Positions 1-64,000 of a DNA stretch of 64,000 bases are shown piece after piece. The DNA comes from Thermodesulfobacteriota bacterium (GTDB lineage Bacteria > Desulfobacterota_D > UBA1144 > Nemesobacterales > UBA2774): the NCBI GenBank assembly GCA_965216785.1, contig OZ244197.1:2272001-2336000 (forward strand), in the 5' to 3' direction. Numbering within the stretch: position 1 is the first letter of the stretch; the number at the start of each line of letters is the position of its first letter. The position numbers and the translations under genes are program-made. The notes under the pieces were generated by a model. The model ran no database searches, was not told the origin of the DNA, and was given only the letters and a program-made list of their open reading frames with translations.

Positions 1-808
1 CCCTCTCGGCGCGCCTGATTGAAGGGTAGACGAAAAGCGCGGTCGGGATAAGCGCTATCAGATACATCAGCCACAGATCTCCCTCCGCAACGCCAAGCCC
101 CGTCCAGCTTAGCGGATAGATAAATACGAACATATTCACTGTAAAAGATATAATCAGGGCTGAAATAAAAAGCTTTCTCATCTCGGGTACTCTCAGCATG
201 CCCAGCACCTTGGACTCTTCTTCTATGAAGGTCTCCTTTTTATCCTGGGTAATTTTTGGAAAGAAGATCATCGTCGCCAATATCGATATAACCCCCAAGG
301 CGGCGAGTACGAAAAATAGAGTATCAAAACCTATCTTCGCTGCGAGTATAGGGCCCGCGATTATAGCGATCAGAAAAGCGCCCCCGATGGTAAGCCCGAC
401 TATGGTGAACGCGCGCGCGCGTACTTCGTTTCGGGTAACGTCCCCGAGCGATGCGATCGCGACCGAGCTCACGGCGCCCGAGCCCTGTACCACTCGCGCA
501 AGGATCAGCTGCGTAATATTGTCAGACATGGCGCACAGCACGCTGCCTATTGTGAAGAGAGTGAGTCCGAGGATCAATACGGGCTTTCTCCCGAACTTAT
601 CGCTCGCCCACCCAAAGGGTATCTGCAGCAGGCTCTGAGCGAGGGCGTATATACCAAATGCAATGCCCGCCAGTGTGAGATCGGCGCCCGGGTACTTTTC
701 CGTGTATACGCTAAATACAGGCAGGATTAGAAATATGCCCATCAGCCTGAGCGCCATTATGATGCCCACTGTGAATACTGCTTCTAACTCTTGTTTTGTG
801 AATTTCAT
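1..808 (-). CDS. MFS transporter (YajR-like), truncated by window edge
   Basis: Manual translation from ATG at 808: MKFTKQELEAVFTVGIIMALRLMGIFLILPVF...QIPFGWASDKFGRKPV (MFS motif A); absent from ORF track. Confidence 0.85.
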   Translation of the reverse strand, partial: MKFTKQELEAVFTVGIIMALRLMGIFLILPVFSVYTEKYPGADLTLAGIAFGIYALAQSLLQIPFGWASDKFGRKPVLILGLTLFTIGSVLCAMSDNITQLILARVVQGSGAVSSVAIASLGDVTRNEVRARAFTIVGLTIGGAFLIAIIAGPILAAKIGFDTLFFVLAALGVISILATMIFFPKITQDKKETFIEEESKVLGMLRVPEMRKLFISALIISFTVNMFVFIYPLSWTGLGVAEGDLWLMYLIALIPTALFVYPSIRRAER

Positions 809-946
809 CTAAGTGCGGTTTTTCCGGATGCGATTAAAAGCCAATAATATTAACACGAAGGCGGCAAATTGATACAGTTGGAGCTAACGCCGGGGCATTC
901 AGAGGTATTGTTTCCGCTCAGTTCCCGTGTTACTTTCTAAACTATA

Positions 947-2476
947 ATGCCGGGGTTTAAGTCAGAGCAGAATATAGAAACGGACGCTTTTGACCGTGAG
1001 CTTTTCTCAGAGCTCGAGGCTGCCTCAGGGGAGCTCCGGGAAATTATAGATAAAGGTAAGACACTGCTTCCCGCTTTCCGCTCTCTTGCTCTTGACCTCT
1101 TCGCCTCTTTCTACAAACACAACGTGCTGTTTATAGATTATGATGACGTTAGCCGGGCTAGTATTCTCCCAAGAAATATCCTTGAGAAAATTCATAAGGA
1201 CGAGCATTTTAGGCTCCTTAGGGAAGACACGGTGCTAGACGGCTTTAAATCGGCCCTGGCGGTGATCGAAATCTCTCAAAACATATACTCATGGCTCCGT
1301 TCGGACGAAGGTCCCGGTGAGAAGGCTCTTATTAATGAGCACAGGACAGAGCAGGCAGAGCAGGAGCTGGAAGAGCTCAAACAAGAGATGGAAACGTGGG
1401 AAGAGACTGAAGAGCAGCTCGGAGAGGTTGGCAGTGAGTTTGAGGAAGCAAAAAAAGACAGGGAGGGAGAGCTTGCAGAGGCTGAAAGTGAGCTCGGAGA
1501 CCTTACCGAAGAGCAGGAAAAGAGCTTTGAGAAGTCAGAGCTGAAGCTCGGTAATATGGTCCGCTCCTCCATGCGTCAGACAGAGCAGAAGGTAGATGAG
1601 GTAGAGGACGAGCTCATGTCCTGGGGGGCCAATATGGGCGCGCCCGGCGAGCGCGGGGTAGGGGAAAAGCTCGATCTTGCCTCAAAGCTCTATAAGAACG
1701 AGAAGCTCAGAAAACTCTCACGCATAGTGGGCGGTCTCAAGGAAGAAATGCTGTCCGCGCGTAAAAAGACATGGGCCAAGCGCGGGAGCGAAGTGTTCGA
1801 CATAGCCTCGGGCGACGATATCGGGAGGATCATCCCCTCAGAGCTCGTTGCGCTCGGTCACGCGCAGCTCCGGCAAGATTTTCACAAGCGCTTTGTCGAG
1901 GGCAGGCTGCTGCAGTATTACCTTAAAGAAGAAAAGGGCAGGGGCCCGATGGTCATATGCCTTGACGGGAGCTCCTCGATGGAGGGCCCAAAGGAGCTCT
2001 GGTCAAAAGGCGTATGCCTGACCCTTCTTGAGATTGCCAAGCGCGAGCGGCGCAAGTTCCAGGTCGTGGTGTTCTCCTCGGGCGGGCAGCCGCTTAAGAT
2101 CTTCGAGTCCATCGGCAGAGAAGGCGGCTCGGGCTGGGGTATGAAAGAAAAAGACGTATTCGAGCTTGCCGAGTATTTCCCCGGAGGCGGCACTAATTTT
2201 GAGGAGCCGCTTAACAAGGCTCTGGAATTATTACAGGAATCTAAATTCAATGGCGGCGACATAGTGTTTATCACTGACGGCGAATCAAACGTGGGAGACG
2301 CCTGGCTCCGCTCGTTTCAGGAAGAGAAGGAAAAGCTTAAATTCAAGGTCTATTCGGTTCTGATCGACCTATCCGAAAGAGAGTCCTGGCATACGCTCAA
2401 GCATTTCAGCGACAAAGTCACCTCCGTCTCCCAGCTAACCTCCAATGAAGCCCGCGGACTGTTCTTAGATATCTGA
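947..2476 (+). CDS. VWA (MIDAS) domain protein, ViaA/YieM-like, with acidic coiled coil
   Basis: C-terminal DGSSSM MIDAS, GGTNFEEPL and FITDGE motifs; E-rich coiled-coil middle. Confidence 0.8.
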   Translation: MPGFKSEQNIETDAFDRELFSELEAASGELREIIDKGKTLLPAFRSLALDLFASFYKHNVLFIDYDDVSRASILPRNILEKIHKDEHFRLLREDTVLDGFKSALAVIEISQNIYSWLRSDEGPGEKALINEHRTEQAEQELEELKQEMETWEETEEQLGEVGSEFEEAKKDREGELAEAESELGDLTEEQEKSFEKSELKLGNMVRSSMRQTEQKVDEVEDELMSWGANMGAPGERGVGEKLDLASKLYKNEKLRKLSRIVGGLKEEMLSARKKTWAKRGSEVFDIASGDDIGRIIPSELVALGHAQLRQDFHKRFVEGRLLQYYLKEEKGRGPMVICLDGSSSMEGPKELWSKGVCLTLLEIAKRERRKFQVVVFSSGGQPLKIFESIGREGGSGWGMKEKDVFELAEYFPGGGTNFEEPLNKALELLQESKFNGGDIVFITDGESNVGDAWLRSFQEEKEKLKFKVYSVLIDLSERESWHTLKHFSDKVTSVSQLTSNEARGLFLDI

Positions 2477-2482
2477 ACAACG

Positions 2483-2520
2483 GTCATTGCGAGCACTGGG
2501 AAGCATTTACCTGCAATCTC
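2483..2520 (+). repeat. GTCATTGCGAG...GCAATCTC palindromic intergenic element
   Basis: GTCATTGCGAG-N19-GCAATCTC right after a stop codon; related copies at 3693, 8312, 8351, 9306, 37124, 59908. Confidence 0.6.
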
Positions 2521-2638
2521 GACACTGAATCTCACCACTCGCCCTGATGTCGACAAAAAAAGGAATATAAACTATGATTCCAATTACTTATATGCTAGAA
2601 TAGCTAATCTGCTTTATCTTTTACAAGAGGAGGAAAAG

Positions 2639-3619
2639 ATGAGAAAGTTTCTATTTGCCACAGCTATAACTCTAATTTTAGGCTTTATTTATTCGGACAT
2701 AACTTTCGCAGCCTGCGGGGGTGGGCCTACGGAATTTACCTGCAACACGGCTGACCCGAACCCAGATCCTAACGGCATTCAGGAGGCAGCTAACAATGCG
2801 AACCTTCAAATTGACGTCCTGCCCGGCGCGGGTATAGATACGAGCGCGGCTAGTACTGTAGCCATCGATACGGGAAACGGCAATAACCGCATAACCCTTA
2901 ACGAAGCTGAAGTGACGGCGCTTGATGACAATGGTATAGACTCAAGAGACGGGAATGATACGATTGAGGTAACCGATTCAACTGTCAGGTGTGATGACGA
3001 TTGTATCGATACACGAAATGGCAACGACACAATTACTGTAATAAGGTCCATAATAGCGAGTGTCGATAACAACGGTATTGACGCCACAGGTGGAAACAAT
3101 AAGGTAACGGTAATAGATTCCGAGGTTATCGGGGGTCCGGGTACTGGGAATAATTACGGGATAAACCTAAGTGATGGCGATGATATGCTCACCATAAGGA
3201 ACTCATTGGTATTCGGCGAGAATACAGGGGGCGGTATTAGCCGAGCCATACTTCTCAAGAACGGTAACGATATTTTAAGGCTGGAAACGAACGCGCGGGT
3301 AGATGGTTTTATAGACTGCGGCGATACTTCCAATTCAGACGAGCCTAGCGGAACAATAATATTCGCAATGGATGTGCCTGAAGAAGCTCATGCTTTTATC
3401 TCATCTGAAATTGCTGCAGCGGGTCTTCCGGACGGTAGCATAACAATTAACGGCCTTTTCTATGAATGGGAAGACTGTGAGTTTTTAGTTAGCGAGCTAA
3501 ACGGCGTGCGCAGTGTCCGCCCCATTCCCACATTATCTCAGTGGGGATTCATAGCCATGGCCGGAGTGCTTGGTATTGTCGGATTTATCGCTATCCAAAG
3601 AAGAAAAGCAGCCGCGTAA
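2639..3619 (+). CDS. Secreted protein with IPTL-CTERM sorting signal and beta-helix/RTX-like repeats
   Basis: Signal peptide; repeated GID/CIDxxxGNxxI units; C-terminal PIPTLSQWG + TM helix + RRK. Confidence 0.85.
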   Translation: MRKFLFATAITLILGFIYSDITFAACGGGPTEFTCNTADPNPDPNGIQEAANNANLQIDVLPGAGIDTSAASTVAIDTGNGNNRITLNEAEVTALDDNGIDSRDGNDTIEVTDSTVRCDDDCIDTRNGNDTITVIRSIIASVDNNGIDATGGNNKVTVIDSEVIGGPGTGNNYGINLSDGDDMLTIRNSLVFGENTGGGISRAILLKNGNDILRLETNARVDGFIDCGDTSNSDEPSGTIIFAMDVPEEAHAFISSEIAAAGLPDGSITINGLFYEWEDCEFLVSELNGVRSVRPIPTLSQWGFIAMAGVLGIVGFIAIQRRKAAA

Positions 3620-3661
3620 ATTGAGCTAAGCGTACACAATAAATTCAAGGTTAATTACAAT

Positions 3662-3685
3662 AAAGGGAGCTTCGGCTCCCTTTTT
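3662..3685 (+). terminator. Intrinsic terminator
   Basis: AAAGGGAGC-TTCG-GCTCCC-TTTTT. Confidence 0.9.
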
Positions 3686-3809
3686 AAATTATGTCATCCC
3701 GTAGCCGACCGTGGATCTCATTCTTCAAATTTGTCATTGGTATCAATGGGCGGCAATCCATAACAAAAGTTTCTTTTTTAATTCCAATTATCCTCTTATA
3801 ATATCCCCT

Positions 3810-4886
3810 ATGGTCCTAAAAGACCCCATGCACCCGGATGAAGTAACCCCCCAGTGGCTAACACATGCCCTGAGGTCCGGGGGCGTCATTAAAGAGGCCT
3901 CAGTATTATCGGTAGTGAGAACAATACTCGGGGCGGACAAGGGGTTTTTAAGCAGCGTCGTCAGGGCTGAAATGGAGTACGACAAAAAAGAACCCGGCGC
4001 CCCTTTGTCCGTTGTGGTCAAGTTAGAGACTGAATCGGAAGAATACAGAAAATTCAACGAAGAGCTGAGCGCGTTTCAGCGGGAGATAAGGTTCTACCGT
4101 GAAGTAGCCCCGCTCGTCCCTGTCAGGCTGCCCAGGTTTTACTACGGTGTCGACAAGCCCCCCGCCTATTCCCTTGTAATGGAAGACCTTAGCTCCTACA
4201 CCCCCGGTGACCAAATTGAGGGTATGCACCCGGGCCAAGTCAAAGATACGGTCAGGATGATGGCCAAGATTCAGGCCGCTTTCTGGGACAATGAGGCTCT
4301 CGCTAAGCTTGACTGGATGCCCTTAAGCAACAATATGGCCGAAGACTACCTTGAGAAATGGGACTCTTTCGTAGAGCACTTCGGCGCGATCTGCGACCCC
4401 AGGGGGCTTGAGCTGGGCGCGAAGCTAAGGGACTATCTTGATTGGAAGTGGCAGAAGGTTCAAACAAGACCAAGGACAATAGTCCACTTTGACCTCAGGG
4501 AAGACAACCTCCTGTTCGGTAATAAAGACTCAGACGAAGATATTATCATCCTTGACTGGCAGCTCGCGATGAGGAATATAGGCGCCTTTGACATCGCGCG
4601 CCTTATCGCGGGGAGCGAGATTCCTGCTGAGCGCAAGGGGCATGAGTTTCAGGTGCTCAGGGTCTGGTACGATACGCTCATCGAAAACGGAGTGAGTGGT
4701 TATAGCTGGGACGACGCGGTATACGACTTCCGCTTAAGCGCTCTAAACTTTATGTGTAACCCCGTTCACTTCCACTCAGGCGCCATAAATCTAACGGGCC
4801 GTATCAGAAAAGTTGTAGAAGTTATATTCACTAGGCTCTACTCCTTTGTAGTGGAGATTGACGCGGGCTCGATCCTGCCCCGCTGA
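3810..4886 (+). CDS. Ecdysteroid-kinase-like / aminoglycoside phosphotransferase family protein
   Basis: VVVK, REIRFY, HFDLREDN and LDWQ motifs; start moved to ATG 3810, 7 nt after TATAAT. Confidence 0.8.
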   Translation: MVLKDPMHPDEVTPQWLTHALRSGGVIKEASVLSVVRTILGADKGFLSSVVRAEMEYDKKEPGAPLSVVVKLETESEEYRKFNEELSAFQREIRFYREVAPLVPVRLPRFYYGVDKPPAYSLVMEDLSSYTPGDQIEGMHPGQVKDTVRMMAKIQAAFWDNEALAKLDWMPLSNNMAEDYLEKWDSFVEHFGAICDPRGLELGAKLRDYLDWKWQKVQTRPRTIVHFDLREDNLLFGNKDSDEDIIILDWQLAMRNIGAFDIARLIAGSEIPAERKGHEFQVLRVWYDTLIENGVSGYSWDDAVYDFRLSALNFMCNPVHFHSGAINLTGRIRKVVEVIFTRLYSFVVEIDAGSILPR

Positions 4887-4900
4887 GTCTGCTATGATAC

Positions 4901-5377
4901 TTACTTCATACTCTTCTTCACTCTTGTAAGCTTTGTTCTGAAAACGAGGGGAAATTTACCTGTCTCTGTATATACAAACTCCATATTGTTTTCCCCTGTA
5001 ATCTTTCCCTTCATTCTCCCTAAGTCGCCTCTCTCAACCATATATACACTCTTGTTATCATAATCTATTACACCTAGAGTGACTTCGCCTGCCTGGAAGA
5101 CCTTCTTATCCATTATGTGGCCGGGCTGACCCTTTTTATCCTGGCTTCTCCAAAGTCTTTCCGACCAAAAATATGGTCCTTCCTGTTTTACGATCCTCAT
5201 CTCCATGATTACGGTGTTAGTACCGTTAGGGTATGCAACCGTATATTTCTCCGATCTCCACGTGCCCTCTAGGTTCGGGATATTGCTTTCTTCAGCCTGT
5301 GGTGAAAGAACATATATACCAAGTAACACGGCAACTATCAGCGAAAACGTCAGTCCTTTATTAAATAGATCCCTCAT
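4901..5377 (-). CDS. Hypothetical exported protein (small beta-barrel-like)
   Basis: SD AGGAGG, N-terminal hydrophobic segment, LEGTW motif. Confidence 0.65.
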   Translation of the reverse strand: MRDLFNKGLTFSLIVAVLLGIYVLSPQAEESNIPNLEGTWRSEKYTVAYPNGTNTVIMEMRIVKQEGPYFWSERLWRSQDKKGQPGHIMDKKVFQAGEVTLGVIDYDNKSVYMVERGDLGRMKGKITGENNMEFVYTETGKFPLVFRTKLTRVKKSMK

Positions 5378-5427
5378 AAGTCCTCCTAAATTTTGTTTAT
5401 GCCATTATACGACAATTCCTATTACAC

Positions 5428-5802
5428 CTACCATAGCCCCTGTATAGCCACCCCGTTATGTGCCGTGACGGCCTTGCACTTTGCCGACCACTCCACAAGC
5501 GCGGGCATATCCTCCCAGCTCTCTACCGCCATCTTCCAGTGGTTGTCCAGCCCCGCCTGGGTCTCATACATCTCGTCGAGCACGAACATGGTGTTGCCGG
5601 TTGGCTCTGAAGCAGGGTTAAACGGCTCCTTCAGCTCCGGCGCTTTAATGATGTTATAGCGCAGCAGCGCAAGCTCGCCCTCTCTGGGGTGAGTCCTCTC
5701 CATCCACTGTGCGTGCTTTTGAAATACCCTCTCTCCCTCCTCTACTATTTCGGGTGGGGCTATATATATAATAGTAATCTGGGTTTTTCCAATCGTAGAC
5801 AT
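5428..5802 (-). CDS. Hypothetical protein, possible dimeric alpha/beta barrel (ABM-like)
   Basis: SD GGAGG; FVLDEMYETQAGLDNH resembles the ABM ExY..H pattern. Confidence 0.65.
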   Translation of the reverse strand: MSTIGKTQITIIYIAPPEIVEEGERVFQKHAQWMERTHPREGELALLRYNIIKAPELKEPFNPASEPTGNTMFVLDEMYETQAGLDNHWKMAVESWEDMPALVEWSAKCKAVTAHNGVAIQGLW

Positions 5803-5932
5803 TTTACCGCCTCCTTTTTTAGACTATAACATCTTAATAACAGTATACAGGGCTGATTGGCTCTGCTCTGCTGATTAGATTGATTATTGCTTTTGCTCAT
5901 TATTGGTAATACCATATAAAAAGGGTTTTGAT

Positions 5933-6664
5933 ATGGGTATAAAAATACGCGTCTTTGCCATCTTCGTGGTGCTGTGCGCCGTGCTCGGCGGCTGTCTGCC
6001 TAAATACGTCGATGTTGACAAAGAGACAAATGAGATAAAGTTCAACTGCTATTCCATCAAGCCTCCTACCAGGGGCGTATGGAGTAAATCCTCTTCATTT
6101 TTCGAGCTCCACTGCGAGAACACGTTCGTTCTGACCACGGGGGGCGGCGAGGACATTTACTGGATCTATTTCCTCAGTGACCGCACAGAGTACTGGGATG
6201 ACAAGTACAACGTTGACTACATGATGAACGAGACCGAAACCTCCCTTGCGTTCTACAAGCGCAAGATGCTCAATTACCAGAAGTACGGAATCAGGGAGAT
6301 AAGCTCAGAGATCGATGTGGTGGAAGGCGTAAAGGACGTTGTTATAAAGCTTAAGTACGAGTTCATCTCGCCAACACCGGTTGTGTACCGGCTCGGGGGA
6401 AAGGAGTACGTAGAGGAAACAAGCATAAAAGGTTATGAGAAGCTGAATCCGACAAAAAGGTACTACTATGAAGTTATTCAATACAACGTGTCCGAAGGGC
6501 CGTATAAGTGGTTTTTCGGAGACAGCGCCATATTCTACAAGGTCATATTGGTTCACGTCTCGGTAAACGGCAAAAAAGACCCCGGGCTTGACGCGATGGC
6601 CCTTGAGTTTTTAGAGAACGTCAAATTCACACAGTGGTCAAAGAAAGACGAGGGTGAAGGATAA
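5933..6664 (+). CDS. Hypothetical lipoprotein
   Basis: MGIKIR + hydrophobic stretch + LGGC lipobox. Confidence 0.65.
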   Translation: MGIKIRVFAIFVVLCAVLGGCLPKYVDVDKETNEIKFNCYSIKPPTRGVWSKSSSFFELHCENTFVLTTGGGEDIYWIYFLSDRTEYWDDKYNVDYMMNETETSLAFYKRKMLNYQKYGIREISSEIDVVEGVKDVVIKLKYEFISPTPVVYRLGGKEYVEETSIKGYEKLNPTKRYYYEVIQYNVSEGPYKWFFGDSAIFYKVILVHVSVNGKKDPGLDAMALEFLENVKFTQWSKKDEGEG

Positions 6665-6723
6665 AAAGGGGTACAGGACATATGCCCCACAGCCCCTTGT
6701 TTTATGACTTCTGATTAAATACC

Positions 6724-7188
6724 CTACATAAGCTCCGCAGGGGTTTTGTCTTTAATTGCGGGCCAGTTCTCATCTGCTTTAACAATGTGCCCCGGCGTGT
6801 CCTCTTTCCACTTCTTCTGAATATCGGGGTTCAGGTTCAGATAAAGCTTCTCGTCTACGATCTCCCATACCTCAGGGTCGCCAACGAACTTCTTGCCTAC
6901 CGCTACTCCGTAAGCGCAGTATCCTCCGTACTCCGGCAGGTACTGTTCCGGGTTTTTTTCAAACGCGTTTTTATTCTCTTCGCTCGCGAAAAGGTACGTA
7001 ACCCCGTCTACGACTACCACGTTTGTGCCGTTTCCCTTAACCGCTTTCCCTTCCGTATGGTATGACACCAGGTCATAACCCTGAACGCCGGTCGTGCTCG
7101 TCTCAGTGCTTCCCGCAAAAGATTCAACGGCTCCAAAACCGAGCGCTACTACTAAAACCGCTAATAAAAATGTCTTAACTCTAATCAT
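6724..7188 (-). CDS. YHS-domain periplasmic protein (Cys form)
   Basis: GYDLVSY, YLFASEENKNAF, PEYGGYCAYG motifs; signal peptide. Confidence 0.85.
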   Translation of the reverse strand: MIRVKTFLLAVLVVALGFGAVESFAGSTETSTTGVQGYDLVSYHTEGKAVKGNGTNVVVVDGVTYLFASEENKNAFEKNPEQYLPEYGGYCAYGVAVGKKFVGDPEVWEIVDEKLYLNLNPDIQKKWKEDTPGHIVKADENWPAIKDKTPAELM

Positions 7189-7464
7189 GATAATCTCCTT
7201 TTGAATGTGGTTTGCGTCAAGAGGAGATTCTCTCCCCTCGTATATGCGCGTATTCTTTAATTTTCTACGATGCGGATTTTAAGATATTTGATTCCGAATT
7301 TTTCTATAAACCCGTTATGGTCAAAGTAAACCCAGCACAGCGGAGCTTTTTTCTGCCCCCGTTATTGAATTTGTAAACGCGTTGTTCTAGTATCTAAATA
7401 TAAACACCCGGGACCGCTCGGACGGGACTGGGACTATAAAAAAATGCAAGAGGAGGGCAAAGTT

Positions 7465-7779
7465 ATGATGGTAGCCAGATGGCAGATAGAAGCAAGGTTC
7501 GGTCATAAAGACCAGGCGCTTGCCTCGATGAAAAAGTGGATTAAACAGATCGGCTCAAAGGCGGGCATGGAGCCTGACAAGGTGCGTGTGCTTACGGGCT
7601 CCATCGGCGCGCTCGAGTCCACCATCGAAACCGAGTTCTATATCGAAAACCTGGATGAGCTAGATCAGTACTGGGCCAATCTCGCCAAGCTGAAGCCCCA
7701 TAAAAAATGGGGGATAGAATTTGAGAAACACACCGTTTCCGGAACCGCCCGCTGGCAGATTTTCAGAGTAGTTGAATAA
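7465..7779 (+). CDS. Hypothetical protein (dimeric alpha/beta barrel-like)
   Basis: SD GGAGG before ATG 7465; coherent ORF. Confidence 0.65.
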   Translation: MMVARWQIEARFGHKDQALASMKKWIKQIGSKAGMEPDKVRVLTGSIGALESTIETEFYIENLDELDQYWANLAKLKPHKKWGIEFEKHTVSGTARWQIFRVVE

Positions 7780-7836
7780 AGAGCCGGATGGTCAGAATTG
7801 TTCGGTATACTTCACATTTAGTTAAGCCTGAACGGG

Positions 7837-8274
7837 TCACTCTCTAATAACTAGACCTGTTCCCTTGCCAAGTATGATATCCTCTTGTCCGTCCGTAATG
7901 CCTCCCTCGGCAACGACTATATACCCGTTGAGCTTGGGTTTGGGTATGACGGACGTTACGCTCCAGTATAGCTTCAAATCCGTATCCGGCCTCAGAGGCG
8001 CCGCGAACTGTACCTCGAACTCCATACCCATCACCAGATACCCCGGAGCCAGATGCGTAGCGCAGCTGCCCATAAAGAGCGAGCTTGAATGCGGCCCGCA
8101 CGCGATTATCCCTCCGAACCTTGAGGCTTTAGCTATTTCCTCGTCGTGATGAATCGGGTTGAAATCACCCGAAAGCTCCGCAAAAGCCGATATCTCCTCT
8201 ACTGAAAGTCTTAAATCCTTCTCGAACTTAAACCCTATCTCAACAGGCGGCTCAAAATCTATTTCTTCTGTCAT
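7837..8274 (-). CDS. MaoC family (R)-hydratase/dehydratase
   Basis: [14 protein letters not shown]...FGGIIACG hot-dog motif. Confidence 0.85.
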
Positions 8275-8311
8275 GCGGCTTTAATATACTCGATCATTCA
8301 ATTTTGTCTTT

Positions 8312-8416
8312 GTCATTCCTGAATGTTTTTATCGGGAATCTATTTTTTATGTCATCGCGAAGCTCTGGATGTGCCGCGGCAATCTAATCCCCTGCACCCT
8401 GAGCTTGCCCAAGGGC
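8312..8416 (+). repeat. Cluster of short palindromic intergenic elements
   Basis: GTCATTCCTGA...TCGGGAATCT (8312-8341), GTCATCGCGA...GCAATCT (8351-8385), CACCCTGAGCTTGCCCAAGGG (from 8395). Confidence 0.55.
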
Positions 8417-8497
8417 CGCGCGTTATTGGACTCTGAAACCACGGGGGATTATAATTTCATCAAGAGCAGTTTAAAACTCAATCCGGAGCGTGCGCAT

Positions 8498-9298
8498 ATG
8501 GGTAATAACCAAAAGAAAAATAAGAAGCTTGACGACAAAGTATACGAAAAAGAGCTCAGAAAACTTCAGATAGAGCTTGTAAAGCTCCAGGGCTGGGTCA
8601 AGAAAAACGGCAAGAAGATAGTCGTCCTGTTCGAGGGGCGCGACTCGGCGGGGAAAGGGGGTACTATAAAGCGCATCACCGAGCCTCTCAATCACAGAAT
8701 CTGCAGGGTAGCGGCGCTAGGAGTTCCCACTGAAACCGAGAAGACCCAGTGGTACTTTCAGCGCTACGTGGCTCATTTGCCCTCAGCGGGCGAGATAGTG
8801 CTTTTTGACAGAAGCTGGTACAACCGCGCCGGCGTAGAGCGTGTGATGGGCTTTTGCACGAAGGCGCAATATAAAGAGTTCCTTCGCGTATGCCCTGGTT
8901 TTGAGGAGGCGCTCATCCAATCGGGCACCATACTCGTCAAGTACTGGCTCTCGGTCTCTGCTAAGGAGCAGAAAAAGAGGTTTGAGGAAAGAATAGAAAA
9001 TCCTATGAAACGCTGGAAGATCAGCCCTATGGATATGTATGCCAGAAAGCGCTGGTACGACTATTCAGAAGCAAAAGACGAAATGTTCCGCTATACCGAC
9101 ACGAAGTTCTCCCCATGGTACGTTATAGACGCGGACGATAAAAAGCGCGCCAGGCTAAACTGCATCAACCACCTGCTGAGCCTTATTCCCTACGAAGAGG
9201 TGCCGCAGGAAAAGCTCACGCTCCCGCCGCTCCAGAAGAAAAAGGCGCATATCAGGCCCCCGATCAGTGAGCAGACATACGTCCCTGAAAAGTATTAA
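8498..9298 (+). CDS. ppk2: Polyphosphate kinase 2
   Basis: FEGRDSAGKGG Walker A, FDRSWY, WKISPMD; start at ATG 8498. Confidence 0.93.
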   Translation: MGNNQKKNKKLDDKVYEKELRKLQIELVKLQGWVKKNGKKIVVLFEGRDSAGKGGTIKRITEPLNHRICRVAALGVPTETEKTQWYFQRYVAHLPSAGEIVLFDRSWYNRAGVERVMGFCTKAQYKEFLRVCPGFEEALIQSGTILVKYWLSVSAKEQKKRFEERIENPMKRWKISPMDMYARKRWYDYSEAKDEMFRYTDTKFSPWYVIDADDKKRARLNCINHLLSLIPYEEVPQEKLTLPPLQKKKAHIRPPISEQTYVPEKY

Positions 9299-9446
9299 TT
9301 TCTAAGCCATTGCGAGCGGTTCGAGGCGAAGAAGAATCCCTCTTTGTCCTAATAATATCACCTATTTTCAGCAATAACTGATGATTAGTCTATAATAGTA
9401 TTATGAGGTGTATCATTTTGTGCGCTGAGTTTAAAAGAGGCGCGGG

Positions 9447-11033
9447 ATGCTGATAATAATCCAGGTCTTAGGCGGTATAGGTCTATTCCTCCTCGGTATG
9501 ATAGTGATGACCGACGGGCTCGGGAAGCTGGCAGGCACTACTATTCGCACAGTGCTCATGCGATTCACAAAGAGTCCGTCAACGGGCGCTCTCACAGGAG
9601 CTGTAAGTACGGCGATTTTACAGTCCTCAAGCGCCACCACGGTGGCGGCCGTAGGATTTGTAGCCGCGGAGCTCATAACCTACCCCGAGGCGCTAGGCAT
9701 AATATTCGGCGCCAACATCGGTACCACCTTCACTGGCTGGATGGTCGCTATACTGGGTTTTAAGCTAAGTCTCGGAAAGGTCTTCGTACCGCTCATCTTC
9801 GTAGGCGCTATACTCCGCCTGTTCGCAAAAGGGCGAATAGCCACCATCGGCTACACGATCGCCGGGTTCGGCCTCATTTTCGTCGCTATAGGGTTCATGC
9901 AGCAGTCCATGAGCGAGCTTCATGGTGTAGTGTCGTTTGATAACCTTCCATCAGACACGATATCCGGACGTCTCCTTCTTGTCGGTATCGGTGTGGTATT
10001 TACGATAATTACTCAGTCCTCAAGCGCCGGCGTAGTGGCTTCTCTCACAGCCCTGTACACCGGCCTGATCAATTTCAATCAGGCCGCGGCGCTGGTAATC
10101 GGCATGGACATAGGTACTACGATGACGGCGGTGCTCGCCACTATCGGCGGCTCAGCCGCTACCCGTAGGACCGGATTCTCTCACGTTATCTACAACCTCC
10201 TTACTGCTACCGGAGCGTTCATATTGATTACCCCCTATACGATGCTATGGAACTATGCCGCCCCCGGAGGTATTGCGGGCAACGCCGAGATCGCCCTTGT
10301 GGCTTTTCATACCTCTTTTAACTTCCTTGGAGTATTGATCGTACTGCCTTTTACGAACCAATTTGCCAGCTTCATGCAAAAGATTATCCCCGATAAAGTG
10401 TCATTGTATGTTAGACATCTGGACCCCGCTCTGCTAGAGAGCCCGGGGCTTGCGCTTAACACTGTTCAGGCGACCATAAAAATCCAGTCCGCCGCGCTTT
10501 TCCGTCATGTAAGCGCCATCCTCGGTGACGACAAAGAGGGCATAAGGGCCGATCTCGATGAGCTGCAGTCTGCGCTGAACGAGACGCACAGCTTTGTCGA
10601 CCGCATCAGCTTCAAGGCCGAGGAAGGAGCCAATTGGGAGCGTTTAGTACAGCTAATCCATACTCTTGACCACATGCAGAGGCTCCACGAAAGGTGTGAG
10701 GAAGACGAGGACAGGGCAATCACCGCCAGAGAGACCGAGGAGCTTAGAGAGGAATGCGAGCTGTTAATACAGAGCATCCGGGAGATACTGGCACTTATAG
10801 AAGAGGATAAATGGGTCCAGGCGGCTCAGCTAGCGAAGGGAACTTCTAAGAAAATTCACGCAAAGGTAAGACCTTATCGTGAGAGCGTTATGTCAAAAGT
10901 CGCGGAGGGGCAGATCGACGTTTACCGGGGCACAAATTATCTTGAAGCCGTAAGGTGGCTCCGCCGTGTGGGAAGACACGTCCAGAGGATATGCGAGCAC
11001 GTGGAAAAGGCGTATCTTGCCTCAGGGGAATAA
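9447..11033 (+). CDS. Na+/Pi cotransporter family protein
   Basis: Two QSSSA repeats, GANIGTT and GMDIGTT motifs, PhoU-like helical C-terminus. Confidence 0.9.
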   Translation: MLIIIQVLGGIGLFLLGMIVMTDGLGKLAGTTIRTVLMRFTKSPSTGALTGAVSTAILQSSSATTVAAVGFVAAELITYPEALGIIFGANIGTTFTGWMVAILGFKLSLGKVFVPLIFVGAILRLFAKGRIATIGYTIAGFGLIFVAIGFMQQSMSELHGVVSFDNLPSDTISGRLLLVGIGVVFTIITQSSSAGVVASLTALYTGLINFNQAAALVIGMDIGTTMTAVLATIGGSAATRRTGFSHVIYNLLTATGAFILITPYTMLWNYAAPGGIAGNAEIALVAFHTSFNFLGVLIVLPFTNQFASFMQKIIPDKVSLYVRHLDPALLESPGLALNTVQATIKIQSAALFRHVSAILGDDKEGIRADLDELQSALNETHSFVDRISFKAEEGANWERLVQLIHTLDHMQRLHERCEEDEDRAITARETEELREECELLIQSIREILALIEEDKWVQAAQLAKGTSKKIHAKVRPYRESVMSKVAEGQIDVYRGTNYLEAVRWLRRVGRHVQRICEHVEKAYLASGE

Positions 11034-11057
11034 GAAAAAATTATTTAGGAGGGTCAT

Positions 11058-11474
11058 ATGAATATATCGGCTTCATTGCCTGATTCTGACGGAATTAAAA
11101 ACGAGATCGCAAGAGACCTTCTTGCGCTCGGGGGACTGCCTTTTTATTTTCTCGTGATCGCCAGGACCACGGTGGGTAGCTACCCTGTATTTCTCTCCCG
11201 CATATTGATTGCCTTAGTTGTGATTTTTATATTGTCCAGAGTTGTTAAGAGCGCGAACCTCCATATTGCCAGAGCGCTAATTCTCGTAGTTTTCACCTCA
11301 ATGTTCTATGAAGCCCTGCCGTTTACCGTGTTCGCTTTTATCGTGTGGGGGGCCATGGTTTATTCTCTTACATATTTGAAAGTGAGCTGGAGACAAATAG
11401 CGCTTGGTATCGCGTTTGGAATAATTAGCTCAGTACTGGCCTATCTACTCACGCTATTCATTGTTCCGGGATAG
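11058..11474 (+). CDS. Hypothetical membrane protein
   Basis: SD AGGAGG; 4-5 hydrophobic helices. Confidence 0.7.
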   Translation: MNISASLPDSDGIKNEIARDLLALGGLPFYFLVIARTTVGSYPVFLSRILIALVVIFILSRVVKSANLHIARALILVVFTSMFYEALPFTVFAFIVWGAMVYSLTYLKVSWRQIALGIAFGIISSVLAYLLTLFIVPG

Positions 11475-11526
11475 GTATTCGGTATATTTACAGATTCTAC
11501 AGAAATTAAAATTGCGAGGTTAAGTT

Positions 11527-12441
11527 ATGAAAGTATTTGTTGCGGGTGCAACGGGCGCGATCGGTAAGCCGCTTGTTAAAATTCTTAAAGAGAGGGGCTT
11601 CCAAGTGTTCGGCATGACCCGTTCTGACGAGAAATCACAAGAACTCGAGTCTCTAGGGGCTGAGCCTGTCGTGGCAGACGCGTTTGATTTCGACGCGGTT
11701 AGCTCGGCAGTTCAGCGCATCATGCCCGACGTTGTAATCGAACAGCTGACTTCTCTTCCCAGGGAATATACCCCTGAGAATATGGAGGCAGCCGATTACT
11801 TAAACACAAGAGTCAGACTTGAGGGCGGCCTAAACCTGCAACGAGCGGCTGAAGCTGCAGGAGCTAAAATCTACATTCTTCAGTCAGTAGCGTTCTTCTA
11901 TGCCCACGGGGAAGGTCTAGCGGGAGAGGACACGCCGTTTGTCACAGACGCTACGCCTTTTATCACCCGGGCGGTAAGCTCTTTCAAAAAGATTGAAGAC
12001 AGGGTTCTGGGCTCACCCGATATCGACGGAATAGTGCTTCGCTACGGGTTCTTCTACGGTCCCGGCACATGGTATCACGATGACGGGAGTGTTTTCAATA
12101 TGGTGCGTTCAGGGGCTATGCCAGTAATCGGAGACGGGAGCGGCGTATGGTCTTTTATTCATGTTGACGATGCAGCACAAGCGAGTGTTTTAGCCATGGA
12201 GAAAGGTGAGCCTGGTGTATATAACATAACTGATGATTACCCCTCTCCGGTTAACGTATGGCTTCCCTCTTTAGCAGCGTCGCTCGGCGCTCCGGAGCCG
12301 CCTAGTTTGGATGAAGAGACTGTAGGCGATCCGGATTTTATCTACTACGGCACAAAGCTTAGGGGTGCCACTAACTTAAAGGCGAAAGTCGAGCTAGACT
12401 TCAGCCCGAGACCTCTTGAATGGCTTAAGGAACGGGGATAA
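11527..12441 (+). CDS. NAD(P)-dependent epimerase/dehydratase family protein
   Basis: VAGATGAIG Rossmann motif, LRYGFFYGPG, FIHVDDAA. Confidence 0.88.
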   Translation: MKVFVAGATGAIGKPLVKILKERGFQVFGMTRSDEKSQELESLGAEPVVADAFDFDAVSSAVQRIMPDVVIEQLTSLPREYTPENMEAADYLNTRVRLEGGLNLQRAAEAAGAKIYILQSVAFFYAHGEGLAGEDTPFVTDATPFITRAVSSFKKIEDRVLGSPDIDGIVLRYGFFYGPGTWYHDDGSVFNMVRSGAMPVIGDGSGVWSFIHVDDAAQASVLAMEKGEPGVYNITDDYPSPVNVWLPSLAASLGAPEPPSLDEETVGDPDFIYYGTKLRGATNLKAKVELDFSPRPLEWLKERG

Positions 12442-12454
12442 ATGTCTTCATATG

Positions 12455-13264
12455 TTATTTTGGTTTAACAGCTCTAGTAACAATCGTCGTTGTCGAGTAC
12501 TTATTCAGGGGCGTGGCCTCATCCGTCCAGTCGTCCTCTAATAAGGCGGTGATGGAAAAACCTGCCTCGGTCTGCCCGCCGATCTGATCCTCGAGAGTGT
12601 GCCCGAATATCACAGGCACGTTGTCATCCAAAATATCCCGCAGCTTTTCCTTGCCGATACTTTCAAGGTCTGAGTATGGAAGCTTATACTCAACCGTAAG
12701 CTCGCCTTCTTCATCCGCCTTCTTGTGGTCGAACAGAAAAAACGAAGGGTTTATGAACGCTGCCCACAGCTCGCCTCCGGGCTTTAGTATCCTGTAACAT
12801 CCCTTCCAGACAGCTCTAACGTCAGGGACGAAAATATTCGAGACGGCGTTTAGAATCAAATCAAAAGTGCCCTCTTTAAACTCTGAGAGATCATCAATGC
12901 TGCCCTTGACTGCCGCAAGCTTGAGCCCGTCTCTGTTACCGACGTAGAGGTCCTTTTGAAGCTGCTCCTCAGATATATCAAAACTTATGACATTTGCGCC
13001 CGCGGCGGCGAGTATGGGGGCCTGCTGTCCGCCGCCCGAACCCAGGCAGAGCACCTCTTTGCCTGAGATATTCTCAAGCCATGAAGAAGGCAGATACCTA
13101 TTGGGCGTAAGCTTGAGCAATATTTCGCCCTTCTTAGCCTTCTCTATAACGTCCTTCCCTACGGGCGTGCACCACTCGCTGCCCTCGACGGATTCCTCGT
13201 CCCAGGCCCGGCTGTTATGCGTGTTTAAGTCAAATTCATTCATTGGTCTAAAGTATTCCCGCAA
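12455..13264 (-). CDS. Class I SAM-dependent methyltransferase
   Basis: VLCLGSGGGQQ motif I, ILKPGG; true start may be ATG 13243. Confidence 0.85.
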   Translation of the reverse strand: MREYFRPMNEFDLNTHNSRAWDEESVEGSEWCTPVGKDVIEKAKKGEILLKLTPNRYLPSSWLENISGKEVLCLGSGGGQQAPILAAAGANVISFDISEEQLQKDLYVGNRDGLKLAAVKGSIDDLSEFKEGTFDLILNAVSNIFVPDVRAVWKGCYRILKPGGELWAAFINPSFFLFDHKKADEEGELTVEYKLPYSDLESIGKEKLRDILDDNVPVIFGHTLEDQIGGQTEAGFSITALLEDDWTDEATPLNKYSTTTIVTRAVKPK

Positions 13265-13445
13265 TCTGGTTAGTAAACCTATTATACTTGAACATCTGGT
13301 ATAACCCTTTGCGCGTTTTCATATGACACCGGGTCCCTATTTTTTTCACATCCTCTCTAATGCTCATTGATATACAATAATGTTAAATGCTATGTTATAG
13401 TGAGATTAGATGGTTATATCTAAATTAGCACGGTAGGGAGGGAAT

Positions 13446-15062
13446 ATGAAAGCTTTAAATACACTATCGGTTTTATCCTTATTTCTGATTGTATCATTTG
13501 CAAGTGTTACAGGGGTTTATTCACAGGAAGAAAGATCTCTTGGTAAAGTAGAATTCTCGAATTCCTGTAGCAAGGAAGTACAGCAGGATATCAATACCGG
13601 TGTTATGCTTCTTCACCACATGATGTACGCGCAGTCCAGAGCGGAATTCGAAAAAGTCATTTCAAAAGACCCCAATTGCGCAATGGCCTATTGGGGAGTG
13701 GCGATGACGCACTTTCACCCACTTTGGGCGCCACCGAGTAAAGAAGAGCTTGCCGAGGGTCAAAAGGCTCTTGAAAAAGCAAAGGAATTAAAACCCGGCA
13801 CCGACAGGGAAAACGGCTACGTTGAAGCGGCCTGGGCATTCTACGATGGCTGGCCCGATAAAGATCACGCGGCGCGTATAGCTGCTTGGAGTTCTAGCCA
13901 GAAACAGCTTTCCGAGTCAAATCCTGATGACGTTGATGCAAAGACGTTCTATGCTCTTTCGCTACTGGCCACAGCGCCCAAGAAAGATAAGACGTTCTCC
14001 AATCAAAGGGAAGCGGGTCTTATTCTGGAAGAGCTTCTTAAGAATAACCCCGAGCATCCGGGTCTCTTTCACTACACCATACACGCGTACGACAACCCCG
14101 TGCTCGCTGAGCGGGCGGTACCAGTAGCGAGGGGATACGACAAGCTCGCTCCCGAAGTGCCCCACGCTCTTCACATGCCCTCACACATTTTCGTAAGACT
14201 AGGCATATGGGACGACACCGTGGACTGGAACATACGCTCCGCCAAGGCAGCAAAGGAGCAGTCGCAGGAAGTGATGTCTCTTCACTATCTTCATGCCATT
14301 GACTACCTGATCTACGCCTACATGCAAAAAGGACAATACCAAAAAGTTGTAGAGCTCATTGAAAAAGTGAACAGTATTCCCGACTATCAGGACAGTTTTA
14401 TCTCGGCCTATGCCTTGGCTGCAGTACAACCCCGCTACCAGCTCGAGAGAAAGAACTGGAAGGAAGCGGCCAAGGTGTCTGAGCGTCCTAACAGCAATTT
14501 CCAGTGGGATAAATATCCTCAGTACGAGGCCATAATCTACTACAGCCGGGGTCTCGGAGCCGCAGTGTCGGGCGACGCCGAGTCGGCAAAGACCTCCAAA
14601 GCAAAGCTCGATCAGCTCTACGAGGGTACAGTTGCCAATAATGAAGAGTACTGGAGCACAGTAGTTGACGCCCAAAGACAGACTGTCGCGGCCTGGATAA
14701 CCTACGCTGAAGGGGATAAAGCCGAAGCCCTCAATATGATGAGCGCGGCCGCCGATCTCGAGGACTCGGTAGACAAACACCCCGTAACCCCAGGCGCCGT
14801 CATGCCGGCACGTGAAATGTACGGCGAGATGCTGATCATGTCAGAGCAGCCCGAAGAGGCGCTTAAAGCCTATGAAGCGAGCCTTAAAATATCTCCTAAC
14901 CGCTTCAATAGTCTTTACGGCGCGGGCTACGCGGCGGAGCTCTCGGGCGACAAAGAAAAAGCCGTGAAATATTATTCCGAGCTCGTTAACCTCACGTCTC
15001 AGGCAGATACAGAAAGGCCAGAGGTAAAACACGCCAAGGAATATTCGGCGAATGGAAAATAA
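13446..15062 (+). CDS. Exported TPR protein
   Basis: Signal peptide; DPNCAMAYWG, HYTIHAYD, HALHMPSHIF conserved His-rich TPR motifs. Confidence 0.8.
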   Translation: MKALNTLSVLSLFLIVSFASVTGVYSQEERSLGKVEFSNSCSKEVQQDINTGVMLLHHMMYAQSRAEFEKVISKDPNCAMAYWGVAMTHFHPLWAPPSKEELAEGQKALEKAKELKPGTDRENGYVEAAWAFYDGWPDKDHAARIAAWSSSQKQLSESNPDDVDAKTFYALSLLATAPKKDKTFSNQREAGLILEELLKNNPEHPGLFHYTIHAYDNPVLAERAVPVARGYDKLAPEVPHALHMPSHIFVRLGIWDDTVDWNIRSAKAAKEQSQEVMSLHYLHAIDYLIYAYMQKGQYQKVVELIEKVNSIPDYQDSFISAYALAAVQPRYQLERKNWKEAAKVSERPNSNFQWDKYPQYEAIIYYSRGLGAAVSGDAESAKTSKAKLDQLYEGTVANNEEYWSTVVDAQRQTVAAWITYAEGDKAEALNMMSAAADLEDSVDKHPVTPGAVMPAREMYGEMLIMSEQPEEALKAYEASLKISPNRFNSLYGAGYAAELSGDKEKAVKYYSELVNLTSQADTERPEVKHAKEYSANGK

Positions 15063-15149
15063 ATAACGCTTTAAAGTGTAGTAAATGGGATAAAGCTTAG
15101 TAATACGGAATACGCGGCAATCTGAAGGCGGACTTACAAAACCGGAAGT

Positions 15150-15485
15150 CTACCCAAGCCCCTGTAGTCCTGCGTCTCGGTCAGAGTACACGTCAACAAT
15201 CGTATCAAAACCGCTTACCGCGAATATCTCGGCGACGCTGTTGTGAAGGCCGCATATTCCAAGCTTGCCGCCGCTCTCTTTCTGCTTCTTAGCTATTATC
15301 AATATAGCCCTAAGCCCGGCGCTGCTTGCGTAGGATATCTTTGAGAAATCTAGCAGGATAGAGTTTTCACCCGCGTCAATATTCTCAACGACACTGTCCT
15401 GAAACTCTTTCTCAGTCTGAGCGTCCAGACTGCCTTCGGGGGTAATCACCCTGGTTTCGCCAATTTTAGTTTGTTCGATATTCAT
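15150..15485 (-). CDS. STAS-domain anti-sigma factor antagonist
   Basis: GSLDA, LLDFSKISYASSAGLRAI phospho-Ser motif. Confidence 0.9.
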   Translation of the reverse strand: MNIEQTKIGETRVITPEGSLDAQTEKEFQDSVVENIDAGENSILLDFSKISYASSAGLRAILIIAKKQKESGGKLGICGLHNSVAEIFAVSGFDTIVDVYSDRDAGLQGLG

Positions 15486-15501
15486 TTTAGCTCCTGATTA
15501 C

Positions 15502-16155
15502 TTAGTAAGGGTGCAGCACGTACGCGTCGGCCTTTATCTCTCTCAGCCTCTTCAGCACATGCGATACGGACTGTCCTATGAGGTCGAGTTTGCTTATCTG
15601 CTCTATGCGCGGCGCGAGTTTCTTCGCCTGGTACTCTCCCACTATCTGAGGAAACAAGTCAAATGTATCGGCCAGGCTCACTAGCACCACGTCGTGAGGG
15701 CTTGGGATGTCGTCTGTGTTTAGTAGGTCTGTAATCCTCCTGCGTACTTCCTTTTCCTGCGTGTCGTCCACTGTCGGGTAGCGGCGCACTCCGATTACCC
15801 ATAGTATCTTCTTTTCCTCGACTCTCAGAATGCCCCTACTCACCAGGCTCTCGAGCGCTTTATCTCTTATCTCGGCCCCGCTCTTGGCTATTTCGGATAC
15901 CCAGTAAAAGGTGTTCTTCTCCTCCTCAGAATCCGCAATCGCGCTCAGGAATTCGTCTAGTATAACCTCACCGGTCGGGGTCGCGTCAACAACTTCCAGC
16001 TTCTCAAGGTCCGTATCAATCTTAGAGCGCAGCGCAAGGTCCATAAGCACTGCTCCCGCAAGCGCGTACTTAAACTCTTCGTAATACATGTTCTCGAATT
16101 TCCCGGTCTCATCGTCCAGAAAAAGAAGCATTATCTCTTCAGCGAATGTAAGCAA
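15502..16155 (-). CDS. GPP34/GOLPH3 family protein
   Basis: LTFAEEIMLL, LAGAVLMDLAL, LVSRGIL...RRYP signature; TTG start. Confidence 0.85.
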   Translation of the reverse strand: MLTFAEEIMLLFLDDETGKFENMYYEEFKYALAGAVLMDLALRSKIDTDLEKLEVVDATPTGEVILDEFLSAIADSEEEKNTFYWVSEIAKSGAEIRDKALESLVSRGILRVEEKKILWVIGVRRYPTVDDTQEKEVRRRITDLLNTDDIPSPHDVVLVSLADTFDLFPQIVGEYQAKKLAPRIEQISKLDLIGQSVSHVLKRLREIKADAYVLHPY

Positions 16156-16281
16156 TAATCAACCCCCGGAATGTTATAAAAACTATAATATCACGGAATA
16201 ACTCTGTGTGCCATATCAAATAAAACCTCTTAAGAAATTACCCTTTGCTAAATATAATCCCGGATCAGCGTAAATCTCATT

Positions 16282-17544
16282 TTAAGCTTGCTTTTTCCTC
16301 CTGAACCTCACTAGCAGAATCAAACCAAACACTACAGCGGCAATTAAAATCAGCTTGTTAAGCAAGTCGGGTGAAATTCCGCTTATATCCTTCCCGGCGC
16401 AGCTCGCAAGGTAAATCTCACTATTTCCCTCGGCACTCGCCTCTGACGTAAAAACAATTCTCGCCCCGTCAGCGTTTATGTCGGCGCTCGTATTGGTTTC
16501 ACTCTTACTATCTGTAATCTGTACAAATTCATCACTTGCGATGTCATAAAGAAATATTTCTATATTCCCCTCCGGGTTATTAGAGCTAAAATCCCCGGAT
16601 GACTGAAATGCGATAAGCGTACCGTCGCCGTTAATCGACGCTCCGGCGCTCCCGGCTCCGGGCTCTTTAGTTATCTGGGCCAGCTTCCTGTCCGTTGTGT
16701 CATACAGGTAGATATTAAAAACCCCGTGCTGGTTCTGGTTGTTAAGGTTCGCATCGGACTGAAATGCCGTGAACCTGCCCTCAGAGCTTATGGAAGGGGA
16801 CAGACTGCCGAGTTCTGCTCCGCTTAGAGTGATTGGTGTCACGGCTGTGCTCACAACATCAAAGAGATATATCTCAGAGTTTTTCCCGGCGTCAGGCCCG
16901 CTTATGTTCGGATTTGACTGATACACTACAAATTTCCCCGATCCGCTGATTTTTGGATGATCACTCCATCCCTCAGTCTCATCAGATATCTTCGTAGTCG
17001 TTGCGCTAAGGCTATCGTAAATAAATATATTTGCGGCCCCGGTGTTTGGGCCCATGTTCGAAGTAAATACGATCTGGCTCCCGTCAGAATTGACCGAAGG
17101 CTCAAAACTGTTCCCCTCAGTTGTCACCTGTGAATACTCGCCGCTATCAATGTCATATAAATATATTAAGTTCAGCCCATCCGGGTTATTCCCTTTAATA
17201 TCGGCTCCCGACACGAAGGCCACCTTTGTGCCGTCCCCGCTTATCGAAGGCGCTACGCTCCCCAGGTTTTCATCATCCGTTATCTGAGAAAATTTTCCTG
17301 TCAAAGTATCGTAAATAAATATCTGATACGTGCCGCCCGGGTTTACTTCGGTAATTTCAGTCTGAGATTCAAAAGCGATAAAACGTCCGTCCGCGCTGAT
17401 TGAAGGGCTCTCGCTGTCGCCCGTAAATCCCTCTGTTATATTCTCGATCTTATAGTCAGAACAGGGCAATTCGGCAAATGCGGATGAGCCAAGAATCACG
17501 AGGGCGACAACAATAGATATCACCCTTATCGCGGTACTATGCAT
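16282..17544 (-). CDS. TolB-like (PD40) beta-propeller surface protein with C-terminal anchor
   Basis: Repeated SPSISADG...IAF.S...IFIYD blades; signal peptide; C-terminal TM + RFRRKK. Confidence 0.85.
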   Translation of the reverse strand: MHSTAIRVISIVVALVILGSSAFAELPCSDYKIENITEGFTGDSESPSISADGRFIAFESQTEITEVNPGGTYQIFIYDTLTGKFSQITDDENLGSVAPSISGDGTKVAFVSGADIKGNNPDGLNLIYLYDIDSGEYSQVTTEGNSFEPSVNSDGSQIVFTSNMGPNTGAANIFIYDSLSATTTKISDETEGWSDHPKISGSGKFVVYQSNPNISGPDAGKNSEIYLFDVVSTAVTPITLSGAELGSLSPSISSEGRFTAFQSDANLNNQNQHGVFNIYLYDTTDRKLAQITKEPGAGSAGASINGDGTLIAFQSSGDFSSNNPEGNIEIFLYDIASDEFVQITDSKSETNTSADINADGARIVFTSEASAEGNSEIYLASCAGKDISGISPDLLNKLILIAAVVFGLILLVRFRRKKQA

Positions 17545-17590
17545 AGACCCCTATTCTAACCAAGGTTCTGTAAAGTTGGTAGTTCTAATA

Positions 17591-17621
17591 CCCCCTTTTG
17601 CAAAGGGGGGCAGGGGGGATT
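17591..17621 (+). repeat. CCCCCTTT-AAAGGGGG palindromic REP-like element
   Basis: CCCCCTTTTGCAAAGGGGGGCAGGGGGGATT; single copy in window. Confidence 0.5.
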
Positions 17622-17685
17622 AGTTATTTATTGCCTTTTTCGTTCACATTAATTCGTGGTTCAGTATCATCTGCTTGCCCCCAGT

Positions 17686-18099
17686 TCAGGCCCATCTTGA
17701 GTGTTTCGGTACATCGTCATTTATCTCATAATAATCAGATGCGTCCTCAACAAATATATGATTTGCGGTCTTGAGCCCCGTAGGCATATCCAAAGTTCCG
17801 GCGGAAATCCCGATGTGCTCGCTGGAAGTTCGTTCCCAGAAGATACTGCCGCCGCAATTCCCGCAAAAACCTCTTCTTATACCCTCCGATGAGGAATACC
17901 ATTTTAGTTCTTTTTCTGTAACTATTTTAAGGTCTTGTTTCTTAGCGAGTGTATATGCTGCGATATTGCCGTGCGTGCGTCTGCACATGCTGCAGTGGCA
18001 ATTATTTACGTCTCTGAGAGGGCCATAGATTTCATACTTTACGCCGCCGCAAAGACAGCTACCTGATGCAGTTAATTTTATGTCTGTCATAATTTTCAT
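17686..18099 (-). CDS. GFA family Zn-binding protein
   Basis: GSCLCG, CHCSMCR, FCGNCG motifs. Confidence 0.9.
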   Translation of the reverse strand: MKIMTDIKLTASGSCLCGGVKYEIYGPLRDVNNCHCSMCRRTHGNIAAYTLAKKQDLKIVTEKELKWYSSSEGIRRGFCGNCGGSIFWERTSSEHIGISAGTLDMPTGLKTANHIFVEDASDYYEINDDVPKHSRWA

Positions 18100-18204
18100 A
18101 TTCTCCCTTAAATTAAATTGTAGCTTCGGTCTTTATATATCCGGGACTGATTATTATAAATAAATTGACCCCCTCTATAATATAGGGTTATATAAATATT
18201 TCTA

Positions 18205-19293
18205 ATGAGACCTACTTGGGCCGAGATAGATTTAGGCGCGCTAAAGCACAATTTTATGCTAGTTAAGGAGCTTGTCGGCGCTGGTGTAGCCATACTTTCC
18301 GTAGTAAAGGCAGACGGTTACGGCCACGGTGCGGTAGAGGTAAGCAAAACTCTGGTTGAGGTGGGAACGGACATGCTGGGCGTTGCCACCGTCGAAGAAG
18401 CTATGGAGCTAAGGGACTACGGCATAGACGTCCCGATCATGCTCCTTGGCGGCATCAGGCCCGAAGAGGCTTTGCTCACTGTCCAGAACAACATGGTTCC
18501 CTGCCTCTTTTCCCTCGATGTCGCCCGCGCTCTCGATAAAGCCGCTTCTTCCATCGGCACGACAGCGCCCTATCATCTGAAGATCGACACCGGTATGACA
18601 AGGCTTGGCGTAAGGCCCGAAGAGCTTAACAGCTTTCTTCAAGGTTTAGCTGAGCTAAAGAATATAGAAATGGACGGGGTGCTCACCCACCTTGCCTCCG
18701 CATTTACTGAATCGACAGACTACACTGAAGCGCAGCTTAGCTGCTTCTCGCAGCACTCAGAGAAAGTGCGGGCACACGGCCACAGCCCAAGGTTCATACA
18801 TTCTGCAAACAGCGTATCTATAAAAAGGTTCCCGCACTCCCATATGGACCTTGTGCGCCCGGGAATAATGCTCTATACCCCGGCAGTTGACGGAGGGCTC
18901 GATCTAAAGCCCGTGATGAAGCTAAAATCCCGCATCATACAGCTAAATCAAGTACCAGCGGGCACTCCTGTAAGCTACGGGGGCACTTTCGTGACAAAAC
19001 GCCCGTCGGTTATAGCCACTTTGCCCATTGGCTATGCTGACGGATATTTAAGAATTCTCTCAAATCGGGCGCGCGTTTCACTTCACGGTAAAACCGCTCC
19101 CGTAACGGGCACTGTCTGCATGGATTTGACGATGATAGACGTAACAGATATCCCCGAGGCAAGTGTTGGAGACGACGTAACGATTTTCGGCGACGATCTG
19201 GTATCGGTCCAGCAGGTGGCTCAGTGGGCGGGCACCATTTCCTACGAAATACTTTCCATTACCGGGAAACGGGTTCAGAGGATATACTTCTGA
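18205..19293 (+). CDS. alr: Alanine racemase
   Basis: VVKADGYGHG PLP-Lys motif, KIDTGMTRLG, GTVCMD. Confidence 0.95.
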   Translation: MRPTWAEIDLGALKHNFMLVKELVGAGVAILSVVKADGYGHGAVEVSKTLVEVGTDMLGVATVEEAMELRDYGIDVPIMLLGGIRPEEALLTVQNNMVPCLFSLDVARALDKAASSIGTTAPYHLKIDTGMTRLGVRPEELNSFLQGLAELKNIEMDGVLTHLASAFTESTDYTEAQLSCFSQHSEKVRAHGHSPRFIHSANSVSIKRFPHSHMDLVRPGIMLYTPAVDGGLDLKPVMKLKSRIIQLNQVPAGTPVSYGGTFVTKRPSVIATLPIGYADGYLRILSNRARVSLHGKTAPVTGTVCMDLTMIDVTDIPEASVGDDVTIFGDDLVSVQQVAQWAGTISYEILSITGKRVQRIYF

Positions 19294-19360
19294 TATAATC
19301 TTGATAATCCGATGTCAATATTCAATAGATATTACGGCTATTTAAGTTAAGGTTAATGAG

Positions 19361-20872
19361 ATGCTCCTAAAACGCGCCCTCGGGCTCATCCTCTTCCTAC
19401 TGCTCATGTTGTCGCAACTGCCCGCGAAAAGCGCGCTCGCACTCGACACCATTAACCTCGGTCCGCTCTTTTACATGGAAAAAGACAGTGAGAAAGGGAC
19501 AAAGTCCATAGACGCGCTCGGTCCCTTTATAAGCTTTAAGAAGGGGGAGCACGAAAAGGAGTACGGGTTCCGCCCCATATTCTATAACTACAGAAACTAC
19601 GAAAAGGACAGGACCTCTTTTGATTTCCTTTACCCTCTCTCCACCCACAGGACCTTTGAGGGGGATACAAAGTTTCAGATGCTTATGTATATATTCTTCT
19701 ACCGAAGCGACCTCCGTCCTTCGGGGTTCGTTGAAAAGGATTTTACATTCTTCCCCTTCGTATTCTCAAAGCGCGCCGAAGACCCGGAGCAGAGCTACTT
19801 CGCATTATTCCCGCTTGGAGGAAAACTCAAACATAAATACGGTAAGGACGAAATAAGCTTTTTCCTTTTCCCGCTTTTCATGCAGACAAAAAAAGATGGT
19901 GTAACCAATAACAATTTCATCTGGCCGTTCATTGGCGCCTACCACGGAGAGGGCGTCAGAGGAGGGCGCCTCTGGCCCATATACGGCAAAAGGTACAAGC
20001 CCGACACATTTTCTGAATCGTTTGCTCTATGGCCGATATTTCTGAACCGCGAGATCGAGTTCATGGGCTATCAGGCGCAGATGAAAGCCGTAATGCCGTT
20101 TTACTACGGAGTGGATTTCCCGGGCCGTAGACAAAGGACTTATCTCTGGCCGTTCTTCAACACTATAGAAAATACGGAGAGGGGTTTTAAGCGCTGGGAC
20201 ATGCCGTGGTTCTTTGTCAGTATTAGTAGGGGCAGCGTTCACACAAACAGGTTTTGGCCCCTTTACTCAAAGCGAAGGGAAAAGGATTACGAGACCGGTT
20301 TTTTACTGTGGCCGCTGTATCAGTACAAGTTCGCGGACCTTGAAACCTACCGCCGGGAAAGGCGCACGTTCGTGCTATTTCTCTATAAAGATATAAAAGA
20401 CAAGCCCATCAAGGAGGGCGGGAAGAGCGGGAGAGCCATTCACTTCTGGCCGCTATTCAGCTACAAGAGCAAGACAGACGGCCCGGCGCATTTTCACCTC
20501 ATTTCCCCGCTCGAGACTTTCCTTCCGGAAAACCCGCCAAGAGAGCGCAACTGGGCCCCGTTCTGGCGCATATTCAACTGGGAGCGTGATGAAGAGGGTA
20601 ACGAATTCTCCTCTTTTCTTTGGAATACGCTCAGGACGGAGCATACGAAAGAGAGCACAAAGATCGAGCTAAGGCCCATTATTCCGCTCATATCCATAGA
20701 GAGCGGCGCGGCGCGCTCAAACTTCAGTTTACTTGGAGGATTTTTGGGTTACCGCCGTAATAATTCGACTAAAACATTAAGGTTTCTATATATTCCGGTT
20801 AATATTTCTGGTGGAGGCTCGCCCCCAGCAAACGCGAGCACAGCCGAAACAATGATACTGGGAGACGTCTGA
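19361..20872 (+). CDS. Secreted aromatic-Pro repeat protein of unknown function, adjacent to mlaEFD
   Basis: Signal peptide; about 20 LWP/FFP/LFP-type motifs; 3 nt gap to mlaE. Confidence 0.75.
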   Translation: MLLKRALGLILFLLLMLSQLPAKSALALDTINLGPLFYMEKDSEKGTKSIDALGPFISFKKGEHEKEYGFRPIFYNYRNYEKDRTSFDFLYPLSTHRTFEGDTKFQMLMYIFFYRSDLRPSGFVEKDFTFFPFVFSKRAEDPEQSYFALFPLGGKLKHKYGKDEISFFLFPLFMQTKKDGVTNNNFIWPFIGAYHGEGVRGGRLWPIYGKRYKPDTFSESFALWPIFLNREIEFMGYQAQMKAVMPFYYGVDFPGRRQRTYLWPFFNTIENTERGFKRWDMPWFFVSISRGSVHTNRFWPLYSKRREKDYETGFLLWPLYQYKFADLETYRRERRTFVLFLYKDIKDKPIKEGGKSGRAIHFWPLFSYKSKTDGPAHFHLISPLETFLPENPPRERNWAPFWRIFNWERDEEGNEFSSFLWNTLRTEHTKESTKIELRPIIPLISIESGAARSNFSLLGGFLGYRRNNSTKTLRFLYIPVNISGGGSPPANASTAETMILGDV

Positions 20873-20875
20873 GCA

Positions 20876-21643
20876 ATGAACACTGTAACGCACTTTTTTA
20901 AGGTCACCGGCGGGCTCGTTGGACTCCTTGTTGAGACCCTGTACTGGTGCAAGTCCGCTTTGTCCAACAGCGACAAGGTGCTGCAGCAGCTCCTCGTAAT
21001 CGGCTATCAGACACTTCCCGTAGGCGCTCTCATAGCGCTATTCTCAGGCGGGGTGCTGGCGCTACAGGCGGGTCCCGCGCTTGCGCAGTTCGGCGTGGAA
21101 GAAAACGTCGGAGGTCTCGTAGGTCTCTCAATCGTAAAAGAAATAGGCCCCGTGATGGCCGCTATACTTGTCGCCGGCAGGGTAGGCTCGGCCATGACTG
21201 CCGAGATATCCTCCATGAGCGTCTACGAGGAGATCGACGCACTTAAGACGATGGATATCAACCCTATCCGTTACCTCGTCATGCCGAGGTTTATAGCAAC
21301 GGTAATTGCTCTTCCCATACTCGTAATCTATATGGACGTCATAGGCTGGTTCGGGGGCGCGCTGGTATCCGCCGTAAACCCGGAAGTTAAGCTGTCTGTA
21401 GATATTTATTACCACAATTTGGCCCAGTTCGTAGATTTCACAGCCGTTGTGAACGGGCTTGTTAAAGCCATGATTTTCGGCGTTATAATCTCCATAGTCT
21501 GCTGCTACGTGGGGCTGAAGACCACAGGCGGCCCAAGGGAGATAGGGCGCTCGGTTACAAAAGCTGTAGTGCTCTCGTTTGTACTGGTTTTGGTGTTCGA
21601 TTACTACGTCACCAGGGTTTTGTTATTCTTAAATTTAGATTAG
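20876..21643 (+). CDS. mlaE: MlaE family ABC permease
   Basis: EIGPVMAAILVAGRVGSAMTAEI...EEIDAL signature. Confidence 0.92.
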   Translation: MNTVTHFFKVTGGLVGLLVETLYWCKSALSNSDKVLQQLLVIGYQTLPVGALIALFSGGVLALQAGPALAQFGVEENVGGLVGLSIVKEIGPVMAAILVAGRVGSAMTAEISSMSVYEEIDALKTMDINPIRYLVMPRFIATVIALPILVIYMDVIGWFGGALVSAVNPEVKLSVDIYYHNLAQFVDFTAVVNGLVKAMIFGVIISIVCCYVGLKTTGGPREIGRSVTKAVVLSFVLVLVFDYYVTRVLLFLNLD

Positions 21644-21658
21644 ACTATTTGATGGATT

Positions 21659-22495
21659 ATGGAGCGTAAACTGGATAACGAAAACGCAGCTAACGGAAGG
21701 CTCGGAAGCGTACTCGAGGGCAGGGAAAAATGCACCGGCAGCGTGCTTTTGGATTACCTTAAATGCGCCCCGGCGGGAGTGTGCATTAAAGACCTCCGCA
21801 GGTCTTTCGGCAGCCACTTGGTATTAAAAGGGATAAACCTAGACATTGACCCGGGGGAGATTGTTGTGATCCTGGGCAAGAGCGGCGCCGGCAAGAGCGT
21901 GCTGTTGCGCCACATCATCGGGCTTGAGGACCCGGATGCCGGCTCCATCAAAGTCGCGGGCGAAGACATACACGAGCCGGATTTCAGCAAGCACCACGTG
22001 CTGGCTATGGTGTTTCAGTCCTCAGCCCTATTCAATTCGCTTACAGTGGGGGAAAACGTAGGGCTTTATCTAAGGGAGCACAAGGTCATTGATGACGACA
22101 AACGAATAAACGAAATAGTCTCAAGCGCGCTCGAGCTCGTCGGGCTTGGGGGAAAAGAAGAAGTCATGCCCTCTGTCCTCTCAGGAGGAATGAAGCGCAG
22201 GGTCGCTACCGCGAGAGCGCTAGTCATGAATCCCGACATCATCCTTTTCGATGAGCCCACTTCAGGGCTCGATCCCATGATGACGCGCACCATAGGCGAT
22301 CTTATCTGCGATCTGAAATCCCAGGTGGAAATAACGCAAATAGTCGTTACGCACGACATAGACCTTGCTTTCTACGTAGCGGACAAGATTGCTGTCCTTA
22401 GCGAGGGCAGAATACTCCAGGTCGGTAGTTCGGATGAAATACGCAATTCAAGGGACGCGGCGGTACGGGAGTTTATCGCTCCACAGTTCGATTGA
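21659..22495 (+). CDS. mlaF: MlaF family ABC ATPase
   Basis: GKSGAGKS, LSGGMKRR, DEPTSGLDP; exact start uncertain. Confidence 0.9.
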   Translation: MERKLDNENAANGRLGSVLEGREKCTGSVLLDYLKCAPAGVCIKDLRRSFGSHLVLKGINLDIDPGEIVVILGKSGAGKSVLLRHIIGLEDPDAGSIKVAGEDIHEPDFSKHHVLAMVFQSSALFNSLTVGENVGLYLREHKVIDDDKRINEIVSSALELVGLGGKEEVMPSVLSGGMKRRVATARALVMNPDIILFDEPTSGLDPMMTRTIGDLICDLKSQVEITQIVVTHDIDLAFYVADKIAVLSEGRILQVGSSDEIRNSRDAAVREFIAPQFD

Positions 22496-22560
22496 TGGTT
22501 CGAGCAGTTAGCCCGGAGGGCTTAATAGTTATTACTTACAAACTTAAGGAGGCATATTGA

Positions 22561-23553
22561 ATGGGCGCTCAGGTAAAAGTCGGAATATTTTTCGTAGTCG
22601 GTCTTGTCATACTCCTTGCGGTGTTTGACTTTGTGGGCGACGTGCCTTTCTTTAAAAACGAGATCAAGGTGAAAACGTACTTTAACTCCGTTGCCGAGCT
22701 TAGCGAAGGGGCCATGGTAAAGCTCGAGGGCTTTGAGATCGGAAGGGTTAAGAGCGTTAAAATCGCGGACAGAAATATTGAAGTCGTGATGAATATTGAA
22801 AAGGACAGCGGCGTGCGCGCGGATTCCGAAGCGAGCATCCGTCTTACGTCACTACTTGGAGCAAGCTATATTAATCTCACTTTCGGCACCGCCGACAGCC
22901 CTCTCGCGCAGGACGGAGCGGTGCTCCCGAGCGTTGAGCCTGCCGACATAAACGACATAATGGTAAAGGTCGATTCCGCCGTGAGCTCTTTGGATAACGC
23001 CTTGGGCGGGCTGGATATATTCGGCGATAATAAAGAGCAGGTCTCAAGCATTGTCAAAAACCTCGATCTACTTCTTTCAGGGCTCGAAAGCGGGGAGGGC
23101 ACTCTCGGTAAGCTTTTTAAAGACGACTCTCTGTACTCTGACGTTACCGGGGCGTTCGCCAATATCAACGAAATCACAGACTCCCTTAAAGAAGGCAAAG
23201 GCACTCTCGGGAAACTTCTATACGACGATTCGCTCTACAACGACACAAAAACGGCGCTTTCAAATTTCGGCAGTCTTACAGAGAAGCTAAACACCTCAAA
23301 CGGCACCATCGGCAAGCTGTTAAACGACGATACTCTGTATAACGAAGCCACAGGGGCGGCCACAAAGCTAAACCAGATACTTGAGAAAATAAACTCCGGC
23401 CAGGGCACCCTGGGCCAGCTCGTAAACGACGACTCCCTTTATCTTGACGCTAAGGATACGCTCCTTAAAGTGGACAAGAGCATCGACACCCTGGACGATC
23501 TTGCGCCTCTTGGAGTATTCGGAACGGCGCTTGGGGTAGTTACACTCTTCTAA
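22561..23553 (+). CDS. mlaD: MlaD/MCE protein with long repetitive helical extension
   Basis: N-terminal TM, MCE domain, four G/SxGT(L/I)GxLxxDDxLY repeats at 34-aa period. Confidence 0.88.
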   Translation: MGAQVKVGIFFVVGLVILLAVFDFVGDVPFFKNEIKVKTYFNSVAELSEGAMVKLEGFEIGRVKSVKIADRNIEVVMNIEKDSGVRADSEASIRLTSLLGASYINLTFGTADSPLAQDGAVLPSVEPADINDIMVKVDSAVSSLDNALGGLDIFGDNKEQVSSIVKNLDLLLSGLESGEGTLGKLFKDDSLYSDVTGAFANINEITDSLKEGKGTLGKLLYDDSLYNDTKTALSNFGSLTEKLNTSNGTIGKLLNDDTLYNEATGAATKLNQILEKINSGQGTLGQLVNDDSLYLDAKDTLLKVDKSIDTLDDLAPLGVFGTALGVVTLF

Positions 23554-23713
23554 TTAATCCCCGTTACATTTATTGGGTTATCACACTCTCCGGCAGGGGT
23601 GTGGACGGGTTCTAATCTTAAGTCCGCTTAGATCTCTTCTGCCGTCTTGGCAGAGTCCTTGTAAACTAAGTTTTTTGCGCAGCATATATTCTTTGCATTT
23701 GCGTATAAATCTA

Positions 23714-23756
23714 TTGACATTCTAGGGATTATCGTATTTATTTATATCCTAGAATG
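23714..23756 (+). promoter_or_regulatory. TTGACA -35 box overlapped by an inverted repeat (putative operator)
   Basis: CATTCTAGG (23718-23726) and CCTAGAATG (23748-23756); TTGACA at 23714. Confidence 0.45.
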
Positions 23757-23976
23757 ACATTTCCCATGCCAAATATTACAAAAGCAATATTCACAAACCC
23801 TCTAATACCTGTTATATTATTAGGTGATACGGCGTTATGCGCGCGCGGCTCAAAGCAGACGGTGAATTTTCTTCGCAGTATTAGATATATGTAAGCTGTT
23901 GCAATATAATTAGTTAGGATTCAGCAAGCAGTCGGGTGTAAAACACAATATAATTAAGGAGCGAGGAGATAATAAC

Positions 23977-24897
23977 ATGGGACTTAACAAAGACTTTATC
24001 GGACGCGAATTTGAGCCTCTTGAGCATGTTGTCAGCACAGAGGACATCATTGACTACGCATGGGCCATCGGCGCCCGTAATCTGAGTTATTTTAACTATA
24101 ACGGCGCGTTTGCCTACAACCACGAGTCAGTTGTGGGAATGGCACCACCCAGCTACGCCGTAACGTACGAGCTTCCGATTCTTGAGGAGCTTTGGAGCGA
24201 CCCGGATCTTCACGGCGGACCAGAGCAGGCAAGGCAGAACGTGCTCATGCTGGTTCACGGCGATCAGAACATGAAGTTCTACAAGCCCATAAGGCCGGGC
24301 GATAAGCTCACATACAGGACCAAAATTTCAGCGATTGAAGACAAAGGCAGCGGTGAGCTCCTTAGGATTAACGTTCTTACCACAAATGGAAACGGTGAAA
24401 AAGTAGTGGAGTCCGACTGGGGCCTTTTTATCAGGGGCATCGGAAGCGGCCAAAAACCACAGAAATCGGCTAACGGAAGTAACGGCAGTAAGCCAAAGGC
24501 TCCGCCGGAGCCTCCGGAGCTTGCTTTCAGAGACGTAATCAGAGTGCCCGAGGACATAACATACCGTTATTCTAAAGCCTCAAACGACATGAACCCCATT
24601 CACATCGACCCGGAAGTCGCCAAGGAAGCAGGTCTTAGCGGCATCATCGTGCACGGTCTCTGCACCATGTCTATGACCATGCGCGCCATCATCGAGAGCT
24701 ACCTCGACAGCGACCCTGCAAGGTTAAAATCACTTGGCGTCAGGTTCACGGCCCCCGTATATCCGGGCGACGTGATTATCGTGGACGGCTGGGAAAAAGA
24801 GGAGCTAAACGGAAACATGGTGCTCGGCTTCGATGTCACCCGTAAGTCGGACGGCGTTAAGGTAATAAAAGGCGGAAGTGCTGAAGTTTCCATATAA
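23977..24897 (+). CDS. Double hot-dog (R)-specific enoyl-CoA hydratase (MaoC/MFE-2 type)
   Basis: LVHGDQ in first domain; YSKASNDMNPIHID...IVHGLCT hydratase-2 motif. Confidence 0.87.
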   Translation: MGLNKDFIGREFEPLEHVVSTEDIIDYAWAIGARNLSYFNYNGAFAYNHESVVGMAPPSYAVTYELPILEELWSDPDLHGGPEQARQNVLMLVHGDQNMKFYKPIRPGDKLTYRTKISAIEDKGSGELLRINVLTTNGNGEKVVESDWGLFIRGIGSGQKPQKSANGSNGSKPKAPPEPPELAFRDVIRVPEDITYRYSKASNDMNPIHIDPEVAKEAGLSGIIVHGLCTMSMTMRAIIESYLDSDPARLKSLGVRFTAPVYPGDVIIVDGWEKEELNGNMVLGFDVTRKSDGVKVIKGGSAEVSI

Positions 24898-24930
24898 TAT
24901 CGAGAATAAACGCTAAAAGGATAGGAAAGG

Positions 24931-24966
24931 GAGCGGTAACTCAGGCTGAGTTATCGCTCTTTTTTT
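24931..24966 (+). terminator. Intrinsic terminator
   Basis: GAGCGGTAACTC/GAGTTATCGCTC hairpin followed by T-run. Confidence 0.85.
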
Positions 24967-24969
24967 ATG

Positions 24970-25890
24970 TCAGACTTCAAGACTCTCAAGAAGTTTAGGC
25001 ACGGCCTTTTTTAAGTAGAAGACAAAATCCTTTATGTGTTTGTGACGCTCAGTGTATTTGTTCCAGACAACCTCGTATACCAGACGGACAGGCTCTCCGG
25101 AATTATCGTGAAGCTCCTTTGCCCTGCCGCGCAGCACTGTAAGCTTGCCTTTGGGTAGTATCGCAGAGCCTATTCCAAGCTCGGCCCACTCCTCGATTAT
25201 CCCGTAAGTCTGCGCTTTGCCCCTGTACTCAATGAGCTCCGCTCCGTTATTTCTGAACACGTTTCTCGTAGCTTCCGCAAGCCCGCATACCTCGGGCCCC
25301 ATTACAAAAGTATCTCCGTCAAGCTCCTCTACCCTTACCGAGCCCTTTTCATGCGAGCCGCTGGGCTCTTCTTCCCTTGGGATATAATAAAGACTCTCTT
25401 TGTAAAAGGGTATCTTTCGGTACATCTGCTTCTGATCTGTTTTAAGAGTGAATATAAAGTCCAGGTTCTCAGACTCAAGCCGGGTCAGAAGGTCCTCTCT
25501 CCCGCACTCTTTGAAAACAAAATCTATATTTGGGTTAGAGCGCATGTATGGGTCGATCATGGTTTTGACCAGTTGAAACTTTATAAGCGTAGATACCCCG
25601 AACCTGAGTATCTTGTGCTCGGGGTTCATGTACAGCTCTATCGCGCTCCTAAGGTCGTTCCTTGATTCCAGGAGCTCATTTATGTGAGATAAAATGTGCT
25701 CGCCGAAAGAGGTTAGGGCGACAGTCCTTGTCGTGCGCTTAAACACCGGAGCGCCAGCCTCTATCTCAAACTGGGCGACTGCGTTTGACAGGGTTGGCTG
25801 GCTCACCCCGCACGCCTGCGCGGCCTTACTGAACGAGCTCAGCTCAGCGACTGCTTTTATATATTCCATTTGTGTTAGGTTCAGATTCAT
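24970..25890 (-). CDS. LysR family regulator (OxyR-like N-terminus)
   Basis: SFSKAAQACGVSQPTLS HTH, FKRTTRTVALT. Confidence 0.9.
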   Translation of the reverse strand: MNLNLTQMEYIKAVAELSSFSKAAQACGVSQPTLSNAVAQFEIEAGAPVFKRTTRTVALTSFGEHILSHINELLESRNDLRSAIELYMNPEHKILRFGVSTLIKFQLVKTMIDPYMRSNPNIDFVFKECGREDLLTRLESENLDFIFTLKTDQKQMYRKIPFYKESLYYIPREEEPSGSHEKGSVRVEELDGDTFVMGPEVCGLAEATRNVFRNNGAELIEYRGKAQTYGIIEEWAELGIGSAILPKGKLTVLRGRAKELHDNSGEPVRLVYEVVWNKYTERHKHIKDFVFYLKKAVPKLLESLEV

Positions 25891-25894
25891 ATTT

Positions 25895-25939
25895 ATAGTC
25901 TTTAGCTATAATACATATTTACATATTACATTTTACTAT
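25895..25939. promoter_or_regulatory. Putative LysR binding sites
   Basis: ATAG-N7-CTAT at 25895-25909 and ATTA-N7-CTAT at 25925-25939 in the divergent promoter. Confidence 0.6.
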
Positions 25940-25998
25940 AAATCTACACACCTTTATCCTATTTTACAAATAAATTCTCATACACGGAGGAAGTTACA

Positions 25999-26574
25999 AT
26001 GATTAGAGAAGGAATGAGCATTGAGTTTCGCGCGTTTACGGTTTCGCTCTTCATTTTGAGCGCTTTTGTGTTATTCCAGGCAGGTTTTGTTAATGCGGAA
26101 GAAAAGGGCGGACAACTCACCGACGCCATGATAATCGCGATCTTCGATAACGCCAACACGGCAGACATCGTCACAGGGCAGCTTGGGGTCGCGAAGGGGA
26201 ATTCCGAGGAAGTGCGGGCTCTTGGGAAAATGGTGGTCACAGACCACATGGCGGTACAACAGATGGGTAGGGACCTTGCTAATAAACTCGGCGTATTCCC
26301 CGACCCCCCTCCCGGAGACCAGTCTATTCAGCAATTAGCTGAAACCGTTACGATGCTCCAGTCAAAGTCAGGGGAAGAGTTCGATAAAGCTTATCTCCTG
26401 CACGAGATCCAGTTCCATCAATCCGTCATCGACGCGATCAACGAGGTAATTCTACCTTCGACGCAAAATGAGGAGCTCAAGGCTCTGATTATAAAAGTAA
26501 GCCCGGGTTTTAAGGGTCACCTGGAGGCGACCAAAGCCGCTGCCAGAAAGCTTGGGTATTACGAAGGGGATTAA
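25999..26574 (+). CDS. DUF4142 family periplasmic protein
   Basis: Signal peptide; MVVTDH, EFDKAYL, HLEA motifs. Confidence 0.82.
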   Translation: MIREGMSIEFRAFTVSLFILSAFVLFQAGFVNAEEKGGQLTDAMIIAIFDNANTADIVTGQLGVAKGNSEEVRALGKMVVTDHMAVQQMGRDLANKLGVFPDPPPGDQSIQQLAETVTMLQSKSGEEFDKAYLLHEIQFHQSVIDAINEVILPSTQNEELKALIIKVSPGFKGHLEATKAAARKLGYYEGD

Positions 26575-26608
26575 GCCGCAGCCAATAATAAAGTTCTTGG
26601 TATTCTGA

Positions 26609-26645
26609 GCGGGGAGTTTGGTTTAATGGTCAGGCTCCCCGTTTT
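26609..26645 (+). terminator. Hairpin/terminator between convergent genes
   Basis: GCGGGGAGTTTG...CAGGCTCCCCGTTTT. Confidence 0.65.
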
Positions 26646-26673
26646 GCTGTAGAGGCTGTTGTACTAATGCTCT

Positions 26674-28362
26674 TTAGACAGTATTCAGACTGAGCTCCAG
26701 ATCACTTGCCGCCGCACTTGCTTCAAGATCGGGGAATATCTCGTTCTCTATCAGATCTGTCACGAGCGACAGCGCTTTCTTGTCCCTTGCGGATATCAGG
26801 GGGGCGTTGTATACCCTGGAAAGTCTTAACGCCTCGTCTTTAGGGGCCTTATCTTCCTTATTCAGCACGATTAACTCTTTTATACCGTCATAGCCTGTGT
26901 TCTCTAGTATCTTCTGTACGCTCTCGATACGCTCCTCCACCATTGGATCGCTCGCATCAGCCACGTGCAGTAGCAGTGAAGAGGCCCCAAGCTCCTCAAG
27001 AGTTGCCCTAAAAGCGTTCACAAGCTCTTTTGGCAGGTCGCTGATAAACCCCACTGTGTCCGTTACAAGTATCTCTCTTCCGGATGGCAGTCTCAATTTT
27101 CTCGTAGTCGGCACAAGGGTAGAGAACAGCTTGTTCCTCACTGTAACGCCGCTTTTTGTGAGCGCGTTAAACAGGGTAGATTTCCCAACGTTCGTATAGC
27201 CGATAAAGGTCACTGTGGGTATGCCGGTCTCACGTCTCTTTTTCCTTGTATGTTCTCTTCGCCGGCTAAGGTGAGTGATCTGCTTCTCTAATTGATCTAT
27301 CTGCTTTCTGGCGGTTCTTCTCTCTTCCTCTAGCTTTTTCTCACCGGGGCCTCTGGTACCGATTCCGCCCCCGAGCTGCGAGAGCTCGATTCCCCGTCCG
27401 ACAAACCTCGGCAGGTTATAGCGAAGCTGCGCCAGTTTTACCTGCAGCTTTCCTTCGCTCGTAGTTGCGTGGCGCGCGAATATCTCAAGTATTAGCTGTG
27501 TCCTGTCCATGACCTCAAGGTTGGTCGCGTCTGTGATGGATTTCACCTGCGCCGGTGTAAGCTCGACGTCGAATATTATTTTCTCCGCCCCGGCGTGCTT
27601 TGCGCTCAGTATTACCTCGTTTAGTTTTCCTTTACCTATAAGATAGCGGGGGTCGATCTCTTTTCTCGTCTGAAGCGTTGTGCCCAGCACCGCTTTATTC
27701 GCGGACTTAGCCAGAGACTCAAGCTCGGCTAGCGACTCTTCTGCCTCGGTGCGAAGCCTTGTGGAAAACCCGACGAGCAGTACCCCCTCTTTATTCCTTT
27801 CCCCTCCGTGCTCATAATAGCTCCTCTCGAGCCCGTGCTCTATGTCCGCTATCAGCTCGTCACAGTAAACGTCCACACGGCCTAAATCGTTGTATTTTAA
27901 TACTTCCCATTTCTTTTCATCAGTGTCGCTTCCGTTTCTCGGCAATATGTGCGCAAGCTCAAACTTCCCCGGAGCACCGTTTTGCCCGACTTCAATAAGC
28001 CCCAGCAAATCGAGCCTTTCGTTGAGCAGCGACACCAGATCAGGCTGGCTCAGGCTCCCGTTCTTAAGGTGGGTATGCACAATCCTGTAACCCCTCAGCC
28101 TGAACTTGCTCTCCCTTGATCTCCCCAAAAGCTCATCGTACGGAAACTCGTGAGCGTCCCCGAGGAACACAACGCGCACCTTCCCCTTTCTGTCGATAAG
28201 CAGCGTAATGCCCTTTTTAATTTCGTGTGATAACCGCGTTAGCGTCCTGGCTAATTCTAGAGTGATTATTTCTTTAGGGGGGATTTTCCTTCTGTAAAGC
28301 CTTTCGAGACTGCCAATTTCCGACCTGCTCAGACCCGATGTCTTACCTTGAATTTTTGGTAT
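26674..28362 (-). CDS. hflX: GTPase HflX, long form, probable ATA start
   Basis: GYTNVGKS, DTVG, NKED; frame extends 61 codons above the track start (IPKIQGKTSGLSRSEIGSLERLYRRKIP...) to ATA 7 nt after GGAGG. Confidence 0.9.
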   Translation of the reverse strand: MPKIQGKTSGLSRSEIGSLERLYRRKIPPKEIITLELARTLTRLSHEIKKGITLLIDRKGKVRVVFLGDAHEFPYDELLGRSRESKFRLRGYRIVHTHLKNGSLSQPDLVSLLNERLDLLGLIEVGQNGAPGKFELAHILPRNGSDTDEKKWEVLKYNDLGRVDVYCDELIADIEHGLERSYYEHGGERNKEGVLLVGFSTRLRTEAEESLAELESLAKSANKAVLGTTLQTRKEIDPRYLIGKGKLNEVILSAKHAGAEKIIFDVELTPAQVKSITDATNLEVMDRTQLILEIFARHATTSEGKLQVKLAQLRYNLPRFVGRGIELSQLGGGIGTRGPGEKKLEEERRTARKQIDQLEKQITHLSRRREHTRKKRRETGIPTVTFIGYTNVGKSTLFNALTKSGVTVRNKLFSTLVPTTRKLRLPSGREILVTDTVGFISDLPKELVNAFRATLEELGASSLLLHVADASDPMVEERIESVQKILENTGYDGIKELIVLNKEDKAPKDEALRLSRVYNAPLISARDKKALSLVTDLIENEIFPDLEASAAASDLELSLNTV

Positions 28363-28531
28363 GCTTACGCCTCCCGTGCTAAATAGTCTATATTATTATA
28401 ATATCAATTGAATCTACTCAGTCAAGGGAATTTATGTGGTCTTCATAATCACGAATATCGATCTTTTACAGCTACTTCATCATAAGAGAATCTCCTTTAC
28501 CTGCTGAAGCAACCCATTATACTAAGTCTCA

Positions 28532-29776
28532 ATGTCAGAAACTAAATACCTCATTCTAGGCGCGGGTCCCGCCTCAGCCTGGGCCGTGCGCGGCATCCGG
28601 CAGGAAGACTCGGAAGGAAGCATAACCCTGGTTGGGAGGGAGCCCTACAGGACGTATTCTCTTCCCCTTCTCTCAAAAGGATTCATTCAAGGCCGCTACC
28701 CCGAAGACAAGATATATCTCGTCAAAGAGGATTTTTATGAAAAAGCCGGGGTGGATTTTATAAGCGGTGTCAGCGCGGTCTCCTTGGATACGGAGAATAA
28801 AAAAGTGGGCTTAGAGGACGGAAGCGAAATTGCGTATGAGAAGCTCCTTATATGCACCGGCGCCTCGCCTATGAAGTTCCCTGTGCCCGGAGCGGATTTT
28901 ACCAATATTCACTACCTAAGGACACTTGAAGACGCAAAGGCTATTAAGGAGGCCGCGAAAAGCGTCTCTAAGGCGGTTGTCATCGGCGGGGGGTTCATCG
29001 GTGTAGAGCTTGCCTGCGCTCTAAGAGAGATCGGTCTCACTGTAGAGCTTCTCATGCTCGAGGACTACGTGTGGGAGTTTCTGACCCCGGAGCCTGTGGG
29101 CAATTACCTGATGGAAATATTAAGAGATAACGGGGTTTCAATTTATCCGGGCACGAAGGTTATGGAATTTAAAGGGGAGGGCGGTGCCGCGGCGTCCGTT
29201 GTGACAGATGAGGGAGCGGAATTTGAAGCCAGCCTCTTCTGCGTCGGAATCGGAGTCAGACCCAATGTAGAATTTCTCTCAGGCACGGATATCGAGATAG
29301 AAAGAGGGATATTGGTAAACCAGTATCTTGAGACGGCTGTTAGGGATGTTTACGCAGCCGGGGACGTAGCCGAATATTTAGACCTGGCGCTCGGGGCGAG
29401 ACACATGACTGGCCACATAGAAAACGCCCAGTTTCAGGGACGCACAGCGGGGCAAAACATGGCCGGGGCGTCCGTTCAGTATATGAGAGTCACTGGATAC
29501 GACACGGAGGTCTTCGGCAATATGCTCATGTTCCTCGGCGCCCCCCATATGGGCAGCGAGCACATAGTAAGGGGCGGCGGCGACAAGCCCGCGGGCTCTT
29601 TTTCATTCAAAGACGACAGGCTGATCGGCGCTCTTCTCATCAACCCCGGCGGAAAGGACATAAAAGCGGTTCGCGGGTTTATCGCTATGAAGGACGTGGA
29701 TTTTAAAAAGTATGAAGACAGATTGTCAGAGCCTGAATCAGACCTGAACGCGCTGCTAGAGGAAGTGAGTGCATGA
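28532..29776 (+). CDS. FAD/NAD(P)H-dependent pyridine nucleotide oxidoreductase (ferredoxin/rubredoxin reductase-like)
   Basis: GAGPA, GGGFIGVE, VYAAGD motifs. Confidence 0.88.
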   Translation: MSETKYLILGAGPASAWAVRGIRQEDSEGSITLVGREPYRTYSLPLLSKGFIQGRYPEDKIYLVKEDFYEKAGVDFISGVSAVSLDTENKKVGLEDGSEIAYEKLLICTGASPMKFPVPGADFTNIHYLRTLEDAKAIKEAAKSVSKAVVIGGGFIGVELACALREIGLTVELLMLEDYVWEFLTPEPVGNYLMEILRDNGVSIYPGTKVMEFKGEGGAAASVVTDEGAEFEASLFCVGIGVRPNVEFLSGTDIEIERGILVNQYLETAVRDVYAAGDVAEYLDLALGARHMTGHIENAQFQGRTAGQNMAGASVQYMRVTGYDTEVFGNMLMFLGAPHMGSEHIVRGGGDKPAGSFSFKDDRLIGALLINPGGKDIKAVRGFIAMKDVDFKKYEDRLSEPESDLNALLEEVSA

Positions 29777-30276
29777 CCGATGATTTTGAGGCAGAAATAA
29801 AGAGGCTTGCTCAAAAGTTTGGGAAAGGAGTCGCGAAGCAGACAAAGCAAGGCGCTACTGTGCGTGAATCGGATGTGGATTTCAAGGCGGTTATTAGGGA
29901 GTTTCAGAAAGCCGCGCGAAAGGGCGCAGATATTTTCAACGACTCGGTTAATGAAGAATCGCTAGTAGTTTACGAGCTTCCCGCAGAATTTCTTGAAATA
30001 TTCCTCGGCATTTCGGGCAGGAGAGGCGGGCTTGCCATAGCGGCTCCCCAAAGGCTTGCCGTATTCTTCGACGAAGACCCGAATCTGATAACTGTGATTG
30101 GCAAATTACGAAGTAATGACAGTGGAGTGCATACAAATGTTAATAAATCACTTCAACTCATAAAAATAAGCTTTTCAAGTAGCGATAACGGGTATGTGTT
30201 TAAGGACAATACCGGAAAGCCCCTTGACTCAGAAGGCATTATTTCAGTAATTATAGGCTGGCTCGTAAAAGCTTAA
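29773..30276 (+). CDS. Hypothetical protein
   Basis: ATGA overlap with upstream gene, consistent with translational coupling. Confidence 0.7.
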   Translation: MTDDFEAEIKRLAQKFGKGVAKQTKQGATVRESDVDFKAVIREFQKAARKGADIFNDSVNEESLVVYELPAEFLEIFLGISGRRGGLAIAAPQRLAVFFDEDPNLITVIGKLRSNDSGVHTNVNKSLQLIKISFSSSDNGYVFKDNTGKPLDSEGIISVIIGWLVKA

Positions 30277-30416
30277 TGCGGGTGAAGGACGACGTGCGTA
30301 AGTGAAGCGAGTATCACGATCAGCGCAATCAGTGCCGGGACGCCCATGATGAACCAAAACGCTTCCTTCTCGTGCGGCTCAAGCTTAAATGGAGATTCGT
30401 GTTTATTCTCTGTCAT
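30273..30416 (-). CDS. 47-aa single-TM small protein (not in ORF track)
   Basis: MTENKHESPFKLEPHEKEAFWFIMGVPALIALIVILASLTHVVLHPH*; TTTACA-N16-TATAAT ending 9 nt before ATG. Confidence 0.6.
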   Translation of the reverse strand: MTENKHESPFKLEPHEKEAFWFIMGVPALIALIVILASLTHVVLHPH

Positions 30417-30505
30417 AGCGCCATCATTATAACGGCCTATTCATATTTGTAAAGTGGTAGCTCTCTTTACTTGATAATAGCCCCGTATTTGTTAATGTAT
30501 AAGGT

Positions 30506-31402
30506 ATGATAGAGTACGTACAGCCTTTCTTCAGGCCGCCGAGTGAAGCTAAAAGCTACATACTCCAGGCCACCATAGGATGCTCCCACAACACCTGCAC
30601 TTACTGCGCCATGTACCGTAAGGACGAGCAGAAGTTCAGAGTGAGACCTATGGACGAGATCAAAGAAATAATAGACGACGCCACCGTGAGAGGCCTTATA
30701 GACGACAGGGTCTTTATAGCTGACGGTAACGCGCTCGTATTATCCAAGAAAAAACTCATCGAGATCATGGATTATCTCCGCGAAAAGAACACCGGTATAG
30801 AAAGAATCAGAATGTACGCCAACGTGGGCGACATACTGCGCCAGGGGGTCGACAATCTAAAAGAGCTTCGCGCTCAAGGCCTGGATATGGTCTATATCGG
30901 GTTTGAGAGCGGCGACGACGTAGTGCTCGAGCGCATCAAGAAAGGCGCCGACCACGAAGAGACCGTACGGGCGTCAAAAATGTTAAAAGAAGCGGGCATA
31001 AAAAACTCCGCCATGGTGCTCCTGGGGATGGGGGGCGTAGACAGGAGCCTTCAGCACGCAGAGGCCACGGGCAAGCTGCTCACAGGCGCCGACCCTGAAT
31101 ACGTAGGCGCTTTGTCCCTTCAGGTTCGTCCGGGTGCGCCGTTATTCGAAGAAATGCAGAGGGGAGAGTTTGAGCTTCCCGATAAGTTTCAGATGATAAA
31201 GGAGCTTGAGGTTCTCGTAGAGAACACCGAGCTTACGGACGGTTATTTCTTTTCTAACCACATTTCCAATTACCTTGCGATAAAAGCCAAATTCCCGGAG
31301 GACAAGGACAAAGTGCTCAGGGAAATAAAATCAGTAATTGAGAAAGGGGATGAGAATCTTCTGCGTCCTGACTACTACAGAGACGTAATAAATCAGTATT
31401 GA
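30506..31402 (+). CDS. Radical SAM protein
   Basis: CSHNTCTYC (CxxxCxxC), GFESGDD. Confidence 0.9.
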   Translation: MIEYVQPFFRPPSEAKSYILQATIGCSHNTCTYCAMYRKDEQKFRVRPMDEIKEIIDDATVRGLIDDRVFIADGNALVLSKKKLIEIMDYLREKNTGIERIRMYANVGDILRQGVDNLKELRAQGLDMVYIGFESGDDVVLERIKKGADHEETVRASKMLKEAGIKNSAMVLLGMGGVDRSLQHAEATGKLLTGADPEYVGALSLQVRPGAPLFEEMQRGEFELPDKFQMIKELEVLVENTELTDGYFFSNHISNYLAIKAKFPEDKDKVLREIKSVIEKGDENLLRPDYYRDVINQY

Positions 31403-31427
31403 TACTAAAGACTAAAGGAGAACTCAT

Positions 31428-32366
31428 ATGCCTAGAATAGCAACCATTTCACCCGTCTGGGGATGCAGCGTATCAGACCTTCGCGCCCTGGCAAATGAAG
31501 CCGAGGGAGGAGGGTTCGAAGCTATATTCTCACCCGAAGTTCCGCCTTTCAGCGCGCTCACTAACGCGCAGGTATTCGCCGAGGCTACCTCAAACATTAA
31601 CGTCGGTACGTGGATTACAAATATTTATATGCGTCAAGCGGTCATGTGCGCGGCCACAGCGCTCACAATTCAGGAGATCACTAACGGCCGCATGGTGCTC
31701 GGGCTCGGCGTCAGTCATAAGCCCGTAAACGACCGTTACGAAATAGATATGGGCGACCCGGTAGACTCGATGCGCGACTACGTGGGCCAGGTAAAAGCCT
31801 TTATGGACGGCTCAGCGGCACAGCTTACTCTTAAACGCGATCTCCCCAAAGTTCCCGTATACATTGCCGGTCTCACAAAAGGAGCCGCCACATTGGCGGG
31901 CGAAGTCGCCGACGGTCTTATGCCCTACATGGCAACGCCGGAATACATAAAAGAGCTAAGGGGCTTTGTAGCTGAAGGGGCGGCAAATGCCGGGCGAGAC
32001 CCCTCTGAAATAGACATCACACTCGGCATCCCCTCCGTCGTTTCAGAAGACCTGGAGCTTGCGAGAGCAGCTGGGAAAAAAGGGTTCTCACCCTATCTCA
32101 ACTTCCCGTTCTATCAAAGGCTCATGATAAATAACGGGTTCGAAGACGAAATCGCTAAGATCCGCGCCGGTGAAAAACCGGGCGATGTATTCACGGACGA
32201 AATGCTCGACTCTGTCGCACTCATCGGTCCGCCAGAGCGCTGCCGTGAAAGACTAGAGGCCTACAGGGAAGCGGGCGTAGACCTGCCGATCATCGTTCCC
32301 AGCCCGGCGGGTAAGCAGGGCAACGTAGAGGTCATGCAGAACACCGTCGCGGCCTACTCCGGGTAG
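31428..32366 (+). CDS. Luciferase-like (LLM) flavin/F420-dependent oxidoreductase
   Basis: GRMVLGLGVSH, GEVADG, IGPPERCRERL. Confidence 0.85.
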   Translation: MPRIATISPVWGCSVSDLRALANEAEGGGFEAIFSPEVPPFSALTNAQVFAEATSNINVGTWITNIYMRQAVMCAATALTIQEITNGRMVLGLGVSHKPVNDRYEIDMGDPVDSMRDYVGQVKAFMDGSAAQLTLKRDLPKVPVYIAGLTKGAATLAGEVADGLMPYMATPEYIKELRGFVAEGAANAGRDPSEIDITLGIPSVVSEDLELARAAGKKGFSPYLNFPFYQRLMINNGFEDEIAKIRAGEKPGDVFTDEMLDSVALIGPPERCRERLEAYREAGVDLPIIVPSPAGKQGNVEVMQNTVAAYSG

Positions 32367-32462
32367 CTCTAAACTTCATTCTACAATATCTGCCGTCCGT
32401 ACGGGGATTGTCCAAGTGCGGACGGCGTAAGTCGAATTTCTTTCCCGGAGGATATTACACTC

Positions 32463-33884
32463 ATGAAAATGGTCACCCTCGAAGGCTCGGAAAAAGATAT
32501 AGGAAACACTCAAATAAGTAATTTCAGAGACAGCATAGCCGGTGAAGCCCTCTTGGACGGTGACCCGGGCTACGACGAAGCCCGGGTAATTTTCAACGGC
32601 ATGTTCGATATAAAGCCCGCCATCATCGTTCGACCTGTTTCTGTCAATGATGTTATAAAAACAGTAAACTTTGCGCGCAGCAATAATATACTCCTCGCGG
32701 TTAAAGGAGGGGGGCACAGTGTAGCGGGCAAGTGTCTTTGCGAGGGCGGTATTACGCTTGACATGAGGCCTATGAATGAAGTGATTGTTGATCCGGCTTC
32801 TATGACCGCGTCCGTAGGACCCGGCACGCTTCTGGGTGAGCTTGACAGCGCTACGCAAGCACACGGGCTTGCGGTACCAGCTGGCATCGTTTCAGATACG
32901 GGAGTCGCGGGGCTCACACTTGGCGGCGGCTTTGGATGGCTGAAAGGCAAATACGGGCTCAGCATAGACAATCTACAATCGGTAGATATAGTAACGGCAG
33001 ACGGTGAGTATCTTAAAGCAAGCCAGAGTGAGAACGAGGACCTCTTTTGGGCGGTACGTGGAGGGAGCGGTAATTTCGGCGTCGTCACAAATTTTGAATT
33101 CCGCACTCACCAGGTAGGGCCAGAGCTTATGTTCACCGCTCCTTTGTACCCGATTGAGAACGCCAAGTCGGTAATAAATTTCTGGATTGAGTTTATGAAC
33201 TCTTCGCCCGACGAATATACGTCTATGCTTTTTTTGATGAACGTGCCAGAGGCGGATGCCTTCCCTAAAGAACTTCAGGGAAGGGCTGCGGTCATGATCC
33301 CTGGCGTACACTGCGGAACAGTCGAAGAAGGGGAACGCTTCGTACAACCTCTGAGGGAGCTAGACGACCTGTTGCTGGATTTGAGCGGACCGAAAAAGTA
33401 TACGGAGATACAGTCCTTCTTTGATCTGCCTGTACCGCAAGGCTCATTCAGCTGCTACTTCACTTCCCTTTATTTAAATAAATTCGATCAGGAAATGACG
33501 GATTTACTTCTTGATATATTCAAAAATCGTCCGACAAAAATGATCCCTTACATCATTCAGGACCTAAGGGGCCAGAACATGAGAGTCCCCTCAGGCGCAA
33601 CAGCTTTCGGTGACAGGAGCGCTCCCTATAACCTTGAAATCAATTCAGCTTGGACCGATCCGGATGAGTCTGAAAGCATGATCGCATGGACAAGGGAAGC
33701 CATGAATAAGTTCAGGCCGTATTCCCCGGGCAGAAGTTATCTAAATCATACGGGATTAAACGAAGAGGGAGAGGCTATGGTAAAGCGAACTTACGGCTCA
33801 AACTATGAGCGCCTGAGGCAAATTAAGAAAAAATACGACCCCGGTAACCTCTTTCGCATCAACCAGAACATCACCCCTGCGTAA
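32463..33884 (+). CDS. FAD-binding oxidoreductase, BBE/VAO family
   Basis: KGGGHS covalent-FAD His motif, GLTLGGGFG, KKKYDPGNLF. Confidence 0.9.
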   Translation: MKMVTLEGSEKDIGNTQISNFRDSIAGEALLDGDPGYDEARVIFNGMFDIKPAIIVRPVSVNDVIKTVNFARSNNILLAVKGGGHSVAGKCLCEGGITLDMRPMNEVIVDPASMTASVGPGTLLGELDSATQAHGLAVPAGIVSDTGVAGLTLGGGFGWLKGKYGLSIDNLQSVDIVTADGEYLKASQSENEDLFWAVRGGSGNFGVVTNFEFRTHQVGPELMFTAPLYPIENAKSVINFWIEFMNSSPDEYTSMLFLMNVPEADAFPKELQGRAAVMIPGVHCGTVEEGERFVQPLRELDDLLLDLSGPKKYTEIQSFFDLPVPQGSFSCYFTSLYLNKFDQEMTDLLLDIFKNRPTKMIPYIIQDLRGQNMRVPSGATAFGDRSAPYNLEINSAWTDPDESESMIAWTREAMNKFRPYSPGRSYLNHTGLNEEGEAMVKRTYGSNYERLRQIKKKYDPGNLFRINQNITPA

Positions 33885-33931
33885 ATCTCGTGCGATCAGT
33901 GATTTTTACCCGGGTTAAGACAAATCCGGAT

Positions 33932-35647
33932 TCACCCTTTCTGCTTCACTCGAAGCGTCCTCAGCCTGTTTATTGCGGCGGCAAGCTCAATCCTCCTAAA
34001 CTCCGCGTAGTTCCCGGTGACTTTGCTCTTTAGCACATCGAGCCCGTTCCTCGCTATATCCATCATTACAAGGCTTGTGATCTCCCTTAGAGACTTCACC
34101 CCGTCCATGTAGCGCTTCGCGTACACTATGGCGTCCCCGATGGCGTTTGTCTGGCTCTTGTCCACTATCTGCTCGATCGCCCCAAGGTCTATGGTGTTTT
34201 TCCCGAGTTTAATCGAATGAAGGCCCTTGGGCGATACCTTTACCTTCCTTTTTCCTTTCGCCGCGTTAACGCTTTCCCTGATCGGTATCCTCTCCGTAAG
34301 TACCCCGAAATAATCCCCTCCCTCCCTCACGCGCTCGGTTACGAGCCTGCCGGCAATCTCCTTAGCCTCCTCCGTAACCTCCTGGGGTACATACCCGGTC
34401 ATCCTTATCACCCTGTCGGCGACGTCGAAATAATCCCCCGAGCCGCCGACAACCAGCACGGTCGATACCCGGTGCTCTGTGAAGAGGCTCCTGACTTTAT
34501 CGATAAAAGGGTTAATGGGCTCGTTTTGCTTAGATACGAGCTCCTGCATCCTGTGATCTCTTATCATAAAATTCGTAGCGGTAGTATCCTCATCTATCAG
34601 CAGGGCGTCGGCTCCTACCTCCAGCGCTTCCAGTATGTTCGCGGCCTGAGACGTGCTTCCGCTCGCGTCCTCGGTGCAAAAGCTTTCGGTCTCTTTGCCG
34701 AATGGGAGCTCGGATATAAAGGGCTTAATGTTTACGTTCTCGACCCTCCTGCCGTCCTCGGCTCTTATCTTCACCGCGTTGGGGTTGGTGACGACAAACT
34801 CTCTTCCGTCCCCCGGCACGTGGTTATACACTCCCCGCTCGATCGCCCGCAAAAGAGTCGATTTCCCGTGGAACCCGCCGCCTGTTATCAGGGTCACGCC
34901 TTTGGGTATCCCCATCCCGCTAATCATCCCCAGGTTCGGCAGGTAAAGGTCTTCCCTGAGCTCGGCGGGACTCTCAAACAGTACGGCCTCTTCCTCGGAC
35001 AGAGGCGTCTCGTCCACTCCGCTTGCTCTTGGCAGCAGGCTCTTGTCGGCGATGAAAGCAATGAGTCCCAGGTTCTCGAGCTCACTCCTTATGAAGTCCG
35101 CGTCCTCAGCGCAGTGTAAATGCTCAAGCAAACCCGCTTCGTCAAGGTTCTCGTACTTGAGCGACAGGTTCACGATTTTCGGCAGCTCGTCGAATAGCAT
35201 CGCTTCCGCGTGCTTTGCCGCGATCGACCTGCCTCTTGCGGGCAGCCCCGCAGTGAACCTTGCCTCGACATACAAGTGCGTTATTACAACGGATGAGCGC
35301 TCCAGTATCTCCTGCCCCGGAGCGTCTATACTTATTCTCCCGCTCCCGCCGCTCCCGCGGTTACCCAGAGAGAAGAGCTTAGTGTTTTCATCGAACTTTC
35401 TCGTCAAGTAATCCCTAAGCGCAACCTCACGGCTTTTATTGGAATGGGCGTCCCGAGGAAAGCCCGCTTTATCTGTATACACCCTCACCCGCAGCCTGCT
35501 CGGCGAATCGAAAGGGTCGCGCTGCACCCTGTCTATAAATAGCGCGTAATCCCCGAAATCATATTCACCTAAAAGGCTCTTATAGGTTTTGTATCCGGTC
35601 CCGTCTATTCGGTTTAAATTTTCTCTAAGCTCTTGTTCCGTTAGCAC
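33932..35647 (-). CDS. Stand-alone ABC-class ATPase (predicted ATPase of the ABC class family)
   Basis: GGGFHGKST, DASGSTSQA, LLIDEDT motifs. Confidence 0.88.
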   Translation of the reverse strand: MLTEQELRENLNRIDGTGYKTYKSLLGEYDFGDYALFIDRVQRDPFDSPSRLRVRVYTDKAGFPRDAHSNKSREVALRDYLTRKFDENTKLFSLGNRGSGGSGRISIDAPGQEILERSSVVITHLYVEARFTAGLPARGRSIAAKHAEAMLFDELPKIVNLSLKYENLDEAGLLEHLHCAEDADFIRSELENLGLIAFIADKSLLPRASGVDETPLSEEEAVLFESPAELREDLYLPNLGMISGMGIPKGVTLITGGGFHGKSTLLRAIERGVYNHVPGDGREFVVTNPNAVKIRAEDGRRVENVNIKPFISELPFGKETESFCTEDASGSTSQAANILEALEVGADALLIDEDTTATNFMIRDHRMQELVSKQNEPINPFIDKVRSLFTEHRVSTVLVVGGSGDYFDVADRVIRMTGYVPQEVTEEAKEIAGRLVTERVREGGDYFGVLTERIPIRESVNAAKGKRKVKVSPKGLHSIKLGKNTIDLGAIEQIVDKSQTNAIGDAIVYAKRYMDGVKSLREITSLVMMDIARNGLDVLKSKVTGNYAEFRRIELAAAINRLRTLRVKQKG

Positions 35648-35760
35648 TTATCAGACCCTGCTGGAATGATTCTTCATCAATTTTCGCTTCAATAACTGTA
35701 GTGTTCTCCGCAAATAATAGATAAATATGATCTGTATGTCTACATATATAGCCGCATAAT

Positions 35761-36540
35761 TTATTTAGCTGTGTGTCCGAGGTCAATGGCTATGGTAGTC
35801 CCTGTAATATTTTTTGCCGTCTCAGCCATGAGATAGACGCATAGGTCGGCTACTTCCTCAGGCTCAAGCAGCCTTTTCACGGGGGTATCGGCGAGAATGA
35901 CTTTCTCTATAACCTCTTCCCTTTCGATACCGTGCGCACGGGCCTGGTCGTCGAGCTGCTTTTCCACGAGCGGTGTTCTAACGAAGCTCGGGCATACCGC
36001 ATTCACGGTAATATTATGCTCCGCGCACTCAAGCGCCGCGGCCTTAGTAAGCCCGATAAGACCGTGCTTTGCGGTTACGTACGCGGCCTTGTATTTTACG
36101 CCTGTAAGCCCGTAAATTGACGACATGTTTATGATCCTGCCCCCGCCCCGTTTTATCATATGCGGGATTGCGTACTTAGTGCAGTAAAAAGCGCCCGACA
36201 GCATAACGCCAAGTAAATGCTCCCAGCGCTCCTCGGGGAACTCTGTAAGCGGAGCCACATGCTGGAGCCCGGCGTTGTTTACGAGTATATCTACGCCGCC
36301 GAGCTCTCCCGCGGCAGCCTCAATGAGGCTCTTGCAATCGCCGGCGTCCGATACGTCTCCTTTTATAAATACAAAATCGCCCCTTAAGTCGCTTAGTCTA
36401 GATAATTCAACGCGCGCGCCCTCTTCGTCTAAGTCGTTTACCACAACCCTTGCCCCTTCATCGAGTAGCCTTTTCACAACCGAAAGCCCGATACCGCTTC
36501 CCCCTCCCGTTACCACCGCGACCTTATTATTTAGACTCAT
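35761..36540 (-). CDS. bdhA: 3-hydroxybutyrate dehydrogenase (SDR)
   Basis: TGGGSGIG, NNAGLQHVAP, YVTAKHG, VRTPLVEKQ. Confidence 0.82.
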   Translation of the reverse strand: MSLNNKVAVVTGGGSGIGLSVVKRLLDEGARVVVNDLDEEGARVELSRLSDLRGDFVFIKGDVSDAGDCKSLIEAAAGELGGVDILVNNAGLQHVAPLTEFPEERWEHLLGVMLSGAFYCTKYAIPHMIKRGGGRIINMSSIYGLTGVKYKAAYVTAKHGLIGLTKAAALECAEHNITVNAVCPSFVRTPLVEKQLDDQARAHGIEREEVIEKVILADTPVKRLLEPEEVADLCVYLMAETAKNITGTTIAIDLGHTAK

Positions 36541-36727
36541 TTTCAGGTTCTACCTCCATATTTTTGCTTAATACCGGGCTCTCCGTTCCTGCCGGCATTT
36601 TGAATTATTATAAAGAGTTTTACATTAAAAGGTGGCATTAAGGCCGTAAATATAGTAAAGTGGTTGGTTAGAGAGGGAATCATAATCCTCTCACACATAT
36701 AAACACGCTAGAGGAGGTATAGGTTAT

Positions 36728-37021
36728 ATGTCGATATTTGGCAGATTTTTCATGTTTTTATTCGTAGGAGCTTTCGCTCTTGCGCTCGTTGCTTGTCCCC
36801 CTGCAGGGCAGGAGCCGGCAGGTGATGAAGAGGTGGTCGTTGAGGAAGTAGAGGAAGCACCAGCAGAGGTTGAAGAAGAGGTAGAGGCAGTGGTTGAGGA
36901 AGCCCCGGCGGACGATGCTGCTGACACAGCAGACGACGGCGGTGACGCGGCTGCTACGGACGATGCCGGTGACGACGGTGATGCCGGTGACGATGCCGGA
37001 GACGGTTCGGACACCCATTAA
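36728..37021 (+). CDS. Small acidic low-complexity lipoprotein
   Basis: SD GGAGG; LVAC lipobox; E/V block followed by D/A/G block. Confidence 0.75.
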   Translation: MSIFGRFFMFLFVGAFALALVACPPAGQEPAGDEEVVVEEVEEAPAEVEEEVEAVVEEAPADDAADTADDGGDAAATDDAGDDGDAGDDAGDGSDTH

Positions 37022-37083
37022 TATTGCTATACGGTTTCCCTCCAGGGACCCGTAATACGCAATTTAAATCTGAACATAAAATT

Positions 37084-37121
37084 AAGAGCGGGCAAGCTAG
37101 TATTCGTCCGCTCTTTTTTTT
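37084..37121 (+). terminator. Intrinsic terminator
   Basis: AAGAGCGGGC...GTCCGCTCTTTTTTTT. Confidence 0.85.
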
Positions 37122-37123
37122 CT

Positions 37124-37268
37124 GTCATTGCGGGTCCGGCTGTGTACGGCGGCGTAATTATCTTGTCGCGACGAAGCCCTGGCGAAGACTGAAACGAAGC
37201 CGGGATGCTATCTCTTGCCACAGAGCTGCAAAGCTCCCCGTTCCTCATTCCCGCGCGGGCGGGAATCC
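37124..37268 (+). repeat. Composite palindromic repeat cluster including ATTCCC-N8-GGGAAT
   Basis: GTCATTGCGGG...GCTATCTC (37124-37214); ATTCCCGCGCGGGCGGGAAT (37247-37266). Confidence 0.55.
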
Positions 37269-37377
37269 CTTTATTCCCCTTTTTTAATTTTTGTTTACCA
37301 TGTGACATATGCTCAACTTCATGATAAATACATGTCTAGGTTTAACTAAACCGATTCTTAATAAAACGGGGGATGCC

Positions 37378-39006
37378 ATGACAAGAAGACACTCTATTAA
37401 AAAGGGGTTAGTGTTAATAACGCTTATTATATTTACTTTGCTCTCATCTTACGGGGGGTGCAAGTCCTCAAACGGAAATAACGAGCCCGATACTACGACA
37501 CCTATTAAGCACCTTGTGGTTATCTATATGGAGAACGCGTCGTTCGACCTCATATTCGGCACATACCCCGATGCGTTAAACCCTCCCGACGAACCGGAGT
37601 TTATTCCCCGCACGGGAACGTCGAGCGTAAATAATTTAAACGGTGTTTTGCTAACAGATAACCCTAACGAGACAAACCCGTTTAGAATCAAAAGGACAGA
37701 TTCCTATACCTGTGACCAGGACCATAATTACCTCCGCGAGCAGCAGGCCCGTAACGGCGGTCTAATGAACCAGTTCGTAAGGTTCGACGCCGAGCCGCCT
37801 TTTAACTCAAGGCAGTTCTGCAGCCAAAACGAGGCCGGACACTGGGACACGGTAATGGGCTATTTTGACGGAAACACCGTAACAGCGCTTTGGAACTACG
37901 CTCAATACTATGCGATGAGCGACAATTTCTTCGGCACAACATCCGGGCAATCTACCAGGGGCCACCTTAACCTCGTAGCCGCCGACGTATACAGCGTCGT
38001 ATGCGGAAAACAAAAAGACGTCATCGGCCCCGATATTCCAGAGTGCGGGGGCATCGCCGACTCTACGGACATACCCGCCCCCACGAACGGTAATATGGCC
38101 ACGTACAATAAGGATATTGACCCCTACTGGGACGTTTGTTCGCCCGACAGCGGGGACGAGACTGTGGCCATGGGCGACAGGCCCACTATCGGTGATTTAC
38201 TAAGAGAAGCCGGGATCACGTGGGGATGGTTCCAGGGCGGGTTCACGGTAGACTCAGAGGGCAAGTGCACTTCGAGCAGCCCTCTTGTGGCGTTTGATCT
38301 TGCCACAGGGGTAGACCCCGAGACCGATCCGCTCAGGATACCTGACTACTTTCCTCACCATAACCCGTTTCAATACTTCCGCTCGACGGCAAACCCAAAA
38401 CACCTGCCCCCGAGCTCCGTCGGCATGATCGGGCGCACCGATCAGGCAAACCACCTCTATGACATTTCAGATCTTTGGGACGCAGCCGAGGCTGAAAACC
38501 TTCCCTCCGTGGTTTTCATAAAACCTCCCGGATACCAGGACGGGCACCCTGGCAACTCCAACCCTCTGGACGCGCAGGTGTTTATAGTAGAGACCGTGAA
38601 TAAGCTCATGGCTCTTCCTGAATGGGAAGACATGGCCGTCTTCATTGCCTGGGACGACTCGGACGGGTGGTATGATCACGTGATGCCGCCCATAATTAAT
38701 AAGTCCGCGACGGATAAAGACTTCCAGTGCGGAGAAGAGTCAGACGGCCCCGGCGGGCGCTGCGCTTACGGCCCACGTTTGCCGTTCATCGTCATATCCC
38801 CCTACGCAAAGGAGAACTTTGTCTCGAGCTCGCTTAAAGACCAGACCTCGATTACGCGCTTTATCGAGGACAACTGGCTCGGCGGGCAGCGCCTGACGGA
38901 TATATCTTTTGACAATAAGGCCAATTCACTTTTGGACATGTTCGATTTTTCAGAGCGAAGGACAGACAAGCTCTTTCTCGACCCGCTTACCGGACAGCCG
39001 GAGTAA
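37378..39006 (+). CDS. Phosphoesterase (phospholipase C / AcpA acid phosphatase family), probable lipoprotein
   Basis: IKHLVVIYMENASFD, HHNPFQYF, DDSDGWYDH, GPRLP; YGGC lipobox. Confidence 0.87.
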   Translation: MTRRHSIKKGLVLITLIIFTLLSSYGGCKSSNGNNEPDTTTPIKHLVVIYMENASFDLIFGTYPDALNPPDEPEFIPRTGTSSVNNLNGVLLTDNPNETNPFRIKRTDSYTCDQDHNYLREQQARNGGLMNQFVRFDAEPPFNSRQFCSQNEAGHWDTVMGYFDGNTVTALWNYAQYYAMSDNFFGTTSGQSTRGHLNLVAADVYSVVCGKQKDVIGPDIPECGGIADSTDIPAPTNGNMATYNKDIDPYWDVCSPDSGDETVAMGDRPTIGDLLREAGITWGWFQGGFTVDSEGKCTSSSPLVAFDLATGVDPETDPLRIPDYFPHHNPFQYFRSTANPKHLPPSSVGMIGRTDQANHLYDISDLWDAAEAENLPSVVFIKPPGYQDGHPGNSNPLDAQVFIVETVNKLMALPEWEDMAVFIAWDDSDGWYDHVMPPIINKSATDKDFQCGEESDGPGGRCAYGPRLPFIVISPYAKENFVSSSLKDQTSITRFIEDNWLGGQRLTDISFDNKANSLLDMFDFSERRTDKLFLDPLTGQPE

Positions 39007-39071
39007 TTATATTGTAGTACTGCACGACTGCATCTTGTGCGAGGGCTTCTTCAAAGATAAACTACGTCACT

Positions 39072-39296
39072 GTGAAATCATTTGAGAAAGCAATGGAAGA
39101 GCTAAGGGAGATAATAGATAAACTAGAGAGCGGCAACCTGCCTCTCGAGGACTCTATCAAGCTCTTTCAAAAAGGCACAAAGCTGATCTCCTACTCCCAC
39201 AAAAAACTTAACGAAATCGAAAAAAAGGTCGAAATACTCATAAAAGACTCAGAAGATGATTTAAAGCTTGAGGATTTCGAGCCTGAAGAAGACTGA
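39072..39296 (+). CDS. xseB: Exodeoxyribonuclease VII small subunit
   Basis: SFEKAMEEL...LESGNLPLEDSIKLFQKG. Confidence 0.92.
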   Translation: MKSFEKAMEELREIIDKLESGNLPLEDSIKLFQKGTKLISYSHKKLNEIEKKVEILIKDSEDDLKLEDFEPEED

Positions 39297-39297
39297 C

Positions 39298-40206
39298 ATG
39301 CCGTTTGATCTGGACACTTACCTAAGCGATAAAAAAAAGCTGGTAGAAGATAAGCTGAACACCTTGCTCAGGAGCCCGGACGCGCCGCTCGGAAATCTTG
39401 AAGAGTCCATACGCTACAGCGCGCTCGCGGGCGGGAAGAGGCTAAGGCCCATACTGGTCATAGCCGCGTGCGAAGCTGTCGGAGGAAGTGCCGGCAAGGT
39501 GCTGCCGATCGCATGCGCCATAGAGATGATCCATACCTACTCTCTTGTTCATGACGATCTCCCCTCTATGGACGACGACGCGCTCCGACGGGGCGTGCCG
39601 ACAAACCACACTATTTTCGGTGAGGCTGCAGCGATACTCGCAGGCGACGCACTGCTTACGGATGCTTTTCACGTAATTGTTAGTGAAGGGCTTTCTTCGG
39701 GCACAGACCCTGCGCTCCTGTGCGAAGTTATCCGCGATATATCTCAAGCGGCGGGCTCACGGGGAATGATAAGGGGTCAGGCAATCGATCTTCAGATCGA
39801 GACGCTCTCTGAGGGAAAGGGCGGCATTTCTCTCCAAGATATAGAGCGCATGCATTCACTCAAAACCGGCGCTCTCCTGGAAGTCTCAGTTACGACAGGG
39901 GCAAAAATCGGAGACGCCGATAAGAAACAGCTCGAGCAGCTAGCGCTTTACGGCCGCTCCATAGGGCTTGCGTTTCAGATTGTCGATGATGTTCTGGATG
40001 TAGTGGGCGGAGGCGATATGGGCAAGGAGACGGGGAACGACGCTAGGAATGATAAATCTACATACGCCCAGATCGCGGGGATCGAGGGTTCTAAGAAAAG
40101 GGCTTCAGAACTTACGCAATCCGCCGTGGACGCTCTTAGGGGATTTGGCGAATCGGCGGAGCCTTTAAAAGAAATAGCTCTTTATCTTGGCTGCAGAAAA
40201 TTCTGA
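39298..40206 (+). CDS. ispA: Polyprenyl (farnesyl/geranylgeranyl) diphosphate synthase
   Basis: GGKRLRP, HDDLPSMDDD, FQIVDD. Confidence 0.9.
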   Translation: MPFDLDTYLSDKKKLVEDKLNTLLRSPDAPLGNLEESIRYSALAGGKRLRPILVIAACEAVGGSAGKVLPIACAIEMIHTYSLVHDDLPSMDDDALRRGVPTNHTIFGEAAAILAGDALLTDAFHVIVSEGLSSGTDPALLCEVIRDISQAAGSRGMIRGQAIDLQIETLSEGKGGISLQDIERMHSLKTGALLEVSVTTGAKIGDADKKQLEQLALYGRSIGLAFQIVDDVLDVVGGGDMGKETGNDARNDKSTYAQIAGIEGSKKRASELTQSAVDALRGFGESAEPLKEIALYLGCRKF

Positions 40207-40216
40207 CTCAATACCC

Positions 40217-40969
40217 ATGCCGGCACAAAAATCCAAAACCAGACTGGACACGCTCCTTGTTGAAAGGGAGCTCGCGCCAACAAGAGCGAAGGCGCGCTCG
40301 CTCATAATGCGGGGGGCCGTGTACGTGGACGGCGAGAGGGTCGATAAAGCGGGTGCGCTCGTTAAGGCAAGCTCCGAAGTCACAGTAAAGGATTCTTCTC
40401 AGAAATACGTAAGCCGCGGAGGCTATAAGCTCGAAGGGGCGCTTTCAGAGTTCGGAATCGACGTCTCAGGCTCTGTCGCCCTTGACGTCGGAGCCTCAAC
40501 AGGAGGGTTTACCGACTGCCTGCTCCAGCGCGGGGTGGCCAGGGTATACGCCGTTGACGTTGGGTACGGCCAGCTTGACTGGAAGCTCAGAAACGATGAG
40601 CGGGTCGCGGTCATAGAAAAACTGAACGCCCGCTATTTAATGCCTGAAGATATTGGAGAGAAGGTGGATATCGCGGTAATAGACGTCTCTTTTATTTCTC
40701 TTACTATGGTTATCCCTCCTCTAAAAAACGTGCTAAAACCCAGGGGGAGGCTGGTCGCTCTCATAAAGCCCCAGTTCGAAGTCGGAAAAGGCCAGGTAGG
40801 CAAGGGCGGTATAGTCAGAGACGAGGCCAAGCATCAGGAGGTTATAGAGAAAATAAGCTCTTTTCTAAACGGTCTCGGGTTCACAGTCACGGGCGTTATA
40901 CCGTCTCCCATCCTCGGCGCCCAGGGTAATAAAGAATTCCTCATCTCAGCGGTGTTAAAGGAAAGTTAG
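40217..40969 (+). CDS. tlyA: TlyA family rRNA 2'-O-methyltransferase
   Basis: S4 domain, YVSRGGYKL, DVGASTGGFTD, LIKPQFE. Confidence 0.93.
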   Translation: MPAQKSKTRLDTLLVERELAPTRAKARSLIMRGAVYVDGERVDKAGALVKASSEVTVKDSSQKYVSRGGYKLEGALSEFGIDVSGSVALDVGASTGGFTDCLLQRGVARVYAVDVGYGQLDWKLRNDERVAVIEKLNARYLMPEDIGEKVDIAVIDVSFISLTMVIPPLKNVLKPRGRLVALIKPQFEVGKGQVGKGGIVRDEAKHQEVIEKISSFLNGLGFTVTGVIPSPILGAQGNKEFLISAVLKES

Positions 40970-41044
40970 GGCCTATAATTACAAGGGAGCAGAGCGAGTG
41001 CCGAATTCTATACATAATCTTGCAGCTTGGTTCATTATGTTTAT

Positions 41045-41072
41045 TTGACAAACCCGGCATTATCAGCACAAT
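41045..41072 (+). promoter_or_regulatory. Putative sigma-70 promoter of rpsT
   Basis: TTGACA-N16-CACAAT. Confidence 0.55.
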
Positions 41073-41104
41073 ATACCGGATAATTTCAGGAGGCAATACA
41101 TTAT

Positions 41105-41374
41105 ATGGCTTTAAGAATAAAATCAGGTCTAAAAAGAAAACGCCAGAACGTAAAGAGACGCGCGCGCAATATGGACATTAAGTCAGATCTCAAGACTCAG
41201 CTCAAGAAGTTTGATGCGGCTCTGGAATCAAACGATCCGGCACAGACCGCGCAGACTCTTAAAGAAACGGAATCAAAGCTCAAAAAGGCAAGCTCAAAAG
41301 GCGTACTGCACAAAAAGACGGCTTCAAGAAAAGTATCCCGTCTGGCAAAAAGGGCCTCACAGGCTTCCAAGTAA
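41105..41374 (+). CDS. rpsT: 30S ribosomal protein S20
   Basis: KSGLKRKRQ...KGVLHKKTASRKVSRL. Confidence 0.95.
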   Translation: MALRIKSGLKRKRQNVKRRARNMDIKSDLKTQLKKFDAALESNDPAQTAQTLKETESKLKKASSKGVLHKKTASRKVSRLAKRASQASK

Positions 41375-41386
41375 CGACTAACCCTT

Positions 41387-42391
41387 CTAGTTTTTACTGC
41401 AAAGTTCCAGCACAAGCTTAGTAAGCGTATGGTTTTTGGGGACGTAGCTCGTCTTAAGCTTCTTATCGCACTGCCCTAGCGCGCTCATTATTCTCACTAT
41501 ATCGCCGTAAGAAAATTTCTTCTGGTCCTCGCTAAGATAATAAAATGCGCCCGAGGACATCTTCATGATTTTCAGCACCTCTGTTTTCGGGACTTTTTTG
41601 TCTATGAGCTCTTTGCATTTCCAAATTTGGCGGAACCGCCAGCTTATTCGGCTCAGCACTGAAAGGGGCTCCTCTCCCCGGGCTTCAAGCTCCGAGAGCA
41701 CTCCGAGCGCCTGACGCTTGTTTTTTTTAGAGATCGCGTTTATAAGAGAGAAGACATCCTCAAAATTGCTCTTTTTTGTAAGGGCCTTTATGTCTGCCTC
41801 GTCTATTCTTTTTTTTCCGGCGCTGTAGAGTGAGAGTTTCGTAAGCTCGTTCTGTATATCCTGAAGGTCTTCTCCCACAAGCGATATTAAGGTTTCCGCG
41901 CCCCGTCTCGTAAGGTCATATCCCAGCGCGCCTGCAAGAGCCATCGTAGAGCTGAGCGTGTTGCCCTTATCGAGCGAGAAGTCAAAGCTCAAAACGCCCT
42001 TTTTACTCTTCAGCTTTGGTTTTTTGCCGTCAGAGAATACGAGCGCTAGACATGTGGATTCAGAGGGCGAGCCTATATAGGCGTCAAGAATCTCAAGGTC
42101 GGCCGCTTTTAATTTCTCAGCGTTTTTCACAACAACTAGCTTTCTCTTGGAGAACATAGGGTACGTGCTTGCAGTGTCCGCTATCTCTTTGCCCGTTACC
42201 GCGTCCCCGTGAAAAACTACATAGTTAATGTCTTCGGTAGGTTCAAGGGTCATCTCTTTTAGCGTAGATACAGCCTTTTCAATAAGATAAATTTGATCCC
42301 CGGTAAACACATATACAGGGCCGATAGCGCCTTGCTTAATATGGTCGTCAAATTTACTGACTGTATCTTTTTTAGCTCTTCTTTGCGCCAT
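41387..42391 (-). CDS. holA: DNA polymerase III delta subunit
   Basis: PVYVFTGD, PMFSKRKLVVVK, NELTKL; convergent with rpsT; start set at ATG 42391. Confidence 0.88.
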   Translation of the reverse strand: MAQRRAKKDTVSKFDDHIKQGAIGPVYVFTGDQIYLIEKAVSTLKEMTLEPTEDINYVVFHGDAVTGKEIADTASTYPMFSKRKLVVVKNAEKLKAADLEILDAYIGSPSESTCLALVFSDGKKPKLKSKKGVLSFDFSLDKGNTLSSTMALAGALGYDLTRRGAETLISLVGEDLQDIQNELTKLSLYSAGKKRIDEADIKALTKKSNFEDVFSLINAISKKNKRQALGVLSELEARGEEPLSVLSRISWRFRQIWKCKELIDKKVPKTEVLKIMKMSSGAFYYLSEDQKKFSYGDIVRIMSALGQCDKKLKTSYVPKNHTLTKLVLELCSKN

Positions 42392-42523
42392 GTGGATTCT
42401 GTCCTTATTTAAAGCTCTAGGTGGATTATATGCAAGCAGGTGAGTTAAGACAAGGGGTGTTAGTAAAGACGCCTCGCACAAGGCTCGAAAAGCCCACGGG
42501 GCCCGGTTAATATAAATACTGTC

Positions 42524-43234
42524 ATGAATAAGCCGCCCCATGAGATCGAAGTTATATGCCAAGGCACAGTGCGTTACAGCGACGGACTCAAGCTCCAGGA
42601 AAGCTATATAGAGAAAGTAAAGGGCGGCGCCCCCGGCTATCTAATTATGCTTGAGCACCATCCCGTCATTACAAACGGCAGGTTCGCGGGAGATGGAAAT
42701 TTCTCTGTAACTAAAAAGCTTCTTGAAGAAAGGGGAGTAGAAGTGCACAGGACGGACAGGGGAGGGGATCTTACCTACCATGGTCCGGGGCAGTTTGTCG
42801 CCTATCCCATCATCCCCCTCAGGCGCTACAAGCTCCGTCCGAGGGACTATATTCACCTGCTTGAGGAATCCCTCATAAAGACCCTGCGTGCCTGCAGCAT
42901 CAACTCGGAAAGAAAGTCCGGTTATCCCGGGGTATGGGTGCAAGTAAGCTCTGGGACAGGCTCTGCCAAGATCGCGTCCATTGGGGTGAGCGTAAAAAAC
43001 GGTATAACCTCACACGGCTGCGCTCTGAATGTAAATACGGACCTGTCCTATTTTTCACTCATTGTTCCGTGCGGTATTCCGGATGTCGAGATCACGTCCA
43101 TGAGCAAGCTTCTCGGAAAGGAAGTAGAAATAGATAAAGTCGGTCAGACCTTCGCGCGCGAATTTACGGGCCTTCTTTATTCAAAGGCAGGGTCTCTTGG
43201 CACTTCACAAGAGCGGCTCGCCGCCGGGGCCTAG
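42524..43234 (+). CDS. lipB: Lipoyl(octanoyl) transferase
   Basis: [30 protein letters not shown]. Confidence 0.93.
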
Positions 43235-43653
43235 GAAGCCCCCGTCAGCTCAAGAGCGTTAAAGAAGTAATTTATCTCGTACTCAGCGGACTCAGGCGAA
43301 TCTGAACCGTGAACAGTATTTTCTTCGATGTTGCTGGCAAAATCCTTTCTGATTGTGCCCTCAGCGGCTTCTTCAGGGTTTGTAGCGCCCATGATCTCTC
43401 TTACTTTCGCTATCGCGTTCTCACCCTCCAGCGCCATGACCACAATCGGCCCCCTGCTCATAAAGTCGGTAAGGCTGCTGAAAAAGGGTCTTTCTTTATG
43501 CACTGCGTAAAACCCCTCAGCGTCCTCTTTAGTAAGCTTGACCATCTTAAGGGCTATTACGTTAATTCCGTTCTTCTCAAACCTGCCGACCACTTCCCCG
43601 ATCACGTTTTTCTCTGTTCCGTCCGGTTTTACTATTGATAAAGTGCGTTCCAA
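43231..43653 (-). CDS. ndk: Nucleoside diphosphate kinase
   Basis: [18 protein letters not shown]. Confidence 0.96.
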
Positions 43654-43890
43654 AGCTCTTCCTCCGTCATATTTTTCCCTTTATTCTTTCAGCATTTCCC
43701 GCTTTGTCAAATCACTATTCAAAACAAGGCCGTTTCAGTCCCATTATTTACAAATTAATTTGCCGGTTTTGTATCGAGAGCGCTGTAAATATATTCATAT
43801 ACTCTATCCAGAGTGGTTTATTCCGGGTAAATTGTTATGAATTTATCAGCCGGATATAAATAATTTATACAGCGGAAGGGATGTTTAATA

Positions 43891-44172
43891 ATGAGTGAGA
43901 AGAAAAGCAAAAAGGGTGATGTAGAGGTAAAACCCCAAAGCGCGCCCAGAAGACTCTGGGAATGGTGGAAAAGGGTAGCCAGAAAGATAGGCGACTTCAA
44001 CGCAAGGGTCATACTTACCATATTTTACTGTATACTTTTAATGCCTTTCGCCCTTATGGTGAGGTTGTTAACAGACCCGCTCAGGATTAAACCGAAAACA
44101 GAGAAAAGATGGCTTCAGAGGGAAGCAGAAAAGGATGGAGACCCTTTGGAAAAGGCGGCCAGACAGTTCTAG
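43891..44172 (+). CDS. Small membrane protein, SxtJ C-terminal-like
   Basis: W...IGDFNARVILTIFY...DPLRIK...W...RQF pattern next to carbamoyltransferase. Confidence 0.7.
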   Translation: MSEKKSKKGDVEVKPQSAPRRLWEWWKRVARKIGDFNARVILTIFYCILLMPFALMVRLLTDPLRIKPKTEKRWLQREAEKDGDPLEKAARQF

Positions 44173-44231
44173 GATATAAACCATATCGCCTAGCGGATTA
44201 CATTTATGATTAAGATTAGGAGCATTCTTTA

Positions 44232-46025
44232 ATGTATATACTTGGTATATCTTGTTACTTTCACGATGCCGCGGCGGCTCTGCTAAAAGACGGAGTTCTC
44301 GTAGCGGCGGCAGAGGAAGAGCGGTTCACGCGCATAAAGCATGACTACGAATTCCCTGAAAAGGCCATCCAGTTCTGCCTTGATTTAGAAGGGATAGAGG
44401 CAGGGGATGTAGACTATATAATGTTCTTTGAAAAGCCTTTCGTGAAATTTGAAAGGCTCCTTCTATGCACCATGCAGACGTTCCCCCGCTCGATGAAGCT
44501 TTTCCGCGAGGCCATGGTTACGTGGCTAGGGGATAAGCTCTGGGTCAAGCACCTGCTTCAGAATAAGCTTGGCGTGTCGTCCGAAAAAATCCTATTCAGC
44601 GAGCACCATCTCTCTCACGCCGCAAGCAGCTTTTATTGCTCGCCGTTTGAGGAATCGGCCATACTTACGGTGGACGGTGTCGGCGAATGGACCACGGCGG
44701 CGCTGGGTGTGGGCAAGGGGACCGATATTAAGCTGATTAAGGAGATAAAATTCCCTCATTCTCTCGGGCTTCTGTACAGCGCTTTTACGGCGTTTCTGGG
44801 GTTTGAGGTGAACGAGGGTGAGTACAAGGTCATGGGAATGGCTCCGTTCGGAGTACCAAAATACGTAGACAGAGTGTACGAGACCGTAATGGTAGACGAC
44901 GAGGGAGGGTTTGAGCTCGATATGGACCTCTTCTCGTTTCATTACTCATCTGAAAAGACTTTTAATAAAAATTTCGAGAAAATATTCGGAGACCCAAGGG
45001 AGCCGGGACTTAATTTCTTCACTGCCGAGAGCGGTTTTCCCTCGTATTTTGGCGAAAAGCCGTCCAACTTCGACGAGATTGCGCGCCAAAACCAGTACTA
45101 CGCGGACATTGCGGCCAGCATCCAGGTGGTGACTGAGGAAATAATGGTCAAGATGGCCAACTACGCGCACCGCGAAACAGGGCTCACAAACCTCTGTATG
45201 GCCGGGGGCTGCGCTCTTAACAGTGTCGCTAACAGACGAATTCTTAAAGAAACACCTTTTGAAGAGATATACATTCACCCCGCTGCCGGGGACGGCGGTG
45301 CCGCTGTAGGCGCCGCGCTCTACGGCTATCATGGTCTCCTTGGCAAACCCAGAAACTTCGTCATGGAGCACGCATACTGGGGTCAGGAGCACTCAAACGA
45401 AGATTCACTCGCTTTCCTTAAGGAAAACGACATACCTTATGAGTTCATCGAGGATGAAGACAAGCTAATTGCGCGCGTCACCGAAGGCCTGCTAGAGGGC
45501 AAGGTCGTGGGATGGCATCAGGGCCGTTTCGAATGGGGCCCGAGGGCGCTCGGCAACAGGAGCATCATCGCCGACCCCGGACGCACGGATATGAAAGACA
45601 TAGTTAACGTAAAGATAAAATTCCGCGAGCCGTTCAGACCCTTTGCTCCTTCCATACTAGCGGACAAGGCCTCTGAGTACTTTGACCTTGAAAACCCGGA
45701 AAAGCACTATCCCGCTCGTTTCATGCTCTACGTTACGGACGTAAAGGAAGATAAACGGGAGAAACTGCCGGCCATCACGCACGTTGACGGCACAGGACGT
45801 CTTCAGACTGTTTTTAAGGACTTAAACCCCAAATACTACAAGCTCATACAGTCCATGGGTGAAGCCACCGGTATACCGGTAGTTTTGAACACCTCTTTTA
45901 ACCTAAAGGGCGAGCCGATCGTGAACACCCCGGAAGAAGCGTTTAACTCATTTAACGCGAGCGGCATGGACTTACTCGTATTAGGCAATTATATTGTTGA
46001 TAAAGCAAAGCTCGGAAACTCCTGA
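44232..46025 (+). CDS. O-carbamoyltransferase (NodU/CmcH/SxtI family)
   Basis: ILGISCYFHD, EEERFTR, HHLSHAAS, GPRALGNRS, KFREPFRPFAP, NTSFN. Confidence 0.93.
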   Translation: MYILGISCYFHDAAAALLKDGVLVAAAEEERFTRIKHDYEFPEKAIQFCLDLEGIEAGDVDYIMFFEKPFVKFERLLLCTMQTFPRSMKLFREAMVTWLGDKLWVKHLLQNKLGVSSEKILFSEHHLSHAASSFYCSPFEESAILTVDGVGEWTTAALGVGKGTDIKLIKEIKFPHSLGLLYSAFTAFLGFEVNEGEYKVMGMAPFGVPKYVDRVYETVMVDDEGGFELDMDLFSFHYSSEKTFNKNFEKIFGDPREPGLNFFTAESGFPSYFGEKPSNFDEIARQNQYYADIAASIQVVTEEIMVKMANYAHRETGLTNLCMAGGCALNSVANRRILKETPFEEIYIHPAAGDGGAAVGAALYGYHGLLGKPRNFVMEHAYWGQEHSNEDSLAFLKENDIPYEFIEDEDKLIARVTEGLLEGKVVGWHQGRFEWGPRALGNRSIIADPGRTDMKDIVNVKIKFREPFRPFAPSILADKASEYFDLENPEKHYPARFMLYVTDVKEDKREKLPAITHVDGTGRLQTVFKDLNPKYYKLIQSMGEATGIPVVLNTSFNLKGEPIVNTPEEAFNSFNASGMDLLVLGNYIVDKAKLGNS

Positions 46026-46072
46026 CTTTAAAATTGAATCAAATAGCTGTATATTACTGTGAGGATAATTAA

Positions 46073-46252
46073 ATGGCATTCCTAAAAGGACTAACAAACA
46101 GGCTCGGCATCGTAGGGGAGCTGCTCTCGTTCTTTATTACGAACAAGTGGTGGTGGATTACCCCTATGCTGATCATACTTCTGCTCTTCGGACTTCTCAT
46201 AGTCTTTGCGCAGAGCTCAGCCGTGGCCCCGTTCATTTACACACTCTTTTAA
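46073..46252 (+). CDS. DUF5989 / SxtK-like small membrane protein (not in ORF track)
   Basis: MAFLKGLTNRLGIVGELLSFFITNKWWWITPMLIILLLFGLLIVFAQSSAVAPFIYTLF*; SD GAGGA. Confidence 0.85.
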   Translation: MAFLKGLTNRLGIVGELLSFFITNKWWWITPMLIILLLFGLLIVFAQSSAVAPFIYTLF

Positions 46253-46300
46253 ATCTTAAGAGCACAGCAAGGTATTCTACAGACTGTGCGCTAAAGGATT

Positions 46301-47176
46301 ATGGCTAAGGTTGCGATCATAGGAAGCGGGGGGCAGTTAGGCTCCGATCTTGCCCGCGCGCTATCGCAGGATACGGGGATTGACCTGCATCTTCTCGATC
46401 ACTCGAGCGTTGAGTGCTCCGACAGGCTCTCTGTGGAAAAAGCGCTTTTCAGCATACGTCCCGAAGTGGTCATAAACTGCGCCGCCTTCGTAAGGGTGGA
46501 CGACTGTGAAGGTATGGCTGAGAGGGCTTTCTCCGTGAACGCCCACGGCGCGGGATATGTAGCGCAGGCCTGCGCCGGTCTTGACGCTACGGTGGTTTAC
46601 ATAAGCACCGATTACGTATTTGACGGCAGGAAAAATACTCCTTACAAAGAAGAAGATAAAACAAACCCTTTAAACGTGTACGGTGAGTCAAAGCTCCAAG
46701 GAGAAAAGCTGGTCAGTGAGAATTGCGCGAGGCACTTCATTGTCAGGACCTCCGGGCTTTACGGCCATAGGCAGAGCGGTAAAGGGGGCGTTGCTGCAAA
46801 CTTTGTCGAGACCATGCTCAAGCTTGCAGAGAATGGAAAGTCGATTCGAGTTGTTGATGACCAGGTTATCACTCCAACTTTTACAAAAGACCTTGCGGGT
46901 GCTATAGCCGGACTTATACGAACCGATCAATACGGCACGTACCACGTTACCAATTCGGGCCAGTGCTCTTGGTTTGAGTTCGGAAAAGCGGTGTTTGAGC
47001 TATCCGGACTAAGTCCCGATTACGGCCCCATCTCCTCAGAAGAATACGGCGCTAAGGCAAATAGGCCCGGGTACTCAGTATTAGATAACACCCGTTTTAA
47101 TAGTCTTGGCGCAATACCTTTGAGAGCGTGGGAAGAAGCATTAAAACAATACTTAGAGCTCAGAGAACGACCCTAA
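46301..47176 (+). CDS. rfbD: dTDP-4-dehydrorhamnose reductase
   Basis: GSGGQLG, ISTDYVFDG, YGESKLQGE. Confidence 0.92.
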   Translation: MAKVAIIGSGGQLGSDLARALSQDTGIDLHLLDHSSVECSDRLSVEKALFSIRPEVVINCAAFVRVDDCEGMAERAFSVNAHGAGYVAQACAGLDATVVYISTDYVFDGRKNTPYKEEDKTNPLNVYGESKLQGEKLVSENCARHFIVRTSGLYGHRQSGKGGVAANFVETMLKLAENGKSIRVVDDQVITPTFTKDLAGAIAGLIRTDQYGTYHVTNSGQCSWFEFGKAVFELSGLSPDYGPISSEEYGAKANRPGYSVLDNTRFNSLGAIPLRAWEEALKQYLELRERP

Positions 47177-47267
47177 ATGATTGACCTTTCCGAATTTTCA
47201 CATAAACTTCTCGCCACTTCTAGTTAAAAATCCAAAAATACATTTTTTTGTAAGAGGGAGATTAGTA

Positions 47268-47867
47268 ATGGAAAGATTTGTCATACCCCACGATCATGAG
47301 ATCACAAAAGAGGACAGGCGCAGGCTTAACGGCCACGGCTCGCTCATCCTCTGGTTCACAGGGCTTCCGAGCTCAGGTAAATCCACAATCGCGAACGAAG
47401 TAGAGAAAAGACTCATAGCCTCGGGAATAAGGACCTACATCCTGGACGGCGACAACGTCAGGATGGGCCTGTGCAAAGACCTCGGTTTCTCAGAAGAGGA
47501 CAGGGCAGAGAACATCCGCCGCATAGGCGAAGTGTCAAAACTTTTCGCTGACGCGGGATGCGTTACACTGTCCGCTTTCGTCTCACCTTACAGGCGCGAC
47601 CGCGACGCCATAAGGGAAATTGTAGAAGACGGGGAGTTTGTAGAAGTGTTCGTAGATGCTCCTGTAGAAGTTTGCGAGGAGCGCGATGTAAAGGGACTGT
47701 ACAAAAAAGCCCGCGAGGGTGTTATCAAAGGCTTTACAGGTATTGATGACCCATATGAAGAGCCGCAAAACCCTGAAATCACCATTCACACCGACAAAAG
47801 CTCTCTTGAAGAGGGAGTTCAGTTGGTCATAGACTATCTCGTCGAGAGAAAAGTCGTCGATTTATAA
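47268..47867 (+). CDS. cysC: Adenylyl-sulfate kinase
   Basis: WFTGLPSSGKST, LDGDNVR, RDVKGLY. Confidence 0.94.
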   Translation: MERFVIPHDHEITKEDRRRLNGHGSLILWFTGLPSSGKSTIANEVEKRLIASGIRTYILDGDNVRMGLCKDLGFSEEDRAENIRRIGEVSKLFADAGCVTLSAFVSPYRRDRDAIREIVEDGEFVEVFVDAPVEVCEERDVKGLYKKAREGVIKGFTGIDDPYEEPQNPEITIHTDKSSLEEGVQLVIDYLVERKVVDL

Positions 47868-47878
47868 TATTAGAAATC

Positions 47879-47946
47879 ACGGGCTTCTCCACTGAGATCG
47901 TTTTCCGTAAGTTCCCGATTAACGATCCACGGCGGAGAATGCCCGT
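47879..47946. other. Long imperfect intergenic hairpin
   Basis: ACGGGC/GCCCGT, TTCTCC/GGAGAA and GATCGTT/AACGATC nested stems. Confidence 0.5.
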
Positions 47947-48242
47947 TCTTATACCCAAACTTTCCTGACGAACCATCCACTTAGTATTAAATAGTTCTTG
48001 CAAAAATAGTTAGTTGTTTTAAAATGTTTATAAGTGACAGGTTTAACTAATAAAAGAGAAGCAGAGCCTGGATAGCTTGTACAGCTTTCCCAATAACTCA
48101 ACGGTTACCGCGTTGCATATACAGTTAGCCGCATAGCCCTGAGAAGCAATTTGTTATGGGAAATATTATACTGTTGAGAAAAAATCTCTAAGTAGTTAGT
48201 GGGAGTTGTATTTTCTAACAGTTAATGCTCTAATACAAAGGC

Positions 48243-49352
48243 ATGAAAATATCCTGCATACTTGTCCATTACCATACCCCGGAGCTCCTGAAAAGAGCTG
48301 TAACGGCAATTGAAAATGACGCTTCCTCAAGCGGGCTTGATGTAGATATCATCGTTGTAGACAACGGCAGCGCGCAAAAAGACCATTCGCATCTTCAGAG
48401 CTTAAATGCAAAGCTTATTGAGCCGGGAGAAAATTTAGGCTACGCGGGGGGCGTAAACCTTGGGACTAAGCATTCAAATGCTGATGTTCTTATATTTATG
48501 AACCCCGATGTCGAGGTTTTGCCGGGCTGCATCGGGGCGCTTGTAAAAGCCCTTCAGGGCGGCGCGTCAGCGGCGGGTCCGAGGTTCTACATGGACTCTG
48601 AAAAACAGATTATCCTTCCTCCGCTTTTGTGGCTTACCAGAATGAACGAGATTATCTGGAGATCATCTGTACTGAGCAGAGGGCAGGCAAGATGGGTCAG
48701 AAATTACTGGCGCAGGCACGCGAAAAAGCAGTGGCTCGCGACCGCGCCGGATACAAATTACAACCTGACAGGCGCGCTTCTGGCTATAACCCGCCGGGCT
48801 TGGGAGCAGGTGGGTCCGTTCGATGAAGTGTTTAAACTTTACTTTGAAGAGGTCGACTGGCTTATGCGTCTAAGGAGAAAAGGGCTAAAAGCCTGCTATG
48901 TCCCCACTGCCGAGGCCCTGCACCTTGTAAATCAAAGCGCTATAAAAGAAAAGCTCGCTGAGAAATGGTACGCGGATTCTCTGGCTATATATAGGAGGCG
49001 GTACTACGGAGTATTCTTTACGGCATTTCTTGAACGCGTCGTTCCTGCGATGAGAGGTTTTATTTACATGATGCGAAACGGCGGGGAAGAAGTATACGAA
49101 ACAGAACTCCCGTCAATAGATTTAACAGACTATGATTCCGAACCGGGAAAACCGCTCTGGATCGAAGTCTCGACCCGAGAGCTTGGCATACCGGCTCTAG
49201 GTGTCCCGATCCACGAGGCCGGGCTTAAAAAGTGGGAGTTTCCGGAGTCGGGCTGGAATGCGCTAGGGCCCGGGAAATACTATTTAAGGTTAGTCAATAA
49301 TGACGGACAAGAGCTCGAGGAACGCAGGGTTTTTCACAAATCTGAAGAATAA
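48243..49352 (+). CDS. Glycosyltransferase family 2 (rhamnosyltransferase-like)
   Basis: IVVDNGS, NLGYAGGVN, MNPD, FDEVFKLYFEEVD. Confidence 0.88.
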   Translation: MKISCILVHYHTPELLKRAVTAIENDASSSGLDVDIIVVDNGSAQKDHSHLQSLNAKLIEPGENLGYAGGVNLGTKHSNADVLIFMNPDVEVLPGCIGALVKALQGGASAAGPRFYMDSEKQIILPPLLWLTRMNEIIWRSSVLSRGQARWVRNYWRRHAKKQWLATAPDTNYNLTGALLAITRRAWEQVGPFDEVFKLYFEEVDWLMRLRRKGLKACYVPTAEALHLVNQSAIKEKLAEKWYADSLAIYRRRYYGVFFTAFLERVVPAMRGFIYMMRNGGEEVYETELPSIDLTDYDSEPGKPLWIEVSTRELGIPALGVPIHEAGLKKWEFPESGWNALGPGKYYLRLVNNDGQELEERRVFHKSEE

Positions 49353-49444
49353 TTAGGAGATCCGTTTCTACACCTAATATTTTATGCGTCTGGTGCGCTT
49401 TGATAACTCTTGGTATACTCAACAGTGCACGCCTAAAAAATCGC

Positions 49445-49474
49445 TTGACTTTTTGATTGCCGATGTATTATCAT
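49445..49474 (+). promoter_or_regulatory. Putative sigma-70 promoter of proA
   Basis: TTGACT-N18-TATCAT. Confidence 0.5.
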
Positions 49475-49507
49475 TTAAGTACCCCTTTTGGTATGTAAAT
49501 TAGCTAA

Positions 49508-50791
49508 ATGTCTGAAATTAAAGCAAAAATAGATCCCAGAATGACAGCTCTAATAAGAGATATAGGAGAGAAATCACGTGTCGCCTCCAGAGAACTGGCC
49601 AAAGTGCGTCCGGAGCTAAAGGACCGCGCGCTACTTAAAATGGCTGATGATCTGGTAAAAAAAGCGGATTATCTGATTTCAGAAAATAAAAAAGACATAG
49701 AAGAGGCGGAGAAAAAAGGCCTGCAGGACTCTCTTATCGACAGGCTTACGCTTACTGCCGAGAGGATAGAGAAAATAGCCCTTGGCTTAAGGCAGGTAGC
49801 CTCGCTCACAGACCCTGTCGGCGAGGTAGTCCGCATGTGGACCAGACCCAACGGTCTGCGCGTGGGGAAAATGAGGATACCGCTTGGAGTAATAGGCATT
49901 ATATACGAGTCCCGTCCCAACGTTACAGCGGACGCGGCGGGGCTATGCGTAAAGTCAGGGAACGCCGTCATATTAAGGGGAGGCTCTGAGACTTTAAGGT
50001 CCAATCTCGCTATTGGGGAGCTTCTTAGGGATGCGCTCAGGCAAAGCGGTCTTCCCGAGGACTCCATACAGATCATCCCTGTTACCGAGCGCTCAGCTGT
50101 GTTGGAAATGTTAAAGCTCGAAGAGCTCATAGACCTGATTATCCCAAGAGGCGGGGAAGGACTAATAAGATTCGTCACAGAGAATTCCAGCATTCCGGTC
50201 TTAAAGCACTACAAAGGAGTTTGTCATGTGTTTGTCGATGAGTCAGCCGATCTTGATATGGCCGAGAGCATCAGCGTAAACGCCAAGGTGCAGAGGCCCG
50301 GTGTATGCAACTCGATGGAAACACTGCTGGTTCACGAAGGGATTGCAGGGCAATTTCTCCCGCGCGCCGTAAAAGCGTTTGCGGATAAAGGGGTCAGGAT
50401 TAAGGGATGCGAGAAGACTCGCGAGATTTCCCCTCAAGTGGAGGAAGCAACAGAAAACGACTACTATGAGGAGTATCTTGATCTAATAATGAACGTAAGA
50501 GTAGTACAGAGCTTAGAGCAGGCCGTAGAGCATATAGAAAAGTTCGGCTCTATGCACACGGAAACAATAGTAACGGAGGATTACAAAAGCTCTCAGGATT
50601 TTATTAACAGTGTAGGTTCTTCTACAGTAATGGTGAACGCATCCACCCGGTTCAGCGACGGTTTTGAGCTCGGGCTCGGAGCGGAGATCGGCATAAGCAC
50701 CACAAAGCTCCACGCGTTCGGTCCTATGGGAGTAGAGGAGCTGACAACGACAAAGTTCATAGTATTAGGCGAAGGTCAGATAAGGCAGTAA
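49508..50791 (+). CDS. proA: Gamma-glutamyl phosphate reductase
   Basis: [34 protein letters not shown]. Confidence 0.96.
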
Positions 50792-50816
50792 TTCCATCTT
50801 TAAAGGAGGATGGTAA

Positions 50817-52160
50817 TTGAGACAAGCACGACTGAAGAGTAAGAAGCTGACTGCATCCGATCACGGTACTACCAGAGTGGGTGCTCGTTCCAAGAAATCC
50901 AAAGACGGAGATAACAAGCTCTACAAGAGCTCGTATGAGAAATACTCCAAAGATACGACCAAGATAGAGCAGGACGAGATGTTTTTAATAGAAATGGACG
51001 AAAACGTCATCTCCGAGCTATCGCAGTCAAACCTAGAGCTTAAGGACGAATCAGAGAAGAAAGAGGAATCCGAGCAGGAGACAAAGCAGTGGACACCGGA
51101 CGAGGAGTTTAGGCTTCTCCAGGTTTATTTCAAGGAAATGGGCACCGAGCCCCTGCTAACCCCGAAAGAGGAAATTGAAGTTTCCGCTAAAATTAAAAGG
51201 TGCGAAGCCAGAGCCAAAGAGATGCGCTTCGTGCTGGAGTCTCTTTTTGAAAAGCGTTTGGGTAAAGCGCTTCAAAATACAGTTTCAAATGTAGAAGGGC
51301 GTAGCGCCAAGAACCGCGGCTCTTCGCTCGGCAATAGCTCGAATGGGCGCTCACAGAGTTCGATAAAAAGCCGCAGTGTTAATAAAAAGAGCCTAAGACG
51401 CTCGACGCTTCTCTCTAAAGCCTATCTTTCGAGAGCAAGGCGATTTAAGGAGCGGTTCATAAAAGCGAACCTCAGGCTCGTTGTCAGCATAGCGAAACGC
51501 TACATGAGCCGCGGGCTCCCGCTCCCGGACCTTATTCAGGAAGGCAACGTCGGGCTCATGCGCGCTGTCGAGCGCTTCGACCACACCAAGGGCTATAAGT
51601 TCTCGACCTACGCCTCTTGGTGGATCCACCAGGCCATATCACGCTCGCTTCTCGATCAGACCCGAACCATAAGGGTCCCGGTCTACGTGCTGGAGCAGGC
51701 GACCAAGGTGCACAGGATAAGCGCCGTAATGAATAAGGAGATGGGTAGAAAGCCTATGCCCGAAGAGATATCCAAAAAGACCGGCATATCTGTTGACGGC
51801 GTGAAAAGAGTGTTAGAGGCCACAAAAGAAGTAGTGCAGCTCGACTCTCCCGTTTTAGACGGTGAGAAAACGACTCTTCTCGATTTTATTCCGGACGACG
51901 TGACGGGCACGCCCGATTACGCCGTTGCCAGGGCGACCCTAACCACCAACATAATAGACGCTCTATCGACGCTTACTCCGCGCGAGGAGCAGATACTCAA
52001 AATGCGTTTCGGCATAGGGCATGAAACCACGTTCACTCTCGATGAGATAGGAAAGCACTTCCAGCTCACGCGTGAGAGGATTAGGCAGATCGAAAAGAGA
52101 GCGCTTGAGAAGTTAGAGGATTCAGAAGTGGGGGCGATACTAAAAAGCTTTCTTGAATAG
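50817..52160 (+). CDS. Sigma-70 family factor (RpoD/SigA-like paralog)
   Basis: [41 protein letters not shown]; TTG start after GGAGG. Confidence 0.9.
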
Positions 52161-52165
52161 AATTA

Positions 52166-53821
52166 ATGCTCCTTGGACTCAGCCTTAAGAATTTCACTAT
52201 AATAGACGACATTTCCGTAAGCTTTACATCCGGACTCAATATAATTACGGGTGAGACCGGTGCGGGAAAGTCTATAATCATAGACGCGGTAAATATCATC
52301 CTCGGTGAAAAGGCCTCCCCGGATCTCATAAAAACGGACGCCGATGAGTCAAGGATCGAGGCCCTCTTCGATATTTCCTCATATCCCGTCATAAAAGAAA
52401 GACTTTTGTCCTCAGGGTTTGACGCCCCAGGAGACGAGCTTTTGATTAAACGCGTAATCTATCGTAAGGGCCGCACGAGGGTGCATATAAACGGCGAGAC
52501 CGCTACGCTGTCTATTCTAGAGCATGTAACAGAGGGCCTTATAGACGTTTTCAGTCAGCACGAGCATCAGACTCTGTTAAAGAAAGATAGCCACCTGAGA
52601 GTGCTCGATGACCTTGGTGGTCATGGAAAAGAGCTGAGAGGTTTAAGTGATATCTATACAAGACACAGGGAATTGAGCGCAGAGCTCAGGAAAATGAGTG
52701 ATGATGTTAGAGGTCTTTCGGAAAAAGAAGACTTTCTTAAATTCCAGCTCGATGAGATACAAAAGAGCGCCCTTAGACCGGGGGAAGACCAAGAGCTCGA
52801 GACGGAGAAACTTAGACTCCTTAACAGTGAAAAACTCTTATCCGCAACTAAGTCCGCGTATGAAGAGATTTATGAAAACGAGCCCTCTTTAAGCGGAAGG
52901 CTCAAGAGCTTGACCGCGGAGATTTTTGAGGCGGGAAAAATAGATGAGCCGCTCGGCAATATAGCCCGCGCCCTAGAGAATGCTATTTTACAGATAGAAG
53001 AAGCCTCCTTTACTCTTCGTGACTACGCCTCCGAGCTCAGCTTTGACACAGGGAGGCTTGATGAAATCGAGGAAAGGTTGAGGGACATAGCCGAGCTCAA
53101 AAGAAAGTACGGCGACACTATAAACGATATTTTAAAGAAAAGTGAAGGGATAGAAAAAGAACTCTCTTCCATTACCAATTACGACGAGCAATTACAAGAG
53201 CTTAGAAACAAGCTCGTTGATGCTGAAAAAATCTATTATAAAAATGCCGCTGAGTTATCTGAAAAAAGAAAGAAAGCTGGAGTCTCATTACAAAGAGTGC
53301 TTCAAAAAGAGCTGGGAAAGGTGGGTATAAAGGGGGCGCGGTTTACGGCGGAGTTCACGCAAAAAGATATGTCCTCAAACGGTATTGACGACGTTACTTT
53401 TCTGTTCTCGGCAAACCCGGACGAGGACCCGAAGCCCCTTTCTAGAGTAGCTTCGGGAGGGGAGCTCTCCCGCATAATGCTCGTACTTAAAGAGGCTATT
53501 GCCAGGACCGAGGGGGGCTCGGTAATAATATTCGACGAGGCGGACTCGGGCATCGGCGGGGCGGTGGCCGAAACGGTGGGAGAGAAGATAAAGAATTTAT
53601 CTGATCCCTATCAGGTCATATGCATCACTCACCTCCCGCAGGTCGCAAAGTTCGGCGACTCGCACCTGCTCGTGACTAAAACGCTAAAAGACGGCAAGAC
53701 CAGCGTCAGTGTAAATAACCTGGACGACAGTGAGAGGGTTCAGGAGCTCGCCCGGATGATAGGGGGCCTCAAGGTCACACAGAAAACTCTAGACGCGGCG
53801 CACGAAATGTTGGGAAGATAA
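52166..53821 (+). CDS. recN: DNA repair protein RecN
   Basis: TGETGAGKS, ASGGELSR, IFDE, ITHLPQVA. Confidence 0.95.
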   Translation: MLLGLSLKNFTIIDDISVSFTSGLNIITGETGAGKSIIIDAVNIILGEKASPDLIKTDADESRIEALFDISSYPVIKERLLSSGFDAPGDELLIKRVIYRKGRTRVHINGETATLSILEHVTEGLIDVFSQHEHQTLLKKDSHLRVLDDLGGHGKELRGLSDIYTRHRELSAELRKMSDDVRGLSEKEDFLKFQLDEIQKSALRPGEDQELETEKLRLLNSEKLLSATKSAYEEIYENEPSLSGRLKSLTAEIFEAGKIDEPLGNIARALENAILQIEEASFTLRDYASELSFDTGRLDEIEERLRDIAELKRKYGDTINDILKKSEGIEKELSSITNYDEQLQELRNKLVDAEKIYYKNAAELSEKRKKAGVSLQRVLQKELGKVGIKGARFTAEFTQKDMSSNGIDDVTFLFSANPDEDPKPLSRVASGGELSRIMLVLKEAIARTEGGSVIIFDEADSGIGGAVAETVGEKIKNLSDPYQVICITHLPQVAKFGDSHLLVTKTLKDGKTSVSVNNLDDSERVQELARMIGGLKVTQKTLDAAHEMLGR

Positions 53822-53907
53822 CCTAAATTTATCAAAATGAGACTATAATTTAGATTTAGCTGTAACAGACTGAAAATAAGAGAACGCATGTTAAAAGGTA
53901 ATCCACT

Positions 53908-54786
53908 ATGAAAGGGATAATATTAGCCGGGGGGGCGGGCACCAGGCTTCACCCTATAACCCGCGCCGTAAGTAAGCAGCTCCTGCCGATATACGACAAG
54001 CCGATGATCTACTACCCGCTGTCTGTGCTCATGGTTGCGGGTATAAGAGAGGTGTTGATAATCTCCACTCCTAAGGACCTCCCCAGGTTCCGTGAGCTAT
54101 TCGGCGACGGGTCTCACCTGGGGCTTCAAATCACATACGCAGAGCAGCCGAGCCCTAACGGGCTGGCGGAGGCGTTTATTATTGGCAGAGAGTTTATAGG
54201 CGGCGATACCGTATGCCTCATACTGGGAGATAACCTCTTCTATGGTCAAGGGCTTTCAGAGCTGCTACAAAAGTGCAGAAGATTAAGATCGGGCGGCATT
54301 GTGTTCGGTTATCCGGTAAAAGACCCCGAGCGTTACGGCGTAGTGGAGCTTGACGAGCTCGGAAACGTTATCGGTATATCTGAGAAACCCCAGCATCCAA
54401 AATCACGCTACGCGATCACAGGGCTATATTTCTACGATAACGACGTTGTGGATATTGCTTCATCCTTAAAGCCCTCAGCCCGTGGCGAGCTTGAGATTAC
54501 CGATGTTAACCTCGAGTACCTAGACAGGGGTACTCTGGCCGTTGAGCTTTTGGGCAGAGGGTATTCATGGCTTGATACCGGCACACACGACTCGCTGCAG
54601 CAGGCGGCAAGCTACATTCAGACCATTCAGGAGCGCCAGGGCTTTAAGATCGCCTGTATAGAAGAGATCGCTTACACAAAGGGTTTTATAGACTCTTCGG
54701 GCCTTCAAAAAATTGCACGCTCCATGTCAGGCACAGAATACGGGCAATATCTGATGGAAATACTAAAAGAGGAAGAGAATTCATGA
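53908..54786 (+). CDS. rfbA: Glucose-1-phosphate thymidylyltransferase
   Basis: [32 protein letters not shown]. Confidence 0.96.
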
Positions 54787-55352
54787 GCTTAAGCATAAAA
54801 GAGACAACGCTCCCGGGAGTAGTAATCATAGAATCGGAAATGTACTCAGACAGGCGCGGGTATTTCAGAGAGCTTTATCACAAGGAAAAATATTCCTCGC
54901 TCGGTTTAGACAAAGAGTTTGTACAAGATAACCATTCGCATTCTGTAAAAGGAGCGCTAAGGGGTCTTCACTACCAGCTCAAGAACTCTCAGGACAAGCT
55001 GATTACGGTGCTGACGGGCAAGATATTCGACGTTATAGTAGACATCAGAGCGGGTTCGCCCGACTTCGGGAAATGGTACGGCGTGTACCTGTCCTCGGAA
55101 AAAAATCATCAGATTTATATACCCGGGGGTTTTGCTCATGGGTTTTGTGTCCTGAGCGATACGGCAGACGTAGTATATAAATGTACGGATTTTTATTTCC
55201 CTGACGATGAGTACGGTCTTCTGTGGTCGGATGAGGACTTAAATATCGACTGGCCTGTTTCGGAACCGGTTGTCTCTGATAAAGACTGTGCTCACTTAGA
55301 GCTAAAGAATATAGACACAAAGTATCTGCCTATCTATAAGGGGTTGGGTTAA
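54783..55352 (+). CDS. rfbC: dTDP-4-dehydrorhamnose 3,5-epimerase
   Basis: FVQDNHS, LRGLHYQ, GFAHGF. Confidence 0.95.
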
Positions 55353-55357
55353 AATAT

Positions 55358-55534
55358 ATGGGGACAGAGGCTGGGGGCAGCCGGGAGTGCGTAGCACGAT
55401 CCGGGGGAATAAAGTCAGAAAGTGCGATGCCGGGGAATTAATAGTGTGGACGGAGGCGAGCGCTTCACAGCGATGCCGGGGAGTTAATAGTGTGGACGGA
55501 GGCGAGCGCTTCACAGCGATGCCGGGGAATTAAT
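55358..55534 (+). repeat. GGGGACAGAGGC-family repeat array: module A plus two 46-bp B units
   Basis: A at 55358-55444; B (TGTGGACGGAGGCGAGCGCTTCACAGCGATGCCGGGGA) at 55445 and 55491. Confidence 0.9.
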
Positions 55535-55538
55535 CAAC

Positions 55539-56591
55539 ATGAAAAACTTACTCATAACCGGGGGCTCCGGGTTTATCGGGCTCAATTTTATCAGATTCCT
55601 GCTCACGGAAACAGATTTTCAGGGGCGAATTATAAACTTCGACAAGCTCACGTACGCGGCCAACCCAGAGAGCCTAATAGACATTAGAGAGAATTTCCCG
55701 GACAGGTATGTATTTATCAGGGGGGATATCGCCGACAGCGCCAGGCTTGAATCGGCATTCGATTCCTATTGTGTCGATGTGGTATGCCACTTTGCCGCAG
55801 AGTCACACGTAGACCGCTCAATCGCGGGTCCGGGAGAATTTATCACAACAAATATTATCGGCACCTATAATCTCCTGGAGGCGGTAAGGGAAAGGCACGA
55901 CCGGATCGAGCTATTCCATCACATCAGCACAGACGAGGTGTACGGTAGTTTAGGGGAAGAGGGCTATTTTACAGAGGCCACCGGCTATTCACCAAGCAGT
56001 CCGTACTCCGCCTCTAAAGCCTCCTCCGATCATTTAGTCAGAGCCTACCACAAAACCTATGGTGTACCGGTAAAGGTATCCAACTGCTCTAACAACTACG
56101 GCCCCTATCAGTTCCCGGAAAAGCTCATACCGCTTATTATTCTAAACGCGCTCGAGGAAAAACCGCTCCCTGTATACGGAGACGGAAAAAATGTAAGAGA
56201 CTGGCTCTTTGTGCGCGATCACTGCACGGCGGTGTGGGAGATTATGAAGCGCGGAGCTATAGGCCAAACCTACAATATCGGCGGCTCGGGAGAGCTGGAG
56301 AATATAAAAGTCGTAGAGACAATTTGCGATCTGATTGACAACATCTCCGGCAAGCCCGATTCCGTTAACTCCAGAAGAGAGCTTATAACTTATGTAGAGG
56401 ACCGCCCGGGTCACGACAGGCGCTACGCCATAGATTCGGCAAAGCTAAAAGCCGAGCTTGACTGGGAGCCCGAGGAGACTTTTTCAAGCGGACTGCTTAA
56501 AACCGTAAACTGGTATCTGGATAATCCCGACTGGGTACAGCACGTGCGCTCAGGCGAATACCTTGAGTGGATAGAAAATCACTACGGTTAA
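55539..56591 (+). CDS. rfbB: dTDP-glucose 4,6-dehydratase
   Basis: [29 protein letters not shown]. Confidence 0.96.
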
Positions 56592-56597
56592 GAGAGC

Positions 56598-56832
56598 ACG
56601 GGGACAGAGGCGAGTGCTTCACAGTGATGCCCGCCGGAATAAAATTATGGGGACAGAGGCGAGCGCTTCACAGCGATGCCCGCCGGAATAAAATTATGGG
56701 GACAGAGGCGAGCGCTTCACAGCGATGCCCGCCGGAATAAAATTATGGGGACAGAGGCTGGGGGCAGCCGGGAGTGCGTAGCACGATCCGGGGGAGTAAA
56801 GTCAGAAAGTGCGATGCCGGGGGAATTAATAG
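56598..56832 (+). repeat. GGGGACAGAGGC-family repeat array: three 49-bp tandem units plus module A
   Basis: ATGGGGACAGAGGCGAGCGCTTCACAGCGATGCCCGCCGGAATAAAATT at 56598 (variant), 56647, 56696; module A 56745-56832 nearly identical to 55358-55444. Confidence 0.92.
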
Positions 56833-57381
56833 TTACTGATAGCTTGCGAACACCACAGCGGCTACAACAGTTGTCCAAAGCCCGTTCTTATTTCCGACCG
56901 CTGTTTTTGTAATATTTTTTGTTCTTACAATGTGCCCGCTGATCTTCCAGATATCCTTTTGCTCGTCATAACTCTTGTCCGGATCAAAGGGAGCGCCGAT
57001 AGTTGTAGCCAGCATATATGCCGCCAGGTCCTCCGCGTACTCTCCCGCTACAGTGTCGTTTTCTCCGTAGCTGTGGTGCTCTGATATATAGCCGTGACGG
57101 CTATGTTCCTTTGGTATGGCAATCCCTGCGGAAGCGGCTATAAGCCTGTTGGGCTCGTTCGTCGCGTTCTCGCTCATCACTACATAAACGATCTCACCCG
57201 GACTGAGCGATTTAAGACCCTTTGCCCTGGGTACCAGAGTGCAGTTGGGCGGGAATATGCTCGATACTTTCACTAGATTAAACTCAGCGATCTTAGCGTC
57301 CCTGAGCGCCATCTCAAAACTGGTCAGCTTCTCTTTATGCTTCCCCACACCCTTAGTTATAAATGCGGTCTTTGGTACCAA
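56833..57381 (-). CDS. pdaD: Pyruvoyl-dependent arginine decarboxylase
   Basis: SFEMALRDA, NLVKVSSI self-cleavage site, GYISEH; TTG start after GGAGG. Confidence 0.88.
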   Translation of the reverse strand: MVPKTAFITKGVGKHKEKLTSFEMALRDAKIAEFNLVKVSSIFPPNCTLVPRAKGLKSLSPGEIVYVVMSENATNEPNRLIAASAGIAIPKEHSRHGYISEHHSYGENDTVAGEYAEDLAAYMLATTIGAPFDPDKSYDEQKDIWKISGHIVRTKNITKTAVGNKNGLWTTVVAAVVFASYQ

Positions 57382-57424
57382 ATTAATAATCCTCCGTTAT
57401 TTAATTCTTACTTTGCAATTTTCT

Positions 57425-57524
57425 AATTTTATTCCTGCTCCGGCATCGCTGTGAAGCGCTTGCCTCCGTCCTCTTGATTTTATTCCTGCGGGCATCGCTG
57501 TGAGGCGCTCGCCTCTGTCCCCAT
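57425..57524 (-). repeat. Two GGGGACAGAGGC-family units upstream of pdaD
   Basis: Minus strand reads ATGGGGACAGAGGCGAGCGCCTCACAGCGATGCCCGCAGGAATAAAATC then AAGAGGACGGAGGCAAGCGCTTCACAGCGATGCCGG. Confidence 0.88.
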
Positions 57525-57716
57525 ATAAATTAGCCTGATATTCTAACAGGTATTCGTGTAATTTCTATGAAGATTTTTATCGCTGGCATAATTTGGCAAA
57601 TTCCGACAATTACGGGTCCGGGCAAGCCCCCTTGAAAACCCCGATTCCGTGCATAAATTAAAATTGTAGGAAGTTATCAGGAAGTTTAGAGAAACAATTG
57701 CGCGAGGTAATCAAAC

Positions 57717-57935
57717 ATGACAATGAGAATTCAAGAATTTACTGTTGAGCCTGTTTGCGACTGCCCGCCGGGTACAGTGGGTTATAACAAAGAAGCTCAT
57801 ATGAAAGATACGCATGGTCCCATAACTTATTGGGACGTATATCTTGATGATAAAAGAATATCGACCGCCTCAACAAGAGAGCAGGCGGAGAAAACCAGAG
57901 ACTGGACCAAAAATTGGCTAGCTGGTGAAGTTTAA
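57717..57935 (+). CDS. Small hypothetical protein
   Basis: SD GAGGT; followed by terminator. Confidence 0.6.
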   Translation: MTMRIQEFTVEPVCDCPPGTVGYNKEAHMKDTHGPITYWDVYLDDKRISTASTREQAEKTRDWTKNWLAGEV

Positions 57936-57965
57936 TTAAAGAAAAAATGCCATCCATCCTCCTTT

Positions 57966-58009
57966 AAACCGCGCTGTAGTCTGTAACGGACCTCAGTGCG
58001 GTTTTTTTT
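57966..58009 (+). terminator. Intrinsic terminator
   Basis: AAACCGCGCTG...CAGTGCGGTTTTTTTT. Confidence 0.75.
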
Positions 58010-58136
58010 ATGTCATTTCGATTATACATTCCAATTTAAGTGCCTTATTTGCCCACTCGGTGTATTTGCTGTTTTGATCACTCAAAAGAAGGAGAGTATA
58101 GTATTCCCTCATTACGGAATTGTCGGAGACACTACA

Positions 58137-59171
58137 GTGAGAGCAGCGGTAACAGGCGGAACAGGATTCATAGGCGGAAAACTGGTCGAAGCGCTAGTGC
58201 GCGAAGGTTTTGAGGTCCGCTGCCTTGTTAGAGAAACGAGCGATACTACAAAATTAAAAGAGCTCGGCATTGAGCTCTTTAAGGGAGATTTGGGAGATAC
58301 CAAAGCGCTGGAAAAGCTTCCGCAAGGCGCTGACGTCGTCTTCAACCTCGCAGCGCTCGTGTCCGACTGGGGCTCTAAAGAGGATTTTTTCCGCTACAAT
58401 GTAGACGCAACCAAAACCCTGCTCGATGCCTCAGTCTCCTCAGGCGTAAAAAGATTTATCCACATGAGCTCTTCCACAGTTATATGGAAGTCTGACTTCT
58501 GGAACATTCACAACCTCGTAGACGTAGACGAAACATACCCCTACCGTGAGCGCTATAACGACAATTACAACGCCTCCAAAGCGGAAGCGGAAAAACTGGT
58601 GCTTAGCTACAACAACCCAGGGGAGCTTGAGACTGTTGTAATTAGACCCTCAAACGTATGGGGCGCGGGAGATACCGTAATACTGCCGCGCGTCGCTATG
58701 GCCGCGAAAAAGGGCATACTGATACCCATGGGCGGCGGACTAAAGACCGTAACTCCCTGCCACGTCGATAACCTCACGCAGGCTCTTGTTCTCTGCGTGG
58801 ATAACGAGAACGCCCCCGGCAATATCTACTTCATAAACGACGGGATTAAAATTGGCTATATGGACTTCATTGACGGACAGCTAAGAGCGTCCGGCATAGA
58901 ATGGAAGCCCGGGTTTTCCATTCCCTACAAAGTGGCCTACGTCATGGCCGCCGCGATGGAAGCCGTATTTAAGATCATGAAATCAAAAAAGCCTCCGGTG
59001 CTAACCCGTTTTGCCGTTGCGGCGCTTGCAGGGAGCAGGAGCTACTCGATAAATAAGGCCAGGAATGATCTTGGTTATTCCCCTTCAGCCGATATGGCCC
59101 GGGGATTTAAGGAAATGGAGGATTGGATAAAGGAGATAGGCGGTACAGAGGCGCTTCTTAATTACGTATAA
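58137..59171 (+). CDS. NAD-dependent epimerase/dehydratase (3-beta-HSD-like)
   Basis: VTGGTGFIG, YNASKAEAE; GTG start after GGAG. Confidence 0.85.
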   Translation: MRAAVTGGTGFIGGKLVEALVREGFEVRCLVRETSDTTKLKELGIELFKGDLGDTKALEKLPQGADVVFNLAALVSDWGSKEDFFRYNVDATKTLLDASVSSGVKRFIHMSSSTVIWKSDFWNIHNLVDVDETYPYRERYNDNYNASKAEAEKLVLSYNNPGELETVVIRPSNVWGAGDTVILPRVAMAAKKGILIPMGGGLKTVTPCHVDNLTQALVLCVDNENAPGNIYFINDGIKIGYMDFIDGQLRASGIEWKPGFSIPYKVAYVMAAAMEAVFKIMKSKKPPVLTRFAVAALAGSRSYSINKARNDLGYSPSADMARGFKEMEDWIKEIGGTEALLNYV

Positions 59172-59175
59172 CATT

Positions 59176-59901
59176 ATGACGGACAACCGGGACAATTCTA
59201 ATTACGATATAGCCGCGCGGGCCCTCACCAAAACTTTCGGCAGCTTCGACGCGCTTAAAGGCATAGACCTGTTTCTGAAAAAAGGTGAGTTCGTTACCCT
59301 GTTCGGTCCGAACGGAGCGGGTAAGACGACTCTTATAAAGCTCCTCTCGACTCTTGCTAAACCTACTTCCGGGACTCTCACGGTCGCCGGGCACGACGCC
59401 TCGAAAGAGGCCGGGAAAGTAAGGGCCTCAGTAGGAGTCATATCCCACGACCCGTATCTCTACGAAAACCTGAGCGCGTTTGAGAATATAAAATTCTTCG
59501 GCGAGATGTACGGCGTCTCTGATACCGATACAAGGGCGGCTGAGCTTATAGACCTCATTGGCCTTGGGGCAAGGACGCACGATCTTGTTAGAACCTTCTC
59601 CCGGGGCATGAAACAGCGCCTCTCCGTTGCAAGGTCCATTGTGCACGACCCCAGGGTACTGCTATTGGACGAGCCCTACACGGGGCTTGACCAAAAGGGC
59701 GCTCGCATTTTCGGAGACACTCTCAAGTGGCTCAAGTCCCACGAGCGGACTATTTTGATGACCACGCATAATATCGACGAAGGCCTACAGCTAAGCGACA
59801 GGGTAGGGATCATGACCTCCGGGAAAATCGTATACGAAGGCCCGGCCTCAGATTTAAACAACGACAGCTTCAAAGACCTATATTTAACCCACGTTGAGTA
59901 G
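59176..59901 (+). CDS. ccmA: Heme export ABC ATPase CcmA
   Basis: GPNGAGKT, FSRGMKQR, LDEPYTGLD; context with ccmB/C/E. Confidence 0.8.
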   Translation: MTDNRDNSNYDIAARALTKTFGSFDALKGIDLFLKKGEFVTLFGPNGAGKTTLIKLLSTLAKPTSGTLTVAGHDASKEAGKVRASVGVISHDPYLYENLSAFENIKFFGEMYGVSDTDTRAAELIDLIGLGARTHDLVRTFSRGMKQRLSVARSIVHDPRVLLLDEPYTGLDQKGARIFGDTLKWLKSHERTILMTTHNIDEGLQLSDRVGIMTSGKIVYEGPASDLNNDSFKDLYLTHVE

Positions 59902-59907
59902 TACACC

Positions 59908-59944
59908 GTCATTGCAAGGCTCCAAAAGGAGCCGCGGCAATCTC
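59908..59944 (+). repeat. GTCATTGC...GCAATCTC element with internal hairpin
   Basis: GTCATTGCAA-GGCTCC-AAAA-GGAGCC-GCG-GCAATCTC. Confidence 0.6.
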
Positions 59945-60019
59945 ATCATTATTTATTTCCACGAAACCCAATCCCACCTCCTGCATCTTAATTAATATCT
60001 ACGGAATAAGGAGGGTATT

Positions 60020-60517
60020 ATGAAAAAGCTTTTCACGGTTTTCATGATCTTAGTAGCAGTAAGCTTCCTATACGTAGAGAAGGGAAATGCTGAAGATTCC
60101 ATGGAGAAAGCAAAGGCTCTATGGGATATGATGCAGAGTGAAAAATATCAAGAGACCTGGGCGCTGTTCCCCGGGAAAGGGAAATTATATAAAGGAACCG
60201 AGCCTCACGGCATGCTGCTCACGACCTATGTGAACACCGCTGCCGATGAGGGGCTTAAATCGGGCAAAAAGGAGCTCCCGAAAGGCTCTATTTTGATTAA
60301 GGAGAATTACATGCCGGACAAGACGCTCGCCGCCATCACGGTCATGGATAAGACCGGTGAGGGCAAGGACGACTGGTTCTGGGTCAAGTACAACCCGGAC
60401 GGCACAGTCGCAAAGAAAGGCGATATGGCGCTTGCGGGCACGCCGGGCGGATGTGTCGGATGTCACGCGGCTTCAACGAGCGGAGTCCATAACATCATGA
60501 CGGGGCTTCCCGAGTAA
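60020..60517 (+). CDS. Cytochrome P460 / c'-beta family periplasmic cytochrome c
   Basis: Signal peptide, LPKGSILIKENY, DWFW, C-terminal CVGCH. Confidence 0.8.
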   Translation: MKKLFTVFMILVAVSFLYVEKGNAEDSMEKAKALWDMMQSEKYQETWALFPGKGKLYKGTEPHGMLLTTYVNTAADEGLKSGKKELPKGSILIKENYMPDKTLAAITVMDKTGEGKDDWFWVKYNPDGTVAKKGDMALAGTPGGCVGCHAASTSGVHNIMTGLPE

Positions 60518-60619
60518 TTTCGCCTGAGAAGACGGTATAGAATTATTTTAAGAGAGTAAGTGTGATTTTATTTTTGCTAAGGTAGAAAATTAGGCTTTAT
60601 GTATTCCCTTCTCTTGTAG

Positions 60620-60657
60620 AGGCGGTGGGTTCTGAAAGGCTCTCACCGCCTTTTTTT
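60620..60657 (+). terminator. Intrinsic terminator
   Basis: AGGCGGTGGG...CTCACCGCC-TTTTTTT. Confidence 0.85.
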
Positions 60658-60728
60658 ATTATGTTTGGCTCTTCGCTGCATAGTGCTCCCTGTAACATGT
60701 TCTCAATCTGTTATAATACTCCTCGGCC

Positions 60729-61400
60729 ATGCGTAAAATCTGGGCAATAATTAAAAAAGACATAATAACCGAGCTAAGGACAAAGGAGCTTTTCACCTCA
60801 ATGCTCACGTTCGCGCTCCTTGTGATAGTCATCTTCAACTTCGCATTCGGTTTTGCTCCCGGTGTGCTTAACCTTGCCGCGCCGGCTATGCTCTGGATAG
60901 CTTTTACATTCGCGGGCGTTCTCGGGCTCAGCCGCTCTTTCGCGCTAGAGAAAGAAGGCAGCGCGATTTTGGGACTCCTTCTCACCCCAACCGATAGGAG
61001 CCTGATTTATTTCGGCAAGATGATCAGCAATACAGTATTTGTATTCATCACCGGGCTTATCATAGTCCCCATGTTCGTTATTTTCTTTAACTACAATTTC
61101 ATTGACACCTTGCTTCCGCTTATCCCTGTCATATTTCTTGGCTCCGTTGGATTTGTCGCGGTGGGTACTTTGTTTTCCGCAATGGCCATAAATACGAAAT
61201 TAAGAGAGGTACTGCTTCCAATACTTCTATTCCCCATTATTATTCCGGTCATTGTCGGAGCCGTGAAGCTCAGCACCCAGGCGCTTTCGGGTGAATCCAT
61301 ACTCGAAGCACGCTCAGCTTTGCAACTCTTGGTGGCTTTCGATATAATCTTTCTCACTGCCTGCGCAGTTACATTTGAATACGTGATTGAGGAAACATAA
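60729..61400 (+). CDS. ccmB: Heme exporter CcmB
   Basis: IIKKDIITELR, LLPILLFPIIIP, multiple TM helices. Confidence 0.9.
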   Translation: MRKIWAIIKKDIITELRTKELFTSMLTFALLVIVIFNFAFGFAPGVLNLAAPAMLWIAFTFAGVLGLSRSFALEKEGSAILGLLLTPTDRSLIYFGKMISNTVFVFITGLIIVPMFVIFFNYNFIDTLLPLIPVIFLGSVGFVAVGTLFSAMAINTKLREVLLPILLFPIIIPVIVGAVKLSTQALSGESILEARSALQLLVAFDIIFLTACAVTFEYVIEET

Positions 61401-61487
61401 TGGGGACAGAGGCAGTGGGGACGGGCGGGAGTGCGAAGCACGATCCGGGGGTATTAATCTAGCAAACAGCGATACCTGGGAGTATAA
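61400..61487 (+). repeat. Diverged module-A copy of GGGGACAGAGGC family
   Basis: ATGGGGACAGAGGCAGTGGGGACGGGCGGGAGTGCGAAGCACGATCCGGGGG...GCGATACCTGGGAG. Confidence 0.82.
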
Positions 61488-61493
61488 CAAAAA

Positions 61494-62153
61494 ATGAGAA
61501 TTGCACTAATAATAATTACTTTCATCACTATGGCGGCATCCCTGTATACCGCCTTCGTATACGCCCCAACGGAGCCTCTGATGGGTCACATACAAAGAAT
61601 CTTTTATTTCCATATGGGGACGGTTTGGGTGGCCACGGTGGCTTTCATCATAGTTTTTATAAGCTCCATATTGTATTTATGGAAAGGGACCCGAAAATGG
61701 GACATCCTCGCCTACTGCTCCGCGGAGCTTGGCGTGCTGTTCCTGACCCTTACGATTATCACGGGAAGTATATGGGCAAAACCCATTTGGGGCACCTGGT
61801 GGACATGGGACCCTCAGCTAACCACTACATTTATTCTTTGGATACTTTATATCGTGTATCTGGTGTTAAGGTCGTCTGCGGAAAATGACAGCAAGCGCGC
61901 GAAGTTCGCAGCCGTTTTCGGTATTATTGCCTTCATCGACTTGCCCCTGGTTTATCTCTCCGTCAGAGTGATGCGCGGGATCTCTCCTGTCGTATTCGGC
62001 CCCGGCGGGGGAGGGATAGAGCCTCAGATGATGCACGCTCTGCTGATCAACATGGCCGCCTTCTCCTTACTCTTCATAGTGCTTCTTCTGGAGCGGATAG
62101 ATCTTGAGCGTTTTCAGGACAAAATTACGCGTCTTAAGCTCAGTACTAGTTAG
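61494..62153 (+). CDS. ccmC: Heme exporter CcmC (divergent)
   Basis: QRIFYFH, WAKPIWGTWWTWDP WWD domain. Confidence 0.9.
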   Translation: MRIALIIITFITMAASLYTAFVYAPTEPLMGHIQRIFYFHMGTVWVATVAFIIVFISSILYLWKGTRKWDILAYCSAELGVLFLTLTIITGSIWAKPIWGTWWTWDPQLTTTFILWILYIVYLVLRSSAENDSKRAKFAAVFGIIAFIDLPLVYLSVRVMRGISPVVFGPGGGGIEPQMMHALLINMAAFSLLFIVLLLERIDLERFQDKITRLKLSTS

Positions 62154-62277
62154 TGATTGTTAGAGGTTAAATAAGGCATGTTAGGTGAATACTTAGCTAT
62201 AGTTCAAGTAACATCTTAAGAAATAAAGGTAACATATTGATAACATATAGTAATTAGCTGGTTCTAGGGTAAATACA

Positions 62278-63030
62278 ATGCCCGAATTCGACTTTTCAAT
62301 ACCTCCTGAGTATTACCGTTACTATGTCATGTCGGGCATAGTTCTCGCGGCAGTCTGGTGCTTTTTCGGATACAAAATCTTCAGGTTCGTTCTGGGTATT
62401 CTAGGGTTTATTGTGGGCGCGTTGGCCGCGGGCGCAATCGGATACGAGTTCTCTGAGGGAAGAGAGATGATCGCAATTGCCTCCGCCATAGTGGGCGGTC
62501 TCCTCGGCGCAGGCGTAATGTTTGTGCTTTATCTCCTGGGAGTATTTGTAATCGGAGCCGTATTAGGCGCTCTAATCGCCCTTTCAGTGCTCACCTATCT
62601 GGGCCGGGAGCCCGAGTATCTTACCATTATCATTACAGGGGCTGTAACCGGAGTTATAGCCCTGTTTATAAAGCGTTTTATGATTATACTCGCCACATCG
62701 TTTACCGGCGCGTGGGCTGTGGTCACAGGTTTTACCTATTTTGTGAAAGATAAATTCGACCCGCTCGACCCCCAGTCCGTATTCAGCATGGGGGAGGACC
62801 CGGTTTACCGCTTCCTGATGGTATGGTTCGGTCTTTCGGTAGCCGGTTTTACAGTCCAGTACATAACCTCTGTCAAAGATTATAAACCTGAGTCTGAGCC
62901 CGAGGCCGAAGAGGACGAATCCGGTCCCGTGGATAATGAGATTATTGAGCTGGATGAGCCATATGACGAGCCGGATATAACGACAATTTCAGATCCTCCC
63001 TCCGATCCTGGAGATACAGGTAAAGAGTAG
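62278..63030 (+). CDS. DUF4203/TMEM198-like membrane protein with acidic tail
   Basis: CFFGYKIFR, Gly-rich TMs, ILATSFTGA. Confidence 0.75.
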   Translation: MPEFDFSIPPEYYRYYVMSGIVLAAVWCFFGYKIFRFVLGILGFIVGALAAGAIGYEFSEGREMIAIASAIVGGLLGAGVMFVLYLLGVFVIGAVLGALIALSVLTYLGREPEYLTIIITGAVTGVIALFIKRFMIILATSFTGAWAVVTGFTYFVKDKFDPLDPQSVFSMGEDPVYRFLMVWFGLSVAGFTVQYITSVKDYKPESEPEAEEDESGPVDNEIIELDEPYDEPDITTISDPPSDPGDTGKE

Positions 63031-63182
63031 GCAGGGCAGAATCACTCCTTGCCGAAAGAACCCTTCATAATACAAAGGCATCACAATATTTACATAGTGA
63101 GTAAAAATGGTTTAAGTTCCTGAAATGCTGGGTATGATATAGTCCGGATATCGGTTCTCGGCAGAATAGTGAATTAGGAAAA

Positions 63183-63833
63183 ATGGATATGGGTAAATAC
63201 GCATCAGCACTATTTACAGCAATAATCGGAATTTTAATTTTAGGGTCTGTTATCTCTCTTGCGGATCAAGAGATAGTTGAACTTCCCATTAACAGCGCTC
63301 AAGACATTGTCTCGAGCGGCTCTGTCCGGATAGACCCTGAAAGCGAAAACGCGCTTCTTGTAAATTCAGACGGTAAAAAAGAAATCGAGCTCTTTGATAT
63401 AGAAGGTACGGGCCTTGGTGATAAAAAACTCACCTACAGCGCCGTAATGCGCACAAAAGACCTTACGTCTACCGACGACACCAGGGGTATAGCGTATCTG
63501 GAGTTAACCGTACTCTTCCCTGACGGTGAAGAGCTGGTAGCCCGCGGCCCCAGAGTCCCTCTGTCCGGCACGACAGAGTGGAGGTCCGCAGAGACTGTTC
63601 TGTACGTAGACAAGGGCGGGGATCCACAAAATGTCAGTTTGGATCTTATCGTAGACGGAGCGGGAAAAGTGTGGCTTCAGGACGTCAGGCTCAGCACTCG
63701 TCCGCTAAGGACAGACTATCTTTTCTGGGGACACGTAGTTGTTTGGATCGTCCTCATAATATATATTTATCACTTGATAAGAAAGCAGGGCAGGCTCACA
63801 AGAGAGCTTAGGTCTCTTAAGAGCGGAGCTTGA
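63183..63833 (+). CDS. Periplasmic jelly-roll-like domain fused to a CcmD-like C-terminal helix
   Basis: C-terminus DYLFWGHVVVWIVLIIYIYHLIRKQGRLTRELRSL, located immediately before ccmE. Confidence 0.65.
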   Translation: MDMGKYASALFTAIIGILILGSVISLADQEIVELPINSAQDIVSSGSVRIDPESENALLVNSDGKKEIELFDIEGTGLGDKKLTYSAVMRTKDLTSTDDTRGIAYLELTVLFPDGEELVARGPRVPLSGTTEWRSAETVLYVDKGGDPQNVSLDLIVDGAGKVWLQDVRLSTRPLRTDYLFWGHVVVWIVLIIYIYHLIRKQGRLTRELRSLKSGA

Positions 63834-63863
63834 TTTTTTAATGAAATTGGCGCGGATAATATT

Positions 63864-64000
63864 ATGCTAAAAGGCAAACTAAAATTCATAATAGCTATTG
63901 CGGTAATCGCTCTTACGGTCAGCTATCTCGTCTATGCCGGCGTAAAGGATACTATGGTCTATTACCTCACTGTGGAAGAGCTAAAAGATCAGGTGCCTGA
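63864..64000 (+). CDS. ccmE: Heme chaperone CcmE, truncated by window edge
   Basis: MLKGKLKFIIAIAVIALTVSYLVYAGVKDTMVYYLTVEEL; YYLTxxE motif; absent from ORF track. Confidence 0.82.
   Translation, partial: MLKGKLKFIIAIAVIALTVSYLVYAGVKDTMVYYLTVEELKDQVP

Follow-up and report, generated by a model that had tools for sequence, protein, structure and literature searches.

A hairpin-repeat protein co-inherited with a long-MlaD MlaEFD transporter, probably as its outer-membrane-side dock

We describe REP, an exported protein of aromatic-Pro beta-hairpin repeats whose gene precedes mlaE, mlaF and a long mlaD in the window (the whole 64,000-nucleotide stretch analysed here). In three phyla, this one unnamed family tracks one long-MlaD clade with hardly any exceptions. 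The partnership of REP with MlaEFD is well supported. Since the family is kept or lost with one kind of MlaEFD in three phyla, REP is probably the missing docking partner of that transporter on the outer-membrane side; we infer its outer-membrane location, its binding of the MlaD tail and its substrate. According to the available text of PMC10665443, in most bacteria MlaD is long and barrel-less and both MlaA and MlaC are missing, and how such needles meet the outer membrane is an open question. The 15-residue tail of the MlaD described here is deletable, which makes that question directly testable. Pfam-based neighbourhood surveys of the kind presented in the available text of PMC5561183 are blind to REP because it has no Pfam domain.

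The REP gene and its operon

Table 1. Features of the locus, in window coordinates or protein residues
Feature	Position	Strand	Residues	Description
alr	18205-19293	+		alanine racemase; upstream neighbour, not part of the system
REP	19361-20872	+	503 aa	exported aromatic-Pro beta-hairpin repeat protein
REP signal peptide			~1-27	predicted
REP meander			30-484	46 strands, from the model
REP tail			485-503	low model confidence
mlaE	20876-21643	+	255 aa	permease; PF02405 E 5.4e-74; TIGR00056 218.8 bits (cut-off 212.2)
mlaF	21659-22495	+	278 aa	ABC ATPase; PF00005 E 1.6e-34
mlaD	22561-23553	+	330 aa	long MlaD; PF02470 E 9e-17
MlaD C-terminal tail	23506-23550	+	316-330	invariant Pro, then hydrophobic Gly-containing stretch

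The initial annotation had described a repeat protein ending just before mlaE, and this was confirmed. The REP stop codon lies 3 nt 5' of the mlaE ATG (20876), and each of the eight motifs cited in that annotation was recovered (residues 33, 70, 130, 149, 187, 204, 262 and 298). A strict motif pattern matched 15 times, whereas 10,000 composition shuffles gave 1.2 matches on average and never more than 7. A loose pattern gave 19 motifs at intervals of 17-21 aa or close to multiples of that (36-46), with one overlapping pair 3 apart. The repeats therefore stood, and the earlier count of "about 20" gave way to 23 hydrophobic connectors in the model once degenerate copies were counted. The N-terminus is hydrophobic, its best 12-residue window reaching 3.1 on the Kyte-Doolittle scale; in the mature part every 19-residue window stayed at or below 1.0, and the protein contains no Cys. 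A promoter/terminator scan was near chance, and the window gave no Rfam matches.

Downstream, one operon encodes an MlaE permease, an ABC ATPase and a single-MCE-domain protein (PF02405, PF00005 and PF02470), which form an MlaEFD core; that the MCE protein assembles into a hexameric ring and that the system transports lipids is presumed from the family. The name mlaF was given from gene context because its product scored 173 bits on NF008809 (MlaF), under the cut-off of 441. MlaD comprises an N-terminal membrane anchor, an MCE domain (residues 35-109) and four GxGTLGKL-type repeats, and the ~40 residues between the last repeat and the end close in a 15-aa hydrophobic tail. The tail Pro was invariant in 96/96 aligned C-termini, and the last 14 residues had a mean hydropathy of 1.69 and a minimum of 1.14 (104/104 sequences); a strict tail regex was too strict, matching only 54/104. 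Judged from these sequences, the tail is a candidate docking element. The initial annotation had overlooked that this MlaD belongs to the long bridging kind and has a distinctive tail of hydrophobic residues. Since MlaD is of this type, REP need not span the periplasm.

The absence of mlaA, mlaB and mlaC from the locus was borne out by ORF inspection, with no mlaB (STAS) ORF in the operon. A search of the genome itself (1 contig, 92% complete) detected neither MlaA (PF04333) nor MlaC (PF05494), and each occurred in 0/120 genomes of the source phylum, 44 REP-less ones included. In another phylum, 7/54 REP genomes kept MlaA. Among five REP genomes checked, MlaA was present in four and MlaC in three, and in 2/5 fetched MlaA loci MlaA serves a separate short-MlaD operon. 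Because both proteins are missing phylum-wide, from REP-less genomes too, and some REP genomes elsewhere keep them, their absence is a weak argument for REP, and the universal anti-correlation expected earlier was rejected.

REP is co-inherited with MlaEFD

REP adjoins mlaE or mlaD in 40/40 loci of the source phylum. Outside this phylum it stands beside one of them in 36/39 loci, the other three ending at contig edges, and in 19/20 and 15/20 loci of two outside phylum samples. In 13 of these 15, REP lies directly 3' of mlaD, which is the position of the DUF330/PqiC gene in the available text of PMC5561183. The linkage thus spans three phyla and two gene orders. An orthologous mlaE was found in 74/76 genomes with REP and 0/44 without. 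Similarly, tail-type MlaD occurred in 59/59 and 51/54 genomes with REP and in 0/72 and 0/77 (0/149) without; these counts include kin and are not independent, and the tail profile recognises the MlaD clade, not the tail alone, with 20/59 and 17/51 of the matched genomes having contributed to its building.

Tail-type MlaD is retained even in REP genomes where the two genes stand 0.6-1.2 Mb apart. Furthermore, REP and mlaEFD were lost as a single block at the alr loci of two lineages, alr itself being kept; alr lies upstream of REP in 40/40 source-phylum loci and 0/39 outside. Adjacency, joint loss and the tracking of tail-type MlaD together tie REP to mlaEFD, as the initial annotation had proposed.

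The REP family

Profile searches placed REP in no Pfam or NCBIfam family, and a PDB sequence search returned nothing at E up to 10. A GntA match (E 0.079) was taken as noise, and the ESM Atlas offered only unnamed clusters (one auto-named GWxTD) with a recognition value below the reliable range. The family comprises 855 clusters at 50% identity (E up to 1e-30), among them a cultured carrier, Desulfuromonas versatilis (DESUT3_20330). We found no description of it in the literature, though the supplements of PMC5561183 and PMC10665443 may include such neighbourhoods.

A lipobox-like Cys was present in only 21/243 full-length relatives. The last residue was F in 12/170, W in 3/170 and Y in 1/170, so that the conserved C-terminal aromatic sorting signal that marks integral outer-membrane beta-barrels is absent among these 170. 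As sequence features, both would count against an outer-membrane dock. None of 57 longer homologues contained an MlaE, MlaF or MlaD part, and an apparent 851-aa MlaD-REP fusion in genome G319 was rejected owing to a scaffold N-gap. Longer related repeat proteins stood beside MCE genes in 0/12 loci; therefore, the fold also serves other roles.

Predicted fold of REP

The AlphaFold2 model (one alignment; pLDDT 88) is a 46-strand single-layer beta-meander of ~23 hairpins with short strands of 4-8 residues, having 23 aromatic-Pro turns along one edge and 22 charged turns along the other. Over 95 sequences, connectors were 60% hydrophobic and 8% charged on the first edge versus 15% and 43% on the opposite one. 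Intra-chain couplings fit the hairpins and their stacked tips, and no N-to-C couplings indicating ring closure appeared in the coupling analysis. The elongated sheet with a continuous aromatic edge that had been proposed is thus retained in the model. The model does not show the proposed lipid groove; the hydrophobic residues cluster at hairpin tips rather than on one sheet face.

No close solved fold was found. Foldseek gave a TM of at most 0.17, and the best VIA matches had Z 9.2 and 10.3 at rmsd 11-15. The VIA and Foldseek matches listed contained no chain of the PqiC, MlaA or AsmA type, which does not exclude such a similarity. CPAP TCP10, MORN repeats, OspA and the ApoB-100 beta-belt are antiparallel single-layer sheets like the model (Z 8-10), yet the matches are partial (rmsd 5-15, identity at most 11%), of a generic arrangement, and imply differing curvatures; that of the ApoB-100 belt had Z 8.0 and rmsd 4.7 over 219 residues. 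To our knowledge, none of these four has a membrane-type aromatic-Pro edge.

Contact between REP and MlaD

Complex prediction of REP with four copies of the C-terminal 75 residues of MlaD scored 0.39 against 0.01 for the best control. The runs shared at least 71% of contacts, and partner pLDDT was at least 71. The same support mark was reached by 116/157 solved pairs and 2/215 mismatched pairs; both of these mismatches, but only 18/157 solved pairs, reached it at 0.60 or below. Direct binding between REP and MlaD is hence weakly supported. Coupling analysis across the two proteins gave a top z of 7.3 between REP and the C-terminus of MlaD, below 7/8 scrambled pairings (6.5-10.2), and carries no information at ~86 effective sequences.

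Position and role of REP

Under the reading we favour, REP would sit at the outer membrane as a dock that enters a single leaflet and receives the tip of the long MlaD needle, and may do the job of PqiC with a different fold. Tentatively, we can picture a fixed-length, single-chain hairpin belt round six MlaD tails, with 23 aromatic-Pro tips in one leaflet from which lipids would be extracted or to which they would be delivered. In several under-studied phyla, such a belt might stand in for both MlaA and PqiC, and it might give a first function to a hairpin-repeat superfamily including Leptospira LA_1737.

It is unlikely that REP instead partners the transporter at the outer leaflet of the inner membrane, or chaperones MlaD by shielding tails that self-insert into the outer membrane. 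This would agree with the plain signal peptide of most members, which have neither a lipid anchor nor a recognisable outer-membrane sorting signal; the tail by itself has the hydrophobicity needed for membrane entry, and all co-occurrence data fit equally well. However, MlaD varies from ~218 to 370 aa across REP-linked loci while REP length and tail are fixed, as would suit a component located at the needle's distal end, and it is not obvious why a chaperone should carry 23 membrane-type tips.

A periplasmic conduit, the groove option of the initial annotation, in which the sheet coils so that its aromatic edge lines a continuous groove or tube in the manner of AsmA-like or Lpt bridges, appears quite unlikely. 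REP is long, all-beta and exported, its tips are coupled one and two repeats apart (I207-F247, F247-F285) as in a continuous ridge, and LptC matched the model in part and weakly (Z 6.3, rmsd 5.9, 99 aligned). Nevertheless, the hydrophobic residues form runs of 5-7 around the turns, on both faces and without one-face alternation, the top-ranking folds (TCP10, MORN, OspA) are meanders of a generic kind, and MlaD is already long.

We doubt strongly that REP is an outward-facing protein, in or on the outer membrane, that takes up an external hydrophobic substrate as a nutrient, even though import of sterols or fatty acids is known from some MCE systems and Leptospira LA_1737-family proteins are among the longer relatives. 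REP is single-copy and kept in ~1-Mb genomes with no other MCE system found, no catabolic genes are conserved nearby, and in one genome (G318) the cognate mlaEFD adjoins fabZ/lpxA/lpxI-type genes. Finally, a hitch-hiking neighbour of unrelated function is already largely excluded and very improbable, since linkage outlasts gene-order change, unlinked genomes retain tail-type MlaD and the block was co-deleted twice, against 6/40 non-adjacent loci in the two outside phylum samples and unlinked long paralogues.

Comparison with known systems

The Leptospira LA_1737 family (NF047486) has the same kind of aromatic-Pro hairpin repeat as REP, although its proteins have 1,500-1,900 aa and a variable repeat number. 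The REP profile finds two of them (E 2.6e-45 and 3e-27; 36 and 24 motifs). Conversely, NF047486 did not match REP of the window and matched 12/95 members weakly (best E 1.4e-5); two members scored singly reached 16-18 bits, against a C-terminal-domain cut-off of 60 and 262-267 for Leptospira members.

E. coli MlaFEDB-MlaC-MlaA shares the MlaE/MlaF/MlaD core, but the present system has no MlaA, MlaB or MlaC, and its MlaD, with 330 aa and four repeats, is not short. MlaA handles outer-membrane lipids in one leaflet, according to the available text of PMC13631591, and may be a parallel to REP; the two have no sequence family in common.

The three-component MlaEFD of Veillonella parvula, as described in the available text of PMC10665443, likewise has a core without MlaA/B/C, and its long helical MlaD has been proposed as a bridge across the periplasm. 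Its MlaD ends in its own ten-stranded beta-barrel, whereas the MlaD here is barrel-less and paired with a separate protein. The same text observes that the majority of long MlaDs lack a barrel, and it leaves room for 'as yet unidentified proteins'.

In the available text of PMC13631591, P. aeruginosa PA3211-PA3214 and E. coli PqiABC consist, as here, of an ABC permease, an ATPase, a long MCE protein and one exported accessory gene. PqiC/PA3214 is a ~200-aa lipoprotein forming an octameric ring, whereas REP is a ~460-aa single-chain all-beta repeat, mostly unlipidated across the family; REP itself, having no Cys, lacks the lipidated-Cys signal of that type, and a Pfam search found no ABC_trans_aux domain (PF03886) in it or in 95 members. 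A "PqiC-like" label for a lipoprotein at the other MCE operon of the genome had no Pfam support. In those systems the C-terminal peptide of the MCE protein sets specificity, a precedent for tail docking, and here the C-terminus of MlaD is the invariant element.

Co-inheritance of REP with mlaEFD

REP, the exported aromatic-Pro repeat protein encoded between alr and mlaE, was found in 76 of the 120 genomes of the window's phylum. All 40 loci examined among these 76 showed the order alr-REP-mlaE-mlaF, and mlaD came next in 39, the remaining locus stopping at a contig edge. As the initial annotation had described for the window, mlaE starts 3 nt past REP, with mlaF and mlaD behind it. The mlaE orthologue (E 7e-74 or better, against 6e-53 or worse for paralogues) was present in 74 of the 76 REP genomes but in none of the 44 REP-less ones; the two REP genomes without it are fragmented assemblies. 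In the 99%-complete, single-contig genome G090, alr directly joins the MaoC gene, which follows mlaD in the window, and in four members of a 36-genome genus it directly joins the D-Tyr-tRNA deacylase gene, which follows mlaD in relatives. These alr junctions indicated at least two losses of REP-mlaE-mlaF-mlaD as one unit.

Beyond the phylum, 39 loci were examined, one from Verrucomicrobiia and 38 of deltaproteobacterial type (mostly Desulfuromonadales). In 36 of them mlaE lay directly 3' of REP, the other three stopping at contig edges; alr was upstream of REP in none of the 39. In the first outside sample, the phylum of the Verrucomicrobiia record, full-length REP was found in 59 of 131 genomes (any match in 78), and 19 of 20 loci examined kept the REP-mlaE-mlaF-mlaD order. 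In the second, the phylum of the Geoalkalibacter record, REP was found in 54 of 131 genomes; mla genes adjoined it in 15 of 20 loci, REP directly following mlaD in 13 of these, while mlaD was 4.8 kb off in one locus and REP was unlinked to mla genes in four. Together, REP is very probably a functional partner of the MlaEFD transporter. Separately, mlaF, or mlaE and mlaF, was missing from L127, L133, L146, L170, and L145, with mlaD kept beside REP or mlaE; the ATPase gene is therefore the part moved away most often.

The C-terminal tail of REP-linked MlaD

The REP-linked MlaDs spanned lengths of about 218-370 aa and carried one to five GxGTLGKL-type repeats. Their C-terminus was invariant in character: all 104 distinct sequences closed with a proline and a hydrophobic segment, the last 14 residues having a mean hydropathy of 1.69 (minimum 1.14). 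The stand-alone mlaD of the window's genome, which REP-less lineages keep, has no such tail. A profile built on the final 75 residues, whose match must run through the tail, hit exactly the 59 REP genomes and none of 72 REP-less genomes in the first outside sample, and 51 of 54 versus 0 of 77 in the second, the three misses lying at contig ends. Of the matched genomes, 39 of 59 and 34 of 51 were not used to build the profile. The profile marks an MlaD clade rather than the tail by itself, and related genomes do not count as independent. The pairing persisted in G280, G318 and G349, where 0.6-1.2 Mb of a single contig separates the genes.

Distribution of MlaA, MlaC and further MCE sets

The initial annotation had stressed that the locus lacks MlaA and MlaC. 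The window's whole genome yielded neither protein, and nor did any of the 120 phylum genomes, with or without REP; their absence here therefore carries little information on REP. The expected anti-correlation with MlaA was strong in the second outside sample (7 of 54 REP genomes versus 51 of 77 REP-less), although incomplete and confounded by lineage. Among five loci examined where REP and MlaA co-occur, MlaA lay beside a separate short-MlaD operon in two and beside MlaC in a third. The window's genome holds two more MCE sets, one operon and one dispersed.

Coordinates of features in the window and in compared loci (L, locus; G, genome; P, protein; G000:C1, the window's own genome and contig)
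Feature	Location	Strand	Size	Remarks
REP ORF	window 19361-20872	+	503 aa	Hydrophobic N-terminus
GPP34-family gene (PF05719), then small ORF	window 15150-16155	-		Small ORF presumably a STAS-like anti-sigma-antagonist
Secreted PD40/TolB-like propeller	window 16282-17544	-		Hydrophobic helix and basic tail at end, resembling a C-terminal sorting anchor
Two ORFs near alr	L165:1211-3674 (G052)			Presumably like a DarT/ADP-ribosylhydrolase-type toxin-antitoxin pair
MMPL transporter	L101:3980-6748		922 aa	Immediately 5' of REP in one Verrucomicrobiia locus
Tail-type mlaEFD, REP unlinked	L168:50-5219 (G318; Pfam scan); L169 (G280)			Adjoins fabZ-, lpxA-, lpxI-type genes
ORFs containing MlaA domains	L103:1-3210; L105:1345-3369		570-680 aa	One adjoins MlaC and an MMPL-like gene
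Operon MCE set	L006:6350-9904 (G000:C1 about 2,510,000)			STAS-MlaE fusion, mlaF, 321-aa mlaD, 213-aa lipoprotein in PqiC position without Pfam match
Dispersed MCE set	L005:7030-8112 (G000:C1 about 821,000); L161:5937-7261; L159:5346-11772; L047-L062			Stand-alone long tail-less mlaD, beside a gene we take to be purH-like; separate mlaE with small upstream lipoprotein without Pfam match; no other MCE set found in the REP-deleted 36-genome genus
Longer repeat relatives	L147-L158; P0282-P0338		430-1,900 aa	Variable count of the aromatic-Pro repeat; many lipoproteins, several with aromatic C-terminal residues; include Leptospira LA_1737, Bacteroidota and Spirochaetae proteins

Sequence family and predicted fold of REP

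All eight hydrophobic-Pro motifs quoted initially are present in REP. The strict pattern (hydrophobic-x-Pro-hydrophobic-hydrophobic) occurs 15 times, whereas 10,000 shuffles averaged 1.2 occurrences and never exceeded 7; a looser one occurs 19 times, spaced by 17-21 residues or near-multiples. No further membrane-length hydrophobic segment follows the N-terminus. Pfam and NCBIfam hold no family for REP and the PDB no sequence relative; no description was found in the literature searched, most subscription journals lying outside its reach. Homologues numbered 670 at 90% clustering; the close ones with a name come from Candidatus Dadabacteria and 'Thermodesulfobacteriota' genomes, on which the phylum assigned to the window is based. 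At 50% identity there were 2,399 clusters, of which 855 had E up to 1e-30. The family is colinear: prolines are 88-100% conserved across 170 distant sequences, and 93 of 95 loci have a matched domain of 408-487 aa (the other two being one truncated and one divergent). A strong N-terminal hydrophobic stretch was seen in 213 of 243 full-length members and a lipobox-like Cys in 21. The family is real, widespread and undescribed, an accessory to a transporter class that is itself known.

An AlphaFold2 model from 112 sequences (pLDDT 87.9, pTM 0.71) predicted a meander of 46 short strands, whose connectors strictly alternate between two kinds. The edges are asymmetric: over 95 sequences, 23 connectors were 60% hydrophobic and 8% charged, and the other 22 were 15% hydrophobic and 43% charged. 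Couplings from 366 sequences span both turn kinds (E164-K177, D252-R259, S58-G69) and connect adjacent tips (I207-F247, F247-F285), a pattern consistent with a meander one layer thick that bears a single aromatic ridge. Fold searches with the model, a check proposed initially, gave nothing beyond generic meanders among the matches listed: TCP10 (Z 10.3, rmsd 14.7, 166 aligned), OspA (Z 8.8, rmsd 8.3, 216 aligned), the ApoB-100 belt (Z 8.0, rmsd 4.7, 219 aligned), and MORN.

Proposed mode of action

The multimer prediction suggested initially was run with REP and four copies of MlaD residues 256-330, together with three controls. The complex scored 0.39 (runs 0.39, 0.45, 0.26) versus 0.01 for the best control, at least 71% of contacts being common to the runs and partner pLDDT being at least 71. 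Of 157 solved pairs, 116 were given the tool's mark, as were 2 of 215 mismatched pairs; only 18 of these solved pairs, but both mismatches, fell at 0.60 or under. The prediction weakly supports, and adds little to, a partnership already likely from genetics.

We favour, with fair confidence, a reading in which REP is a one-leaflet outer-membrane dock for MlaD tails. Docking is suggested by analogy with PA3213-PA3214, where, according to PMC13631591, an MCE C-terminal peptide binds an outer-membrane ring and sets specificity. An outer-membrane position for REP is suggested by its constancy against a changing needle length and by its frequent occupancy of a PqiC-like lipoprotein gene slot; a position at the inner membrane, or a chaperone role, appears unlikely. 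The aromatic tips may enter one leaflet, since their runs of 5-7 hydrophobic residues round the turn are too short to cross a bilayer. That REP acts as a groove-bridge is somewhat less probable still, and we consider an outward receptor improbable. Mere hitch-hiking beside the mla genes can practically be dismissed.

Comparison with known systems

Through its repeat, REP is distantly linked to the longer, variable-length proteins, including LA_1737; MCE genes adjoined them in none of 12 loci, and REP falls below the LA_1737 family cut-off. The system is not Veillonella-type because its MlaD has no barrel, whereas MlaD there carries one, according to PMC10665443. REP is likewise no PqiC-type member, since it lacks PF03886 and the Cys and has a different predicted fold, although the docking proposed here would resemble PqiC-type docks in its working.
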